Assembly (NCBI GenBank): GCA_034530875.2
Contig: JAVRCJ020000016.1
Location: 131,984 to 195,983 of the forward strand
Reading direction: 5' to 3'
DNA length: 64,000 bases
Source: Nostoc sp. DedSLP01
GTDB lineage: Bacteria; Cyanobacteriota; Cyanobacteriia; Cyanobacteriales; Nostocaceae
The translations under genes were made by a program, and so were the position numbers. Positions 1 to 64,000 of this stretch are shown here, piece after piece (the first letter of the stretch is position 1; each line of letters opens with the position of its first letter). The notes beneath the pieces were generated by a model. The model saw nothing but the letters and a program-made list of their open reading frames with translations, was not told the DNA's origin and made no database searches.

Positions 1-19
1 TTTTGCGCTGATATGTCAT
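1..19 (-). CDS. Possible 5' end (MTYQRK...) of a radical SAM/SPASM splicease-type maturase running off the window edge
   Basis: ATG ACA TAT CAG CGC AAA lies downstream of the YG-motif precursor on the same strand and resembles my recollection of PcpX/PlpX N-termini (MTYRRxSYAVWEITLKC). Only 6 codons are visible. Confidence 0.4.
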
Positions 20-265
20 AAATTAATACTCAATGTCCATTTTAAAAGTTGAGTTTATTCAGTGTTGAGGCTGAGTGAGGGGACTTTTATAATGCTTTTG
101 GGTTGAGCCTAATACAAATCAAATTCGCAATCCTAAAAGGTAAAGAAAGTAAGATTGCATTCATCTGTTCTCAAAAGAGAGATGAATAAAAATAAGTTCA
201 GAGCGTATTACATACAAAGGAAAAGCCCCATAAATCAGCACTCGTAATTAGCTTATGCAACGCTA

Positions 266-395
266 TATAGGAATCATATTTGATTTGGTGAAAAAAATCA
301 GTACACCCAAACAAGGCTTCTTTCCTACTCCCTACTCCCCATTCCCTACTCCCTGCCTACACAAATAATTTCAGTAATCAAACCGGATTCCTATA
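266..395. mobile_element. Small MITE-like/dispersed repeat with TATAGGAATC...GATTCCTATA ends and internal CCCTACT heptamers
   Basis: Terminal inverted repeat. Related ends at ~26405 and 42782-42864, and a similar element at 27663-27766. Confidence 0.6.
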
Positions 396-400
396 TCTGT

Positions 401-835
401 TTATGATAATTGTCGTGGAATAACTGCCCCGTATACCGCCTGTATAGGAGTATCGATGATGGCGCCATATAGGGGTTGTGGGTGCAACGGTGGCTTTGGA
501 CGCGGCCGAGGAATGCATTTAATAATTGATGACTTTCCAGGTTCGATTACAACACCATACAGTGGCTGAATAGTTACATTATCTTTATTTGCAAATCCGC
601 CAACAGCTCCCACTAATTCCTCTTCAGTGAGGTCGTCAAATAGACCTAATTCTTTTAATTCCAATATTTTAATAGAGGCTGTTTCAAATTCTTCTTGAGA
701 AAAATCATAGCCGCCTTCTTCCATGACTTTTATCGCTTCGTCGATTCGATCGCTCATTAATTGAGTGCGAAAAGTTTCGTCTTTGACAAGTCTGATGATG
801 AAATCTTTAACTTTCTCAAAAATTGATAAGGACAT
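401..835 (-). CDS. Nif11-family leader RiPP precursor, spliceotide (PcpA-like) type, with three XYG motifs
   Basis: ATG at 835 follows an AGGAG RBS. The 80-aa Nif11-like leader ends DLTEEELVGAVGG. The 64-aa core has QPLYGVV, QPLYGAI, QAVYGAV and a Pro-rich spacer. Confidence 0.9.
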   Translation of the reverse strand: MSLSIFEKVKDFIIRLVKDETFRTQLMSDRIDEAIKVMEEGGYDFSQEEFETASIKILELKELGLFDDLTEEELVGAVGGFANKDNVTIQPLYGVVIEPGKSSIIKCIPRPRPKPPLHPQPLYGAIIDTPIQAVYGAVIPRQLS

Positions 836-945
836 ATTTTTACTCTCTCCTTTGATATCAGTTTTGTAGTGGAAAAGATATACCAATTCAAAATTTATGT
901 ATTAAGAAAACTAGAGATCGCAAGGGTTTAAGCTTATGTATCTGT

Positions 946-1116
946 CAATAAGGTTCGGTTAAGATCCCCCCGCCTACGGCGACCCCCTTTTTAAGGGGGT
1001 AAAAGAGGGTTGTAAGCCCACCTTTTTAAGGGGGTAAAAGAGGGTTGTAAGCCCCCCAATTTATCGGGGGGTTGGGGGAATCTTGGAGGAATAAACGCGT
1101 TAACCGAACCGTATTG
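946..1116. mobile_element. MITE (171 bp), possibly Nezha-like, nested in an older ATACCAATT...AATTGGTAT element (~880-1151)
   Basis: TIR CAATAAGGTTCGGTTAA / TTAACCGAACCGTATTG and a perfect 10-bp target duplication ATGTATCTGT at 936-945 and 1117-1126. Confidence 0.9.
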
Positions 1117-1173
1117 ATGTATCTGTCGCATTCCTTTTTTCAAATTGGTATCAATCAATATTTGCAGCGATGG

Positions 1174-1641
1174 TCAACTCTGTAAATATACAGAAGTATC
1201 TGCGACTTGACGTAACTGCTCGGATGCAGAATAGTTATCTGTGATGATTTGCGGACATCGCATACAAGCTGCTTTGCCTTCTTGCTGCCACCAGCGACAA
1301 TCTCGACGGATAGAACAAGGTGGTAGTTGTTCTACCACTGCGGGCAATTTCTCAACAATTCCCTTCGCAAGACGACAGTCCTGGCCATCAAAATGCTGAC
1401 AACCTGATTTTGCGCAGGATGCGGCCGTCCGAAAAATTTCGGCAGGTGTGACTGGGCTAGCTTTTGCTACCAGTTCATCTGTAATGGGCAAAGGTTCTTT
1501 GAGATAAGCTATGCGAGGTGCTGTTACCGTTCCACCAACTATACCGAAGATAACAGTATCTCCAGATTCGGTTTCGGGTCTAGCACTAGGGCAAAGGGTA
1601 GTACGAACGGGAGTTGGATCTTTCATTAATGAATTCTCCAC
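1174..1641 (-). CDS. Cys-rich hypothetical protein (8 Cys), putative metal/Fe-S-binding RiPP accessory
   Basis: GTG-start ORF with CPSA, Cx4C, Cx5C and Cx2C patterns, located between two precursor genes. Confidence 0.75.
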   Translation of the reverse strand: MENSLMKDPTPVRTTLCPSARPETESGDTVIFGIVGGTVTAPRIAYLKEPLPITDELVAKASPVTPAEIFRTAASCAKSGCQHFDGQDCRLAKGIVEKLPAVVEQLPPCSIRRDCRWWQQEGKAACMRCPQIITDNYSASEQLRQVADTSVYLQS

Positions 1642-1786
1642 CGAAAGAATATCTTCACTTGAAGACTAGCGGTCTATCGTAATTAATGATGGTGGTTATA
1701 TGTATTTGTAGTCAGGACTTTAGTCCTTGGTTTTTTCAGCACTAAAGTCCTTGTTAGAAACCTTTCAAAATTTTGGCTTGAAACCG

Positions 1787-2005
1787 CTAGCTAATCGCTT
1801 GGCGGTCATCTTGCTGTGCAATTATCCCAATTATTATCGGCGGCTTGCATACTATTTTGTTTATACCCACACCACCTGCAACTCCTGCTGATTCTTCATC
1901 AGATAAAGTTTCTACTAATTCTCTGCGGGTTACCGCATCGGCAATGGCATTTTCAATCAGATTGTTGATTTCTATTTGCCCATCGGATTTTTTATGTTCT
2001 GACAT
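1787..2005 (-). CDS. Double-glycine-leader peptide precursor (core VGINKIVCKPPIIIGIIAQQDDRQAIS)
   Basis: GAGG RBS and a leader ending ETLSDEESAGVAGG, which matches the C39-cleaved leader consensus. Confidence 0.8.
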   Translation of the reverse strand: MSEHKKSDGQIEINNLIENAIADAVTRRELVETLSDEESAGVAGGVGINKIVCKPPIIIGIIAQQDDRQAIS

Positions 2006-2107
2006 ATTTTAAGTTCCTCTCAGATAAAATTTTTGGTAAATTTGGATTTCGACTCGTTCTAAATTCAACTTTTCGATCGCAGTTTTTGTTGTAGTATCAC
2101 CTCCAAG

Positions 2108-2524
2108 TTATTGAGTTTCTACCATATTTGGCTGTAGTGCGATCGCCTGTCGGTCGCAAACAACAGCAGTTTTCCAATGGACTACATGTTTGCGGGCAAA
2201 GCCTAGCTGATAATTCAATTGAGCATAGTAAGCTTGTTTGTCTGGTGAAAGCGTTCCTTGGGCAAAAAGGACATTCCCGAAATTGACTGCTGCTTCTATG
2301 CAGTTGGGCTGAAATTCCAGAGCTTTTTGATAGTATGCGATCGCTTTCTTTAACTTACCTTGTTGTTGCAAGTTGTAGCATAAGCTCTTACAATTTGTTA
2401 CTTTGAATCCTAATATTTCTTTATATATGAATCCAGCTTCATCCAATTGTCCTGCTTGATGTTTTTGCAGTGCTAACTGAATGAGAGATTGAATTGGCGA
2501 TTCAGAAATATTTTTCGCACTCAT
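2108..2524 (-). pseudogene. Tetratricopeptide-repeat protein, apparently deleted/frameshifted
   Basis: TPR motifs (QQGKLKKAIAYYQKALEFQPN, RQAIALQPN). The last TPR continues in another frame (NLEVILQQ) after the stop. Confidence 0.6.
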
Positions 2525-2543
2525 TGCTATATAAATAGAATTC

Positions 2544-2650
2544 TAAGTAGAAGGCAGGAGGCAGTTCTTGCTGGAGGCAGGAGGTAAAACCCTTAATAAT
2601 AAAAGGTTTCACCCTTTTGGATTTTACATTTAATTATGTCTGCCTACTTA
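2544..2650. mobile_element. TAAGTAG...CTACTTA small dispersed element
   Basis: Inverted ends. A close relative lies at 13335-13425 and a more distant one at ~21032-21119. Confidence 0.7.
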
Positions 2651-2884
2651 TTTTTCTCAGTTAGTATATTTATCAGAATTAAAATTCTAGAATCACGATT
2701 CAATAATAGAACCCAGGACTTAAACGCAAGATTTTTAAATTGTTATATATAGGTGTATGGCATACTATTCTGAAGTTGCACGCAGCGATCGCACATCCCA
2801 GACTTGGAAAGATAATGTTGGGTGCCACCGAACTCTAGTTAACCAGTAATTGTTATTTTCGTCGTCTATTGATGACGAGGAATC

Positions 2885-3742
2885 CTAAGTAAGATTAACG
2901 CCTGCTACAACTGCAATCAGCTCGGTACCAGTAGGAAGGTTATCAAAAATCAGTGTATCAACGCTACCAGTATCGAAAAAGTCGGCTGTCCCAAGTTCGT
3001 AATTTCCAGCTGGACTGAGTTGAAACCGATCTATGCCTTTCTCAAAGCCTAAAATTACAGCAAAGTCGTCGAAGCCAGCTTTGGTGTAAAAAGAGCCATT
3101 AGTATCCCCAAGCAAAAATGTGTCTTTAACACCATCGCCAAGAGGATTCCCATCACCATCAAGTAGACCGCCAACTAAGAAATCTTGCTCAAAAGATTTC
3201 CCTCTTGCAGCATTACTACCTCCTACAAGGATGTCACTGCCATTTCCTCCTAAGAGGATGTCATTACCGGTTCCGCCACTCAGGTTATCATTGCCATCAC
3301 CTCCATTGAGGGTATCATCGCCTAAACTTCCATCAAGGGTGTCATCACCCAAACCCCCATCAAGTTCGTCATTGTCCAATCCCCCATAGAGCTTATCATC
3401 GCCCTTGCCTCCATTGAGGATGTCATTGCCCAGGTCTCCAGATAAAAAGTCGTTGCCTAAACCCCCATCGAGTTTGTCATTACCAAGATTCCCGTAGAGT
3501 TTATCATCGCCTTTATCTCCATTGAGGATGTCATCGCCGAAACCCCCAAACAGCTGGTCGTTACCGTTGCCCCCATTTAGTGTGGAATTGCCACTGCTGC
3601 CTGCAAAAAGTTTGTCGTCACCACCTCCACCGGTTAAGGTGTCATTACCGCCAAGACCATAAATACTATAAGAATCAAGATTAGTGTTTCCTCCAGGTAC
3701 AGTTAATAGATTGTTGCCGCTAGTTCCTCGTAAAGTAGGCAT
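2885..3742 (-). CDS. RTX/hemolysin-type calcium-binding repeat protein
   Basis: Long run of GGxGxDxL nonapeptides, GGAGG RBS, T1SS-like C-terminus. Confidence 0.93.
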
Positions 3743-3870
3743 ATTGTTTACCTCCTAAAGTTTTTAATTTGACTATTATGTTTTCAAATCTGTTAGAACT
3801 TACGCACTGAAACCTGAAACCTAGATCCCCCCACTACACCCGTTTTTAAGGGAGTTGGGGGATCTGAGTG

Positions 3871-4030
3871 GAATGGCACTAAGAAAAGATGAAATCTCGT
3901 CAGGGCAGGGTGTAGGGTGTAGTGTTTAACAATTTAATTTGGATTGCGCCAAAAATTTCAACATCTTCTTAATTCCCCACACCCTCTAAGCGAACCATAT
4001 CAAGGGTTTGCGCTTAACTTAGTGGGATTC
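3871..4030. mobile_element. MITE (160 bp) with 11-bp target duplication, nested in an ACTTACGCAC...GTGCGTAAGT element
   Basis: TIR GAATGGCACTAAG / CTTAGTGGGATTC, with GGATCTGAGTG duplicated at 3860-3870 and 4031-4041. Confidence 0.85.
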
Positions 4031-4046
4031 GGATCTGAGTGCGTAA

Positions 4047-4176
4047 GTTTGCTGATTGAGAATATGAATTTATCGGGCTACGCCCCGCTTTGCTAACACG
4101 CTTCAGGTGCAGAGTCGCAGAGAGTAAGAGTTGAGAAGAGTTGATTTTTGGATTTCATATTCAAATTCAGCAATGC
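4047..4176. mobile_element. Degenerate copy of the GGCGTTGCTGA-type MITE
   Basis: TTGCTGA...TCAGCAA ends and an internal GCAGAG..GCAGAGAG motif shared with 35078-35190. Confidence 0.6.
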
Positions 4177-4219
4177 GCGAAAATTTGTGGACTTTGCATA
4201 TATGCCACTTTAGCTTTAA

Positions 4220-4930
4220 CTAAAAAATTGAGGAAAAGCTCAAATTTGTATTTGGAGAACTTTCCCTAGCGATTACAGGGACAAAATTCTCAACCTCTAG
4301 TGTTGACTTGTTATTAGCGTCAAGCGAGCCTAGAACTATACCCAGGAAACTGTTTTTGTATTGAACTAGAGTAGCGTCTAGTTTGCCATTATCGTTTGAA
4401 TCGAAGCTTTGCAATACTAAGTTTTTGGGGATAATGCTATTTGTGACAATGCCAATGCGATCGCCTCTAGCTGCATTAAAGTCAGTAATGACATCAGCAA
4501 GCAGAGGATCGGAAGTTCCTGTCTTCAGTACAAATAAATCGCCACCAGCACCTCCGGTAAGTCTATCGATGCCTGCGCCGGCACTCAGAGTATCGTTACC
4601 TTTACCCCCGAGTAGGACATCATTTCCTGCGACTCCTTGCAGATAATCGTTTTTTGCCGTGCCCAAAATGAGATTGTTAGAAGAGTCAGTATCTCTAGAT
4701 AGGGGAGTCCTAACCAAGCCCGCAATTGAAGAATCCGTGGCTGCTACTATAGTGCTAGCCGACGATCCTCCAACTACGAAAACGTTGTCACTCTTGCTAA
4801 TAGTTGAACCGTCAGGGGAGGTAACTGTAAGATTGACGCTACCGCCAGCACCTTTTATATTGACGTAAGACAGACCTGTAACAGAAATACTGCTACTGCC
4901 ACTAAGTACTTTAATTTGAGAAGTAATCAT
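4220..4930 (-). CDS. Small RTX-repeat secreted protein with Ser/Thr/Val-rich N-terminus
   Basis: GGKGNDTL, GAGIDRL, GGAGGDLF and DVITDF motifs; GGAGG RBS. Confidence 0.88.
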   Translation of the reverse strand: MITSQIKVLSGSSSISVTGLSYVNIKGAGGSVNLTVTSPDGSTISKSDNVFVVGGSSASTIVAATDSSIAGLVRTPLSRDTDSSNNLILGTAKNDYLQGVAGNDVLLGGKGNDTLSAGAGIDRLTGGAGGDLFVLKTGTSDPLLADVITDFNAARGDRIGIVTNSIIPKNLVLQSFDSNDNGKLDATLVQYKNSFLGIVLGSLDANNKSTLEVENFVPVIARESSPNTNLSFSSIF

Positions 4931-4989
4931 TACATTTCCTCCTCGATCTTCCTAGATGGATAATGCCCAGTTTACAAGTCATCCGAGGC

Positions 4990-5244
4990 TTAAGCTTCGA
5001 CTGTAGTACTTGTGCTTGGGGACTGACTGCTGGAGGTACTAGCACTAGCACTAGCATTACTAGACTTGGCTTGGGGATTGAATGCTACTGCACTACTACT
5101 ATGAGTTTCTCCATTTGCAGAGGTGGCTGTAGCAATACTTACGCTCCCAGAACCTTCGCCATTGACAAATGATTTAGCTACCACAACAGTGCTGCTAGAT
5201 TGACGAAGAGATACTAGCTGTAATATTCGCCGAGATAAAGACAT
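4990..5244 (-). CDS. Small Ser/Thr/Ala-rich low-complexity protein
   Basis: 84-aa ORF co-oriented with the cluster. Composition resembles the neighbouring secreted peptides, but there is no clear GG leader. Confidence 0.55.
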   Translation of the reverse strand: MSLSRRILQLVSLRQSSSTVVVAKSFVNGEGSGSVSIATATSANGETHSSSAVAFNPQAKSSNASASASTSSSQSPSTSTTVEA

Positions 5245-5297
5245 AGCTTTGCAATTATCGCATCGACTGTGCTAACATGGGCTTGAAATTTATAAAG

Positions 5298-5333
5298 CTG
5301 CTGAAAGCTATATCTGGAAATAGCTTTCAGCAG
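5298..5333. terminator. Strong stem-loop (14-bp perfect stem)
   Basis: CTGCTGAAAGCTAT / ATAGCTTTCAGCAG. A second hairpin lies at 5449-5478, directly after the 98-aa gene. Confidence 0.55.
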
Positions 5334-5481
5334 ATTTAAGTAGTTCTAAGATAGGTTGAGTAGAGTACAAGATAACCTAACAAACAGTTGCGCTGGAGTG
5401 TTGGTTTCGTACTCGCTCAAGCCTATTTTTGTTTTGAGACTTAGTGCGAACTAATCCTTTTGGATAGATGGATTAGTTTGA

Positions 5482-5778
5482 TTATGAGCTAACGGAAGTA
5501 GCTTCAAGGAAGGATTCAGAGCTCTTAGGACTGGTTTTTGTACCGCCAACTACACTGGTGAAAGTGTTGTCACCGGTAGCATCTGCGCTACCTGTTAATG
5601 AAGCTGTGTTGTCTTTGATATTAGGAATGACTTTATAGCTATTGTTTATGGTCTCCTTGATGTTAGCCACAATATTCTTTTTGACAGTGAATTTGCTGTT
5701 GATATTAACAGGGGTGCCAGTACCACCGAAGACTTCTTCTGAAGTATTTTCCAAGTAGTTGAGATCGGAAATAATCAT
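5482..5778 (-). CDS. Short double-glycine-leader secreted protein, Ser/Thr/Asn-rich (EbfG-like in character)
   Basis: AGGAG RBS, 19-aa leader MIISDLNYLENTSEEVFGG, and a 79-aa Cys-free polar, beta-prone core. Confidence 0.85.
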   Translation of the reverse strand: MIISDLNYLENTSEEVFGGTGTPVNINSKFTVKKNIVANIKETINNSYKVIPNIKDNTASLTGSADATGDNTFTSVVGGTKTSPKSSESFLEATSVSS

Positions 5779-6120
5779 TATTTTTCTCCTGAAAGGTTGT
5801 TGGTTTTCTGGGGTGTTTTTATTAACTAACTTGTGTTTGTTAGTTACATGATTACTATATAGATACCAATTTAAAAAGTCAATACTTTATTCGATAGTTT
5901 TTACAAATTTTTCAGTCAAAAATTCAAGTCAAAATTGATTATTTTAATTCTATAAATGCAGCAAAAAATAAAGCAAAAAAACAAATTTTCCTGCCCATGA
6001 AGGCTTACAGCAATTTAAATTAATTTTTAATTACCTAAATTTAGCTTTTTCTTTAATAACTTAAAAATCAGCTAATATTGAAATTATTTTAATTAACTAA
6101 TACCAACATACAAAATTATC

Positions 6121-6223
6121 GAAACAATCGGGTCTAAAACCTTGCATTTTAAGGCGAAAAGTTTTGAGAACGGGGTATAAATCCTCGTAACAAAAACGGC
6201 CTCCTGCCTCCTGCCTTCGTTAA
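6121..6223. repeat. Dispersed repeat, second copy at ~20568-20714
   Basis: Both copies share GAAACAATCGGxTCTAAAACC...GAACGGGGTATAAATCCTCGTxACAAAAACGGCCTCCTGCC...GTTAA. Confidence 0.8.
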
Positions 6224-6298
6224 TCTGCAATCGGATAATTTACTATCCATAAAATTATTTGAAATTTCAGGAGGTTTTGATGTTGGTGAATAACAGGC

Positions 6299-7078
6299 TT
6301 AAGCGTGTACTAATACCTCCTGCGATCGCAAATTGGCATCCGAGTCTATCTCAATAAAAATTTCGATAGCGTTAACTTGTTGCTTTAACCAATCAGAAAA
6401 TAATTCTGTAATGATTTTTTGGCGCAACTGTTCATCTAATTGGGGTTGAATGACTTCTTCCACCCAAATTAAATGCACTCCTTTGGGAGTTGTAATCGGT
6501 TTGAGAGCTTCTGGTGGTGCAGCAGCAAATACAGCGGCTGCAATCTCTGGACGAAAATCTTTGCGGTATCGGAGTCCTTGATATCCATAAGTCCGGCGGA
6601 GTTCTGGTTCTGGGATATATAAACGAGCAATTTCAGGAAAATTCACTTCACCTTCTTCTAGAGCATAAAAAAGCTCTAAAGCCAAGTCTCGATCCTCCAA
6701 GACAACTTCGTAGGTAACAGCAGCAACGTAATCTAGTTGGCGTTCGTAAAAATACTTTTCGAGTTGAGCAGAAAATAAATGATTACCTAACTTGCGCGCA
6801 AGGATTTTGTTGTAGGCTAATTCTTCAAACTCATTCACAGAAAGATGGTGTTTTTCTAGCCACATCCAAGTGTCTTTAGCTCTAACAAGTTTTTTGGCGA
6901 ACCTTAGGTCATCTCCTTCTTGCTGGAGTTCTTCTGGCGTGACTGTAATTCCTGCCTCTCGAGCTGCTTCGGCAATAATGCTTTGCGATGCTATTGCTTC
7001 GGCGACATCAGGTATTTGGCAAGAAAGTTTAAGACTGTGAATGATGTCTGAAGTGGAAATGTTCAGCTGGTGAGGCAT
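6299..7078 (-). CDS. PpiC/parvulin-like peptidylprolyl isomerase (foldase) associated with the peptidase ABC transporter
   Basis: ELFYALEEGEVNFPEIARLY...PEIAAAVF...PITTPKGVHLIWVEE rotamase-like segment, directly after hlyD. Confidence 0.88.
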   Translation of the reverse strand: MPHQLNISTSDIIHSLKLSCQIPDVAEAIASQSIIAEAAREAGITVTPEELQQEGDDLRFAKKLVRAKDTWMWLEKHHLSVNEFEELAYNKILARKLGNHLFSAQLEKYFYERQLDYVAAVTYEVVLEDRDLALELFYALEEGEVNFPEIARLYIPEPELRRTYGYQGLRYRKDFRPEIAAAVFAAAPPEALKPITTPKGVHLIWVEEVIQPQLDEQLRQKIITELFSDWLKQQVNAIEIFIEIDSDANLRSQEVLVHA

Positions 7079-7142
7079 AACATCATATCTCCAATAATTA
7101 TCTGGGTTGTCTGATTTCGTAATTTCAGTGTTTGCGCTCTAA

Positions 7143-8759
7143 CTAAATCTCTAAACCCCCTTTTTGCAGCTTCTTGAACGGATCTAGAACAAAGTCAATC
7201 ACCCGACGTTGACGAATTATGACTTCAGCATTCGCTGTCTGACCGGCAGTTAATGGAATACGTTTGTTACCGTTTTCGAGATATTGCTGGTCTAAAGTGA
7301 TTTCTAATTCATAGTTTTCAATATTTCCTTGGGGTGTTTGGCTAATTTTGGAGTCCGGAGAAATCCAAGTAACTTTCCCTTGGCCGATGCCATATTCTTG
7401 GAAGGGATAGGCATCAAACTTGACTTTAACTGGCATTCCTAATTTCAAGAAGCCACTATCTTGATTGGGCATATTAGCTTTGAGGATGAAATCTGCATTC
7501 TTGGGTGCGATTTGGGCAATTCTTTGACCGACTTGTACCACTGCTCCTGGCTTAGTGGTAGGCAATTCAAAAATCACCCCATTGATGGGCGATCGCACTA
7601 CTCGCTGCTGAATTTGCAGTCTGATAGATATAATCTGGCTTTTAGTTTGAGCAACTTCTGACTGCACCGCTGTTATTTGTGCCTGTAAGTCCTTTAGCTG
7701 TTCTATATTTTTCATCAAAGCCAGTTTCCCGGCTTGCATCAAACTTTGATAGCTACTTTGCTCTTCTTGCAGTCGCAGTTTTGCTTGTTGGATATCAGAC
7801 TCCAACATCTTAATAGTTACTTGATAACGATTTAACTCTTCTGCCAAGCGCAACTCGGCTTGTTTAATATCTGATACAGCCCTGTTATAGAGTCGTTTGC
7901 TTTCTTGTTCTTCTTTTTTGAGTTCATCGATTTGGGTTGCAGAAACCGCACCATCCTCAACGAGTTTGCTAAAGCGTTCGACTTGCCTAGTATCTAAACC
8001 CAGACGGGTTTGAGCAGATTCGCGATCGTTGCGAGTAATGTCAATCTGCTGCTGTGCTTGCTTGACTAATGCCTGTTTTTCTAACTTTTGCAGGTTATAG
8101 CTACTGAGTTTGGCATCTAGATTTTGCTGCGCCTGGTTAACTTGAGCGATTTTTTCCAATTCTTGGGATTTATTTTGCTGCTCTAAAAGATTATTTGAGG
8201 CTAAAAGTTGATTTTTGAGCAGTTCTAGTTGGGATTGCCGATTTTGTAGCCCTTGCAATTTGGTTTGGACTTGTTGGAGTTCAGTTTGTAGCAGGTCTGA
8301 GTCTAGTTGCAGTAGAACTTGTCCTGGTCTGACTGTATCTCCTTCTTTGACCATAACTGCTTTGACAGTCCCACTAGCTTGAGAGTCTAATTTTTGAGTT
8401 GCGCCTTTAGGTTCTATACGTCCTCTGGCGCTACCAGTTTCATCTACTCGCGAGAGACTTGCCCAAGGCAAAAATAGACCAGCAAAGGCTATGAGTACAT
8501 ACAACAAACTCCGAGTCCAAATTTGAGGTAGCGCATTCAGCAGTCCTTCAGTGCCGTAGTGCAAATCTTGACTGTCATTTTCTGCCTCTGTCTGCTCGTT
8601 AACTTCTACATGTTCCTCATCTTCTTCCTGTATGTAACTTTCATGCCGGTCTGGCTCATCTTGGGAAACTGGGGACGATCTATTAGGATATGGCATAATT
8701 TTTTCTTTTATATCTATAGATAGATGTGGAGATGAGAAATTCCCCATATCGAATCTCAA
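7143..8759 (-). CDS. HlyD-family type I secretion membrane fusion protein (start may be 8696)
   Basis: Single TM, ARGRIEP, VKEGDTVRPGQVL, long coiled coil, VKFDAYPFQEYG. Confidence 0.95.
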   Translation of the reverse strand: MRFDMGNFSSPHLSIDIKEKIMPYPNRSSPVSQDEPDRHESYIQEEDEEHVEVNEQTEAENDSQDLHYGTEGLLNALPQIWTRSLLYVLIAFAGLFLPWASLSRVDETGSARGRIEPKGATQKLDSQASGTVKAVMVKEGDTVRPGQVLLQLDSDLLQTELQQVQTKLQGLQNRQSQLELLKNQLLASNNLLEQQNKSQELEKIAQVNQAQQNLDAKLSSYNLQKLEKQALVKQAQQQIDITRNDRESAQTRLGLDTRQVERFSKLVEDGAVSATQIDELKKEEQESKRLYNRAVSDIKQAELRLAEELNRYQVTIKMLESDIQQAKLRLQEEQSSYQSLMQAGKLALMKNIEQLKDLQAQITAVQSEVAQTKSQIISIRLQIQQRVVRSPINGVIFELPTTKPGAVVQVGQRIAQIAPKNADFILKANMPNQDSGFLKLGMPVKVKFDAYPFQEYGIGQGKVTWISPDSKISQTPQGNIENYELEITLDQQYLENGNKRIPLTAGQTANAEVIIRQRRVIDFVLDPFKKLQKGGLEI

Positions 8760-11700
8760 CTAACTTGGGCTAGTTGTTGTTGATTGAGATAGTAATAATG
8801 ACCTTTTTTAGCGATTAATTCGTCGTGAGTACCGCTTTCTACTAAAACGCCTCGATCTAAAACTAGAATCAAGTCAGCGTTACGGACTGTAGACAGGCGA
8901 TGAGCAATAATTACGCTTGTGCGTCCTTGAAGAATTGTTTTGAGATTGTTTTGAATAATTCGTTCTGATTCAGAATCTAGGTGGCTGGTGGCTTCATCAA
9001 ATAGTAATAAGCGAGGATTACCGAGCAAAGCACGAGCGATCGCTAGGCGTTGGCGCTGTCCGCCAGAGAGCATACCGCCGCCTTCACCAATTTGGGATTC
9101 GTAACCCATCGGTAGTTTTTGAATAAAATCATCGGCCCCAGCGTATTTTGCGGCTTGGATAATTTCTTCTATAGAAGCATTGGGATGAGCGATCGCAATG
9201 TTTTCCTGAATAGTCCCACCAAACAAAAAAGTATCTTGATCTACAACGCCGATTTGCGAACGGAGCGATCGCATAGATATAGTAGTGATGTCGCGGCCAT
9301 CAATGAGTACTTTGCCATCTGTCGCTGGGTATAAACCCAAAATTAATTTACTCAGGGTTGTTTTTCCAGAACCACTGCGGCCGACTACTGCAACCATCTG
9401 TTCTGGCTGAATTTCAAAGTTGAGATTTTCTAATACGTTAGTCTCAGTTTCTGGATGATAGCGAAAGGTAACATTTTGAAAACAAATGTGACCTCGCAGT
9501 TTACCCAAGGACTTGCGAGGTTTAGTTTGTAAGTCTTCTTCTGGTTCGGCCTCCAAGACATCATTAATACGTTCGGTGGAAATCACAATTTCCTGCAATT
9601 GATTCCACAGCATAGACAGCCGTTGAAAAGGACTCAAGACATTACCTACCAACATATTGAAAGCGATTAATTGTCCGATAGTTAGATCGCCATTAATCAC
9701 CTGAGTAGCTCCATACCACAGCAATCCAGTATTCACAAAGGTTTGAATGACGCCACTGATAATTTGCAAATGATTGCCAATTATTTGAGCATTAAAGGCT
9801 TTTTTGACTAAATTATTCAGCAATTCCTCCCAACGCCAGCGCACCGACTGTTCGATTGCTAACGAACGGACGGTACGAATTCCGGTGAGGGATTCTATGA
9901 GATAGCTTTGTTCTTCGGCACCAGCATTAAAAATTTCTCTGGAGATGCGGCGCAAAATACTTGTACTAGCCAGCGCCAAGATAAAAAATGGCGGTACAGT
10001 ACACAGCACGAATAATGACATCCGCCAGCTATAGGAAAACATTAAGCCCAAGTAAACCACCAATGTCAACAAATCCAACAAGATAGAGAGTGTCTCACCG
10101 GTCAGGAATTGCTGAATTTTTTGGTTTTCTTGGATGCGCGAGACTATATCCCCGACGAAACGCGACTCGAAATAGGAAAGTGGCAAACGAAAGGTATGTT
10201 TGATAAAGCCTACTAGTAGGGAAATGCTAACTCGGTTAGCAGTATGAAATAAGAGATATTGCCTGACACCGTTGACAGCGACACCGAACAACCCAAAAAC
10301 AATCATTCCCAAACCGATGGCGTTTAAGGTCGTAACGCTGCGCTGCACAAGTACTCTGTCGAGCAACAGTTGGGTGAATATCGGCGTTACCAGTCCAAAT
10401 AATTGGATGACTACGGAAGCAATAAAAATTTCTATCAGTGTCCGATAGTGAGGTTTGATTAACTCAAAAAATTTCCAAAAGCCTATACTTTCGTCTTTAA
10501 TATTTTTTAGTAAAGGTGTAGGTTGGAGCAATAATGCGTAACCACTCCAACCTGCTTGAAATTGAGCTTTTGTCAGGCTGCGTTGGCCGAGGTCGGGATC
10601 GCATACAATCACCCGCTTTTTTGCGATTTCATAGACAACTATGAAGTGTTTGCCTTCCCAGTGAGCAATTGCAGGTAAAGGTTGTTGTGCTAATTTCTCC
10701 AGTGTCGCTTTTACCGGACGGGTGGAAAAACCCAGGCTTTCTGCTGTTGCTGCCATAGCTTTGAGCGATGCACCATTGCGGTTGACGTTAGTCATATCCC
10801 GCAGGCGATTAATATTAAAATGTTTGCCCCAATAATTACCAATCATTACCAAACAAGCACAGCCACAATCGGCTGCGCTTTGTTGAGCATAGAAGGGATA
10901 GGTTTTAGTGAGGCGTTTCCACCAATGCCCCATTTGCACTTTGGGACTGGGAAAGTAAAAACGCGATTGTTTTGGCTGTTGTTGTGATTGCTGTTCTCGT
11001 TGGGGAAAAGGAATGATTTTAGCTTTTGCAGACTGGGAAGTTTTTTCCTTAGTCCCCACTTCCCAGTTTCCACTCTCGAGTCCCCACTCTCTCAATTCTG
11101 GGAAGTATTCTAGTGCTGTTTGGCTGCGATCGCTTTTTAGAATATAAACAATCGTTGGCTGGGTTACTTGCCAATCTCCTGGTTGTGGTTGGGTCAATAT
11201 TGTGCCTGGGGTTAAAATATATCCTTGAGAATGCCGCAGTTGCCCTCTGTACAATAACCACAATTGCGAATCTGGGAATATTTGGGGACTTATAGAGCCG
11301 ATTTCTAATTGATGTCGCTCAAACACAGATAAGGCTTTGAGCATCCCTGGAACTTGCGATGTATGGTTCGGTAGTTGTGAAGTTTGGCGAGATAACAACA
11401 ACAAATCCCAAAGTTCTGCACGGGCAAAAAGGCGATCGCGAATGTTAGGATGCTTGTCTATCAAGGTTTGCAATGCTTCTTGCCTGAAATAACCAAGTTT
11501 TAAGTTTGTGGAAGCTCTAACTATATAAGGAGTAAAGTTCGCTTCAGGAAACAGAGTCAATTCACCGAAAAAAGACCATGCACCAAAGCTAGCGATTAAA
11601 TTCTCAAAGCTATCTAAGAGTCTGACTTTACCTGTAAGGATAATGTAGATACCAGGATTTGCCTGTGCTGATTGCCAGAACTGCTTTGCCACTGGCGGCT

Positions 11701-11812
11701 CCACCATCTCCATTTCTTCAAGGAAGCTTTGTAATTCTGGTTCTGAAAGCATTGCACCTAAGGTAGATGAGAGCCTTTCACCCAGATGTTGCTCAAAAAG
11801 CACTGGCGGCAT
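8756..11812 (-). CDS. Peptidase-containing ABC transporter (cNMP-binding-like + C39 peptidase + TMD + NBD), HetC/HlyB-like architecture
   Basis: QQSAADCG catalytic Cys, HWEGKHF His, VCDP Asp; Walker A GRSGSGKT, LSGGQ, DEATSHLD; N-terminal IILTGKVRLL..FFGE. Confidence 0.96.
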   Translation of the reverse strand: MPPVLFEQHLGERLSSTLGAMLSEPELQSFLEEMEMVEPPVAKQFWQSAQANPGIYIILTGKVRLLDSFENLIASFGAWSFFGELTLFPEANFTPYIVRASTNLKLGYFRQEALQTLIDKHPNIRDRLFARAELWDLLLLSRQTSQLPNHTSQVPGMLKALSVFERHQLEIGSISPQIFPDSQLWLLYRGQLRHSQGYILTPGTILTQPQPGDWQVTQPTIVYILKSDRSQTALEYFPELREWGLESGNWEVGTKEKTSQSAKAKIIPFPQREQQSQQQPKQSRFYFPSPKVQMGHWWKRLTKTYPFYAQQSAADCGCACLVMIGNYWGKHFNINRLRDMTNVNRNGASLKAMAATAESLGFSTRPVKATLEKLAQQPLPAIAHWEGKHFIVVYEIAKKRVIVCDPDLGQRSLTKAQFQAGWSGYALLLQPTPLLKNIKDESIGFWKFFELIKPHYRTLIEIFIASVVIQLFGLVTPIFTQLLLDRVLVQRSVTTLNAIGLGMIVFGLFGVAVNGVRQYLLFHTANRVSISLLVGFIKHTFRLPLSYFESRFVGDIVSRIQENQKIQQFLTGETLSILLDLLTLVVYLGLMFSYSWRMSLFVLCTVPPFFILALASTSILRRISREIFNAGAEEQSYLIESLTGIRTVRSLAIEQSVRWRWEELLNNLVKKAFNAQIIGNHLQIISGVIQTFVNTGLLWYGATQVINGDLTIGQLIAFNMLVGNVLSPFQRLSMLWNQLQEIVISTERINDVLEAEPEEDLQTKPRKSLGKLRGHICFQNVTFRYHPETETNVLENLNFEIQPEQMVAVVGRSGSGKTTLSKLILGLYPATDGKVLIDGRDITTISMRSLRSQIGVVDQDTFLFGGTIQENIAIAHPNASIEEIIQAAKYAGADDFIQKLPMGYESQIGEGGGMLSGGQRQRLAIARALLGNPRLLLFDEATSHLDSESERIIQNNLKTILQGRTSVIIAHRLSTVRNADLILVLDRGVLVESGTHDELIAKKGHYYYLNQQQLAQVS

Positions 11813-12447
11813 TTTCTAATCTCCACAATAGAATTTAGTTATTTATCCTGAATGAAATTCAAAAATTAATTAAAACTTTTTGGGAATACCGTATTTTCAC
11901 AGTGGAAACCCTAAGCCTCCTTGGAGTAAAGTTTTAAGAATACAAAATGTCAATAAGTAACACTTAGACACAAAGTATTTTTGTTGGGCAGATATTTGTA
12001 GTGGTTGTAGTCAATCGTTAATCTCAATACCAAAATGTCGAACTAGAAATTTGTTTAGTTAGATAACATTTAGGCTCGGGATAAAAAATGGAATCGAGAT
12101 TCTCGAAGCAAATATAGCTTGCTTATTTTGACAATCAGCAGCTTTCCTAAAGGATGTTTGAGAAAAATTCTTTTCACATCCAGATGTAGTAGATGCAGCG
12201 ATGAATATGCAATCGCTTCGAGTTCCCAATTATTAACTGGTGAAATTTTTCCAGATATCGATTGTTAAGAAAATATCTTGGCTGAAAATTAGCTTTCAGT
12301 CTCTATAACAAAACCTAAGCTTGAAAAAGGCTTAAAAGACTGATTTCAGATGTTCCTAGCTTTTTAACAGCGTTGTCTTGAGTAAAGTTGTGTGGCATAA
12401 TTATATACAGTTGCACTGAGTTGTAAATTTTTGGTAAACGAATCCAT

Positions 12448-12593
12448 TGCAGTTGTGCGATCGAAGCCTGACAGCAAAAAACACAACTGCATATCAGATC
12501 GACCCTGCAAGGTTAATCTGATATTTACACGATGTGCAGCGCCCGGTGTAATTCCCCTATAATTTTTCGATCTTTATAGGGGTTAGCATCGGG
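12448..12593. ncRNA. Candidate structured RNA / leader: three adjacent hairpins
   Basis: Inverted repeats at 12448-12457/12482-12491, 12491-12499/12516-12524 and 12542-12562/12574-12593. Confidence 0.3.
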
Positions 12594-13334
12594 ATAGCCT
12601 CAGTCTCAAGGATGCAACCTAGATACCTAAAAAGGTAGCTATTTGTAAGGCTACAGTAAGTAGAAGAGAGCTATAACAATACAAGGCACATCATAACTTT
12701 TTGTTTTTTGAGATTCTACTGCTCGAGCAAAACCTCACTCAGAAAACATTGATTAAGCTTGCTTGGAAGATTCTAGGGTGAATTTGCAGCAGTCTCTAGT
12801 TTTTTTAAGGGAACATCTAGCGAAGCCATTTGACGTCTGTATTATACCTCCCATAGTTTGATAAATGCAAGCGACTAAAAGAAATTTGTTAACATGCTAT
12901 TAACATACTTACCATCATTACACTGTCAAAGTTTAGATTTGAAGAGTTTATGAGTTTCTTAATCTAATTTTGTTGAAAAACCATGTAATACATACAAACT
13001 TTTCATAAAAAAATCAAAACTATTTAGTACTTCTCTGTAAAGGATTGTGAAGTCAAAGAAAAGTTGGCTTTAGTACTCCATCAATAATTTTATTGCACAA
13101 TAGACCGCGCCAGTAAAAGCCGTGTCCATCGACTTTCATTTAAAGTTTTGCAAATTTACTGTGTTAAGTGTTTTATACAGACAGGAATTATAAAAATGTA
13201 AATTAAAAAACAAAAAAAAATTTTGTCCGAATGCTTATATCTGCAACTGCTTTGACACAGACCGATCTGGAGTCAGCAATTGTTCGTAACATTTGATTGT
13301 TTCACAATATACATCGTTAACGGCGATTACTTAC

Positions 13335-13425
13335 TAAGTAGAAGGCAGGAGGCAGAAGGCAAAAACCAGTTGACCAGAGGATTTTAAAAATTAACATTTT
13401 ACATTTAATTATGTCTACCTACTTA
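13335..13425. mobile_element. TAAGTAG...CTACTTA small dispersed element
   Basis: Similar to 2544-2650 (shared TTTTACATTTAATTATGTCT.CCTACTTA). Confidence 0.7.
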
Positions 13426-13427
13426 TC

Positions 13428-13616
13428 ATCGCTCAGAAACTACAATGTACAATTCGTAGCAAAGATTTAGCATCTCGCTTTGGTGGTGATGAGATTATAA
13501 TTTTGCTGGAAGATATTGCAGGCATTAAAGAAGCAATTTCAGTTGCTCAACGAATCTTAGTAAAATTACAATCTCCATTCATACTGAACGACTCGGAAGT
13601 TTTTTTAACCACTAGC
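13428..13616 (+). pseudogene. Internal fragment of a GGDEF (diguanylate cyclase) domain
   Basis: Translates IAQKLQCTIRSKDLASRFGGDEIIILLEDIAGIKEAISVAQRILVKLQSPFILNDSEVFLTTS. No start codon; not in the ORF track. Confidence 0.85.
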
Positions 13617-15480
13617 AGCGTTCCCTATTTTCTACTGTAAAAGGATTATCGATAGCCACATAAATCGAGTGAGTGGGAAGAGAACTGTGCATTTCATCAA
13701 TGTCGTGAAAGCGGGAGATGAGATTGGCTTTGCAACGCCACTGCGGTTGGCGAAGTTGATGCAGGAGTTTTGAGCTATCTGGCTCTATATGTGCGTATGT
13801 ATCTAAAGTAGTTCTGACTTCTGCTAAAAGTACTCGTTCATCCACCAAACCAGCGACACCGAAGGCATTAATCAGCCCCAACAAATGATTGTTGAAAAAG
13901 TAATAACCCAGGCGTTCGTCAGCAGCAACGGCATTTTTAGACACCGTATGGCTTCTGTTAGTAAAGCCAGGGAGGATGCCATCTAAATGTTCCCGAAAAG
14001 CCGGGTGACAGTAATAATCTTGATTATCGCGGAAAAAGAAGCGGTAAGGATAACCATCTTGGAGTTGCAAAACACTATTTTGTTGATGCGCTTCTAGCCC
14101 TATGCCATAAGTAAAGTAAAGCCAAAGAATCGGCTCTAGGGAAATTTTCAGGTAACGGCAAAACCAATCCCGGCTAACTTCACTTGTGGGGCGTTGTTCG
14201 CGTTCTGCTAGTAATTTGATAATATTTGTCAAGCGCGAACCATCATAAAACATTGCATCTTGACATAGAGATATTAAACAAGTGGCATCAGGAGCAGGAT
14301 TGTTTGGGAAAACATTTTCTCGTAATAGAGAAGCGAAAGCACTACTGGGTTCGCCGTCTATTTTCAAGGTGATGTAGGCAGGCTCTCGAATAATATTAAA
14401 TTGTGGGAAGCGATCGCGCAATTCCTGACCGACTTGAGTATTCAATAATTGATAGAGTTCTACCGCCCGTTTTAACTCTTTATAAGTAATAGCCCGTATC
14501 GAGTTAGTAATCTTGACGTTCAAAGAGAGTTTGAGCATGAACGCTGCATCAGGATGATAAACTGTACGAATTGAAGAAGTAGGCATAAAAGCTCGCCCTT
14601 GTAACCCCAAATCTTCCAGCAATCCTTGATTCAATAACTGCTGCACTGCTGGTTGACGCCGCACAAAATTTGCCTGCCAAGGATGCATCGGTAACAAAGC
14701 ATATTCATCTGTGCGGCAATAATTAATCTTGAAGTTTTCATCCACTTGAGTATCCGCCAACAGTTCTGCTTTAATCAGTTCTGTAGCTGTTTGTGGCAAT
14801 GCTGAATTTGACTCCACTATCGACTGATGGGCGCGAAAGTAGTGCAGAGGAAAACAACCTTTCAATTCTGGAGAATAAATAGCTAATTCATTCTCAGCAA
14901 ATTCTGGACGGCTTTTTGGTGTTGGGTGTAAAGGATGCCCAAAAACTAGGGCTTGTTCGGTTTCAATAAAATTACTTTTAAAAGCATAAAGAATATCTGT
15001 ATCCTGTCGCCGCTGCCGCACAAACTGTTCGATATTGCCACAGCTTTCTACTACTCGCCGCAGCAATTCCTCCTGGTGTCCATTATTACCATCAACCAGG
15101 GCTAACTCTTTTATCAGTAGAGTAACTAAAGTGATGCAATCAACTTCTAAAATAGCAGTTTTATCCGCTGGTTGATAATAAATTGGAAAGTAAAATAAAT
15201 GCCGTCCAGTTAGCGAATAATAGCGTAAACCAGCCAATATTTGTATATTTTGGTGCTCTAAGTAACAACGTATTAATACTTCAGTTTTAGTACGATTAAA
15301 TACTTCATTTATACCATCGCCGATCGCTTCAGTATTGGCTTTGATAATTTTGCCCGTACCAGTTTCTCGCAGGTAACAATTGAAAAAGCTTTGGATTGTT
15401 GCTTGTTCGGCAATTTCTTTGTCAGTGCGATTTATAGTCAGTTGTGACGTTGCAGTGGTAATAATGGTTTGCTGTATCAT
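13612..15480 (-). CDS. IucA/IucC-family NRPS-independent siderophore synthetase
   Basis: GHPLHPTPKSR, HPWQ, PTSSIRT, KITNSIR, EAHQQNS and RDNQ motifs. Confidence 0.95.
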   Translation of the reverse strand: MIQQTIITTATSQLTINRTDKEIAEQATIQSFFNCYLRETGTGKIIKANTEAIGDGINEVFNRTKTEVLIRCYLEHQNIQILAGLRYYSLTGRHLFYFPIYYQPADKTAILEVDCITLVTLLIKELALVDGNNGHQEELLRRVVESCGNIEQFVRQRRQDTDILYAFKSNFIETEQALVFGHPLHPTPKSRPEFAENELAIYSPELKGCFPLHYFRAHQSIVESNSALPQTATELIKAELLADTQVDENFKINYCRTDEYALLPMHPWQANFVRRQPAVQQLLNQGLLEDLGLQGRAFMPTSSIRTVYHPDAAFMLKLSLNVKITNSIRAITYKELKRAVELYQLLNTQVGQELRDRFPQFNIIREPAYITLKIDGEPSSAFASLLRENVFPNNPAPDATCLISLCQDAMFYDGSRLTNIIKLLAEREQRPTSEVSRDWFCRYLKISLEPILWLYFTYGIGLEAHQQNSVLQLQDGYPYRFFFRDNQDYYCHPAFREHLDGILPGFTNRSHTVSKNAVAADERLGYYFFNNHLLGLINAFGVAGLVDERVLLAEVRTTLDTYAHIEPDSSKLLHQLRQPQWRCKANLISRFHDIDEMHSSLPTHSIYVAIDNPFTVENRERC

Positions 15481-15499
15481 TGGGTTTTTAGGTCTAAAG

Positions 15500-15575
15500 A
15501 TTGAGTATTTCTCAGTAAATGACTAATACCAATTGAAAAATATTCGCGACAAATATATTCTGATACAGAATTATC
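15500..15575 (-). promoter_or_regulatory. Putative Fur-box region upstream of the siderophore synthetase
   Basis: ATTGAGTATTTCTCAGT near-palindrome plus ATTGAAAAATATT and GATAATTCT (minus strand) AT-rich motifs. Confidence 0.45.
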
Positions 15576-15696
15576 GCTTTGCAAACCAAGATTTGAAGGG
15601 GTAAAGGGAAAGGGAAAGGGAAAAGGGAAAAGGGGAATGGGCATTGCTGATTCTCCCCCTGCCCCCTAGTTCCCATTCCCCAATCGCCAGTCACCT

Positions 15697-18600
15697 TTAC
15701 ACAGCTCCTCCATCCTGCTGCGATCGCAGTTGCGTTTCTGGCTGAGTTGCAGGCAAAGTTCTATGGCCAAATTCTGAAGTTCCATTTGGAGACTCTGGGG
15801 GATTTGAGCCTCCACGACGGCCGCGAGAAAATATAGTCTCAGCCAAGGTTTTAATCAGAATGTAGAGAATTGGCACTAAGAACAAACTCAAGAACGTTGA
15901 AACCAGCAGTCCCCCAAACAAGGCTGTACCTAAAGACCAACGGCTACTTGCTCCAGCTCCTTCAGAAATCACCAAGGGCAAAAATCCTAACAGCGCTGCA
16001 AAGGAAGTCATTAAAATCGGTCGCAAACGTTCTTGTCCGGCTTTTACTGCGGCGCGGGTATAGCTCATGCCTCGCTCGTGCAGTTGATTGGCAAATTCCA
16101 CGACTAGAATCGCGTTCTTGGCGGCTAGACCAATTAAGGTTACCAAACCTACTTGGCAATAAATATCATCTACTACCTTGGGAAACAGACTGCCAGCCAT
16201 GAAAATATTCGATCGCAACCAAATCGCTGTCATTGCTCCCAACACTGCCAGGGGAACTGTCAGCAAAATAATAATTGGGTCAACGTAACTTTCATATTGA
16301 GCCGCCAGTACTAAAAATACAATAGCGATCGCTAAAGCAAAAATCAGTCCGGTAGCTCCTCCAGATGTCTTCTCTTGCAGATAAGTCCCCGTCCACTCGT
16401 AACCAAATCCCTGGGGTAATACCTCTGCGGCTACTTCCTCCATCGCTTTAATCGCCTGTCCGGAACTCGCACCAGGAGCCGGAGCGCCTTGGACTTTAAT
16501 TGAGCGATACAAGTTATAATGCGAGATTGTCTTTGGCCCTATAAAGGGAGTCACTTTCACCAGACTGCTCAAGGGGATCATCGCCCCAGTAGACGAGCGA
16601 ACATATAACTTGCCAATATCATCGGGATTTGAACGGTAAACTCCATCTGCTTGCACGTATACTCGGTATTGTCGCTGTCCTTGGACAAAGTTATTCACGT
16701 ATTGCGACCCCAAGTAAGATTGCAATGCCCCAAAGATATCATTAATTTCGACATTGAGAGCTTTGGCTTCGTTGCGGTTTACCTGGATTTCAAATTGCGG
16801 CGTATTGGCGGTGAATTGGGTAAAAACTCGTTGCAGAACGGGCTTTTGATTTGCTGCGGCAATGAACTTTTGAGTGACATCAACCAAAGTTTGAATCGGC
16901 GCGCTGCCCGTGCGGTCTTGGATAATAAACTCAAAACCACCCGTAGTACTTAATCCTCTCACTGGCGGAGCATTTACAGCGATCGCTCTAGCTTCGGTAA
17001 TCCCAGACAGCTTTTTGTTGAGCCTTTGCAAGATGCCATAAACAGAATGAGATGCTTCGGTTCTTTCTTTCCAAGGTTTCAGGTTCGCAAAGGCAATACC
17101 CAAATTAGAAGCATTGCCATCAAAACCAAAACCGCTAATCATAAAACTAGCTCTCACTTCCGGAGCTGCTGTCACTTCCTTAGCAACCCGTTCCATCACC
17201 GATTCCGTGTATTTCAAAGAAACTCCATCAGGCCCCTGGACAATTACAAAGAAGTACCCTTGGTCTTCCTCTGGAATAAATCCTGTAGGCACTGTTTTGT
17301 ACATGAAAACCGTTGCCAGTATACCAGCGATGAAAACTCCAATCACAACTGCCTTTATATGGGTAAGGAAGCTGACAAACCTCACATATCGGCGCGTGAA
17401 CCAGCTAAATCCCCGATTAAACAGCCCAAAAAACCAGCCCAAAGGCCCCCGTGGAGTTCGAGCAGGGCGCATGAGAATTGCTGCCATACTGGGAGAGAAG
17501 GTTAAAGCATTGAAAGTCGAAATCCCAATAGAACAAGCAATGGTCAACGCAAACTGCTTGTAAACAATCCCAGTCGTACCCGGAATAAATGCAACGGGAA
17601 TGAATACCGCCATCAGTACAAGCGAAGTAGCAATGACTGCCCCCGTCAACTCTTTCATAGCTTCTACGGCTGCGTCAAACGGCTTCATACCTTGTTCGAG
17701 TTTGACTGCAACAGCTTCCACCACAATGATGGCATCATCGACGACAATACCGATCGCTAGAACGAAACCAAATAAGGTCAGTGTATTAATTTGAAATCCT
17801 AGAACCAAAAGAGCCGCACACGTCCCAATCAAAGAAACGGGGATCGCAACAGTAGGAATGATTGTGGTGCGCCAATCTTGCAAGAAAACAAAGATTACTA
17901 ACACCACCAGTGCGATCGCTTCAACCAGCGTGTGCAGAACTTCTTCTAAGGAAATTTCCACAAACGGAGTGGTATCAAATGCTAACTGTGCTTTGAGTCC
18001 TGGCGGAAAATTCTTCGATAGGATTTCAATTTGTTCTTCAACAGCATGGGCAACTTGTAAGGCATTACTACCAGGAAGTTGATATATCCCTAAACCAACA
18101 GCAGGCTTGGGATCTTTTCCTGGAATGGTAAATTTGGCATCAGCAAGATAGCTTTCTGCTCCTAGTTCAACTCGACCGACATCTTTAACTTTAACTAAGG
18201 TGTTAGCAGTGCCACCTTGCCCCACTTTTAACACCATCTCCTCAAATTCAGCAGCATCTTTGAATCGGCTGGTTGCCTTTAAAGCAAATTCAAAGCTTTG
18301 ATTATCTGGGGCTGGTTCCTTGCCAATTGCCCCTGCGCCCACCTGAATATTCTGTTCTTGCAGCGCAGTTGTCACATCTTGAGGAGTTAGTTGATGTTGA
18401 GCAAGTTTGTTGGGATCGAGCCAGAGACGCATTGCATATTTGCGTTCTCCAAAAATTCTAGAACTGCCTACACCAGGAATGCGTTTAATTTGGTCGAGGA
18501 TGAATAAGTCAACATAGTTACTAATAAAAATGTTGTCATATTCATTATTTTCTGAGTAAAAACCATAGACGAGCAGCAGACTAGTTGATGCTGTTTCAAC

Positions 18601-18987
18601 AGTTACACCCGTTCTTTGAACAATATCCGGTAATTGAGATTCAGAGAGAGCTTCTTTATTTTGAACGTTTACTTGAGCAATATCGCTATTAACACTAGTT
18701 GGGAAGGAAACAGTTATATTGCTCGAACCATCATTACCTGTATTAGAAGAGATGTAAGATACATTTTTAACGCCATTAATTTGGCGCTCGATAATATTAG
18801 TAACAGTGCTTTCTGTTGTTTGAGCATCTGCACCAATATTATTAGAACTAACGTTGATTTGCACCGGAGCTAGATCCGGTAGCTGAGAAATCGGCAGCAC
18901 AGGAATACAAATACTTCCCAGCAGCAAAATGATAAATGTACAGACGGTCGTCAGAACTGGACGCCTGATGAAAGTTTTGACAAACAT
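15697..18987 (-). CDS. RND efflux transporter permease (AcrB/HAE1 family)
   Basis: MFVKTFIRRPV start, GIVVDDAIIVVE, AAKNAILVVEFA, RLRPILMTS. The longer ORF start is STRR-derived. Confidence 0.96.
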   Translation of the reverse strand: MFVKTFIRRPVLTTVCTFIILLLGSICIPVLPISQLPDLAPVQINVSSNNIGADAQTTESTVTNIIERQINGVKNVSYISSNTGNDGSSNITVSFPTSVNSDIAQVNVQNKEALSESQLPDIVQRTGVTVETASTSLLLVYGFYSENNEYDNIFISNYVDLFILDQIKRIPGVGSSRIFGERKYAMRLWLDPNKLAQHQLTPQDVTTALQEQNIQVGAGAIGKEPAPDNQSFEFALKATSRFKDAAEFEEMVLKVGQGGTANTLVKVKDVGRVELGAESYLADAKFTIPGKDPKPAVGLGIYQLPGSNALQVAHAVEEQIEILSKNFPPGLKAQLAFDTTPFVEISLEEVLHTLVEAIALVVLVIFVFLQDWRTTIIPTVAIPVSLIGTCAALLVLGFQINTLTLFGFVLAIGIVVDDAIIVVEAVAVKLEQGMKPFDAAVEAMKELTGAVIATSLVLMAVFIPVAFIPGTTGIVYKQFALTIACSIGISTFNALTFSPSMAAILMRPARTPRGPLGWFFGLFNRGFSWFTRRYVRFVSFLTHIKAVVIGVFIAGILATVFMYKTVPTGFIPEEDQGYFFVIVQGPDGVSLKYTESVMERVAKEVTAAPEVRASFMISGFGFDGNASNLGIAFANLKPWKERTEASHSVYGILQRLNKKLSGITEARAIAVNAPPVRGLSTTGGFEFIIQDRTGSAPIQTLVDVTQKFIAAANQKPVLQRVFTQFTANTPQFEIQVNRNEAKALNVEINDIFGALQSYLGSQYVNNFVQGQRQYRVYVQADGVYRSNPDDIGKLYVRSSTGAMIPLSSLVKVTPFIGPKTISHYNLYRSIKVQGAPAPGASSGQAIKAMEEVAAEVLPQGFGYEWTGTYLQEKTSGGATGLIFALAIAIVFLVLAAQYESYVDPIIILLTVPLAVLGAMTAIWLRSNIFMAGSLFPKVVDDIYCQVGLVTLIGLAAKNAILVVEFANQLHERGMSYTRAAVKAGQERLRPILMTSFAALLGFLPLVISEGAGASSRWSLGTALFGGLLVSTFLSLFLVPILYILIKTLAETIFSRGRRGGSNPPESPNGTSEFGHRTLPATQPETQLRSQQDGGAV

Positions 18988-18989
18988 AA

Positions 18990-19180
18990 GACTGGGGGCT
19001 GGTGATTGGGGGCTGGGGACTGGTGACTGGTGACTGGTGACTGGTGAATAAGGAGTGGGGAGTAGAAAGTAGAAAATAAGTTGCAAGGCATCTTTCCCCA
19101 GACCTTTATACCTAAAGCCTCTTTCAATGCCCAGTCGCCAATCCCCAGTCCCCAGTCGCTAATCCCTAATTTCCAGCCCA
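18990..19180. repeat. STRR heptamer repeats (TGGTGAC/TGGGGAC and inverse)
   Basis: Tandem heptamers in both orientations between the RND gene and lysR. Confidence 0.8.
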
Positions 19181-19264
19181 TTAAAATTTTTTATCGCAAA
19201 CTGCCTCAAAAGTCCAAGATATATTGCTATAACCAAAAGGAATAGATAAAAATTACCAAACAGC

Positions 19265-20173
19265 ATGGATGCAGATTTACGGTTGCTTCGTTACTTTGTT
19301 GCGGTGGCACAAGAGTTGAACTTCACCCGTGCTGCTGAACAGTTATATATTTCACAACCAGCATTGTCTAAGCAAATTCGCCAACTAGAGCGAGAATTGG
19401 GCATTGAATTACTGCGCCGTAATAGTCGGGAAGTAAAACTGACTGCTGCTGGTGAAGCATTGTTGCCTTTAGCCCAAGGACTAATCCAGGATTGGCAGTT
19501 TACGTTATTAAAGCTGCGAGAAGTAGCGGCAAGGGAAACGCAGACATTACGCGTTGGTTTTGTTTGCAGGATTGGCAGTGAATTAACGAAATCTATTCTT
19601 TCACAGTTTCAAGCCCTACAACCAGGGTGGAAGGTAGCAATTCGTTTCTTTGAGTTCTCAGATCCTACGGCTGGGCTACTCTCTGGCAATACTGATGTTG
19701 CTTTATTACGGTTGCCAGTTCCCAAACAAGAAAAAGTATTCACCGAAATCTTATTGGTTGAACCAAGATGGGTGGCTCTACCATCAGAACATCCACTCGC
19801 GCAACACCAAGTTTTACAGATAGCTGATTTGGTTAACGAACCATTTATTACTTTGCCTGCTGAAACAGGAATATGGCGAGATCACTGGCTAGCAAAGAAT
19901 GAGCGTGGTGGGCATCCAATTGTCTTTGGCACGGAAGTCAACAATATTAATGAGGCAATGGAAGCGGTGATTAACAATCAAGGAATAGCCCTAGTCTCAG
20001 AAACCACGGCACAAATTTATGCTTTGTCAGGACAAACTTTCCGCCGAGTTCAGGATGTCAGTCCTAGTGTCCTAGCTGTGGCGTGGCGGCGAGATTCTGC
20101 AAATAGTGTAGTTAAAGACTTTGTACAAGCTTGCCTTGATGTGACTCAACATCTCCGGCCTCTGAATTGTTAA
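19265..20173 (+). CDS. LysR-family transcriptional regulator
   Basis: LRYFVAVAQELNFTRAAEQLYISQPALSKQIRQLE HTH; divergent from the RND gene. Confidence 0.97.
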   Translation: MDADLRLLRYFVAVAQELNFTRAAEQLYISQPALSKQIRQLERELGIELLRRNSREVKLTAAGEALLPLAQGLIQDWQFTLLKLREVAARETQTLRVGFVCRIGSELTKSILSQFQALQPGWKVAIRFFEFSDPTAGLLSGNTDVALLRLPVPKQEKVFTEILLVEPRWVALPSEHPLAQHQVLQIADLVNEPFITLPAETGIWRDHWLAKNERGGHPIVFGTEVNNINEAMEAVINNQGIALVSETTAQIYALSGQTFRRVQDVSPSVLAVAWRRDSANSVVKDFVQACLDVTQHLRPLNC

Positions 20174-20714
20174 AGGAGGCAGGAGGCAGGAGGCAGGGGG
20201 CAGGAGCCAGGGGGCAGGAGGCAGGAGGCAGGGGGCAGGGGGCAGTTTCAATGAAATAATTTTCACAAACATGTATGAAAAAGGAATATCCCTTACACCC
20301 TTATTATGAGGATTGTAATTTTGAATTTTGAATTCCCCAAACGGGTTGACTTGCTTTTTGAATTTGTATGTGATAATTTCTGCTTTAGTAATTCTACTGT
20401 TTTCCGACCGACTTATCGGATTTAGAGAAACTAAGCTGTCGAGCATCTAACGCAGCACATTTTTTTTCTTTAGACAGTCCAAATTCGAAAGTTTTTTGGC
20501 TATGAGTGCCAGTCACTCATGGCGAAATGATGCTATTGGGTTTGCTCTTGTGCTTGGTAAATCTATCGAAACAATCGGATCTAAAACCGTACTTCGTCCA
20601 AAGTTTTTGGAACGGGGTATAAATCCTCGTTACAAAAACGGCCTCCTGCCTCCTGCCTCCTGCCCCCTGCCCCCTGCCTCCTGCCCCCTGCCTCCTGCCC
20701 CCTGCCTCCGTTAA
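20173..20714. repeat. Inverted pair of GGCAGG(A/G) heptamer arrays (20173-20243 and 20643-20710)
   Basis: The two arrays are mutually reverse-complementary, and each is bounded by TTAA. Confidence 0.75.
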
Positions 20715-20732
20715 CCTTCAGGAATTTGATAC

Positions 20733-20936
20733 ATGACCAAAGTTTTGATTCTCGATGCCAACCAACAACCTTTATACCCAGTACGTATCAGCCGTGCTAG
20801 GCTGCTGTTGTCACAAGGGCAAGCTAGTGTATTCCAGCGATATCCGTTCACTATCATCCTCAAGGAGTCGCTTTCCCATTTAAAACTTGAGCAACTTGGC
20901 TTTAAAATTCACCCTGATGTCAAAAATAAAAAGTAA
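20733..20936 (+). pseudogene. Truncated IscB-like (RRXRR/PLMP domain) ORF
   Basis: VLILDANQQPLYP...RARLLL..G.A.VFQRYPFTIILK. Ends at a degenerate RuvC-I (KIHPD instead of KIDPG). Confidence 0.8.
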
Positions 20937-21137
20937 AAGTTTTATATGCAAACTTGTGAGCGATTCCCAATGGTAACTTTATTTTTGCTGTAACGTACTA
21001 TTACTACGATCGCCAAAAATAAAAAAGTTAGTAAGTAGGTTGGCACAACAAAACGAAAGTATTTAAATAAAGATTAACTTAAGCTAAAGCTATGAGGAAT
21101 ATTTACGCCAACTTACTTAGATTAATCAGGAATATAG

Positions 21138-21809
21138 ATGATTAATGATACTATCTTAGAACCATTGCCAGAAGACCAATGGTTTATTGAAAGCCAAGAA
21201 CTGCGCTCTTTTATAGCAACAGTACGTGAAATTACTGCCAACACATCTGAAAATCGCACCCAAACCCTCGCTAAATTAGAACCCTATTTTCAAGAGCTAC
21301 TTGCCCAACAGCAATGGTTGCCCGAAAAGTTTACCCGAGTCAACCCGGAAAGTAAAATGGGCGGTGGTATCGGTCAATGGCTACTTTATCGGGCTAAAGA
21401 CCGTTCTTTGTCAGTTTTTAGCTTGGTAATTCCTCCAGGTTCAACCACTCCCGTCCACGACCATTTAGCTTGGGGATTGATTGGTTTATATAAAGGCAAT
21501 CAAGAAGAAACAGTCTATCGGCGTGTAGATAACGGCAATGCCGAAGGACATGCACAATTACAAATAACTGAAGTGCGATCGCTTGAAAGGGGGGATATTT
21601 ACCGCCTCCTACCTCCAGATGGTGATATCCACGCTGTTAAAACCACATCCGAGAGTGAATCTGTATCGATTCATCTCCTGGGCAATGATACTGGTTGCGT
21701 CTGGCGTCACCAGTTCATTCCAGAATCTCACAGCGTCAAATCTTTTCGTTCTGGATATTCTAATGCTCCCTGTAAAGAGGAGGAGGAAAAAGAATATGCC
21801 CAAGTATGA
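21138..21809 (+). CDS. Thiol (cysteine/3-mercaptopropionate-type) dioxygenase family cupin
   Basis: PGSTTPVHDHLAWG ... GDIHAV three-His site; QWLLY; SIHLLG. Confidence 0.88.
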   Translation: MINDTILEPLPEDQWFIESQELRSFIATVREITANTSENRTQTLAKLEPYFQELLAQQQWLPEKFTRVNPESKMGGGIGQWLLYRAKDRSLSVFSLVIPPGSTTPVHDHLAWGLIGLYKGNQEETVYRRVDNGNAEGHAQLQITEVRSLERGDIYRLLPPDGDIHAVKTTSESESVSIHLLGNDTGCVWRHQFIPESHSVKSFRSGYSNAPCKEEEEKEYAQV

Positions 21810-22557
21810 AAGACCGCAACCCCCCGTATTCGAGCGAGTTGAAGACGAACGCCTGCACCGCAAGCAACGCCTAGCCGCCGCCCTGCGGTTGTTTGGTCGC
21901 CTTGGCTTTTGTGAGGGGGTCGCGGGTCATATTACAGTCCGCGATCCTGAGTTTACAGACCATTTTTGGATCAATCCACCGGGGACATACTTCGGTCATA
22001 TCAAAGTTTCTGACCTGGTTTTGGTTAATAAAGATGGTGAAGTGGCCAAAGGCGACGCTGAGGTAAATCGAGCCAGTTTGACCATCCATTGTGAAATTCA
22101 TGAGGCTCGACCTGATGTCATTGCAACTGCACACGCCCATTCAATTTATGGCAAAGCCTGGTCGAGTTTGGGGCGTCTCCTCGACCCCTTGACTCAAGAT
22201 TCTTGTGCTTTTTACGAAGACCATGCATTATTTGAAGACCATACAGATAGTACATTAGATGCCTCACAAAGTAAGCGATTTGCTGAAGCTTTGGGCCCGA
22301 ATAAAGCCCTAATCCTGCGTAACCACGGCATTTTAACTGTGGGAAATACGGTGGATGAAGCTGCTTTTTGGTACATTAACCTAGAGCGATCGTGTCAAGC
22401 ACAACTGTTAGCAGAAGCCGCAGGTAGACCTAGTATTATCAAACACGAAACAGCCCGTTTAACCCACAGCCAAGTGGGATCGCCCACAAGCGGCTGGTTC
22501 GGCTTCCAGCCACTTTACGAAAGGATTGTGCGGGATGAACCAGATTTGCTCGATTAG
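21796..22557 (+). CDS. Class II aldolase/adducin-family metalloprotein
   Basis: ATG at 21796 after AGGAGG; EGVAGHITVRDP, IHCEIH, AHAHS, LRNHG. Confidence 0.93.
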   Translation: MPKYERPQPPVFERVEDERLHRKQRLAAALRLFGRLGFCEGVAGHITVRDPEFTDHFWINPPGTYFGHIKVSDLVLVNKDGEVAKGDAEVNRASLTIHCEIHEARPDVIATAHAHSIYGKAWSSLGRLLDPLTQDSCAFYEDHALFEDHTDSTLDASQSKRFAEALGPNKALILRNHGILTVGNTVDEAAFWYINLERSCQAQLLAEAAGRPSIIKHETARLTHSQVGSPTSGWFGFQPLYERIVRDEPDLLD

Positions 22558-22658
22558 TCATTAGTCATTAGTTATTAGTCATTAGTCATTAGTCCTTTGT
22601 CTAAAACTAATTACTAATAACTAATGCCCCATGATGCTTATGAATTAGGAGATTAATT

Positions 22659-23480
22659 ATGACTAATGCTAGAGAATTATTGCGATCGCGTTACGGCGAA
22701 ATTCCTTTCAATGCCGAAATTGAATGGAATGATTCTCTGACATCGCTATTATCTCACCGTTCAATTCGTTCTTATCTATCCGACCCTTTACCAGCGGGAA
22801 CTCTGGAGTTATTAGTTGCAGCGGCCCAATCTGCATCTACTTCCTCAAATTTGCAAACCTGGAGTGTGGTAGCGGTCGAAAATCAAGAACGCAAAGATGA
22901 GTTATCAAAACTGGCGGGAAATCAAGCACACATTAGACAAGCGCCTTTATTCTTAGTTTGGTTAGCAGATTTAGCACGCCTGGCTTACGTTGCTGACAGT
23001 CGCGGCATATCCCATGACGGTTTGGATTATTTGGAAATGTTTGTCATGGCAACGGTTGATGCGACATTAGCAGCGCAAAATGCCACAGTAGCTGCTGAGT
23101 CCCTCGGTTTGGGAACGGTATATATCGGTGGAATCCGCAACCGCCCGGAAGAAGTAGCAGCAATCTTGAATTTGCCTTCTTCTGTGTATGCTGTGTTTGG
23201 GCTGTGTATCGGCTATCCGAATCCAGAGGCGAATGCAGCAATTAAGCCGCGCTTACCACAATCAGCTGTGTTGCACCGAGAAACTTATAATTTGGCAGAA
23301 CAAGATGAAGCGATCGCTCATTACAATAACATCATCAAAGAGTTCTATACTGAACAACAGATGAACGTTGCTGGTGATTGGTCAGAACATTCATCTGGGA
23401 GGATTGCAACTGTCGAGTCATTGAGAGGACGCGATCGCTTGCGGCAAGTTCTAAATAATCTAGGCTTCAAGTTACTGTAA
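22659..23480 (+). CDS. NADPH-dependent FMN reductase/nitroreductase (NfsA/Frp family)
   Basis: HRSIRSY, ASTSSNLQTWSVV, GLGTVYIGGIRN, KPRLP. Confidence 0.94.
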   Translation: MTNARELLRSRYGEIPFNAEIEWNDSLTSLLSHRSIRSYLSDPLPAGTLELLVAAAQSASTSSNLQTWSVVAVENQERKDELSKLAGNQAHIRQAPLFLVWLADLARLAYVADSRGISHDGLDYLEMFVMATVDATLAAQNATVAAESLGLGTVYIGGIRNRPEEVAAILNLPSSVYAVFGLCIGYPNPEANAAIKPRLPQSAVLHRETYNLAEQDEAIAHYNNIIKEFYTEQQMNVAGDWSEHSSGRIATVESLRGRDRLRQVLNNLGFKLL

Positions 23481-23498
23481 ACAATAAATATCAAAATT

Positions 23499-24287
23499 AT
23501 GGATTTGCAACTCCGTGGCAAAGTCGCCTTAATAACAGCTGCTAGTAAAGGTTTGGGCAAAGCTACAGCAAGGCAATTTGCCCGTGAGGGTGCAAAGGTT
23601 GCTATCTGCGCCCGCAGTGAGTTAGTTGACAAAGCTGCTGCGGAAATTACTAGCGAAACAGATACCGAAGTCCTATCTCTGCGCGCAGATGTCACCAATC
23701 AAGCAGATATTGAACGGGTGATTAATGCCACAGTAGATAAATTCGGCGGGTTGGATATCCTCGTTACTAACGCCGGAGGGCCACCCGCTGGTACTTTTGA
23801 TGATATCGATTTAGCAACTTGGGAAACTTCGCTTAATTTAACTTTGCTGAGTGCAGTTCGCTTGGTGAAATACGCTTTACCTCACTTGCGCCAATCTAGC
23901 GCACCAGCGATTCTAACTATTACCTCAACCTCAACTAAACAACCAGTCCAAAACCTTGTATTATCGAATTCCATTCGGTTAGCGGTTATTGGTTTAACTA
24001 AAACTCTCAGCCAAGAATTGGGTAGCGATAAAATTCGCGTCAACAGCATTTTACCAGGCTGGACATATACACAACGAGTAGAAGAATTAATCAACGCCCG
24101 AATTGCTAAAAGTGGTGAAACAAAAGAAGCAGCAATTTCTCAAATCAGCGCTACAGTTCCTTTAGGTCGTATGGGAACGCCAGAAGAGTTTGCGAATGTG
24201 GCAGTATTTTTGAGTTCGCCAGCAGCCTCATTTGTGAATGGAGTCATGCTACAAGTAGATGGCGGAACGGTTCAAGGAACGTTTTGA
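23499..24287 (+). CDS. SDR-family oxidoreductase
   Basis: TAASKGLG, TNAGGP, atypical LSNSIR active site, VDGG. Confidence 0.93.
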   Translation: MDLQLRGKVALITAASKGLGKATARQFAREGAKVAICARSELVDKAAAEITSETDTEVLSLRADVTNQADIERVINATVDKFGGLDILVTNAGGPPAGTFDDIDLATWETSLNLTLLSAVRLVKYALPHLRQSSAPAILTITSTSTKQPVQNLVLSNSIRLAVIGLTKTLSQELGSDKIRVNSILPGWTYTQRVEELINARIAKSGETKEAAISQISATVPLGRMGTPEEFANVAVFLSSPAASFVNGVMLQVDGGTVQGTF

Positions 24288-24773
24288 GGTATTATCGAAA
24301 CATTGAATTGTTCCTTGACGATCGCCATCGTCAATCGCTATTTCCCTAAACTTCCCTTTCGTGTAATCTAAAATGACACTGTGCCAAAATTTTTGAGCGA
24401 CTGTATTTGTCTTCATTTGATAAATCTCCCACCTACCGCAAAATCCATCGAAGATTTGAGAAGCAACTAACTTACCAATTCCTTGCCGCCTATATTTTCG
24501 CAAGATAAAAAACTCTGCCATAGAATACTGATTGCTGAGAATATATGTGAACTGGTTCACTAAAACAAATCCAGCTAGCTTACCGCTTACGCGTACAATG
24601 AAAGGATAGCGATCGCTTTCAATCCAGTAATAATCTAGATATGGGTATCCAAAATAACCATGTTCGTCCAGATCTTGGTCTGCAAACTCTGAAAAGTCAT
24701 ACTGATAAAGCTCCATCATCCTTTGGATGAGTGGTTTGTCATCAATTGCAGCAGATAACACCTCTACATACAT
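24249..24773 (-). CDS. GNAT-family acetyltransferase
   Basis: EFFILRKYRRQGIG motif A. Confidence 0.9.
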   Translation of the reverse strand: MYVEVLSAAIDDKPLIQRMMELYQYDFSEFADQDLDEHGYFGYPYLDYYWIESDRYPFIVRVSGKLAGFVLVNQFTYILSNQYSMAEFFILRKYRRQGIGKLVASQIFDGFCGRWEIYQMKTNTVAQKFWHSVILDYTKGKFREIAIDDGDRQGTIQCFDNTSKRSLNRSAIYL

Positions 24774-25343
24774 AATCTATCAAAAACAACATTTCTTAAT
24801 AGTATTTAAAATTAGCAACATAAATGTCTATAGATTTCTCTTGGCGTCAGGATATCAAATGAAATACTCTATCTGCGATAATAACGGCAGTAGCTCAATT
24901 AGACTATTTTTGATGAAAAGATTTTAGATTTTGGATTGGAAATTGCCTGATGTATCGGGCTTAATCTGTCGCCATCGTTTTTCAAATTGTTATAAAACTA
25001 TTTCCTTCTTAAAAACTGGAAACAAAATTTTATCTGATGTTTTGGCAGAAGTTGACACATATCCACAACTATGCATATATCTTTCAAACATTCTCTAAAG
25101 TACGGAGAAAGGAAAGACTTTTTTGTTATCAACTTTCCTTTTACCTTTCCCCCTTCTTCATTTTTTTATCATTTTCCCTATAATGCTAATAAGGAAAATA
25201 TTTCTAACAGTAATGCTTGACTAAAATGAAATTAAATTATAAATTTTTAAAGGTGAATATATGAAAATATTGTATTTTTAATTCCAACTGTGTATATTAA
25301 GTTCCACTCAAAAGCACAATAGCAAAAATTCCGAGAAAACTCC

Positions 25344-26390
25344 ATGCACAACCACCAATTATTTAACGCTAACATCGAGAACGATCGCGTTCTTTTAACC
25401 CCCAATGAAATTAAATCAAGATTGCCATTAACTAAATCAGCAGAAGAAACAGTTTTAAGGTATAGAGAGGAAATAGAAGATATTTTGGATTTTCGCGATC
25501 GCCGAAAATTCATAGTAGTTGGCCCTTGTTCGATTCACGATCCGAAAGCAGCGATCGAATATTCCCAAAGATTGAAAGCCTTGGCAGAAAAAGTCCAAGA
25601 TAAGCTGCTACTAATTATGCGCGTCTACTTTGAAAAACCAAGAACAACCGTAGGCTGGAAAGGATTAATTAACGACCCAGAGATGGATGATTCTTTTCAT
25701 GTAGAAAATGGCTTATTAATTGCCCGCCAGCTATTACTAGAAATTACAGAATTGGGGTTACCTGCTGGTACAGAAGCGCTAGATCCAATCATACCTCAAT
25801 ATATTAGCGAATTGATTACATGGTCGGCGATCGGGGCACGTACCACCGAATCGCAAACTCATCGGGAAATGGCAAGTGGACTTTCTATGCCTGTGGGTTT
25901 TAAAAATGGCACCGACGGCAATATTCAGGTAGCTTTAAATGCTCTTCAATCAGCTAGAAACCCTCATAATTTTTTGGGAATTAACCAAAACGGACAAGTC
26001 AGCGTATTTCAAACCAAAGGTAATGCCTACGGTCATGTCATTTTAAGAGGTGGTAATCAGCCCAACTTTGATGCAGCAAGCGTCAACCTAGTGGAAAAGA
26101 AATTAAAAGAGGCAGGTTTACCACCAAGAATCGTTATTGATTGCAGCCACGGCAATACTAATAAAGACTACAAATTACAAGCTGCCGTCTTAGAAAATAT
26201 TATTCAGCAAATATTGGATGGCAATACATCAATCGTTGGTATGATGCTGGAATCAAATATATATGAAGGCAATCAACCAATTAGTGGGAAGAAGGAAGAA
26301 TTAAAATATGGCGTTTCTGTAACTGACAAATGTATTAACTGGGAAGAAACAGAGAAAATTATTTTGGCTGCTTACGAAAAACTTAAGTAG
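25344..26390 (+). CDS. 3-deoxy-7-phosphoheptulonate (DAHP) synthase, class I alpha (AroF/G/H type)
   Basis: VGPCSIHD, RVYFEKPRTTVGWKG, IGARTTESQ, DCSHGN, SVTDKC. Confidence 0.97.
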   Translation: MHNHQLFNANIENDRVLLTPNEIKSRLPLTKSAEETVLRYREEIEDILDFRDRRKFIVVGPCSIHDPKAAIEYSQRLKALAEKVQDKLLLIMRVYFEKPRTTVGWKGLINDPEMDDSFHVENGLLIARQLLLEITELGLPAGTEALDPIIPQYISELITWSAIGARTTESQTHREMASGLSMPVGFKNGTDGNIQVALNALQSARNPHNFLGINQNGQVSVFQTKGNAYGHVILRGGNQPNFDAASVNLVEKKLKEAGLPPRIVIDCSHGNTNKDYKLQAAVLENIIQQILDGNTSIVGMMLESNIYEGNQPISGKKEELKYGVSVTDKCINWEETEKIILAAYEKLK

Positions 26391-26527
26391 CTAATTTGGA
26401 AGACTATAGGAATCATATTTGATTTTTGAACAAAATTAAGTATTAGATTTCTTGCAGAAGTCGGGAAAAGGGTAAAGCGATAAGAAAAACCCTTTTCCTT
26501 TTACCTTTTACCCAAGAGTTCAAAATA

Positions 26528-27343
26528 TTATTGATGGGACAACGCGTCAAAACTTTGCTCTAAACGTATAATTTTTGGCTTCAATGAACCTGCTTCAACC
26601 AATAGAATACTTTGTTCTTGGAAGGGTACCCAATTTTGCTCAGACAAAGGTTCAGATGCAACAATAACTGCATTTGAATTATTTTCATCTTCATAAGACC
26701 AATACAAAGTAGGTGCTGGTGTATCATAGGCATACCTAACTGCTGCCATTGTTTGACCATCACTGACAATTATATTGGCACTAAATGTAGTATCGTATTT
26801 TTGAGCTAAATCAGTCAATTTTTGCAGCGTGATACTTAGAGCTGACAAAAGATTACTATCTACAGATGACTGCCACGTTTCTACTAACAAAGCGAAAATG
26901 TGTTCTGAGTCTGTCATACCTTTAATCAAACGGTATGTTGAATCAGAAAGTCTATCACGTATTGGTCTATAGAGTGTTTGTTGAAAGCTCGATATTTCAC
27001 CATTATGGACAAACAAAAGTTTTCCACTGCGGAAAGGTTGACAGTTACTAATGTCAAGCGATTCCCCGATTCCAGCTAGTCGGACATAGCCTACAGTGCA
27101 ATTAGATTGTACATATTGGCTTAACTGTTGCAAATTTGTATCGTTCCACAGGGGAATAGTATTACGGTAAATAAATGATTTTCCGGCTTCATCGTACCAG
27201 CCTATACCAGCACCGTCTGCACACACCATTCCAGACATTAATTCTTGAGGGTTATAACTTTGTTTTTCCAGAGAATGTTCTTCTTGATACAATAATTTTT
27301 CTAGCCGAATAGCGTTGCCAAGGTAGCCAATTAATCTACACAT
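26528..27343 (-). CDS. egtC: Class II glutamine amidotransferase, EgtC-like
   Basis: MCRL N-terminal nucleophile Cys, DGAGIGWY, NCQPF, HNG, TDSEH, VASEPL. Confidence 0.8.
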   Translation of the reverse strand: MCRLIGYLGNAIRLEKLLYQEEHSLEKQSYNPQELMSGMVCADGAGIGWYDEAGKSFIYRNTIPLWNDTNLQQLSQYVQSNCTVGYVRLAGIGESLDISNCQPFRSGKLLFVHNGEISSFQQTLYRPIRDRLSDSTYRLIKGMTDSEHIFALLVETWQSSVDSNLLSALSITLQKLTDLAQKYDTTFSANIIVSDGQTMAAVRYAYDTPAPTLYWSYEDENNSNAVIVASEPLSEQNWVPFQEQSILLVEAGSLKPKIIRLEQSFDALSHQ

Positions 27344-27786
27344 AGAAAACAAAAATAATATAAAAATGAGCGAATTTTGTTACGAAGCCAATTTTAATTA
27401 TCTAATTTTGACTTTTGTTAACTATTATTACTTTAGCAATGAATTTATATATTGTGTATGCTTGAACCATGACTAAAGTAATGGATGTGTTTATGACTTT
27501 AGTCAGAACATCTTTATTCGGGACAAACAAGTGTCTGACTTTTGCAATCTATAACCTCAGAGTGATGTTTAATTTCAAGAATTGAGCGCTCCTTTCTTTG
27601 GGTCTTATTTATTAATAAGTAAAAGAAACACCAAGTATGTCATCTCAAGTTGAAGAATTTACTATAGCAATCCTAAATGAGTTGCAAAATTAGTCATGAA
27701 GTAGGGAACAGAAAACAAGAACGTACAAATGTACTCTAGCTTTCACAAATGAAATAGGATTGCTATACCTCGTAATTCAATTCAAA

Positions 27787-30180
27787 TTAAACAACGACAA
27801 AATTGCTGCTGGTTAATGACAATCCAGCAGTAAGTAAAGCAAATTGTACCTTGGCGAACCCACCCGCACTACCATCAGAGTCAAAGAACAATGCACCTGT
27901 AGTTGAGTTATAAATAAATCGCTGACTACTTGTGGTTGCAGATGTACCGATGGTAAATTGACTAGCTTTGAGTACGCCTAGCGATAAGTCGCCACCAAAA
28001 CCGCTAGCTGATACCTGAATCGCTTCATTAGTGGGGTTAAAGTCAAAAATGCGATCGCTACCTTCATTGAAACCATTAAAACTAAAGGTATCAATGCCAG
28101 CTCCTCCAATTAGGGTATCATTACCGCCCTGACCTGTAAGGGTATCGTTGCCATTGTTCCCCACAATGGAGTCATTGTACTGTGTACCTCGGATATTTAA
28201 TCGTTCGATATTCTTGTAGCTAACCGATTCCGTACCTGCTTTAATTGAGCCACTGTTATTAGTGGCATTAAATGTCGTTGTGATACTTTCGCTAGCATAT
28301 AGGTAACCGACAGACAATATATCATCACCCTGACCACCATCTATCGTATCTTTGCCGCGATCGCCTGGGTTGAGTGTATCGTTGCCATTGTTCCCCGCAA
28401 TGAAGTCATTGTAATCTGTACCTCGGATATTTAATCGTTCGATATTCTTGTAGCTAACCGATTGCGTACCTGCTTTAATTGAGCCACTGTTATTAGTGGC
28501 ATTAAATGTCGTTGTGATTCCTTTGCTAGGAGATACGTAATCGACAAACAATAATATATCATCACCCTGACCACCATCTATCGTATCTTTACCGCCACCG
28601 CCTGGGTTGAGTGTATCGTTGCCATTACTCCCTACGATGGAGTCATTGTAACCTGTACCTTGGATATTTAATCGTTCGATATTCTTGTAACTAAAGTGAT
28701 ACGTGCCTGCCGTAATTGAGCCAACCTTAGTAGTGGCATTGAAATTCGAGGTGATTCGTCGAGTAAAACTCCCGTAATCGCCAGACAACAAATCGTCACC
28801 TTTTCCTCCATCTATCGTTTGAGTTGCTAAATAAGAGGGGGTCTTATATGAGGTTTGTACATAGAAGGAATCATTGCCATCCCCACCAGAGAGTAAATTA
28901 TTACCTGTTGAATCTTTAATATCAAAGTAATCGTTACCAGCGCCTCCGTTGAGGGTGTTATCTCCTGAGGCTGGTTCGTAGCCTCTGTAGCTGAAGCCAG
29001 ACGCAATCAGAGTATCATTGCCATCTCCGCCATTTAAGAGATTGTCGCCTCTTGAATTGTAAACATCCAGCGTATCGTCACCATTGCCACCGTTAAGGGT
29101 GTTATTACTATCTTTTCCGTAGTCGTCGTTGGGGCCATCGGCTGATAGAATATCATTGCCATCGCCCCCATCTAGCAGATTATTGCCTGCTGAATAGTCA
29201 GCATTCAAGTAATCGTTGCCAGCACCACCAATGAGTGTGTTATTGCCAGACACGCCGGTATAGGGAATATATCCTGGACCGTAGCTGTAGTCGCCGTTGT
29301 TGTAGTCAGACGCACTAAGAGTATCATCGCCATTACCCCCAGAGAGCAGATTATTACCTGTTGAATAGTCAACATTTAAGTAATCGTTACCATTGCCACC
29401 GTTGAGAGTGTTTTTACCTGTGCTGCCAGGGATATAAACGGTGTAACCATCGTAGTCGCCAGAGGCGAAGAGAGAATCATTACCATCGTCACCATTAAGT
29501 AAATTATTGCCTGTTGAATACTTAACATTTAAGTAATCGCTATCAGCACCACCGTTGAGGGTGTTATTGCCAGCACCACCCCGCAGCAAATCATTGCCAC
29601 TTAAGCCATCGATTTTGTCATTACCGCCTTGACCATTAATGACATCATCCGAGCTGTCTAAACCTGTAATGTTGTTGTCTAGGTCATTGAGGAAGGTTAC
29701 AGTGTTCTTGATGCCGATGCTCGTTTCAGTAGAGTTGGCATTAAAGACATCAAAGCTGTCGGTAATGCTAGTTTGCCCATCAAATAAGATATTGCCTATA
29801 GCTGGTCTTGTAACAGAAGCTTTCAGGTTTTCTAAGTCTTCTAATTTGAAGTTTTGCAGAATCAGTTTTGTACCATTTATTCTTTCAAAACTGATTTCTA
29901 AGTTTGTGCCATTTTGGGCAAGCAACAAATTTCGTGCAGTCAACCCTTCCCCAATGAATTTAATCGTATCAACTTCGGCGATGACTGCTGCTGTTGGGTT
30001 TGTACCTTTACCCACGCCACCGAAATCTGTAATTGTATCCTTGCCATCACCCAAGTTATAAACAAATGTATCTTTGCTACCGCCACCAGTTAGCGTATCG
30101 TTGCCGAGTTGACCGTTAATTGTATCGCTGTTAGTGCCCAGTAGGGTATCGTTACCGTCGCTTCCAATGATATTTGCCAT
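27787..30180 (-). CDS. Large RTX calcium-binding secreted protein (copy 1)
   Basis: Many GGxGND repeats, three ~80-aa modules ending YKNIERLNI, C-terminal FIYNSTTGALFFDSDG domain. Confidence 0.95.
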   Translation of the reverse strand: MANIIGSDGNDTLLGTNSDTINGQLGNDTLTGGGSKDTFVYNLGDGKDTITDFGGVGKGTNPTAAVIAEVDTIKFIGEGLTARNLLLAQNGTNLEISFERINGTKLILQNFKLEDLENLKASVTRPAIGNILFDGQTSITDSFDVFNANSTETSIGIKNTVTFLNDLDNNITGLDSSDDVINGQGGNDKIDGLSGNDLLRGGAGNNTLNGGADSDYLNVKYSTGNNLLNGDDGNDSLFASGDYDGYTVYIPGSTGKNTLNGGNGNDYLNVDYSTGNNLLSGGNGDDTLSASDYNNGDYSYGPGYIPYTGVSGNNTLIGGAGNDYLNADYSAGNNLLDGGDGNDILSADGPNDDYGKDSNNTLNGGNGDDTLDVYNSRGDNLLNGGDGNDTLIASGFSYRGYEPASGDNTLNGGAGNDYFDIKDSTGNNLLSGGDGNDSFYVQTSYKTPSYLATQTIDGGKGDDLLSGDYGSFTRRITSNFNATTKVGSITAGTYHFSYKNIERLNIQGTGYNDSIVGSNGNDTLNPGGGGKDTIDGGQGDDILLFVDYVSPSKGITTTFNATNNSGSIKAGTQSVSYKNIERLNIRGTDYNDFIAGNNGNDTLNPGDRGKDTIDGGQGDDILSVGYLYASESITTTFNATNNSGSIKAGTESVSYKNIERLNIRGTQYNDSIVGNNGNDTLTGQGGNDTLIGGAGIDTFSFNGFNEGSDRIFDFNPTNEAIQVSASGFGGDLSLGVLKASQFTIGTSATTSSQRFIYNSTTGALFFDSDGSAGGFAKVQFALLTAGLSLTSSNFVVV

Positions 30181-30838
30181 TACTTTTTCCTACCTTTATC
30201 GATTTTTGCAGTAAATTTTCAAGTTGTTGTTAGCGTTATTTGAGCGTATTAAAAGTCGCCGAGAGTATTATCTTTCGGCATACTTTATATCACCTTGGGG
30301 AATTACGAATTTTTGATGCTAATCTCCTTTTGAGTTGCTTGCAAGTACTATTTATCGAACTATTGAGGATGATCTACGTCTTAAGCACCTTACAAATTTA
30401 TGAGGATGTAGATTCACAAAAACAAATAATTTCACAGATGTTTCAAGCATCCTCAATTAGTGTATTGGGAAGTATTTAGCACAGACATTGCTGAACAAGG
30501 ATTAAAAGCCAAGCTGCAATATTCCAAACGGAAACTCGATAGTTTGGTTGGTTCAATGCTTAAGTCGTACTAGTTTGGAAATAGGGAACACTTGACAGGG
30601 ATAGGAGAAATAACCTGTATGCCTTTTTTGTGAGCGATGCCTTCTCTTTGGGAGACGCTAGTGCGTAGCTTGCTTCTCCGTAGGAATACGCCAACGCTCT
30701 TGGGTATTTGGCTTCTAAATAGGGAATGTTTCAGATTGTATTATACTAACTCAATCTAAAACATTTACTTACATTTGTCGATTGAGGCAGATAACTTTGT
30801 ATATTCTTTATATTAATTGCTTGTAAATCTATACATGA
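30176..30838. repeat. Duplicated upstream region of the RTX genes (matches ~34164-34828)
   Basis: Near-identical ~660-bp non-coding blocks. Confidence 0.92.
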
Positions 30839-30919
30839 GTCTCTAACGAAGGCGCAGGGAAGGGCGAAAGAAACAAGTCAAATCCTCTTCTCTCCTGACT
30901 TGTAAGTAGGGAGTAGGGG

Positions 30920-31100
30920 GAATGGCACTAAGATATCGGCAAATTCACTATTCATAAGGATGAGTGGGTGTGGGGTGTAGTGAGGAAGAGATTTATTTGT
31001 GTCTTTACTCATATTTACTTTTCTTGATTTTTCCCTACACCCTACACCCTACACCCTACACCCTGCCCAAACGAGGTTCCACGTTTTCTTAGTGCCATTC
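30920..31100. mobile_element. MITE (181 bp) with 11-bp target duplication
   Basis: Perfect 14-bp TIR GAATGGCACTAAGA, with GGGAGTAGGGG at 30909-30919 and 31101-31111. Absent from the paralogous region near 34830. Confidence 0.92.
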
Positions 31101-31444
31101 GGGAGTAGGGGAAAGACCACTTTACATACTTGGTGGTGAAACTTGTTTCATCAAGACTGCCTCCTGCCTTCTTTCTTAGGAGTACTCAACTAGCCAAAAT
31201 ATTTGCCAAAACCACTGGTTATATATACTCTCATGAGATAAAAATAGATATTTTTTTTAGCGATGCCTAGCATTTTTGCTACCTGACATCATGAGAAAAA
31301 TAAATTCTATCTAAACCAGAATTGTTATCGATCGCTAAATTATCAACCCACAGATAGATGTAATGCAAGGTGCAATTTTAGACACCCCGCATTATCAAGA
31401 TTTATGATCTTGCTTATTGCTCAGTAATAAAACCCTAATTACTT

Positions 31445-34168
31445 TTAAACAACTACAAAATTGTTGCTGGTTAATGACAACCCAGCAGTAAGTAAAGCAA
31501 TTTGTACTTTGGTGAACCCACTTGCACTACCATCAGAGTCAAAGAACAATGCACCTGTAGTGGAGTTATAAATAAATCGCTGACTAGTTGTGGTTGCAGA
31601 TGTACCGATGGTAAATTGACTAGCTTTGAGTACGCCTAGCGATAAGCCGCCACCAAAACCGCTAGCTGATACCTGAATCGCTTCATTAGTGGGGTTAAAG
31701 TCAAAAATGCGATCGCTACCTTCATTGAAACTATTGAAAACAAAGGTATCAGTACCAGTTCCTCCATACAGGCGATCGTTACCTTTGCCGCCTATAAGGG
31801 TATCATTGCCATTTCCACCTTTGAGGGTATTCTTACCAGTGGCACCAGAGGCTATGAGAATATCGTTGCTATCGCCACCATTAAGTAGATTATCGCCTGA
31901 TGAAAGGGTAATATCCAAGCGATCGCTACCTGCACCACCGTTAAGGGTGTTATTACCCAAGACACCACCAACTACGTAAGAATCAGAAGCAAACAGAGAA
32001 TCATTGCCATCGCCACCAGAGAGCAAGTTATTACCATCTGATAAGTTAATAACTAAATTATCGTCCCCACTGCCACCATTGAGAGTGTTATTGCCAGAGG
32101 CATAAGCTATCGAGATCCCACCTCGGTTTTCGTAGATGTCCCCAATGACACTAAGATAATCATTGCCATTGCCACCAAACAGCAGGTTATTGCCTGATGA
32201 GCGGTCACCACTTAAGCTATCGTTACCACCACCGCCGTTGAGGGTATCATTGCCGCTACCACCCCCGTAGAGAGTATCATTGCCATTACTCCCCACAATA
32301 TAGTCATGCTTCTCGAAGGAACCGGAGATATTTAATTGTTCGATATTTTTGTAACTAACCTGATTTTTACCTGCTGTAATTGAGCCAGTGTTAGTAGTTG
32401 CATTGTAAGTGGAAGCGATCGCCTCATTGCCGGAAAAAGTCAGCAAATCTTGGCCTTTGCCACCATCTATCGTGTTATTACCATTGCCTGCAATTATTGA
32501 ATCGTTACCAGCGCCACCGTTGAGGGTATCATTACCTGCACCGCCAGTAATCGTATCATTGCCATTGCCCCCTACAATATAGTCATCGTAGGAGGAACCT
32601 ACGATATATAATTGTTCGATGTTCTTGTAACTAACTCGATTTGTACCTGCTGTAATTGAGCCAGTGTTAGTAGTCGCATTGTAAGTTGAAGCGATCGCAT
32701 CATTAGTGTAAAAAGTCAACAAAACACTCAAAAAATCCTCACCTTTACCGCCATCTATCGTATCATTGCCAGAGATTGGCTCTATTGTATCGTTGCCATT
32801 GCTCCCCACAATATAGTCATCAGACCGCGTGCCTGTAATTGATAATTGTTCGATATTCTTGTAGTTAAGCCGATTTGTACTCGTTTTAATCGATCCAGTG
32901 TTAGTAGCAGCGTCGAAAGTTGCAGTCATTCCCCCGGTAGGATCGTTAGACGAGACGTTCAACAAATCCTTACCATTCCCCCCATCTACTGTTTGAGTTA
33001 CTGAGGAAGAGAGAGAAGGATATAAGAGCAAACTCAAGGAATCATTGCCATCTCCTCCATTGAGGATATTATTGCCAAACCCTTTATCTTCGTTACTCCC
33101 AATGATAGAAATAAAATCATTGCCATCCCCTCCATTGAGGATATTATCGCCTGTTAAATTGATAAGATTCAACGTATCATCACCTGCACCACCATTGAGA
33201 GTATTATTGCCGGGGGCAAAAGAGTTGAAGTCCCGATCGTCGTTAGAGAGAGAATCATTACCATCCCCTCCATTAAGCAGATTATCACCTGTTGAAAAGC
33301 TGGTATTCAAAGTATCGTCACCAGCACCACCGTTGAGAGTGTTACTACCAGAGGAGTTCGAGGCAAAGAGGCTATCGTTGCCATTGCCCCCATTAAGCAG
33401 GTTATTACCTGTTAAAGCAGCCAACAAAGTATCATTACCAGCGTCACCGTTGAGGATGTTATTACCTATTGAATACTGAGGACTCAAAAAATCGTTACCT
33501 TCACCACCAAAAATAGTATCATTGCCATTGTTCGTAGAATCCCCACTATAGTTGCTCCCCAAAAGGAAATCATCACCATTGCTCCCTACAATATAGTCAT
33601 CAAAGAGGGTGCCTATGATTGATAAATGTTCGATATTTTTGTAGTTAATCTGATTATTAGCTACCGTAATTGAGCCAGTGTTAGTAGCAGAATTGAAAGT
33701 CGAAGTGATTCCCCCGATAGCAATACTATCTAGATACAATTCATCATCACCAGTCCCTCCGTCTATCGTTTGAGTTATTAAAAAAGAGGAACCAGTATGT
33801 GGAGTGTAGAAAGTGAATTTGTCATTGCCATCCCCTCCATTTAGAGTATTTTTACCTTGAACTCTATCACTGTAAAAGTAATCATCACCATCTTTGCCTG
33901 AGAGCGTGTTGTTGCCAGTAGAGTAGCTAATATCAAGGTAGTCATTCCCTGCATCTCCAATGAGAATGTTATTTCCAGAAGAATAGGAAGCATCTAGGGT
34001 ATCATTACCTACACCACCCATGAGAGTATTGTTGCCGGCACCACCTGTTAAGGTGTCGTCGCCTCCATTACCTGTGATGACATCATTCCCGGCTTTACCA
34101 TCAATTGTATCTGCACTGTCAGTACCCACGAGAGTGTCATTCGCCTTGGTTCCAATGATATTTACCAT
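31445..34168 (-). CDS. Large RTX calcium-binding secreted protein (copy 2)
   Basis: GGxGND repeats, four YKNIE modules, C-terminus almost identical to copy 1. Confidence 0.95.
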   Translation of the reverse strand: MVNIIGTKANDTLVGTDSADTIDGKAGNDVITGNGGDDTLTGGAGNNTLMGGVGNDTLDASYSSGNNILIGDAGNDYLDISYSTGNNTLSGKDGDDYFYSDRVQGKNTLNGGDGNDKFTFYTPHTGSSFLITQTIDGGTGDDELYLDSIAIGGITSTFNSATNTGSITVANNQINYKNIEHLSIIGTLFDDYIVGSNGDDFLLGSNYSGDSTNNGNDTIFGGEGNDFLSPQYSIGNNILNGDAGNDTLLAALTGNNLLNGGNGNDSLFASNSSGSNTLNGGAGDDTLNTSFSTGDNLLNGGDGNDSLSNDDRDFNSFAPGNNTLNGGAGDDTLNLINLTGDNILNGGDGNDFISIIGSNEDKGFGNNILNGGDGNDSLSLLLYPSLSSSVTQTVDGGNGKDLLNVSSNDPTGGMTATFDAATNTGSIKTSTNRLNYKNIEQLSITGTRSDDYIVGSNGNDTIEPISGNDTIDGGKGEDFLSVLLTFYTNDAIASTYNATTNTGSITAGTNRVSYKNIEQLYIVGSSYDDYIVGGNGNDTITGGAGNDTLNGGAGNDSIIAGNGNNTIDGGKGQDLLTFSGNEAIASTYNATTNTGSITAGKNQVSYKNIEQLNISGSFEKHDYIVGSNGNDTLYGGGSGNDTLNGGGGNDSLSGDRSSGNNLLFGGNGNDYLSVIGDIYENRGGISIAYASGNNTLNGGSGDDNLVINLSDGNNLLSGGDGNDSLFASDSYVVGGVLGNNTLNGGAGSDRLDITLSSGDNLLNGGDSNDILIASGATGKNTLKGGNGNDTLIGGKGNDRLYGGTGTDTFVFNSFNEGSDRIFDFNPTNEAIQVSASGFGGGLSLGVLKASQFTIGTSATTTSQRFIYNSTTGALFFDSDGSASGFTKVQIALLTAGLSLTSNNFVVV

Positions 34169-35077
34169 TACTTTTTCCTACCTTTATCGATTGTTGCAGT
34201 GAATTTTCAAGTTGTTATTAACGCTGTTTGAGCGCACTAAAAGTCGCCGAGAGCATTATCTTTCGGCATACTTTATATCGCCTTGGAGGATTACGAATTT
34301 TTGATGCTAATCTCCTTTTGACTTGCTTGCAAGTACTATTTTTCCAACTATTGAGGGCTATCTACGTCTTAAGCGTTGTACACATCAATAAGGATATAGA
34401 TTGACAGAGAAAAACAACTAGTTTCATAGCTGTTTCAAGCATCCTCAATTAGTGTATTGGGAAGTATTTAGCACAGACATTGCCGAACAAGGATTGAAAA
34501 GCCGAACTGCAATGCTCCAAACCAAAACTCTATCGTTTGGCTGGTTCAATGCCTAAGTCGTACTAGTTTGGAAATAGAGAACACTTGATAGGGATAGGAG
34601 AAATAACCTGTATGCCTTTTTTCTGGGCGATGCCTTCTCTTTGGGAGACGCTAGTGCGTAGCTTGCTTCTCTGTAGGAGTACGCCAACGCTTTTGGGTAT
34701 TTGGCTTCCAAATAGGAAATGTTTCAGATTGTATTATACTAACTCAATCTAAAACATTTACTTACATTTCTCGATGAAGGCAGATAACTTTGTATATTCT
34801 TTATATTAATTGCTTTTAAATCTATACATCAGTACTCAACTTTGTATATTCTTTATATTTTCCAAACCAAAATATTTGCAAAAACTACTGGGTAGATATA
34901 CTCTGATGAGATAAAAATAGATATTTTGTTTAGCGATGCCTAGCATTTTTGCTACCTGACATCATGAGAAAAATAAATTCTATCTCAACCAGAGTTGTTA
35001 TCGATTGCTAAATTATCAACCCACAGATAGATGTAATGCGAGGTGCCATTTTAGGCACTTCGCATTATCAAGATTTA

Positions 35078-35190
35078 GGCGTTGGATAATTGCAGGATGA
35101 TTTATGTCACGCAGAGGCGCAGAGACGCAGAGAGTATAAGGAGTTTTAGATTCTAATACATCAAATTTCATCCCATGATTCAGCAACGCC
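35078..35190. mobile_element. MITE (113 bp) with 8-bp target duplication
   Basis: GGCGTTG...CAACGCC ends, with AAGATTTA at 35070-35077 and 35191-35198. The empty site is visible at 31397-31404. Confidence 0.92.
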
Positions 35191-35238
35191 AAGATTTATG
35201 ATGTTGCTTATTGCTCAGTAATAAAATCCTAATTACTT

Positions 35239-35510
35239 TTAAACAACTACAAAATTGTTGCTGGTTAATGACAACCCAGCGGTAAGTAAAGCAATTTGTA
35301 CCTTGGTGAACCCACTCGCACTACCATCAGAGTCAAAGAACAATGCACCTGTAGTCGAGTTATAAATAAATCGCTGACTACTTGTGGTTGCAGATGTACC
35401 GATGGTAAATTGACTAGCTTTGAGTACGCCTAGCGATAAGCCGCCACTAAAAGCAAAATCCGATACTTGGATCTTTTCATTAGTGGGGTTAAAGTCAAAA
35501 ATGCGATCGC
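35239..35510 (-). pseudogene. 3' remnant of a third RTX gene copy
   Basis: Encodes DRIFDFNPTNE...LTSNNFVVV* with no start. Homology stops at GCGATCGC (35503-35510). Confidence 0.92.
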
Positions 35511-35635
35511 AGCATTTGCAAACATATTTTACTACTTAAGATGAATTTCAGTTAAACAAATTTGTATTTAAGATTACAAGTGCTGAAATACTGATTTCGC
35601 AGGTAATTAATTTCGCCTGCCACTAAGGAGAAACA

Positions 35636-36577
35636 ATGATTTTACGTCAAAATCAACGGCTTGTAGGCGTATTTACTCATCGTCGAGATGTAGAACAGGC
35701 CTTACGTGAATTGAAAGCTTCTGGTTTAGCGATGGAGAAAGTATCTGTGGTTGTACAGAACGCAGACCGCGATCGTGACATTGCTAATGATGATAAAGCT
35801 GACGAAGGTGCAACAGTAGGAGGACTTTCAGGGGGTGCTGTTGGCGGTTTGACTGGTTTATTGGTAGGTCTTGGGACTTTAGCAATCCCTGGAGTGGGGC
35901 CAATAATGCTGGCTGGGGCAGCGGCAACTGCTTTGGTTACAACCCTTGTAGGAGCTGGTATCGGTGCTGCTACTGGGACTTTTGCTGGTGCATTAGTTGG
36001 TTGGGGAATGTCGGAAGAACAAGCTAGAGCATATAACGAGCGAGTAGAGGACGGACACTATTTAATAATTGTTGATTGTACATCTTTACAAATTCCTCAA
36101 GTCGAAGCTATTTTGCAGCGTTGGGGTATTGAAGAGTTAGGCATTTACGAGCATCTCAACAGTGAGTATGAAACTACAAATGATTTGAATGCGACGACTT
36201 CTGCTGCTGCAATTCCTAACAAGGTGGGAATTCTGACCAAGTATGCTATCAATTACTTCGATCGCATAGATAATGCTGAAGCAGCAATTAACGATATGCT
36301 TGTCGCAGGTTTTCCAGTCAGCCAGATTTCCTTAATTAGCAAAGGCTTTCCTCAATTGATTCGATCGACAGGTGTTATTTTAAGCGATCGCTTTGACGCA
36401 GTGAGGCTAGGAATACCAGATGAGTGGGCACGCTTTTACAACGAGCAAATTGAGCAAGGCAATTACATACTTATCGTTAGCGGCACAGATAATGAGCTTG
36501 ACTGCGCTGGCTTGATTCTGGGCAAGTATGGTATTCAAGAGTGCCAAATTTACGATCCGATGTTAATTCGTTCTTAA
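35636..36577 (+). CDS. General stress protein-like membrane protein (Gly/Ala-rich hairpin, duplicated small domain)
   Basis: VGVF..R..VEQALREL and GGLTGLLVGLGTLAIPGVGP; the G(M/I)xEExARxYNE motif occurs twice. Confidence 0.8.
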   Translation: MILRQNQRLVGVFTHRRDVEQALRELKASGLAMEKVSVVVQNADRDRDIANDDKADEGATVGGLSGGAVGGLTGLLVGLGTLAIPGVGPIMLAGAAATALVTTLVGAGIGAATGTFAGALVGWGMSEEQARAYNERVEDGHYLIIVDCTSLQIPQVEAILQRWGIEELGIYEHLNSEYETTNDLNATTSAAAIPNKVGILTKYAINYFDRIDNAEAAINDMLVAGFPVSQISLISKGFPQLIRSTGVILSDRFDAVRLGIPDEWARFYNEQIEQGNYILIVSGTDNELDCAGLILGKYGIQECQIYDPMLIRS

Positions 36578-36688
36578 AAGTGCGTGCTGCCATTGATATA
36601 GCGAACTTATACCAATTCGCAATTAATAAATGAGGAGTAGAGGTAGAATAATAACTCCTAACTCCTAACTCCTCACTCCCCTGTCTTT

Positions 36689-38902
36689 TTACAGCAGAAC
36701 TTTAGCTAAAATCGGTTCCACAGTTTTAGAAATCTCTGGGACATAGACTTGTGAAACGTAGTCAGCAATCATTCTGTCAGTATTGAATAACGGCGCATTT
36801 GTCTTAATCGACGTTTTCATCATCTGTATCCAGCGGTGGGGAATACCTTTAGCATCTTGGTCATAGTATAAAGGAACGATTTCTTCTTCCAAAAGCTGAT
36901 ACAGCGATTCCGAGTCAATGCGGTCTTGCAATACTTGGTCGCTAGTATGAGCATCTTCACCAATTGCCCAACCGTTAATTCCTTTGCCATCGCTTCCTGC
37001 TTGGTAACCTTCGCACCACCAGCCGTCAAGAACGCTGCAATTGAGACCGCCGTTAAAGCAGACTTTTTGCCCGCTTGTACCAGATGCTTCCAGGGGACGA
37101 CGCGGATTATTCAACCAAACATCAACACCTTGCACTAATTTTTGACCAGTGTAAATGTCGTAATCTTCAATAAAGGCGACTCGGTTAATAATGCCGGAAT
37201 TGTGACACCATTCCATTAATCGCTGGATAATCCGCTTGCCTTCTTCATCTGCTGGGTGGGCTTTTCCGGCAAAGATAATTTGTACTGGGTGTGAGTTGTT
37301 GCCAAAAATCTTTAATGCCCGTTGGGCGTCGCGCAAAATCAGATCCCCACGTTTGTAAGGGCTAAAGCGTCTGGCAAATCCGATGGTTAACACATTGGGA
37401 TCGAGTAGCTTGTCGGTTGCTTGAATGAGTTCGTAACTTTCGCCGCGCAATTCCCGTGATTTCTTGATTTTATAACGGCTAAAAGCAATCAACCGTTCTT
37501 TGAGGATGAGATGCCGCGACCACAGTTCCTCATCGGGAATGTCGTCAACTTTAGCCCACATCTTGGGATCGACGGCACGAATTTTCCAGTCTTCTCCCAG
37601 ATATTGATTGTATAAGTCAGCCAATAGGGGTGCAGTCCAAGTGGGTGCATGAACGCCATTGGTAATATAACCAATTGGTACTGTATCTTCCGATCGCTGC
37701 GGATAGAGAACTGTCCACATCTTACGAGAAACTTGACCGTGTAATTCACTCACGCCATTACAAGCCCGGCACATCCGCAGTGCTAAAACTGTCATGCCAA
37801 AGGGTTCCCAAGGATCGCCCAATCGCCTAGCACCCAATGCCAAAAATTGCTCGCGGGAAAGTCGCAATTGCGGCCAGTAACTCGCAAAGAAGGAGTCTAT
37901 TAAATCTGGGGAGAAGACATCGTGACCGGCGGGAACGGGGGTATGGGTAGTAAATACGCAACTGTTCCGCACCTTGGCTTCGATGTCGTAGAAGGATTTG
38001 CCCGTGCGTTCTATTTCTAAGCGGGCAATTTCTAAGGTGCAAAATGCCGCGTGTCCTTCGTTGAGGTGATAGACGGAAGGTTGAATTCCCAAGGCATTCA
38101 AGGCACGGACGCCACCAATACCCAAAACAACTTCTTGAGCGATGCGGGTTTCTAAGTTACCACCATATAGGTGTCCTGTTAGCCAGCGGTCAATGGGATC
38201 GTTATCGTGGCGATCGCTATCTAATAAATATAATGTCACTCGCCCGACTTGCACTTGCCAAATTTGCACTTTTACAAGCCGCTGGCGGACTTGTAACTCG
38301 ATAGTCACCGCCTCCCCTTGGTCATTTTTAACTAACTCTAGGGGCATTTGCTGGAAGGCGTTGTCGATATAATAATCTTCTTGCCAACCGTGGCGGTTCA
38401 ACCGTTGCCGAAAATAACCTTGGCGATACAGCAAGCCCACAGCAACCATCGGTACGCCTAAATCCGATGATGATTTCAGGTGATCCCCAGCCAGAATGCC
38501 CAAGCCACCGGAGTAAACAGGTAGGGATTCGTGGATGCCAAATTCGGCGCAGAAATATGCAATGGGGTGTTCTCGGGATACTTGCGGTGCAACTCGACTT
38601 ACCCAAGTATCTTGCTGTGTAATATATTGGTCAAACTCACGCGCCAACGCGAATATCTGTTTGAGATAGGATGGATCTTCTGCTAATTGGGTGAGACGCT
38701 CGTAGGTTGCCGACTCTAAAATTGCTACTGGATTATGCCCGCAGCGTTCCCATTCTTGGGGATCGATGGTTTGGAATAAAGAAACGCGATCGCCACTCCA
38801 ACTCCACCAATAGTTATAAGCCAAATCTGCTAAACGTTTGAGTGGCAAAGGTAACTTTTCACTCAAACGTCGTGCTGCGGTTATTGCACTGCTATTAACC
38901 AT
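36689..38902 (-). CDS. glgP: Alpha-glucan (glycogen) phosphorylase
   Basis: YSGGLGILAGD, HLNEGH, FTTHTP, GKAHP, EASGTSGQK PLP site. Confidence 0.97.
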   Translation of the reverse strand: MVNSSAITAARRLSEKLPLPLKRLADLAYNYWWSWSGDRVSLFQTIDPQEWERCGHNPVAILESATYERLTQLAEDPSYLKQIFALAREFDQYITQQDTWVSRVAPQVSREHPIAYFCAEFGIHESLPVYSGGLGILAGDHLKSSSDLGVPMVAVGLLYRQGYFRQRLNRHGWQEDYYIDNAFQQMPLELVKNDQGEAVTIELQVRQRLVKVQIWQVQVGRVTLYLLDSDRHDNDPIDRWLTGHLYGGNLETRIAQEVVLGIGGVRALNALGIQPSVYHLNEGHAAFCTLEIARLEIERTGKSFYDIEAKVRNSCVFTTHTPVPAGHDVFSPDLIDSFFASYWPQLRLSREQFLALGARRLGDPWEPFGMTVLALRMCRACNGVSELHGQVSRKMWTVLYPQRSEDTVPIGYITNGVHAPTWTAPLLADLYNQYLGEDWKIRAVDPKMWAKVDDIPDEELWSRHLILKERLIAFSRYKIKKSRELRGESYELIQATDKLLDPNVLTIGFARRFSPYKRGDLILRDAQRALKIFGNNSHPVQIIFAGKAHPADEEGKRIIQRLMEWCHNSGIINRVAFIEDYDIYTGQKLVQGVDVWLNNPRRPLEASGTSGQKVCFNGGLNCSVLDGWWCEGYQAGSDGKGINGWAIGEDAHTSDQVLQDRIDSESLYQLLEEEIVPLYYDQDAKGIPHRWIQMMKTSIKTNAPLFNTDRMIADYVSQVYVPEISKTVEPILAKVLL

Positions 38903-39693
38903 ACTATCTACACCCTCTCGCTAAATTTTTTCTCTCAGGAATGAGGAATGGGGACTGGGGAGATAGGAAGATGGGGGAGTGTGGGGAGTGTGGGGGGAAA
39001 GATTTCTTCCCCATCTTCCCACACCTCCCACACTCCCTGCTTGCCCAATGCCCCATGTGCCCAATACCCAATTCATTTAATTTCCTCTTCAGGTTTATGG
39101 CGCCGGAGTCTTCAGTTGTTGAATTCTCCCCTGAAGTTGGAGCTTATAGACATCAAACTTTATCCAAATGAATGGTTTTTATTGTTTTTGTCTTTTCAAG
39201 ATTATCTCTGTTTTTAGGCAAATTCTGATATTTTTTTATATCAAATTCATTGAAATTATTTTAATTTATCTATTTTGTTGTTAATATTTATTTCTGTCTT
39301 TTCTTCAAATAAAAAAAATTATTTGTATGTGTTGTATACAATTCAATTTTGCCCGATAATTGCTTGATAGTGGCAGCTTATTGAAAAATATTGTAATAAT
39401 TCGTAATTTTCATATTTTAATTCGTAATTATCAATTTCTAATTTTTTATAGCAAATGATGTCGCTATATTTTCAAAAAAATTTATAACTTATATCTAGAA
39501 ATCAAGCAATTTTGCATTATTAATTAGAAGTTAATAATTAATAATTATTGATAAAAAAAACAATACGCAATAGGAAGAATCATGCTTGTTGGACAAGTTG
39601 GGAAAAGGCAAAGGAAAGATTCTCCTTTTCCCTTCTTCTTCCTTTTCCCTTTAACCTTTTCCCTTTCCCCTCTTACAATAATGCTGGTTACCG

Positions 39694-40548
39694 TCAGCGA
39701 ATCAATCCTAAAGCGATCGCATGGTGGCGGATATGATCTTCAATAAAAGTGGAAATGAAAAAATAACCGTGGTCATAGCCTTCTTGGTAACGTAACTGTA
39801 GCGGCTGATTGACATCTGCACAAGCTTGCTCAAATACTTCTGGGAATAATTCGTCGGCTAAAAATTGATCCGCAGTGCCTTGGTCAATGAGAATCGAACT
39901 GTGATATCCCATTTTTTTGACTAATTCGCTAGCATCATAAGCCCGCCAACTTTCTTGGTTAGTGCCAAGATAACCGCTGAAAATCTTTTGACCCCAAGGG
40001 GAACGCATAGGTGCAGTTATAGGTGCAAAAGCTGATACTGATTTGTAGAGTTGGGGGTTTCTCAATGCACACACTAGCGCCCCATGCCCGCCCATTGAAT
40101 GACCGAAAATACTTTGTTTATCCTGTTGAGTGGGGAAGTTTGCAGTAATTACAGCAGGTAATTCTTGGACGACATAACTATACATTTGGTAATGTTGACG
40201 CCAAGGTTCCTGTGTAGCATCAATATAAAATCCCGCACCGCTGCCATAGTCCCAATCATCATCTTCACCTGGAATCCCAGTATTACGGGGACTAGTATCT
40301 GGTGCAACCAATATCAAACCGTACTCAGCAGCAAAGCGTTGCACTCCCCCGGCCTTAACCATAAAATTTTCTTCTGTGCAAGTCAGACCAGAGAGAAAAT
40401 AGAGAATTGGCACAGGTTGTTGAGTTGCTTGTGGTGGTTGATAGATAGCAAAGCGCATTTCCCCGTTACAGGTTGAGGAGGTATGACTGTAAAAGCCGAG
40501 TTTGCCACCAAAGCTTTTATGTTCTGAAATGAGGTTGAGGTTAGACAT
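39694..40548 (-). CDS. fghA: S-formylglutathione hydrolase
   Basis: LSGLTCTEENF, APDTSPR, GHSMGGHG, GYDHGYFF; likely start MSNLN. Confidence 0.96.
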   Translation of the reverse strand: MSNLNLISEHKSFGGKLGFYSHTSSTCNGEMRFAIYQPPQATQQPVPILYFLSGLTCTEENFMVKAGGVQRFAAEYGLILVAPDTSPRNTGIPGEDDDWDYGSGAGFYIDATQEPWRQHYQMYSYVVQELPAVITANFPTQQDKQSIFGHSMGGHGALVCALRNPQLYKSVSAFAPITAPMRSPWGQKIFSGYLGTNQESWRAYDASELVKKMGYHSSILIDQGTADQFLADELFPEVFEQACADVNQPLQLRYQEGYDHGYFFISTFIEDHIRHHAIALGLIR

Positions 40549-40875
40549 TGGCCATATTCTCTTTTCTGAGCAGTTGCCAGAGAAAGATTGTACCATTTTA
40601 GATTTGAAATTTTAGATTGGAAATCGCCTTTTCTCTGTAGATTTTTTGAATCTATCTTTGACGAGCGATTTTCAATTTCAGGTTATTTTATGCCATGTTT
40701 CATGGAGCGATCGCGCCGATCGCCGAAAGTAAATTGCGATCGGTTTCTGCTTTGAAAAGAAAACAATTAGACGATTATGCTGTTTCTGGCAAACCAGCAT
40801 TATTAAGGGGAGTTAGAGGCAGCCGACAGCTGCCTGTCAAACAACTTGGTATTGTGACATGGAAACTATGTTGGT

Positions 40876-42393
40876 TCAAGGTGTGCGCTCAAGCGCGCCT
40901 ATATCCACTATCGCAACACCATTGCCATCTCCATCTTGTGGACGACTAACACCGCGCAGATCGATGTTCGGTGATTTTGCGCCATTGAAGTTACTCATTC
41001 CGGCATCAATTGCAGAGCTACCGTATTTGAGTGAGAAATTACCTGTAGCTGGGTCTACAAATTTTGGGTCTTTTCCAACAATGTTACTTAACCCGGAACT
41101 CGTGTATTTTAAGGAATTGTAGACAAGGTTATTATCGTAGTTTACGGTATTTTTAGATTGATATAAAGTATTGACTACTCCATCTTTCTTGGCATACATG
41201 ATATTATTGAATACCCTAACCTGTTCAGCCGCAACCGTTGCAATTTCACCTAAGCTTTGAGTATTGGGGTTTTGTGCGTTTTCATAAGTAGTGTTGTTAA
41301 CTACATCTACATTGGCACTTCTAAATACGTGAATACCAGAAGCACCATTTTTGTAGGAAATGTTATTTACAACTAACGTTTTTCCCCAATAAGGTTGATG
41401 ATTTGAATTTGGGCCCTTATTTAGAGCATCATCAATCATAATCCCATGACCTTCGGTAATTTTGCCTGTATAATAATAGGGAATAAAGTTTTGATTATTG
41501 TGAGATATATTACCTCGAACAATCATTTTATAGCCACTGGTATTGTTGTCAGAATTCCAGTTAAACAACATGCTAATGCCACTTGTTCCCATAGGACTAT
41601 ATAAGCAATTGTTAAAGAGGATATTATTTTCAATTGTGACGTAATCAGCTTTAAAAGCACCAATTCCTGTACCACCAAACTTAGAGATTTTGTTGTTGCG
41701 AATTACTATGTGGTGGGAATGGTTTTTGAGTTTTCCTCCTGAGAAGGATGGATTGATCCCAATCCCTATACCGGTCGTTAGGGGATTGCTCACATCATTT
41801 TTGTGCTGTTGTGCATACTGCAAAGTGATATTGTCGTTGTTTCCTATTAGCTCAAAACCTTCAATAACCACGTAAGACGAGCCAGCAATATTAATCCCAA
41901 AAGAATTTTTTGATTTGATGACGGGTTTGTGTCCGGGATAAGCTTTGAAAGTAATTGGAGCAGTTGATGTGCCTTGTTTTTGCCAAACTACGAGGACTTC
42001 TTTAGGGGAATCTGTACGGGTATAAGTACCGTTCATTACATAAACTGTATCCCCTGGCCGTGATACTTTATCTGCTGCTTTCTGCAACGTCCGAAACGCG
42101 GTATTTGTTGTCAAGCCATCATTAGTATCATTTCCAGTGCCAGAGACGTAGTACGTCTTTCTAGTAGTAGCTTGTGCTAATTTACCAACGCCAATTCTAG
42201 AATGATGAATGTCTTTAACCGAGTGTAAACTATCTGTAGTACCACTTATTAAGTCTGTGTTTTTACTAGTCTTTGCTTCATGATTAGACGCAGATCGAAT
42301 ATTTGTTGAAGCTACTTTTTCTACATTACTACAACCAATTAATACGCACGTTAGTACAATAGATAAGCTGGAAGTAAGACTTTTCACTAACAT
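40876..42393 (-). CDS. Right-handed parallel beta-helix (pectate lyase-like) lipoprotein
   Basis: Lipobox VLIGC, YYVSGTGND...AFRTLQKA, PbH1-like repeats, DPKFVD...SAIDAG...DIGALE C-terminus. Confidence 0.88.
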   Translation of the reverse strand: MLVKSLTSSLSIVLTCVLIGCSNVEKVASTNIRSASNHEAKTSKNTDLISGTTDSLHSVKDIHHSRIGVGKLAQATTRKTYYVSGTGNDTNDGLTTNTAFRTLQKAADKVSRPGDTVYVMNGTYTRTDSPKEVLVVWQKQGTSTAPITFKAYPGHKPVIKSKNSFGINIAGSSYVVIEGFELIGNNDNITLQYAQQHKNDVSNPLTTGIGIGINPSFSGGKLKNHSHHIVIRNNKISKFGGTGIGAFKADYVTIENNILFNNCLYSPMGTSGISMLFNWNSDNNTSGYKMIVRGNISHNNQNFIPYYYTGKITEGHGIMIDDALNKGPNSNHQPYWGKTLVVNNISYKNGASGIHVFRSANVDVVNNTTYENAQNPNTQSLGEIATVAAEQVRVFNNIMYAKKDGVVNTLYQSKNTVNYDNNLVYNSLKYTSSGLSNIVGKDPKFVDPATGNFSLKYGSSAIDAGMSNFNGAKSPNIDLRGVSRPQDGDGNGVAIVDIGALERTP

Positions 42394-42880
42394 AGGAACA
42401 CACTTTTATTCACACTGCCATTCAAAGTTACTTTGAAGAAGGAAGCGTGCCAACTGTGATTACACTAAACAAAGTTTATGTAAAGATAGGAACAAAGAAC
42501 AATAATGTATTATTTAAAACTACTTATGTATAGTATTTATACTTTATTGCTATTGTACAACTATTTGATGTTAGTAAAAAGGTTTTCAATGTGAATTGAA
42601 TCATATTTTTGATTACTAAAGCGAATCTACATTTAAACCCTTAGTTTTTTCATTCTAAATCCTACATTCTTCCCTGTTCTCTGTTTCTTTGTGAAAAGCT
42701 CAGTTATCAACTCGGACAAGGTTTAAAGCATCAACTTAGTTATCTCAGTAGATTTATTCTCCGTATTTACTTATCTTGATATATAGAACTCATATTTTAT
42801 TTTTACGAAGCTAGGTACATATTTCTCCTTATTTCCCCTTCCCTCTCTCTACAAGTAATTCTTTAAATCAAATTGCATTA

Positions 42881-43681
42881 CTATATAACGTCTTTTTTGC
42901 CTATATGTATGGATGAAGACGACAACAACCTGAATTTGTGCTTCAGTACTAGCAAAATAAAGATGGCGTTTCCGATGAAATAACGTTGCCATAAACGTTT
43001 AGGTTCCATAATCAACCGGAAAAACCACTCTAAACCAGCTTCTTGCATGAATTTTGGCGCTCTTTTTACCATCCCAGCAACAAATTCAAAGCTGACCCCG
43101 ATGCCAATAGATACTGGAACGCCTAATTTTTGGTAATTTTCGTATATCCAGTACTCCTGTTTTGGGGCACCTAATCCAACAAATAGAATGTCCGGTGCGG
43201 CTGCTTGAATTGCTAAGTTAATTCGTTTTAACTCTTCTGGGTCGGACTCAAACCCGTAGTAAGGGCAATAAGTACCAACAATATCGAGGTTAAGATGTTT
43301 TGCTTCTAAAACCTGTTTAGCCTTTTTTGCTGCTCCAGGGCGACCACCTAGCAGAAACACTCTTAGTCCTTTATCAGCGCTAATTTTGCATAACTGCTCG
43401 AACAAGTCTGTTCCATTTACTCGACCAGGTAATGGTGTGTTAAAAAACTTAGCTGCCCACAATAGAGGAACGCCATCAGGTACTACCAAAAAAGCATTGT
43501 GATATATCAAACGAAAACGGGCATCGCGTTGGAGCGCCACAATATGCTGTGCGTTGGGTGTGACCACGTATTTAGGAGCGCCTCTGGAAATTGCATGATG
43601 TGCGATCGCTTCAACCACGCGATCGAATGAGTATTTGTCTATCTGGATATCGCAGATATTTACTCTTGTTAAAGAGGTCAT
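42881..43681 (-). CDS. WecB/TagA/CpsF-family glycosyltransferase
   Basis: VTPN, PDG, RVNGTDL, VGLGAPKQE, RAP, LEWFFRL..EPKRL. Confidence 0.95.
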   Translation of the reverse strand: MTSLTRVNICDIQIDKYSFDRVVEAIAHHAISRGAPKYVVTPNAQHIVALQRDARFRLIYHNAFLVVPDGVPLLWAAKFFNTPLPGRVNGTDLFEQLCKISADKGLRVFLLGGRPGAAKKAKQVLEAKHLNLDIVGTYCPYYGFESDPEELKRINLAIQAAAPDILFVGLGAPKQEYWIYENYQKLGVPVSIGIGVSFEFVAGMVKRAPKFMQEAGLEWFFRLIMEPKRLWQRYFIGNAIFILLVLKHKFRLLSSSSIHIGKKDVI

Positions 43682-43799
43682 AAATTTCTGTGTGTGTTGG
43701 AGTTAAGAAAGCATCAAAAAAATCCCATCTCTAAAAGAGAATAGGAACTGACGTTAACTGTTGAATGATGAGTATTAACTGTCGAAAATTAACGGCTGC

Positions 43800-43852
43800 A
43801 AAAGGCATATTTCATCCGATTTCTTCTATAAATGGGATGAAAAACGCCTTTT
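43800..43852. terminator. Putative terminator hairpin
   Basis: AAAAGGC..TTTCATCC / GGATGAAA..GCCTTTT inverted repeat downstream of the GT gene. Confidence 0.5.
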
Positions 43853-43890
43853 AATAACAATGTATAGATAATTTACTAATGCATAATTAG

Positions 43891-45045
43891 TCATAAATTG
43901 TCAATAGCAGCAGCTATGTCATGAATGAATTTATCTTGTCGAAGATGATACCAATTTTTTGCTTCTTCAAAAGCTTTGTGTGTAAATGACAAGGAGACTG
44001 CCGAAAGGAGAAAATTAGCAAACTCCTCTGGATTCTCAGCTATTTGAACTGTTGAAGGTGGGTCAGAAATTCCTCGTAAAGCTACTGGAGTCGCTACGAT
44101 AGAAGCACCCGAAGCAATAGCATCTAAAGTTTTTATCTGTATACCTCCTCCACTCAGAGTAGGAATAGCAATTACTCTTGCTTGAGCCATAAATTCTTGA
44201 GCATCAGGTACAACACCGCAATAGTTGATATTAGGATACTTACTAGTTAACCAATCGGCACCTTTGCCAGCAATATGAATCGATAGGTTTGTTGGCAAAT
44301 AAGGATAAACAGATTCAAGAAACCATTGCAGTGCTTCTAGATTTGACTTCCACGACCAACTACCTAAAAGACCTATATCGAAGTTTTTGCTTAATGGTTT
44401 GTCGAGTAATTTTTCTGAAGTTGGGGGCAGAGTAAATGCTATAGTTTTAGCTGCTCCGTTAATATTAGTGAAATACTTGGCATCATTTTCGGTAAGCGTC
44501 CAAATTTGCTTAGCTTTGATTGCTAGTTTATGTTCTTCTGCTTTAATCAAGCGAGCTTCTCGTCCATAAATCGATTTTGAGATAAAACTGTTTGCGTTGC
44601 GACAAATTTCTTCATACATTTGATGCTCGATATTGTGAGAAATAGTTATGCATTTATCTTCCTGTCGTAAAAAACGAGATAGCCAAGCTAATTGAGGATG
44701 GTCGATAACGATTAAATCGTATTCTTCAGTTAGCAAAGACTTTTTGAGTATATTTATATAAACACCCGAATAATATTTTGCGGCTGAATAAGGCATTCCT
44801 TTCAAAAGGCTTAACAAAAACCAATAAAGAGAATTGATTTTTGCTTTCCTAGTCTCAATATTTCGTTCCGCAACAATTATTGTATCTTGGGATTTTTTGT
44901 CGAGGCGATCGCCTTTACGAAGATAGCCGACAACTGTGACTTCATGTCCCTGATGTTTGAGACCGTCAAGAAAGCACTGTGTTGCAACTTCACCGCCATT
45001 ACGATTTTGGCTAAGAAGAATCGTTGTTAAAAACAGAATCTTCAT
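43891..45045 (-). CDS. Glycosyltransferase family 4-like
   Basis: HNIEH, GGGIQIKTLDAIASG. Confidence 0.88.
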   Translation of the reverse strand: MKILFLTTILLSQNRNGGEVATQCFLDGLKHQGHEVTVVGYLRKGDRLDKKSQDTIIVAERNIETRKAKINSLYWFLLSLLKGMPYSAAKYYSGVYINILKKSLLTEEYDLIVIDHPQLAWLSRFLRQEDKCITISHNIEHQMYEEICRNANSFISKSIYGREARLIKAEEHKLAIKAKQIWTLTENDAKYFTNINGAAKTIAFTLPPTSEKLLDKPLSKNFDIGLLGSWSWKSNLEALQWFLESVYPYLPTNLSIHIAGKGADWLTSKYPNINYCGVVPDAQEFMAQARVIAIPTLSGGGIQIKTLDAIASGASIVATPVALRGISDPPSTVQIAENPEEFANFLLSAVSLSFTHKAFEEAKNWYHLRQDKFIHDIAAAIDNL

Positions 45046-45066
45046 AAATAAGTTTAAAGTTAATAA

Positions 45067-46362
45067 CTAAATTGTTTGTAAGTGTTGAAAAACAGTTTGT
45101 GCAAACTTTGATGCTAAATTCTGTTGATAGAATTGCTGCATTTTTTCTGAATTGCATAAGTTTTCTGGCGATTCTGTTAAGAATCGCACTAAACCTTTAG
45201 CAATTTCACTAGGTTTTGTAGAGTCTACTACTAAACCTAAACCATAACAACGAGCTATTTCCCCCATTAATCCAAAATCTGAGCAGAGAACTGGTTTTTG
45301 TGCCGCAGCCGCACGTACTAATATGGCACTCATACCGATATGTCGTTGATAAGGAGCTAGAATAACATCAGATATCTGAAAATATGGCTGAATCTCCTCG
45401 TCGGTAATAAAGTCATGGCGACAAATAATTTGAATCGGTAGAAATTGAGATATTTGAGCAACACGAGCTTGCAATTTTTCTTGTTCGCCACTTTCTGAGG
45501 GCCCGATTAATAATAAACAAAGTTGCTGACAAAGCTCTGGCGGTAAACTTGCAACTGCTTCTAATAAATTATCGATGCCTTTGCGTTTCGTGAGTACTCC
45601 AAATAAAAGAAATATTTTTCTATTTGGGTTGATACCTAAACTATTCTTTAATGTTTCTAATCGATTTTCTGAAGCTGGATAAAGTTGTACGGGGTCGGGT
45701 AAGTATCTAGCTGTGGTCTTACCTTGCAATACATTGATATGTTCTACAGCAAAAGGATCGAGACAGAATAGAGTTTGAAGGCGTGAATTTTTCAGGAGGC
45801 GAGATAAACAGAATTTATCTCGTAATTCCCAAATCAGTTCTTGTTTAGATGGAGTGTAGTTAGTAAAAGAGTTGTAATGAAAGACGGGTCGAAAATAAAT
45901 ACCGGAGAAAGAACAAGGAAAGCGGACTCCTAAGGACAGCCTCAAAAGAATAGTATCAATATACATGAGTAAGCAGCGATCGCTATTTAGAGAGGTTGCA
46001 TATTTATGAATTAATTTCCACTCTTGAAATCCTCTTTTAATACGTCCGGTGAAGGACATATCTAGTTCCTGAGAATCAATTAAATTAGCTTCTTCTGCCA
46101 AAGTTATAGGTACGAACTTAATATTTCCTTGAGAGGAATCGGCAGCAATATCAACGATTCCGGAGTGTTTTTGCACAAACTTAGGACTAACAACAATGTC
46201 TAACTGTCCGGGAAGTTCCTGTTCGCTCCAATATTTTATTAAGTGCTGTATGTATCCTGGATGATGTCCTCTAATATCCAGATCGAATATCATAAGTTTC
46301 ATATCCCTATTACTTACGATATTCTTTGTAGAAGATTTGCTATTTATAGTTGACTCTAGCAT
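45067..46362 (-). CDS. Glycosyltransferase (GT-B, family 4-like)
   Basis: GHH, FGVLTKRKG, APY..HIGMSAIL; start uncertain. Confidence 0.88.
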   Translation of the reverse strand: MLESTINSKSSTKNIVSNRDMKLMIFDLDIRGHHPGYIQHLIKYWSEQELPGQLDIVVSPKFVQKHSGIVDIAADSSQGNIKFVPITLAEEANLIDSQELDMSFTGRIKRGFQEWKLIHKYATSLNSDRCLLMYIDTILLRLSLGVRFPCSFSGIYFRPVFHYNSFTNYTPSKQELIWELRDKFCLSRLLKNSRLQTLFCLDPFAVEHINVLQGKTTARYLPDPVQLYPASENRLETLKNSLGINPNRKIFLLFGVLTKRKGIDNLLEAVASLPPELCQQLCLLLIGPSESGEQEKLQARVAQISQFLPIQIICRHDFITDEEIQPYFQISDVILAPYQRHIGMSAILVRAAAAQKPVLCSDFGLMGEIARCYGLGLVVDSTKPSEIAKGLVRFLTESPENLCNSEKMQQFYQQNLASKFAQTVFQHLQTI

Positions 46363-46469
46363 AATTGATTTTCTAAAACTTGAGCTATTGATACAAGAAA
46401 TTGACATCACAATCAAGCCTTACTAAGCGAGTAAAGATTTATTGAAAAAAATCTTTACTCGCAAACGCA

Positions 46470-47528
46470 TTAAACTTTAACTGTGAGTCGCTGTTCTTCT
46501 GCTATTACCATCTCTTGTAAAATATCTGTCAAACTCCGAGTAATTCCCCACTCTGGAAAGTGAGATTTGAGCTTGCGTAAATCAGAAATGTAGCAGATGT
46601 GGTCGCCAATTCTATTTTGGTCTACATAAACCCAATTTACTTTCTTATTTGTGAGTTTCTCAATCAAGTCAAAAGCTTCTAAAATCGAGACGCTATTTTC
46701 ACGACCTCCGCCCAAATTATATACTTCTCCTGGTTTTGGATTGCGGCGGAATGCTTCAAATGCTTGAATCACATCATAGCTATGAATGTTATCTCTGACT
46801 TGTTTTCCTTTATAGCCAAAGACTTTATAAGTGCGATTAGTCAGTGCTACTTTCACTAAATAGGAAAGGAAACCATGTAGTTCCACCCCGGAATGAGAAG
46901 GGCCGGTAAGACAACCGCCTCTAAAAATACCTACTTTCATCCCAAAGTAGCGACCGTACTCTTGAGCAACCACATCAGCAGAGGTTTTGGATGCGCCAAA
47001 GAGGGAATGCAAGCATCGGTCAATGCGACACTCTTCTGAAATTCCATGAAAATCTTCATCTCTTGCATAGTCATATCGCTTTTCTAACTCAATCCGCGGT
47101 ACTTCATTAGGTGCATCACCATACACCTTATTGGTACTCATGTGAATGAAAACTGCGTCTGGACAAAATTGGCGAGATGCTTCTAGGAGATTAATTGTGC
47201 CTAAAGCATTAACCTCAAAATCTAATAGAGGTATTTGACATGCTTTATCATGGGATGGTTGAGCAGCACAGTGAATCAATAAGTCAAATTTCTCTGCTTC
47301 AAATAATTCAAAAATACTTTGGCGATCGCGAATATCAATACTGTAGTGTTTAAAGTTTTTCAGAGTACTTTTTAATCTATTAAGATTCCATAAAGTATCG
47401 CCTTGAGAACCAAAAAATTCGGCTCTCATATTGTTGTCTACGCCAATCACATCGTGACCTGCATGTGCATAATATTCAACTGCTTCTGAACCAATTAATC
47501 CGCTTGAACCTGTAACTAATACCTTCAC
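46470..47528 (-). CDS. NAD-dependent nucleotide-sugar epimerase (CDP-paratose 2-epimerase-like)
   Basis: [24 protein letters not shown]. Phe replaces the usual catalytic Tyr (FGASK). Confidence 0.9.
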
Positions 47529-47655
47529 GGTTTTGTCTCCTAATTGTTGGGTTGATTAATTAAAAGAAAATTTGTATTACTAGAAAATATTGTCTCAAGT
47601 AAAATTTACTTTTAAGACAAATTTATATAAAAAGCTGAATAGCAAATATTTTGCT

Positions 47656-48912
47656 TCATGAACTTGAGTTATATTTCATTTCTTGAAAAACTGAAAGATA
47701 GCGAGATGCTTGAATTTCTTGGGTGAATTCTTGTTCTGCTTTCTGGCGAGCATAGTAAGATAGTTTATTATTTCTTTCTTCGTTTTCTAACACCCAAATT
47801 ATGCCTTTAGCTAAATCTTCTACTTTAAATGGTTGAGCTAAATAACCGTTGTTTTGATGTTCAATCATATCTGACATACCACCGATATTAAAGGCGACTG
47901 TGGGTACTCCACAAGCAATTGCTTCCATGACAGTATTAGCTAAATTCTCTTGAATAGAAGGTAGAACAAACACATTTGCTATTGAATAAACTAAAGCTAA
48001 TGATAGGTCATCGTTAAACGTACCTAAGTAATGACTTTTTAAACCAAAATCTGGGGGTTTTTCTGGCTGAGATGCTCCAAAAATAACAACTTCTAATTTA
48101 TCTTTCCAGCCAGATTTACTTAACTCTTGCAGGGCTGTTTGCAAGAGATGAAAACCTTTGCGGCGATCGCTAGTTGCTTGTAAAGATCCAAATAGAATTA
48201 GATGTTTGTCTTGGGGCAAGTTAAGTAATTGTCTCGCCAGAGATTTTTCAATCGGTCTGTACGCTTGCGTGTCTAATCCATTGGGAATCACCTCTATCCG
48301 CAAATCTTTAAATAAGGAACTGGATTTAGCACATTTGGCTAACCAAACGCTAGGCGAAACAATTGTCAGATTCAAATCTCTCCAAGCTTTAGTTTTGCGT
48401 TGCCATACCCAATGGGATAAGTCCCATTTGTGGTTGCTACCAAGTTGGGGACAAGTACCACAATCTGCGATGTAGCGATCGCATTCGCCACTGTAATGAC
48501 AGCCTCCAGTAAACGCCCACATATCATGGATAGTCCAAACTATAGGCCGTTTCAGCTTGGCAATAGTTTCTATCTGCATAAATGCACAATTAATCCAGTG
48601 GAGATTGATGATATCTGGATTAATCTGATTAACTTTAGAAACAACTCTATCTGGTAACCACTGTAGAGAAAGCGTAGTTTTAGCACGCTGACGATAAAAC
48701 TTTAATGGCAAGGCATCAAAGGTCAGTTTTGCGCGTGCTATACCTTGAGAAAGTCTTAATTCTGGTGCCAGTACTGTTTTGTCATCACTATATTTTTCTT
48801 GTGTTAATAATTTTGAAATGGCACCAATACCCTGCAATCCTTGGTGCAAACGATAAGCTGCACGCGATGCACCGCTCTTAAAATCGGAGTGATTGATCAG
48901 TAAAATATTCAT
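47656..48912 (-). CDS. Glycosyltransferase family 4 (WcaC-like)
   Basis: GASRAAYRLH, WTIHDMWAFTGGCHY, ENLANTVMEA. Confidence 0.93.
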   Translation of the reverse strand: MNILLINHSDFKSGASRAAYRLHQGLQGIGAISKLLTQEKYSDDKTVLAPELRLSQGIARAKLTFDALPLKFYRQRAKTTLSLQWLPDRVVSKVNQINPDIINLHWINCAFMQIETIAKLKRPIVWTIHDMWAFTGGCHYSGECDRYIADCGTCPQLGSNHKWDLSHWVWQRKTKAWRDLNLTIVSPSVWLAKCAKSSSLFKDLRIEVIPNGLDTQAYRPIEKSLARQLLNLPQDKHLILFGSLQATSDRRKGFHLLQTALQELSKSGWKDKLEVVIFGASQPEKPPDFGLKSHYLGTFNDDLSLALVYSIANVFVLPSIQENLANTVMEAIACGVPTVAFNIGGMSDMIEHQNNGYLAQPFKVEDLAKGIIWVLENEERNNKLSYYARQKAEQEFTQEIQASRYLSVFQEMKYNSSS

Positions 48913-48985
48913 TTACATTTTTTGGCTGATTCAGCCTCAAATTGAAACTTTTTTGGAAGGTTTAACTTTTATCTTTTTATTTATC

Positions 48986-50272
48986 TCATAATTGATTATA
49001 CATATTTGATGCATGAGCTTTAATTCTATTTTGCCAAATTATAGTTGATAACACTATTGCTACATATATCGAACATATTGTATTGAATGAAATCATCGTT
49101 AATGTTTCACTAATTTGTAATAAAAACGAAAGCATAATAAATTCAAGCATCCAAAAACTTTCTATTGTTTTAGTTAAATGTATTAAGTTAATTATTCTCT
49201 TTACTGTTGCTAAAAAATTGAATATAAATAATGAAAATCCTATAATACCTAATTGCAAAAAAGTATCTATAAAACCATTGTGGGAATGAAAACGATTAGT
49301 ATCTCCCACAGTGGATGCTCCCCAAGTGTGATGAACAATCGACAAGCCTTCATTAGAAGTCCAAAATCCAGCATATCCATAACCAAACCAAGGCCGTTTT
49401 AAAGCAGCTTCGATAGCTAAATTCCAAATATCAAAACGCCCATTAAAATCTGGAGACTTGTGTAGAACATTAACTACTAGGCTTTCTAAGTTACCAAATA
49501 TCAACACAGCCATACTTCCAGCAAATAATACTGCAACTATATAAGTTATTGTCCGAACTTTGTAGTGCCATCTTGTAAATTTGAGAATGGGCAACAAACT
49601 TAATCCAACTATAAAACCTATCCATGATGTCTTACTTTTGGAGAGGAAAAGTAAGAGAATTGACAAGCTAAATCCAACCCATCCGGGCCAATAAAATCTT
49701 TTATGATTAAAAGAACTCAACAAAAACAATATGGCTGAGTGCATCATCATTCGACCCAGATATTGCTTGTGCGTCAAAAAGCCTTGCCATGAGGGTTCAT
49801 CGTTTGCCTGAGAAATAGCGATGTATGATTGGCCTGTAGCAATTGCAAACCCTGTAAATATCAAGTTAAGAATTACTGCTATGCCAAACATTCCCAGCAT
49901 TAATTGCATCAGTTCCTTTGGGTTGTATCGAGCAGCTAAATAAATTCCCAAAAAAATAGCACGCACAACACTTTTGGACTCATCTATAGTAAATTCTGGA
50001 GCAGCAGACCAGAAATACGATAGCAATATAATGCTAATTAGTAGGAGTAGAGATATATCTCTAGTACCAACATAAATCCATCGTTTCCACCGTAAAATTA
50101 TGAGAAAGAGTAGAATACCATAGCTTGCAGTGTTGAAGCGATCGCGCAATTCAAATAGGTTAGTGTCAAAGAAGCCTATAAATAATAAGAAAATCCCAGC
50201 AAATTCTAACTTATTACATAATAAGTTAAGTATTTTATTAACTGTAAAATTTCCTATTGATGAAACGTTCAT
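48986..50272 (-). CDS. O-antigen ligase/polymerase (Wzy-like) membrane protein
   Basis: Multiple TMs, SKSKTS, GR..IW, RPWFGYG, HSHNGFID. Confidence 0.9.
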   Translation of the reverse strand: MNVSSIGNFTVNKILNLLCNKLEFAGIFLLFIGFFDTNLFELRDRFNTASYGILLFLIILRWKRWIYVGTRDISLLLLISIILLSYFWSAAPEFTIDESKSVVRAIFLGIYLAARYNPKELMQLMLGMFGIAVILNLIFTGFAIATGQSYIAISQANDEPSWQGFLTHKQYLGRMMMHSAILFLLSSFNHKRFYWPGWVGFSLSILLLFLSKSKTSWIGFIVGLSLLPILKFTRWHYKVRTITYIVAVLFAGSMAVLIFGNLESLVVNVLHKSPDFNGRFDIWNLAIEAALKRPWFGYGYAGFWTSNEGLSIVHHTWGASTVGDTNRFHSHNGFIDTFLQLGIIGFSLFIFNFLATVKRIINLIHLTKTIESFWMLEFIMLSFLLQISETLTMISFNTICSIYVAIVLSTIIWQNRIKAHASNMYNQL

Positions 50273-50333
50273 TTGATACTAAAAAATATATTTACCGATA
50301 ATTAATGTTTATTCAGACATTTAGCAAAAAGTT

Positions 50334-51029
50334 TTACCACCCGTCATAAACAATTAAAGATTTAGTTAGCCCTAAGACTTTTTCTTCATAAAATTTTGCC
50401 CCAGGAAAAAGATTGATAAACTGTTTTTTGTTCAATAATTTAATAGATTCTACTTCAATCCTGGCTTTTTGTTTATCTGGTATTCTGTTGAACCATCCGA
50501 GATTAAAGCGACTCAATAACTCTACTCTTAGATTTATTGGCAGAAATTGAAAAAAGGGAAAAATGAAATGAGGCTCAATCGGAAAGTAAAGATTGGGTGT
50601 TTGAACAAAATACCTTTTTCCTACTCGTATTACTTCATTAGCCATTTGACGTTGCTCGCTATAATCTCCTACGTGTTCGATGACAGAATTGGAGAAAACA
50701 ATGTCAAATTCTTGGTCTTTAAACTGTTTAAGATTTCTGGCATCACTAGTAAGAATTTTAATTTTATGGTTTTTTGTTCCCTGAGTTTCATAAACAGGAT
50801 CTATATTGACTATATAAATTTCTATATTTAAAGTATTGTCATCCAAAAGTGCCCAATTTTGCCAAAAATCTGCGACTCCTCCAACATCAAGAATCTTCAC
50901 TTGAGTTTGTGTTTTGGCTATCGAGTCCATGAGTGAAGAAAAAAAACTCAGCCGTTTTTCTCTAAATTTGGCTGACCATGAATTAGAGTTATGGTAGTCG
51001 TAAACTTTTTCGCTAATTTGGTTAAGCAT
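50334..51029 (-). CDS. Class I SAM-dependent methyltransferase
   Basis: ILDVGG, FDIVFSNSVIEHV, QTPN..FPIEPH. Confidence 0.9.
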   Translation of the reverse strand: MLNQISEKVYDYHNSNSWSAKFREKRLSFFSSLMDSIAKTQTQVKILDVGGVADFWQNWALLDDNTLNIEIYIVNIDPVYETQGTKNHKIKILTSDARNLKQFKDQEFDIVFSNSVIEHVGDYSEQRQMANEVIRVGKRYFVQTPNLYFPIEPHFIFPFFQFLPINLRVELLSRFNLGWFNRIPDKQKARIEVESIKLLNKKQFINLFPGAKFYEEKVLGLTKSLIVYDGW

Positions 51030-51086
51030 TGTTGTTTATCAAGTAATATTTAAGTTTCAAAAATTCCGAATTTTATATAGAGTTTA

Positions 51087-52403
51087 TTAGTTAAGCATGA
51101 GAATAGACCTCATCTGAATCTTAAATATTTTGCGTGTCTTGGGATGAGTGGCATTAGCTAAAACAGAGCCGACTGCATAAGATATTACTGTAGCGATCGC
51201 CGCACCAACTCCAATGTATCTGGGAATGAGTAATAGGTTTAAAATCACATTAATAATTGCCCCCATCAAACTTCTGCGTAGGGAAAGGTGAGTTAAATTT
51301 TCGGAAACAAACCAGGGTGATGCAGCTAAACCAACGAAGTAAAATAAAGAAGCCCAGATATGAATTGTTAACACTTGTCCGGCAGCTGCATAGCCATCCC
51401 CAAATAGCAGCGTAATTATCGTCCCGGATAGGAATGACATTGGTAAAGCGATCGCAATCGCAATTACTACCATCAGACGCATTAATCGCTTGATGTGCTG
51501 ATAGTAAAGTTCTTCACTACTTTGCTTTGCTGAAAAGATTGCTGGAGATACTGAAGAGACTATCGCCGCGGGGATAAAATACCAAATTTCAGAAATACGC
51601 GCTGCGGCCGAGTAAATTCCTACAGCACTATCACCAACCATTTCCCCCAGCATAATCTGATCTATTTTCAAATAAATCAAAATTGTCACGCCAGAAAGAA
51701 TCAGAGGCCAACTCTCTTTCAAGAGAGTCTTGGCAATTGGAAAACTCCAACGCCACAAATATAAGGAGTTGCCCTTGATTTTATATACAAGCACCAACCC
51801 CATCGCACTTAGCCCAATCTCTGCTAATGCAGCCCAAGCAAAAGCAATCAATGGTGCTTGCATATTGAGCAAAATAACTTTTACCAGAGTGATAATTGCA
51901 AACGCTGTATTTTTGGCAATCACCGTGTATTTTGATTGCACTTGAGATTGAAACCAAAAATCAATCGTATCGAAAGCCTGAAAAATTCCACCTGCTGCAA
52001 AAATTGCTACTAGCGTGATGGTTAAATTGTCATTCTGGCGAAATACAGATATGAAGGCAACTGCTAACAATAAAGAACCAACTCCACCGAACAATTTGAG
52101 CCAGAAAGTTGTCCCTAAAATTTGCTCTTTGCCCGATGAGTCATGCACAATATTCCGAACTACTAGGTTATCTAACCCTAGTGTGGCCAGCGGACTGAAT
52201 AAGACAACAAAAGCGGCGGCATAGTTAAAAAGACCATATTGCTGTACTCCCAAGTAGCGTGCAATCCAGACCCCCACAATTAAACCTGCGCCCATACGAA
52301 GGATGCGATCGGCAAACAACCAACCTGTATTTGCGACAATTGCGCGCAGACCAGAGTGAGATTTTAACAGTAATAACTTCTCAATTTTTAATTTACTTAG
52401 CAT
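51087..52403 (-). CDS. wzx: Polysaccharide flippase
   Basis: ARYLG..QYG, IDQIMLG, VGIYSAA, LNLLLIPRY..GAAIAT. Confidence 0.93.
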   Translation of the reverse strand: MLSKLKIEKLLLLKSHSGLRAIVANTGWLFADRILRMGAGLIVGVWIARYLGVQQYGLFNYAAAFVVLFSPLATLGLDNLVVRNIVHDSSGKEQILGTTFWLKLFGGVGSLLLAVAFISVFRQNDNLTITLVAIFAAGGIFQAFDTIDFWFQSQVQSKYTVIAKNTAFAIITLVKVILLNMQAPLIAFAWAALAEIGLSAMGLVLVYKIKGNSLYLWRWSFPIAKTLLKESWPLILSGVTILIYLKIDQIMLGEMVGDSAVGIYSAAARISEIWYFIPAAIVSSVSPAIFSAKQSSEELYYQHIKRLMRLMVVIAIAIALPMSFLSGTIITLLFGDGYAAAGQVLTIHIWASLFYFVGLAASPWFVSENLTHLSLRRSLMGAIINVILNLLLIPRYIGVGAAIATVISYAVGSVLANATHPKTRKIFKIQMRSILMLN

Positions 52404-52487
52404 TAAATCTCTAATTGTTGTGTTTTTACTCAAACATCTGTTGTCTCAAAAACTTAAGGCTTAATAGATTTAAACCTCAAGGTTTTT

Positions 52488-53588
52488 CTAATTTAGAGCT
52501 TCATGCAATAAATAATCTTTGGAAAATTGAATTTGTTGATTTAAATTATTTTTTTGGTCTTCTGTTAATAGCGGTACTAGCAAGTCGCGATCGCTTATTT
52601 TAAAATCGCTTGTTTTGCTCAAGTCTAACAATCTATTTTCTATCCCTAAAGGATTTAATATTTCTCGGATCTTAACTACTTTTTGCGGGTTACTAAAAGC
52701 AGTAAAAGGTTTATTAAAAATAATGGAAAATACTACTCCATGAAAAAAATTAGTGGCAACAAAAGATGCATTATAAAAATAACCTAGCCACTCTTCTGGA
52801 GCAGCATCAAATAAATTTAGCTTCAAAAATGGTTTTAAATACTTTTGTGGGAACCCCACGGAAATAATATCTAATCCTTCTTTATCCGATAATATTTTTA
52901 CATACTCGGCTTCTTTTTGATTCATATAACCATAAACTAGAATGTACTTACTCTTAATATCGTTAATTCTTAAGAGATTTTCATAATTCACTAAATTCAG
53001 TAATAATGTCGGATCGACAACTTTTTTAATATTCAAACCAGCTTGATTAATTAACGACAGACTATTATTATCTCTCACAGCAATTGCATGAAAGTCTTTT
53101 AATAAACTATGGATTTCTTCTTCATGTAAACCAAGAGTGTTTGTAGAGCCAAAACTAGCAGCATAACTAATTTTACGGGTCTCTTCTCCATTTATAAAAT
53201 TTATAAAATAAGGTTTATCTAAACCTCTTGGGCTATTTACATTCCATATTTCATCACTCCCACAAATCACAATGTCATAGGAATGTTTGTATTCATTTAA
53301 ACTTGTATCTGTATAAAATATTTTTTTACTCAGTTTTATATGCTTGCCTAAAAACTTAGACATATTTATCCTTTTTCTTCTAGCTTGTAGAAGCAGATTA
53401 GGATTTACCAAATAACGTGGATTATATAAATATCTTCTCTCTTCTAATCTAATTGATTTAGGTCTATAGTCAATAAATTCTACATCATGTCCGTGCATCA
53501 TTAAGAAATGAGATAAAGCATAAGCTTGTAATGATGCCCCATAGTTAGTTGTAAAATGATAAGTAATTATTCCGATTTTTAGAGACAT
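52488..53588 (-). CDS. Polysaccharide pyruvyl transferase family protein
   Basis: NYGASLQAYAL, GSDEIWN, SYAASFG, VRD, DPTLL, FHG. Confidence 0.92.
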   Translation of the reverse strand: MSLKIGIITYHFTTNYGASLQAYALSHFLMMHGHDVEFIDYRPKSIRLEERRYLYNPRYLVNPNLLLQARRKRINMSKFLGKHIKLSKKIFYTDTSLNEYKHSYDIVICGSDEIWNVNSPRGLDKPYFINFINGEETRKISYAASFGSTNTLGLHEEEIHSLLKDFHAIAVRDNNSLSLINQAGLNIKKVVDPTLLLNLVNYENLLRINDIKSKYILVYGYMNQKEAEYVKILSDKEGLDIISVGFPQKYLKPFLKLNLFDAAPEEWLGYFYNASFVATNFFHGVVFSIIFNKPFTAFSNPQKVVKIREILNPLGIENRLLDLSKTSDFKISDRDLLVPLLTEDQKNNLNQQIQFSKDYLLHEALN

Positions 53589-53712
53589 AATTTTTAGTAA
53601 TAAAATAGCTACTCTTCGCAGAATTGGGAATTATTTAACAATAAAATATGATTCAGGCTAGTATTCTTCGCTTTTATTTCAACTAAACTTGAAATGCTAA
53701 AAGCCACTAAAA

Positions 53713-54822
53713 CTATTTAACAATTAATACCTCATCAACTGCTTTGCGAGGAGATTGAGCAACTTTCAATTCTTCAGGCAGATGACCAACTGCAATCATC
53801 ATAATGATAGACTCTGAATCTTTAATGTTTGTGACTTGTTTGAGTGCCTTATCAACAGAGTATTCAACACTCCAATTCAAACAACACGTTCCCAAACCTA
53901 GAGAATGAAGGGCATAAACCAAAGACATAGCATACATACCGCCATCAATCCAGCATTGATTTCGCTCTCCCATTAAGGTAAAGTTTTCTAGGTCAGATAC
54001 AACAATTAAAACTTTACTAGCTTGGTCGCCAAAACCCCGGTTACCACTCTGATAACTCAAAACTTTTTGCTTATCTTCATCGCTACTAAATACATAAACC
54101 TTCGATGACTGTCGATTGCAAACTGATGGAGTTTTTTGAGCCATAGCAACCGCCTGTTCAATCAAACACATATCAACTTCTTCGGGTGCGAAGTGTCGGA
54201 TACTGTGTCTCGATTGAAAGAAACGTCGAAGATCTATACGAGAATCATCAAGAATAGACTTCTTGTTTAATTTAAAAATACCTCCTTCATCTGTACTATT
54301 GCTGTAGGTAGGAATTGCTTGTTTCAACTTGAGTATTGATTCATATAGTTGTTCGTCTTTGAAACCATGTTCCAAGTTAAAAGAATAGTAAGCTAAGAGG
54401 GCATTTAGTGTGATTTGTACAGTTTCATCAAAACCGTATTTTTTTAGATAGATAGGCAAGTTAGATAAAAGCCTTTGAATAACTTCCCTGCCAAAACCAA
54501 CTCTTGGCTCTTTCATTGCTAACCCTTTCTCAATGCTGTGGTAATCAATTGTCATTCGAGCCTGGAATTGGGTTTTTGTTTCGACTTGCAAATTGGTTGC
54601 AGGGTGTTTGACGCTGACTGATGAGTTTCTGACAAATCGCCCGAAATCATAAGCATAATTTGATAAAAGTTTTGGTATGAAGGTCAGACGCCATCGTTGA
54701 AGATTTAGCTTGGATCTCACGTCTGATGAAATGAATTTTTTCAGAATTTTTTTGATTTGAAACTTCCAATTTTTGGGGCGAATATCGGTTATCAAACTGG
54801 GAAATACTTGTGATTTTGACAT
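53713..54822 (-). CDS. Nitroreductase-family protein with N-terminal extension
   Basis: RHSIRHF, TPSVCNRQ, GLGTCCLNW; N-terminal HSIEKGL region. Confidence 0.88.
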   Translation of the reverse strand: MSKSQVFPSLITDIRPKNWKFQIKKILKKFISSDVRSKLNLQRWRLTFIPKLLSNYAYDFGRFVRNSSVSVKHPATNLQVETKTQFQARMTIDYHSIEKGLAMKEPRVGFGREVIQRLLSNLPIYLKKYGFDETVQITLNALLAYYSFNLEHGFKDEQLYESILKLKQAIPTYSNSTDEGGIFKLNKKSILDDSRIDLRRFFQSRHSIRHFAPEEVDMCLIEQAVAMAQKTPSVCNRQSSKVYVFSSDEDKQKVLSYQSGNRGFGDQASKVLIVVSDLENFTLMGERNQCWIDGGMYAMSLVYALHSLGLGTCCLNWSVEYSVDKALKQVTNIKDSESIIMMIAVGHLPEELKVAQSPRKAVDEVLIVK

Positions 54823-54910
54823 CTCTAGTTGGAAAATAGGGACTAGGAAGTAGTGAGAAAATCTTTTTAATGTTTAGTTGTCAAGTTCTTATGCAATTAG
54901 GACAGCTAAC

Positions 54911-57094
54911 TCAAACAACTTGTTTGTTTTTTTTCTTGTTCGGTGACAAATTCGACTCAACTGATTCTCTGGAGTAGTAGAAGTAACTATCAGGCTCTCG
55001 TTTGATATTCACACCATTAATTACCATCCCTAAAACTTGTTGCCCTGACTGCCTGAGAAATTCTTTAGCTGCATTGGCAGTGTCATAGTTAATTACTCCA
55101 GGACGAACTACCAACAAGATACCGTCAACTAACTTGCTTAAAACGGCCGCATCTGGTATGCCTGCGAGGGGAGGAGTATCGAAAATTAGAAAATCGTACT
55201 TCTGTGTAAAATAACCAACTAGTTTCGCCATCCTCTGGGAATCTAACAGCACTGCTGGGTTGGGAGGTACAACTCCAGAAGGCAAAACGTAGAGCTTTGG
55301 CATTACTTGCTGTATAGCTACATTGAGAGGAACTTGGTCAATCATTACATTTGATAGACCGACTGCATTGGTCATTTGCCAAATATGATGCTGCACTGGA
55401 TGGCGCATATTGGCATCTACTAGTAGTACTCGCTGTCCCAACTGAGCCATTGCTACAGCTAAATTTGCAGCTACCTCAGATTTTCCTTCTTTAGATACAG
55501 AACTAGTAACAACGATCGCTTTTAGTTTTTTATCCGAATTGAGAAATTGTAAGTTGGCTTGCAACATTTGGTATGCATCGCCAACAGGATGTTGGGGAAT
55601 ATCTTTGCCAATGATTCTAGGAATTTGTTGCTCTGGAGAATTCTTTTTCAAATTCTTACCGACTGAAGGAATTACTCCTAGCAAAGTATATTGGAACAAT
55701 TGTCTAGCTTCTTTAACTGTTTTCACCGAGCTATCAATGAGATCTAAAGTGAAGGCAGCAAGAATGCCAAGCATCAAACCAATAACTCCACCCCCTAATA
55801 TAAATAGACCTTTGCGAGGGCCAGTAGGATCGTCTGGTACTAAGGCTGAGGAAATGATGCGAGCATTCCCAATATTTTGATTTTCTGCTACCTGGACTTC
55901 TTGCAGTTTTGTTAAAAGTGCTTCGTAAGTTGTTTGAGCCGCTTTCAATTTGCGCTCGAGTTGGCGCTGAGTTTGTTCGAGCCTGGGTAAAACATTTGCT
56001 CGTTCTTTGTAAGCAAGCCACTTATTAGATAGGGTAGCAATTTGTTGGGCTAAACCAGCCTGTTCTGTCTCAGTGCGAGCAAAATCTTGAATCAGGTTTT
56101 GCCGTAGTTCTCCAATCTGTAAATTTTTTACCTGAATTTGCCGATCGCCACCTATGTTGCGGTTAATGCGACTTTGTAGTAATTTGTTGAGACCGGCAAT
56201 TTTTTCTCGCAAGTTAATGATGTTCGGGTGGGTTGGCTGCAAACGAGTCTGCTCAACTGTCAACTCATTTTGCGCTTCTTGAAGTTGAGTCAGGACTTGT
56301 TGAATTCCAGGTATTTGACTCAATGAGGCAAAACTCACAGATTTTTGCGAATCAATAGTTGCCTGATTTCGCAATTGTTTTACTCGAGCACTGGCATTAA
56401 AATATTGAGCTTGGGCTTGAGAAATTTGCTTTTCTAAATCAGAAATAGTTTCGACTGCTAGAGATGCCTCTGCTTCTAGAGAAATTATTTTATTTTCCTC
56501 TTTAAATTTACGCAAGTTTGACTCCGCTTCTTTCACGGCGGCTTCAGTTGTCGGTATTTCTTGCCGGATAAACTTCCGCGCTGAAGCTGCTTCTGCCCGA
56601 TTAGCTTCGATATTATTTCTGATATAAACTTGCATCAGTTGGTTAACAACTTCGGCAGCTAAAACTGGATCTTTGTCTGTATAAGAAACTTGTAGAATCT
56701 CTGTTCCTTTAGCATTTTCTATCTTAAGTTTTTCTAAAAAATCCTGAATTTTCAAAGGTTTGCCTTCTGGATCTTTCAAGTTTAGCGTATTAATAGTTTC
56801 TTGAAGAACTGGAACAGATGCTACTATCCTTGCTTGGGTTTCTAAAGGATTATTTGTAATAGTTAAAGCTTCTAATTTGCCGATCGCTTCGCCAAGACCG
56901 GTTAGCGAGGAGGTTTCATTCGTTCTAATCAATAAACTTCCATCTGCTTTATATGATGGTTTTAATGAGAAGGCAAACAAGGACGCAGCGCCAGTCACTA
57001 TTAACCAAATGGCAAATGCAGGAAGCCAACGTCGTTGTAAAACGAGAAGATATTTTTGAAAATCTATCTCTTCAGAGTTTGCTTTAGTCTCCAT
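54911..57094 (-). CDS. wzc: Polysaccharide co-polymerase / tyrosine autokinase
   Basis: Two TMs around a coiled coil, Walker A SKEGKS, DTPP, C-terminal SYFYY. Confidence 0.93.
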   Translation of the reverse strand: METKANSEEIDFQKYLLVLQRRWLPAFAIWLIVTGAASLFAFSLKPSYKADGSLLIRTNETSSLTGLGEAIGKLEALTITNNPLETQARIVASVPVLQETINTLNLKDPEGKPLKIQDFLEKLKIENAKGTEILQVSYTDKDPVLAAEVVNQLMQVYIRNNIEANRAEAASARKFIRQEIPTTEAAVKEAESNLRKFKEENKIISLEAEASLAVETISDLEKQISQAQAQYFNASARVKQLRNQATIDSQKSVSFASLSQIPGIQQVLTQLQEAQNELTVEQTRLQPTHPNIINLREKIAGLNKLLQSRINRNIGGDRQIQVKNLQIGELRQNLIQDFARTETEQAGLAQQIATLSNKWLAYKERANVLPRLEQTQRQLERKLKAAQTTYEALLTKLQEVQVAENQNIGNARIISSALVPDDPTGPRKGLFILGGGVIGLMLGILAAFTLDLIDSSVKTVKEARQLFQYTLLGVIPSVGKNLKKNSPEQQIPRIIGKDIPQHPVGDAYQMLQANLQFLNSDKKLKAIVVTSSVSKEGKSEVAANLAVAMAQLGQRVLLVDANMRHPVQHHIWQMTNAVGLSNVMIDQVPLNVAIQQVMPKLYVLPSGVVPPNPAVLLDSQRMAKLVGYFTQKYDFLIFDTPPLAGIPDAAVLSKLVDGILLVVRPGVINYDTANAAKEFLRQSGQQVLGMVINGVNIKREPDSYFYYSRESVESNLSPNKKKNKQVV

Positions 57095-57220
57095 GATGGC
57101 AAGATTATTGATTGTATTGGTATATTCAAACAAAACTGCTCGGGCAGCTTTTAGCTATTGAGGCTAGGAATGGTAAGGTATGGAGTTTGATTAGTTGAAA
57201 ATTGCCATAATTGAAACTTT

Positions 57221-57637
57221 TTACCCAAAATCCTTAGTGCAGATAGATTTTACTGTTCGCGCTTGCCTTTTTGTAAACTCTCCTACGGAAGGATTGCCTT
57301 CGGGGTGAATTACACCACTTGCTTGTTGCCACAGTTGTGGTGGTGCGGGCGCTACTTTATATGTGCGATCGCATTTTTTAACGTGATACCACTTTGTTTG
57401 CTGACAGCGATCGCACCAAAATTCTTCTAACCACTCTCCTTCTAAAGGAATAGCTGTTTTCGTTGCCACTAAAATTAGTGCGTTCTGACGCCCTATTCCC
57501 CTTTGTTGGAGTTGTCCGGCTCGATCTGCATACAATTTATACTTTGGACTCACACTATCCAAATAGCATCCGTGAATTGGGCAATAAATAGCTCGTCGCT
57601 TAGAACGTTTCCGGTTTTGGTTACACTTATTCTGCAA
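57221..57637 (-). CDS. Hypothetical protein with CPIH and CxxC motifs at the head of the EPS cluster
   Basis: 138-aa TTG-start ORF with in-frame HIP1 sites and protein-like composition. Confidence 0.7.
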   Translation of the reverse strand: MQNKCNQNRKRSKRRAIYCPIHGCYLDSVSPKYKLYADRAGQLQQRGIGRQNALILVATKTAIPLEGEWLEEFWCDRCQQTKWYHVKKCDRTYKVAPAPPQLWQQASGVIHPEGNPSVGEFTKRQARTVKSICTKDFG

Positions 57638-57888
57638 TTAGACCCCACTCTTTGGTAGACACACCATTAATAAGGTTCTGCTGGAGAGACTGAGATATAA
57701 ATATCATCGAAGCCCACTCCTAAATCAAACATCAGCTATTTAATTACAGTCAAAATATTTTGATTAATTACTAATTCTGATTGTCTGCTTATTTTATTTT
57801 CTTTTTTATTCTCTAAAAAAAGAAGAAAATAAAATTCTATCTCAAGACTTAACTCTATTTAGGGAACTCCAACAAATAAATTATCCAA

Positions 57889-57953
57889 TCTTGTGGGTAG
57901 GCGGTTTAGCCGGCTCGACTCACAGGACGGGCGAGACGCCCCATCCTACAAGA
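57889..57953. repeat. REP-like GC-rich palindromic element
   Basis: TCTTGTGGG...CCTACAAGA ends with an internal GGGCGAGACGCCC hairpin. Confidence 0.55.
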
Positions 57954-58977
57954 AATATTGACATATTTTATTACTTGTAAGTCTCTTATAAATAGGCTAA
58001 TTCTAGATTAATTGCAATCATTCAGGTGTCCATTTTTGAGAAATTCCTTACTTAATATTTCGGATTTTTCGTAAAAGTAACTAGTACAAGCAAGGAAAAG
58101 TAAAACAAGCTTTTTACCGATCCCAGATGGCAAATTTGTTTTAGCCATGATGTACTAGTGACGAATGACACTTGCTGAAATTAGATTTAGATCCTCGACT
58201 TTATTCAACAACTGAAGGATCTGAGCAGCAACTTTTATTTAATCGTAACTAGAACTGGAAATGAGAGATTAGCAACCATTCTTGATATGTTCGAGCAATC
58301 GATAATTTTTCTATGAATAAAGTAATTTTCTCTCAACATATCGAGAATGATTGTTAACTGGGTTTTCAGTGGGAAAAATATGTTCAAAATTTTGGCAGAT
58401 GCCAAATCTGAGAACAATTTTTCACTAGCCACTACCAAGATAGAGGATGTACCAACAATTAACATCGTAAAGTTTACCGTTGCGCCTCCTTTGGTATAGT
58501 GGGGTCTTTGGCTCGTAGCCTTATGGAAGCTAGCGATCGCCGCGACCAGTCAATCTAAATTTTAAGATATTGCCACTGCCCGATCGATTTACTGAAATTA
58601 ACTAAGTATTGGCAGTGTAAATACTTAAGGAATAATTTAATCTTTTTCCCTTAAGTAAAGTACCACATAGTCTTATTCTCAGAATATAAACTTTTGTTAA
58701 GATTATTAGAGATTAATTATAACGATAAAAGCGATCGCACACCCCTATAGACAATAGGGAGATCGTGTGTTACATAGAAATACGTAAAAAACAAAACTAT
58801 ATAAAGAAAAATAAAATAGGCTAAAACTTGCCTCTCTCTAGGCTGCTGCTGCCTACTTGTGCTTTCTCGTAAAGAATAAATATTCACACCGACCCATTTA
58901 CGGGATAGCACGCTCTAGTATTGTTCTAATGCTCCGGTAAAATCTGGTTAGCGAACGCGCTATACCCTGTTTTCAAA

Positions 58978-59769
58978 TCAATTAACCCCTCGGCTAGGTA
59001 ACTTAGTCCCACAGCTTTTACAAAATACAGCATCGACATCGTGGAAAGCCAAACCACAGTTTGCACAAACTGTTTGTACTTGATTAGCTGTTTTCACCAC
59101 TTGTTTAATCAAATCTCCCACTTGCCAAGGAATCAGCGCAATCCCTGTAAAAATCATTAATACCGTTAGCGATCGCCCTAATTCCGAAATTGGGATCACA
59201 TCGCCAAATCCGACAGTTGTCATTGTGACAACAGAGAAATAAAATGCATCCAAAAACGTAGCATATTTTTCAGGATTAACCGGATGCTCGACTTGATAAA
59301 TTAAGCCAGAGTAAACAAAAACGATTGCAAATAATGTAAATAATATTCGGGCAAAAATCAGACCATCTTCGGTGCTGATACTGGCAAATAAATATTTTCT
59401 ATCGATAAATCTGATTAATCGTAAAATCCGGAACCATCTCAGAAGACGGATAAATCTGATATCTACTACTCCTAAAAATAGCGGCAAAATTGCCATTAAA
59501 TCAATAATTGAATAAAAGCTAAAAATATACTTAATTTTATTTTCTGCACTCCAAAGGCGGAGTGAATATTCTATTAGGAAGATAATGGCGATCGCAGTAT
59601 CAGCTACGCTCAGCTGAAAGCGAACAGAATCGGGAATATTATAAGTCTCTGCAACAAAAATTCCTGATGAAATTAGCACTAATACTGCAAGTGCTAAATT
59701 AATGGCTTGGCCTAATGGTGTTTCCAAATCTTGTAAGTAAAAATCTGTGTTTTCTCTAGTCAGTAACAT
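58978..59769 (-). CDS. Voltage-gated-type potassium channel with C-terminal zinc ribbon
   Basis: TMTTVGFGD filter, Arg-rich S4, CANC...CKSC. Confidence 0.94.
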   Translation of the reverse strand: MLLTRENTDFYLQDLETPLGQAINLALAVLVLISSGIFVAETYNIPDSVRFQLSVADTAIAIIFLIEYSLRLWSAENKIKYIFSFYSIIDLMAILPLFLGVVDIRFIRLLRWFRILRLIRFIDRKYLFASISTEDGLIFARILFTLFAIVFVYSGLIYQVEHPVNPEKYATFLDAFYFSVVTMTTVGFGDVIPISELGRSLTVLMIFTGIALIPWQVGDLIKQVVKTANQVQTVCANCGLAFHDVDAVFCKSCGTKLPSRGVN

Positions 59770-59839
59770 ATTCGACCGTTAACCAATTTTAATTCCTAGT
59801 TATAGCATTAGAAACGCGATATGATTAATCATTGTCTTC

Positions 59840-60283
59840 ATGTTATCTCCAGCTTATATGAACTCAGAAGATTTTATGCGTTTGGCATTAGCAGAAGCTG
59901 AAAAAGGTGATGCACCTTATGGTGCGGCGATTGTTAAAGATAATGAAGTTGTTGCCGTAGCTCATAATACTGTCATCACAGACAACGATCCATCAGCCCA
60001 TGCAGAAATCAATGCCATTCGTAGTTTAACAGCTCAACTTAAAAGCCCCTCTTTAGAAGGTTATAGCATATATACAACTGGCGAACCTTGTCCGATGTGC
60101 GCAACTGCTTGCGTTTGGAGTGGTTTATCAGAAATTGTATATGCTGCCTCAATTGAAGATTTAATTTCAGTTAATCAATCACAAATTAATATATCTTGCG
60201 AACAAGTGATTGCTCGCTCATTTAAAAAGATAAAAGTCACCAAAGGTATTTTAAGAAATGAGTGTTTGCAATTATTTAAATAA
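59840..60283 (+). CDS. Nucleoside/guanine deaminase (cytidine deaminase fold)
   Basis: HAE and PCPMC zinc motifs. Confidence 0.93.
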   Translation: MLSPAYMNSEDFMRLALAEAEKGDAPYGAAIVKDNEVVAVAHNTVITDNDPSAHAEINAIRSLTAQLKSPSLEGYSIYTTGEPCPMCATACVWSGLSEIVYAASIEDLISVNQSQINISCEQVIARSFKKIKVTKGILRNECLQLFK

Positions 60284-60433
60284 ATTGCACGATATGAATT
60301 TATAACCACAATTTTTTCTCAACTTTGCAGAGATAAGCAACAATTTTTGCTAAAGTCAGAGCGCTTATTATCTATGTTTGATAATTCGCAGCTTTCAAAA
60401 GTGTTGCCTGTTTGCCGTTCCCTGCTATAGAAA

Positions 60434-61096
60434 TTACGAATCATTTAAATAAGATAAATACGTATTTGCCCAAATTGCGGCTTGAGTGCGATCGCGTAAA
60501 TTCAATCTGTTTAAAATATTCGTCACATGATTTTTTACTGTTCCCTCAGAAATGTAGAGTTCCTGAGCAATTTCTCTGTTACTAGCGCCGGTAGCAATTA
60601 ACCGTAAAACCTCTTTTTCTCTAGGAGTAAGCTCATTTAAAATCGGCGGTACGGGTGGTGACTGAGTTAGTGTAGGTTGAGAAAATTGGGTCAACAGTTT
60701 TTTGACTATTCCGGGGCCTAATTGAGTGTATCCTTTATAAACAGCGCGAATAGCAACAGCTAATTCTTCTGAAGGCGTATCCTTTAATAAATAACCCATT
60801 GCCCCACTTTGTAAAGCGGCTGAAACATATTCATTATCATCAAAAGTTGTCAGTACTAAAATCTTCGTTTGGGGATAATGTTTTTGAATTTCCCGCGTGG
60901 CTGCAACTCCATCCATAATCGGCATTCTGATATCTAACAATACAACATCTGGGTGAAATTGGGCAACTAAATTAATCGCTTCTTCACCGTTTTCTGCTTC
61001 TCCTACTATTTCTAAATCTGGTTCTAGTTCCAATAAAGCTCTTAATCCTTGGCGAATTAAACTTTGGTCATCTACCAGCAATACTTTAATGCTCAT
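60434..61096 (-). CDS. NarL/LuxR-family response regulator
   Basis: REC domain plus LTPREKEVL...SNREIAQELYISEGTVKNH. Confidence 0.97.
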   Translation of the reverse strand: MSIKVLLVDDQSLIRQGLRALLELEPDLEIVGEAENGEEAINLVAQFHPDVVLLDIRMPIMDGVAATREIQKHYPQTKILVLTTFDDNEYVSAALQSGAMGYLLKDTPSEELAVAIRAVYKGYTQLGPGIVKKLLTQFSQPTLTQSPPVPPILNELTPREKEVLRLIATGASNREIAQELYISEGTVKNHVTNILNRLNLRDRTQAAIWANTYLSYLNDS

Positions 61097-62361
61097 GTCA
61101 ACCTCGTTAAGGGAATACTAACTATAATTTGGCAACCATAACCAGGAGTAGTATTAATATTAAATTCACCTCCAAGTGCAAAAGTGCGATCGCGCATACT
61201 ATGAAGTCCAAAACCAGTAGTATTTTGCGTTAAATCAAAGCCTCTACCATTATCCTCAATTATCAATCGTAAATCGCTTTTAATAGTAGTTAGTTTGATT
61301 TTTACCTCTGTTGCAAATGCATATTTAGAAATATTTGTCAAAGATTCTTGAGTAATCCGATAAATTGCTGTATTGATTTCAGGTGGTAAAGAATATTCCA
61401 GATTAATTTGATAAATTGGGAGAATACCATTTGAGCGATGAAAATCTTCTGCAAGATTAGCGATAGCACGTTCTAAAGATTGCTCTTGTAAAGGATTGGA
61501 ACGCATAGTTGAAACAGATTGACGAACATCATTGAGGGCTTTTGAACCTAATTCCTTTGCCGTTGCTAGAAATGTCTCAGCCTTGACTGGATTAGATTGC
61601 CAAAGTTTTAAAGCAGTTTCTAATTGTAGATTTAAAGCAGTTAAAGAGTGTCCTAAGGAATCATGAATTTCACGAGCAATGCGGTTTCGTTCTTCTAAGG
61701 TAGCTTGATTTTCAATTCGCATAGCATACTGGCGAAGTTTTTCGTTAGCAATAGCTAATTTTTCCCGGCTGTACCGTTCAGATAATATAGCATTCATCAT
61801 TAACAGTACAAAAACTAAACTCAAGGCAAATACCAACGACCAATTCAAGCTCAAAAATCGAAAACGTTCTTGAGCCTGTGGTGGAGATTGAATACTAAAT
61901 AACTGATATTTTAATTGTGTAGTCAGCAGAAATAAAGTAAACGATAAACTTGTAATAAATAAACGCCCAGGTAACTGGAAGATTAGACAACTACGAGTCA
62001 CTAAAATTATGTAAAGCAGCGGAAAAAGCCGAGAAAATCTCTCACCCAAAAGTCCAGTCAACAAAATCAAGATAATTTGAGCAATTGTATATATAAACTT
62101 ACTTTTGAAGTTATTTTTTGGTAGCCATAAACCCATTAAACCAAAAATAATCAGACTATAAATTGATAATTCTGGCAACAGACTACAAATTGATAAATCT
62201 GGAAATGCACCACAAATTGATAGTTCTGGTGGTTTATGACGAAATCGCCTCAAAGGAGGTGGTATAACTGCTATCAAAGCAGTAATTGCTAGTAATATCC
62301 ACTCTAAATAAAGCAGAGATGGAAAAGGATGTTTTCTAATTTGAATTAGAGGATCGATCAT
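61093..62361 (-). CDS. Membrane sensor histidine kinase (HisKA_3)
   Basis: EERNRIAREIHDSLGH, QESLTN, DNGRGF, GFGL. Confidence 0.96.
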   Translation of the reverse strand: MIDPLIQIRKHPFPSLLYLEWILLAITALIAVIPPPLRRFRHKPPELSICGAFPDLSICSLLPELSIYSLIIFGLMGLWLPKNNFKSKFIYTIAQIILILLTGLLGERFSRLFPLLYIILVTRSCLIFQLPGRLFITSLSFTLFLLTTQLKYQLFSIQSPPQAQERFRFLSLNWSLVFALSLVFVLLMMNAILSERYSREKLAIANEKLRQYAMRIENQATLEERNRIAREIHDSLGHSLTALNLQLETALKLWQSNPVKAETFLATAKELGSKALNDVRQSVSTMRSNPLQEQSLERAIANLAEDFHRSNGILPIYQINLEYSLPPEINTAIYRITQESLTNISKYAFATEVKIKLTTIKSDLRLIIEDNGRGFDLTQNTTGFGLHSMRDRTFALGGEFNINTTPGYGCQIIVSIPLTRLT

Positions 62362-62377
62362 TGTAAACTCCTAATTC

Positions 62378-62433
62378 ACAGACGCGATTAATTGCGTCTC
62401 TAACTCTTGTACAGACGCGATTAATCGCGTCTC
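62378..62433. repeat. Two copies of a small palindromic dispersed repeat (AGACGCGATTAATxGCGTCT)
   Basis: Direct repeat of a hairpin unit. Confidence 0.75.
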
Positions 62434-62469
62434 TCCTATTATTGTGGGTCACATTTGTCAGAATTGAAT

Positions 62470-62485
62470 CATGACTTAAGTCATG
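62470..62485. promoter_or_regulatory. Putative response-regulator operator CATGACTTAAGTCATG
   Basis: Perfect 16-bp palindrome between the divergent kinase and Spy-like genes, with a weaker site 24 bp downstream. Confidence 0.6.
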
Positions 62486-62576
62486 GGTGTAATCGTGACT
62501 TTCTCCTCATGTGACTATTAAAGATAAATTCTTATGATGGTGGCATCCAACCAGGAAGAAACCACGAAATCGAATC

Positions 62577-63077
62577 ATGAAACTCAAAGCATTATCTTTA
62601 GTTGCTGGAGCGATCGCCTTAAGTTTAAGTGCAACCTCCTTTGCTGTTTTAGCTCAAACAGCTTCTCCTTCACCAGTGTTACTCGCACAAACTCCACAAA
62701 AAGCGAAGGGCCCTTGGGCAGATTTAGGACTAACTGATACACAAAAAAGTCAAATTCAGGCAATTCGCCAGGCTAGCCGCACCAAATTTGAAGCAGTTTT
62801 GACATCAGAACAAAAAGCAAAGTTACAAGCAGCCAAGCAAGCACGCCAAGCTCAGCGCCAAGCCGGTCAAGGTCAACGCCAAGCAGGTCAGCGCCGAGGT
62901 GGATGGAAGAATTTTGCTGACTTAAATCTGACTGAAGCACAAAAAACCCAAATCCGGCAAATCCGGGAATCAGAAAAACAACAGATTCAAGCACTTTTAA
63001 CCTCCGAGCAGCGGCAAAAACTAGAGCAATTACAGCAGAACTTCAAACAGCGCCGCCAACAACGCAATTCTCAATAA
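62577..63077 (+). CDS. Spy/CpxP-family periplasmic chaperone
   Basis: Signal peptide and repeated LTxxQK / LTSEQ motifs. Confidence 0.9.
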   Translation: MKLKALSLVAGAIALSLSATSFAVLAQTASPSPVLLAQTPQKAKGPWADLGLTDTQKSQIQAIRQASRTKFEAVLTSEQKAKLQAAKQARQAQRQAGQGQRQAGQRRGGWKNFADLNLTEAQKTQIRQIRESEKQQIQALLTSEQRQKLEQLQQNFKQRRQQRNSQ

Positions 63078-63111
63078 CCTTGGATTTAAAAAAAACAGTT
63101 AATAGTTTGAG

Positions 63112-63669
63112 ATGGGCAATATTGCCCATCTCATTCCCAGAGAGATTATGATACAAACTTCTGCCGCTTCCTCAGATCTGCCTCTTCGCGCCCAAAAACT
63201 ATTAGATTTACTCGATCGCTTAACTGAAATACAAGGGAAAAATGTTTCTCCAATTGTCGAAATAGAAAAATTGCGTTCCCTCCCTGCTGGGACATTTGGC
63301 AGAAGTTGGGCAAATTTTATTGACGAAAACAACCTTACACCCTTCATCACAGGTAGCCGCCGCAAACAACTCCATGATGGGGTTCACGTTCTCACAGGTT
63401 ACAGCACAGATCCCATTGGGGAAGCAGAACTACAGGCATTTTTATTAGGTACAAAATTTACTATTACTAACTTTTTACTGGGGTTAGGATTTTTGCGAGT
63501 CATCCATAAAAACCTAAATTCTCAACAACAATTTAGCTGGGATAGACTCTGGCAAGCATATCAACGCGGTCTTCACTCCGAATTTGACCCAGATATTTGG
63601 CAACCGGAAAAACTGTGGCACTTACCCTTGACTAATGTCCAGGCACTTTTTTCCATAGCCAGCAATTAA
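63112..63669 (+). CDS. Coq4-like protein
   Basis: LRSLPAGTFG and the HDGVHVLTGY..D..GE motif. Confidence 0.8.
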   Translation: MGNIAHLIPREIMIQTSAASSDLPLRAQKLLDLLDRLTEIQGKNVSPIVEIEKLRSLPAGTFGRSWANFIDENNLTPFITGSRRKQLHDGVHVLTGYSTDPIGEAELQAFLLGTKFTITNFLLGLGFLRVIHKNLNSQQQFSWDRLWQAYQRGLHSEFDPDIWQPEKLWHLPLTNVQALFSIASN

Positions 63670-64000
63670 ACAGTTTTACTGACTTCTTGCAGAAGACGGG
63701 AAAGGAGAACAAATCCATCTCCTTTCCTTTTTCCTATTTTCACAAGCTCTATGTTTCACCATCAGAGCGTCTTTCTAGCGATTTTTATCCAATTTACAGC
63801 AATTTTCAGCTAAATAGACCACGTTGTAGGGGCTTTACAGCTAGCTGTGCATACGTATCAAATTAAACTCAAATGCTTATCCCACAGGCGTTTTACCCCA
63901 CCCCCAACCCCTCCCCTTGCCAAGGCTACGGTGTACACACAAGTCCAAGTAAAGTAATAAGAGCAAGAGTTGTGGGGAGTAAAAGGTGGTGAAAAATCCA

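What the first reader, a model, noticed from the sequence alone, without database searches (positions are those of the whole stretch)
1..835. Spliceotide-type precursor with three predicted tyramine-excision sites, maturase apparently just off the window
Seen: a Nif11 leader ending in GG, then a 64-aa core with QPLYGVV, QPLYGAI and QAVYGAV, and an ORF starting MTYQRK at base 19 downstream. Known: PlpX/PcpX radical SAM spliceases excise tyramine from XYG motifs of Nif11 precursors to give alpha-keto-beta-amino acids, and such ketoamides act as protease-inhibitor warheads. Inference: a core with up to three ketoamides (two from Leu, one from Val), possibly a multivalent inhibitor exported by the local C39 transporter.
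Basis: partly seen in the sequence, partly recalled or inferred. Interest (0 to 1): 0.85.

Follow-up and report, generated by a model that had tools for sequence, protein, structure and literature searches.

The report
Three-site cyanobacterial spliceotide gene cluster
A cyanobacterium carries the known three-gene system that cuts tyramine out of Tyr-Gly sites to make protease-blocking keto-amide residues, here on a peptide with three such sites, so it is an ordinary, untested member of a described family, with an unexplained small gene pair beside it.

Summary
Confirmed, and ordinary. Window 401-835 (-) encodes a 144-aa Nif11 precursor whose 64-aa core holds three Q-[PA]-X-Y-G-[VA]-[VI] sites (Leu, Leu, Val). 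The ORF leaving the window at base 19 is an intact 421-aa radical SAM/SPASM enzyme above the TIGR04103 cut-off. An unannotated 56-aa PcpY homologue follows it. Precursor, enzyme and helper are orthologues of the characterised type I spliceotide system PcpA/PcpX/PcpY (46%, about 81% via a near-identical proxy, 18/26 in the helix). Three sites are not unusual: 18 of 99 related precursors have three or four YG, and multi-site splicing is published. Whether all three sites, the Val site especially, are spliced is untested. Export by the nearby C39 transporter is plausible but not shown; the genome has nine such peptidases with the catalytic Cys. The unexplained part lies just upstream: a Cys-rich protein with no family or solved-fold match, tightly paired with a Tyr-free GG-leader peptide. 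The scan has reported this system, and that pair as a separate system, on other DNA before.

The parts
401..835 (-). Spliceotide precursor A (PcpA orthologue): 80-aa Nif11 leader ending GG plus 64-aa Pro-rich core with three XYG sites
   Evidence: 46% identical (65/142) to PcpA of Pleurocapsa sp. PCC 7327, P0273
548..568 (-). Site 1, QPLYGVV (Tyr93 codon 559-557); aligns with the first MYG site of PcpA
458..478 (-). Site 2, QPLYGAI (Tyr123 codon 469-467); aligns with the second MYG site of PcpA
422..442 (-). Site 3, QAVYGAV (Tyr135 codon 433-431); would give a Val-derived ketoamide
   Evidence: Val precedes YG at 9 of 193 sites in related cores
1..19 (-). First 19 bases of splicease X, a 421-aa radical SAM/SPASM enzyme that continues off the window (whole gene G000:C16:130737-132002). 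The helper Y gene, 56 aa, PcpY/PlpY homologue, starts 3 nt after the stop of X and lies wholly outside the window (G000:C16:130563-130733)
   Evidence: X; TIGR04103 816.3 bits over cut-off 725; all 12 Cys present in 79 of 79 orthologues; 81% identical (335/414) to the L053 enzyme. Y; 18/26 identical to PcpY P0278, E 1e-13; homologue in 79 of 80 X loci
1174..1626 (-). Cys-rich 150-aa protein (155 aa from the upstream GTG at 1641); database label 'nitrogen fixation protein'; frequent companion of type I spliceotide loci but not required for splicing
   Evidence: (no family); beside X in 23 of 80 loci
1787..2005 (-). 72-aa peptide with a helical leader, GG, and a P-I-I-I-G-I-I core motif without Tyr; partner of the Cys-rich gene
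6299..11812 (-). PpiC-like protein, HlyD adaptor and C39 peptidase-ABC transporter: candidate leader protease and exporter, link inferred only
   Evidence: catalytic Cys, His and Asp motifs present; PpiC orthologue at 80% or more in 22 of the 26 closest loci

Best explanation
A type I (three-component) spliceotide pathway, orthologous to pcpA-pcpX-pcpY. Y docks its helix on X and activates it, and bridges to the Nif11 leader of A (known for PcpXY/PlpXY; inferred here by orthology). [quoted passage not shown] Two Leu sites are very likely spliced and the Val site probably, perhaps less completely, so the product is likely a mixture of one- to three-ketoamide forms. A C39 peptidase-transporter then cuts after GG and exports the 64-aa Pro-rich core (inferred). 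The ketoamides most likely act as warheads against Ser/Cys proteases (inferred from three synthetic and two Rheinheimera spliceotides). Shown here: genes, order, intactness, orthology, motifs. Not shown: expression, splicing, cleavage, activity.
For: X passes the equivalog TIGR04103 and not the sister TIGR03913 (426 bits, cut-off 591.75). X keeps CxxxCxxC and all SPASM cysteines, each present in 79 of 79 orthologues. A and Y match PcpA and PcpY directly (P0273 and P0278 read the same as the sequences in the supplement of PMC11414181, by eye). A-X-Y order recurs: A in 77, Y in 79 of 80 X loci. All three sites fit the family consensus: Q at -3 in 153, P or A at -2 in 176, V/A/I at +2 in 179 of 193 YG sites. 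This is the only protein found in the genome scan with that motif, and X and Y are single-copy. PcpA is spliced at two sites and needs PcpY (PMC11414181); the XYG motif can direct several events in one precursor (PMC10373908).
Against: YG does not guarantee splicing: PcpA has three YG by sequence but two reported splice sites, and the DYG of RcsA stayed unmodified (PMC11626197). PlpXY is reported to act naturally on Met and Leu sites; I found no passage on a natural Val site in what I could read. X departs from residues conserved in 90% or more of orthologues at 4 positions (A79R, R298N, L301I, V362L), effect unknown. The A-X spacer is 381 nt with a repeat element, against 67-68 nt in 17 of the 26 closest loci. 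No final spliceotide had been isolated from a native host as of the 2022 review.
Confidence: 0.93

Rival explanations
1. Same system, but only one or two of the three sites are spliced (most likely the Val site, 12 residues after site 2 and 9 from the C-terminus, is skipped or partial), so there is no trivalent product.
For: PcpA 2 of 3 YG and RcsA 1 of 2 YG spliced. Val is rare before YG (9 of 193). Most close Nostoc relatives have only two sites.
Against: The unspliced YG of PcpA appears to be the IYG that lacks the Q-[PA] context and is followed by Pro (my inference), whereas site 3 has the full context. QAVYGAV recurs in L002 and L055. A third site at this position is kept in L002, L021, L028, L029, L032, L038. 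PlpXY tolerates many X residues and motif multiplication.
Confidence: 0.35
2. The adjacent C39 transporter serves the RTX-repeat proteins and the small GG peptides next to it; the spliceotide is cut and exported by another of the genome's peptidase-transporters, or stays on its leader in the cell.
For: RTX-repeat genes and small GG-leader ORFs lie between A and the transporter. 9 of 10 C39-ABC proteins in the genome have the catalytic Cys. The PcpA-like locus L053 has no C39 hit within 6 kb. In Rheinheimera the co-clustered C39 domain cut the graspetide but not the spliceotide precursor (PMC11626197).
Against: The PpiC end of the transporter unit stays upstream of A-X-Y in 22 of the 26 closest loci; its catalytic residues are intact; the leader ends in a canonical GG cleavage site.
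Confidence: 0.4
3. The locus is decaying and makes no product.
For: The upstream TPR/GT41 gene is cut to a 138-aa remnant; repeat elements sit on both sides of A; four unusual substitutions in X.
Against: A, X and Y are full-length and in frame; against the closest locus L002 they are 74%, 94% and 86% identical; no terminator-like site was found in the A-X spacer.
Confidence: 0.07
4. The Cys-rich protein and the 72-aa peptide are part of the spliceotide pathway (extra tailoring of A, or a Tyr-free decoy or regulator of X), rather than a separate peptide system that often sits in the same cluster.
For: 15 of 25 non-self matches to the Cys-rich protein in a 401-genome sample lie within 3 kb of a splicease (my tally). 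The peptide's P-x-x-hydrophobic-G-hydrophobic-hydrophobic motif parallels P-X-Y-G-V-V, and 1 of 28 such cores has YG.
Against: 57 of 80 X loci lack it; PcpXY and PlpXY work without it. It occurs in 6 genomes where no splicease was found with this query and in 5 of 5 non-cyanobacterial plasmid loci with no X homologue within 4 kb. The peptide never occurred without the Cys-rich gene in the 80 X loci and its profile does not match Y.
Confidence: 0.2

Closest known systems
PcpA/PcpX/PcpY, type I spliceotide pathway of Pleurocapsa sp. PCC 7327 (PMC11414181)
   Same: Gene order A-X-Y; long Nif11 leader of the same subtype; 144-aa precursor with a Pro-rich spacer between sites; precursor 46% identical, Y helix 18/26, X 81% to the near-identical L053 enzyme.
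   Different: Three sites in full consensus context (Leu, Leu, Val) against two Met sites plus an out-of-context IYG; Cys-rich gene and 72-aa peptide upstream; C39 transporter unit nearby; nothing tested.
PlpA2/PlpA3, PlpX, PlpY of Pleurocapsa sp. PCC 7319 (Morinaka et al. 2018, seen through PMC5995677, PMC11002830, PMC10533398)
   Same: Same kind of enzyme (IPR026482; TIGR04103 here), Y directly downstream of X, LYG sites.
   Different: One precursor with three sites instead of several; no PlpD-like epimerase among the neighbouring proteins scanned (15 proteins).
Type II binary spliceotides RhaAX, RcsAX, RasAX of Rheinheimera (PMC11626197, PMC11414181)
   Same: XYG chemistry; source of the measured protease-inhibition data.
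   Different: They have no Y protein and RhaA has a short leader; this locus has Y and a Nif11 leader.

Membership tests
Type I spliceotide pathway (PlpAXY / PcpAXY) | Radical SAM/SPASM splicease of the PlpX family | tested here: met
   TIGR04103 816.3 bits, cut-off 725; PF04055 and PF13186; 12 of 12 Cys conserved; 81% to the PcpX-like L053 enzyme
Type I spliceotide pathway (PlpAXY / PcpAXY) | Nif11-type precursor with a GG leader end | tested here: met
   TIGR03798 and PF07862 above cut-off; 46% to PcpA
Type I spliceotide pathway (PlpAXY / PcpAXY) | XYG motif(s) in the core | tested here: met
   three sites, all in family consensus context
Type I spliceotide pathway (PlpAXY / PcpAXY) | Small Y activator gene directly downstream of X | tested here: met
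   56-aa ORF 3 nt after X, E 1e-13 to PcpY
Type I spliceotide pathway (PlpAXY / PcpAXY) | Loss of C8H9NO at the XYG site | not testable with these tools
   needs co-expression and LC-MS
Type I spliceotide pathway (PlpAXY / PcpAXY) | Protease inhibition by the ketoamide product (common property, not a defining gene feature) | not testable with these tools
   reported for other spliceotides
Binary spliceotides (types II-V) | No Y protein; activating helix in the leader | tested here: not met
   a separate Y gene is present
GDL-motif peptide radical SAM family TIGR03913 | Score above the family cut-off | tested here: not met
   426.1 bits, cut-off 591.75

The most novel reading that the evidence does not exclude
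The three sites are all spliced, giving a natural three-warhead peptide with a Val-derived ketoamide; and the upstream pair is a second, undescribed RiPP system: a 150-aa metal-binding protein (eight invariant or nearly invariant Cys plus invariant Arg66, Arg107, Trp112; confident model with no match among solved folds) that binds and modifies the P-x-x-hydrophobic-G-hydrophobic-hydrophobic repeats of its own GG-leader peptide, a Tyr-free counterpart of the splice motif, found across several phyla.
Probability: 0.25. Interest if true: 0.65.

Novelty: new member of a known kind. Interest (0 to 1): 0.22.

Why it matters
For the finding itself, little: it adds one complete, testable type I spliceotide locus to hundreds known. 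It is a handy natural test of how many sites one splicease processes on one peptide, in what order, and whether Val is used natively; and a possible lead on which protease removes the Nif11 leader, since no native spliceotide product had been isolated as of the 2022 review I read. The neighbouring Cys-rich protein and its peptide are the better discovery target: 979 representatives at 50% identity, a misleading database label, no family model and no solved fold match.

Tried and rejected
1) Y looked shortened at its C-end; rejected, since close orthologues end at the same place. 2) The 72-aa peptide or the Cys-rich protein as the Y partner; rejected: the real Y is downstream of X, and the peptide profile has no similarity to Y (probability 0.1%). 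3) Three sites as a rare feature; rejected. 4) Other substrates for X in the genome: a leader HMM gave two weak further hits, one without YG and one with no consensus site. 5) Family or fold for the Cys-rich protein: none in NCBIfam or Pfam, PDB sequences, Foldseek (best E 1.1) or VIA-align (no Z of 2 or more in 48,161 chains); this does not show that the fold is new. ESM Atlas gave no family for it and only sub-0.9 leads for the peptide. No relative found in viral contigs with one query. 6) Complex prediction of the Cys-rich protein with its peptide was never run, so there is no verdict on binding. 7) RNA runs: no RNA holder listed; no evidence either way. 8) Promoter and terminator scans were at chance level. 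9) Morinaka et al. 2018 and Scott et al. 2022 are not held, so I could not check whether they already report three-site natural precursors, Val sites, or the Cys-rich gene. Searches for 'spliceotide' with 'nitrogen fixation protein' (the one hit refers to Nif11), for TIGR04103 and for Nostoc splicing (one review listed, not read) showed no paper on this locus or the pair. 10) The tree of X is the quick version; it suggests three sites plus the Cys-rich gene in early-branching members of this clade and two sites in the derived Nostoc group, but many forks are open, so I draw no firm order of events.

Full report
Observation. The precursor is as described. It lies on the - strand, 835 to 401, with a ribosome-binding site before the ATG. 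It has 144 residues: an 80-residue Nif11 leader that passes TIGR03798 and PF07862 and a 64-residue core with Tyr93, Tyr123 and Tyr135, each in a YG. Chance is excluded: 14 of 200,000 shuffles of the core gave three YG, and a scan of all 50-400 aa open stretches of the genome found the motif Q-[PA]-[LMVI]-Y-G-[VAI]-[VI] in this protein only.

The part off the window. The ORF at base 19 continues to C16:130737 as a 421-aa protein. It scores 816.3 bits on TIGR04103, 'nif11-class peptide radical SAM maturase 3', cut-off 725, and fails the sister family TIGR03913. Its 12 cysteines, the CxxxCxxC motif and the SPASM set among them, are each present in 79 of 79 orthologues aligned (1 of the 80 loci, L045, was left out because my ORF filter missed its gene). 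Three bases after its stop begins a 56-aa ORF that matches PcpY over the activating helix, 18 of 26 residues. X and Y are single-copy; the next hit to X in the genome is at 23% identity.

Identity with the characterised system. A scan of one genome per species found 463 stretches encoding relatives of X and kept the best 80; the closest are from Nostoc species at 90-94%. Of these 80 loci, 77 hold a homologue of A and 79 a homologue of Y. Locus L053 (Hydrococcus rivularis) is a close stand-in for the pcp cluster: its A and Y fall in the same 90% clusters as the Pleurocapsa sp. PCC 7327 proteins P0273 and P0278, which read the same as PcpA and PcpY in the supplement of PMC11414181 (by eye), and its X differs from the printed PcpX at about a dozen positions (by eye). 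The window's X is 81% identical to it; A is 46% identical to PcpA, with sites 1 and 2 aligned to the two MYG sites. This meets every sequence-level feature of a type I spliceotide pathway.

How it most likely works. [quoted passage not shown] From PMC9811515 (passages): all but C1 of the Tyr is lost and a new C-C bond forms to C1 of the preceding residue; Met and Leu were the native residues in the Pleurocapsa systems, others are tolerated; three synthetic spliceotides inhibit proteases; native end products had not been isolated. From PMC11626197 (passages): two Rheinheimera spliceotides inhibit elastase, chymotrypsin and cathepsin B only when spliced. By orthology I infer the same chemistry here, then cleavage after GG and export, giving a Pro-rich 64-mer with up to three ketoamides. 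Gene content and motifs are shown; splicing, cleavage, export and activity are inferred.

Is three sites special? No. A leader HMM collected 99 precursors in 78 of the 80 loci: 24 have one YG, 57 two, 17 three and 1 four; 17 of 78 loci have a core with three or more, and 14 of 99 keep three or more under a stricter context filter. These loci are related, so the counts are not independent. Reviews state that the motif can direct several events in one precursor and that multiplied motifs were processed (PMC10373908 passage; PMC5995677 part 1 of 2). Against a trivalent product: PcpA has three YG but two reported sites, and the DYG of RcsA was not modified. For it: all three sites here have the consensus context seen across 193 sites, whereas the extra IYG of PcpA does not (my inference). 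Val precedes YG at 9 of 193 sites, with the same QAVYGAV in L002 and L055, so it is uncommon but not unique. I put full three-site splicing at about 60%.

Export. The C39-ABC transporter at 8756-11812 has the catalytic Cys, His and Asp motifs. The PpiC-like gene of the same unit is within 6 kb upstream of X at 80% identity or more in 22 of the 26 closest loci; the transporter itself mostly lies beyond the flank fetched and was not tested directly. But RTX-repeat genes and small GG-leader ORFs lie in between, the genome has 10 C39-ABC proteins, 9 with the Cys motif, L053 has none within 6 kb, and a co-clustered C39 domain did not cut the Rheinheimera spliceotide precursor. The link is plausible, not shown.

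Signs of wear. The TPR ORF at 2108-2524 is a 138-aa remnant of a TPR plus GT41 gene of about 1030 aa in relatives. The A-X spacer is 381 nt with an inverted-repeat element, against 67-68 nt in 17 of the 26 closest loci; no terminator-like site was found in it. X departs from four otherwise conserved residues. None of this breaks A, X or Y.

The unexplained neighbours. Upstream of A lie a Cys-rich protein (1174-1626) and a 72-aa peptide (1787-2005). The protein is labelled 'nitrogen fixation protein' in databases but hits no Pfam or NCBIfam model and no PDB sequence. It has 979 representatives at 50% identity. In 111 aligned sequences Cys71, Cys84, Cys121, Arg66, Arg107 and Trp112 are invariant and five more Cys are at 90% or more. 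AlphaFold2 gives a confident model (pLDDT 93.4, pTM 0.85) with no match in two fold searches, which does not prove a new fold. The peptide family has a helical-looking leader, an invariant GG and a P-I-x-x-G core, often repeated; 1 of 28 cores has YG. The two genes travel together: 19 of 22 Cys-rich genes in X loci, 21 of 25 in the phylum sample and 56 of 80 in metagenome loci have the peptide within 700 nt, and no X locus had the peptide alone (27 of these loci trained the HMM; outside the training set 4 of 7, 10 of 13 and 56 of 80). The pair favours spliceotide clusters: in 401 genomes, 15 of 25 non-self matches lie within 3 kb of X, 2 are at contig ends, 2 are in genomes with X elsewhere and 6 are in genomes where X was not found with this query (my tally). 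Yet 57 of 80 X loci lack it, and 5 of 5 non-cyanobacterial plasmid loci examined (of 11 records matched) have it with a small ORF beside it and no X within 4 kb; the cyanobacterial peptide HMM did not hit any of the 6 plasmid loci, so the likeness of those small ORFs is by eye only. My best reading is a separate two-gene peptide system in which a Cys-ligated metalloprotein binds or modifies its own precursor; binding was not tested.

Verdict. It is a new member of a known kind, and the scan has met the same trio before (e1-6548662). The primary papers (Morinaka 2018, Scott 2022) were not available, and their supplements may already list this kind of precursor or the Cys-rich neighbour. Interest 0.22; the Cys-rich pair deserves its own follow-up.

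Noticed in passing
window 1174-1626 and 1787-2005 (-): Cys-rich protein mislabelled 'nitrogen fixation protein' plus a GG-leader peptide with a Tyr-free P-I-I-I-G-I-I motif: a tightly linked, widespread pair with no family model and no solved-fold match; candidate undescribed RiPP system.
   Followed up: partly
L075:4446-4688 (+): One member of the Tyr-free peptide family has P-F-I-Y-G-I-I, a possible splice site, next to a splicease: a link between the two motif types.
   Followed up: no
window 2108-2524 (-): 138-aa remnant of a TPR plus glycosyltransferase-41 gene that is about 1030 aa in close relatives (L006, L015) and in pieces in L002 and L003.
   Followed up: partly
window 265-396 and 945-1117: Two small elements bounded by inverted repeats flank the precursor gene; 219 and 35 blastn hits in the genome (partly short tandem repeats). 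They look like miniature transposons (label recalled, not tested).
   Followed up: partly
window 4990-5244 and 5482-5778 (-): Small Ser/Thr-rich ORFs beside the PpiC-HlyD-C39 unit; the 98-aa one has a short leader ending GG and resembles cyanobacterial tandem 'CTB' peptides (name recalled; no library hit). Likely cargo of the transporter.
   Followed up: partly
L036, L037 (upstream of X): Four tandem Nif11 precursors with acidic, Asp/Ile-rich cores before one splicease.
   Followed up: no
L041, 643 to 173 nt upstream of the X start: A precursor with four YG sites in consensus context, more than the window's.
   Followed up: no
L107 and L108: Cys-rich protein with a roughly 90-aa N-terminal extension, next to an NHLP-leader precursor (in L108 its core carries a P-I-G-L-V motif) and facing a splicease; L108 also has TOMM genes.
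   Followed up: no
L029: Spliceotide genes interleaved with what look by eye like microviridin-type precursors and ATP-grasp ligases (labels recalled), recalling the Rheinheimera multi-clusters of protease inhibitors.
   Followed up: no
window 13612-15480 (-): An IucA/IucC-family siderophore synthetase gene upstream of the transporter unit.
   Followed up: no
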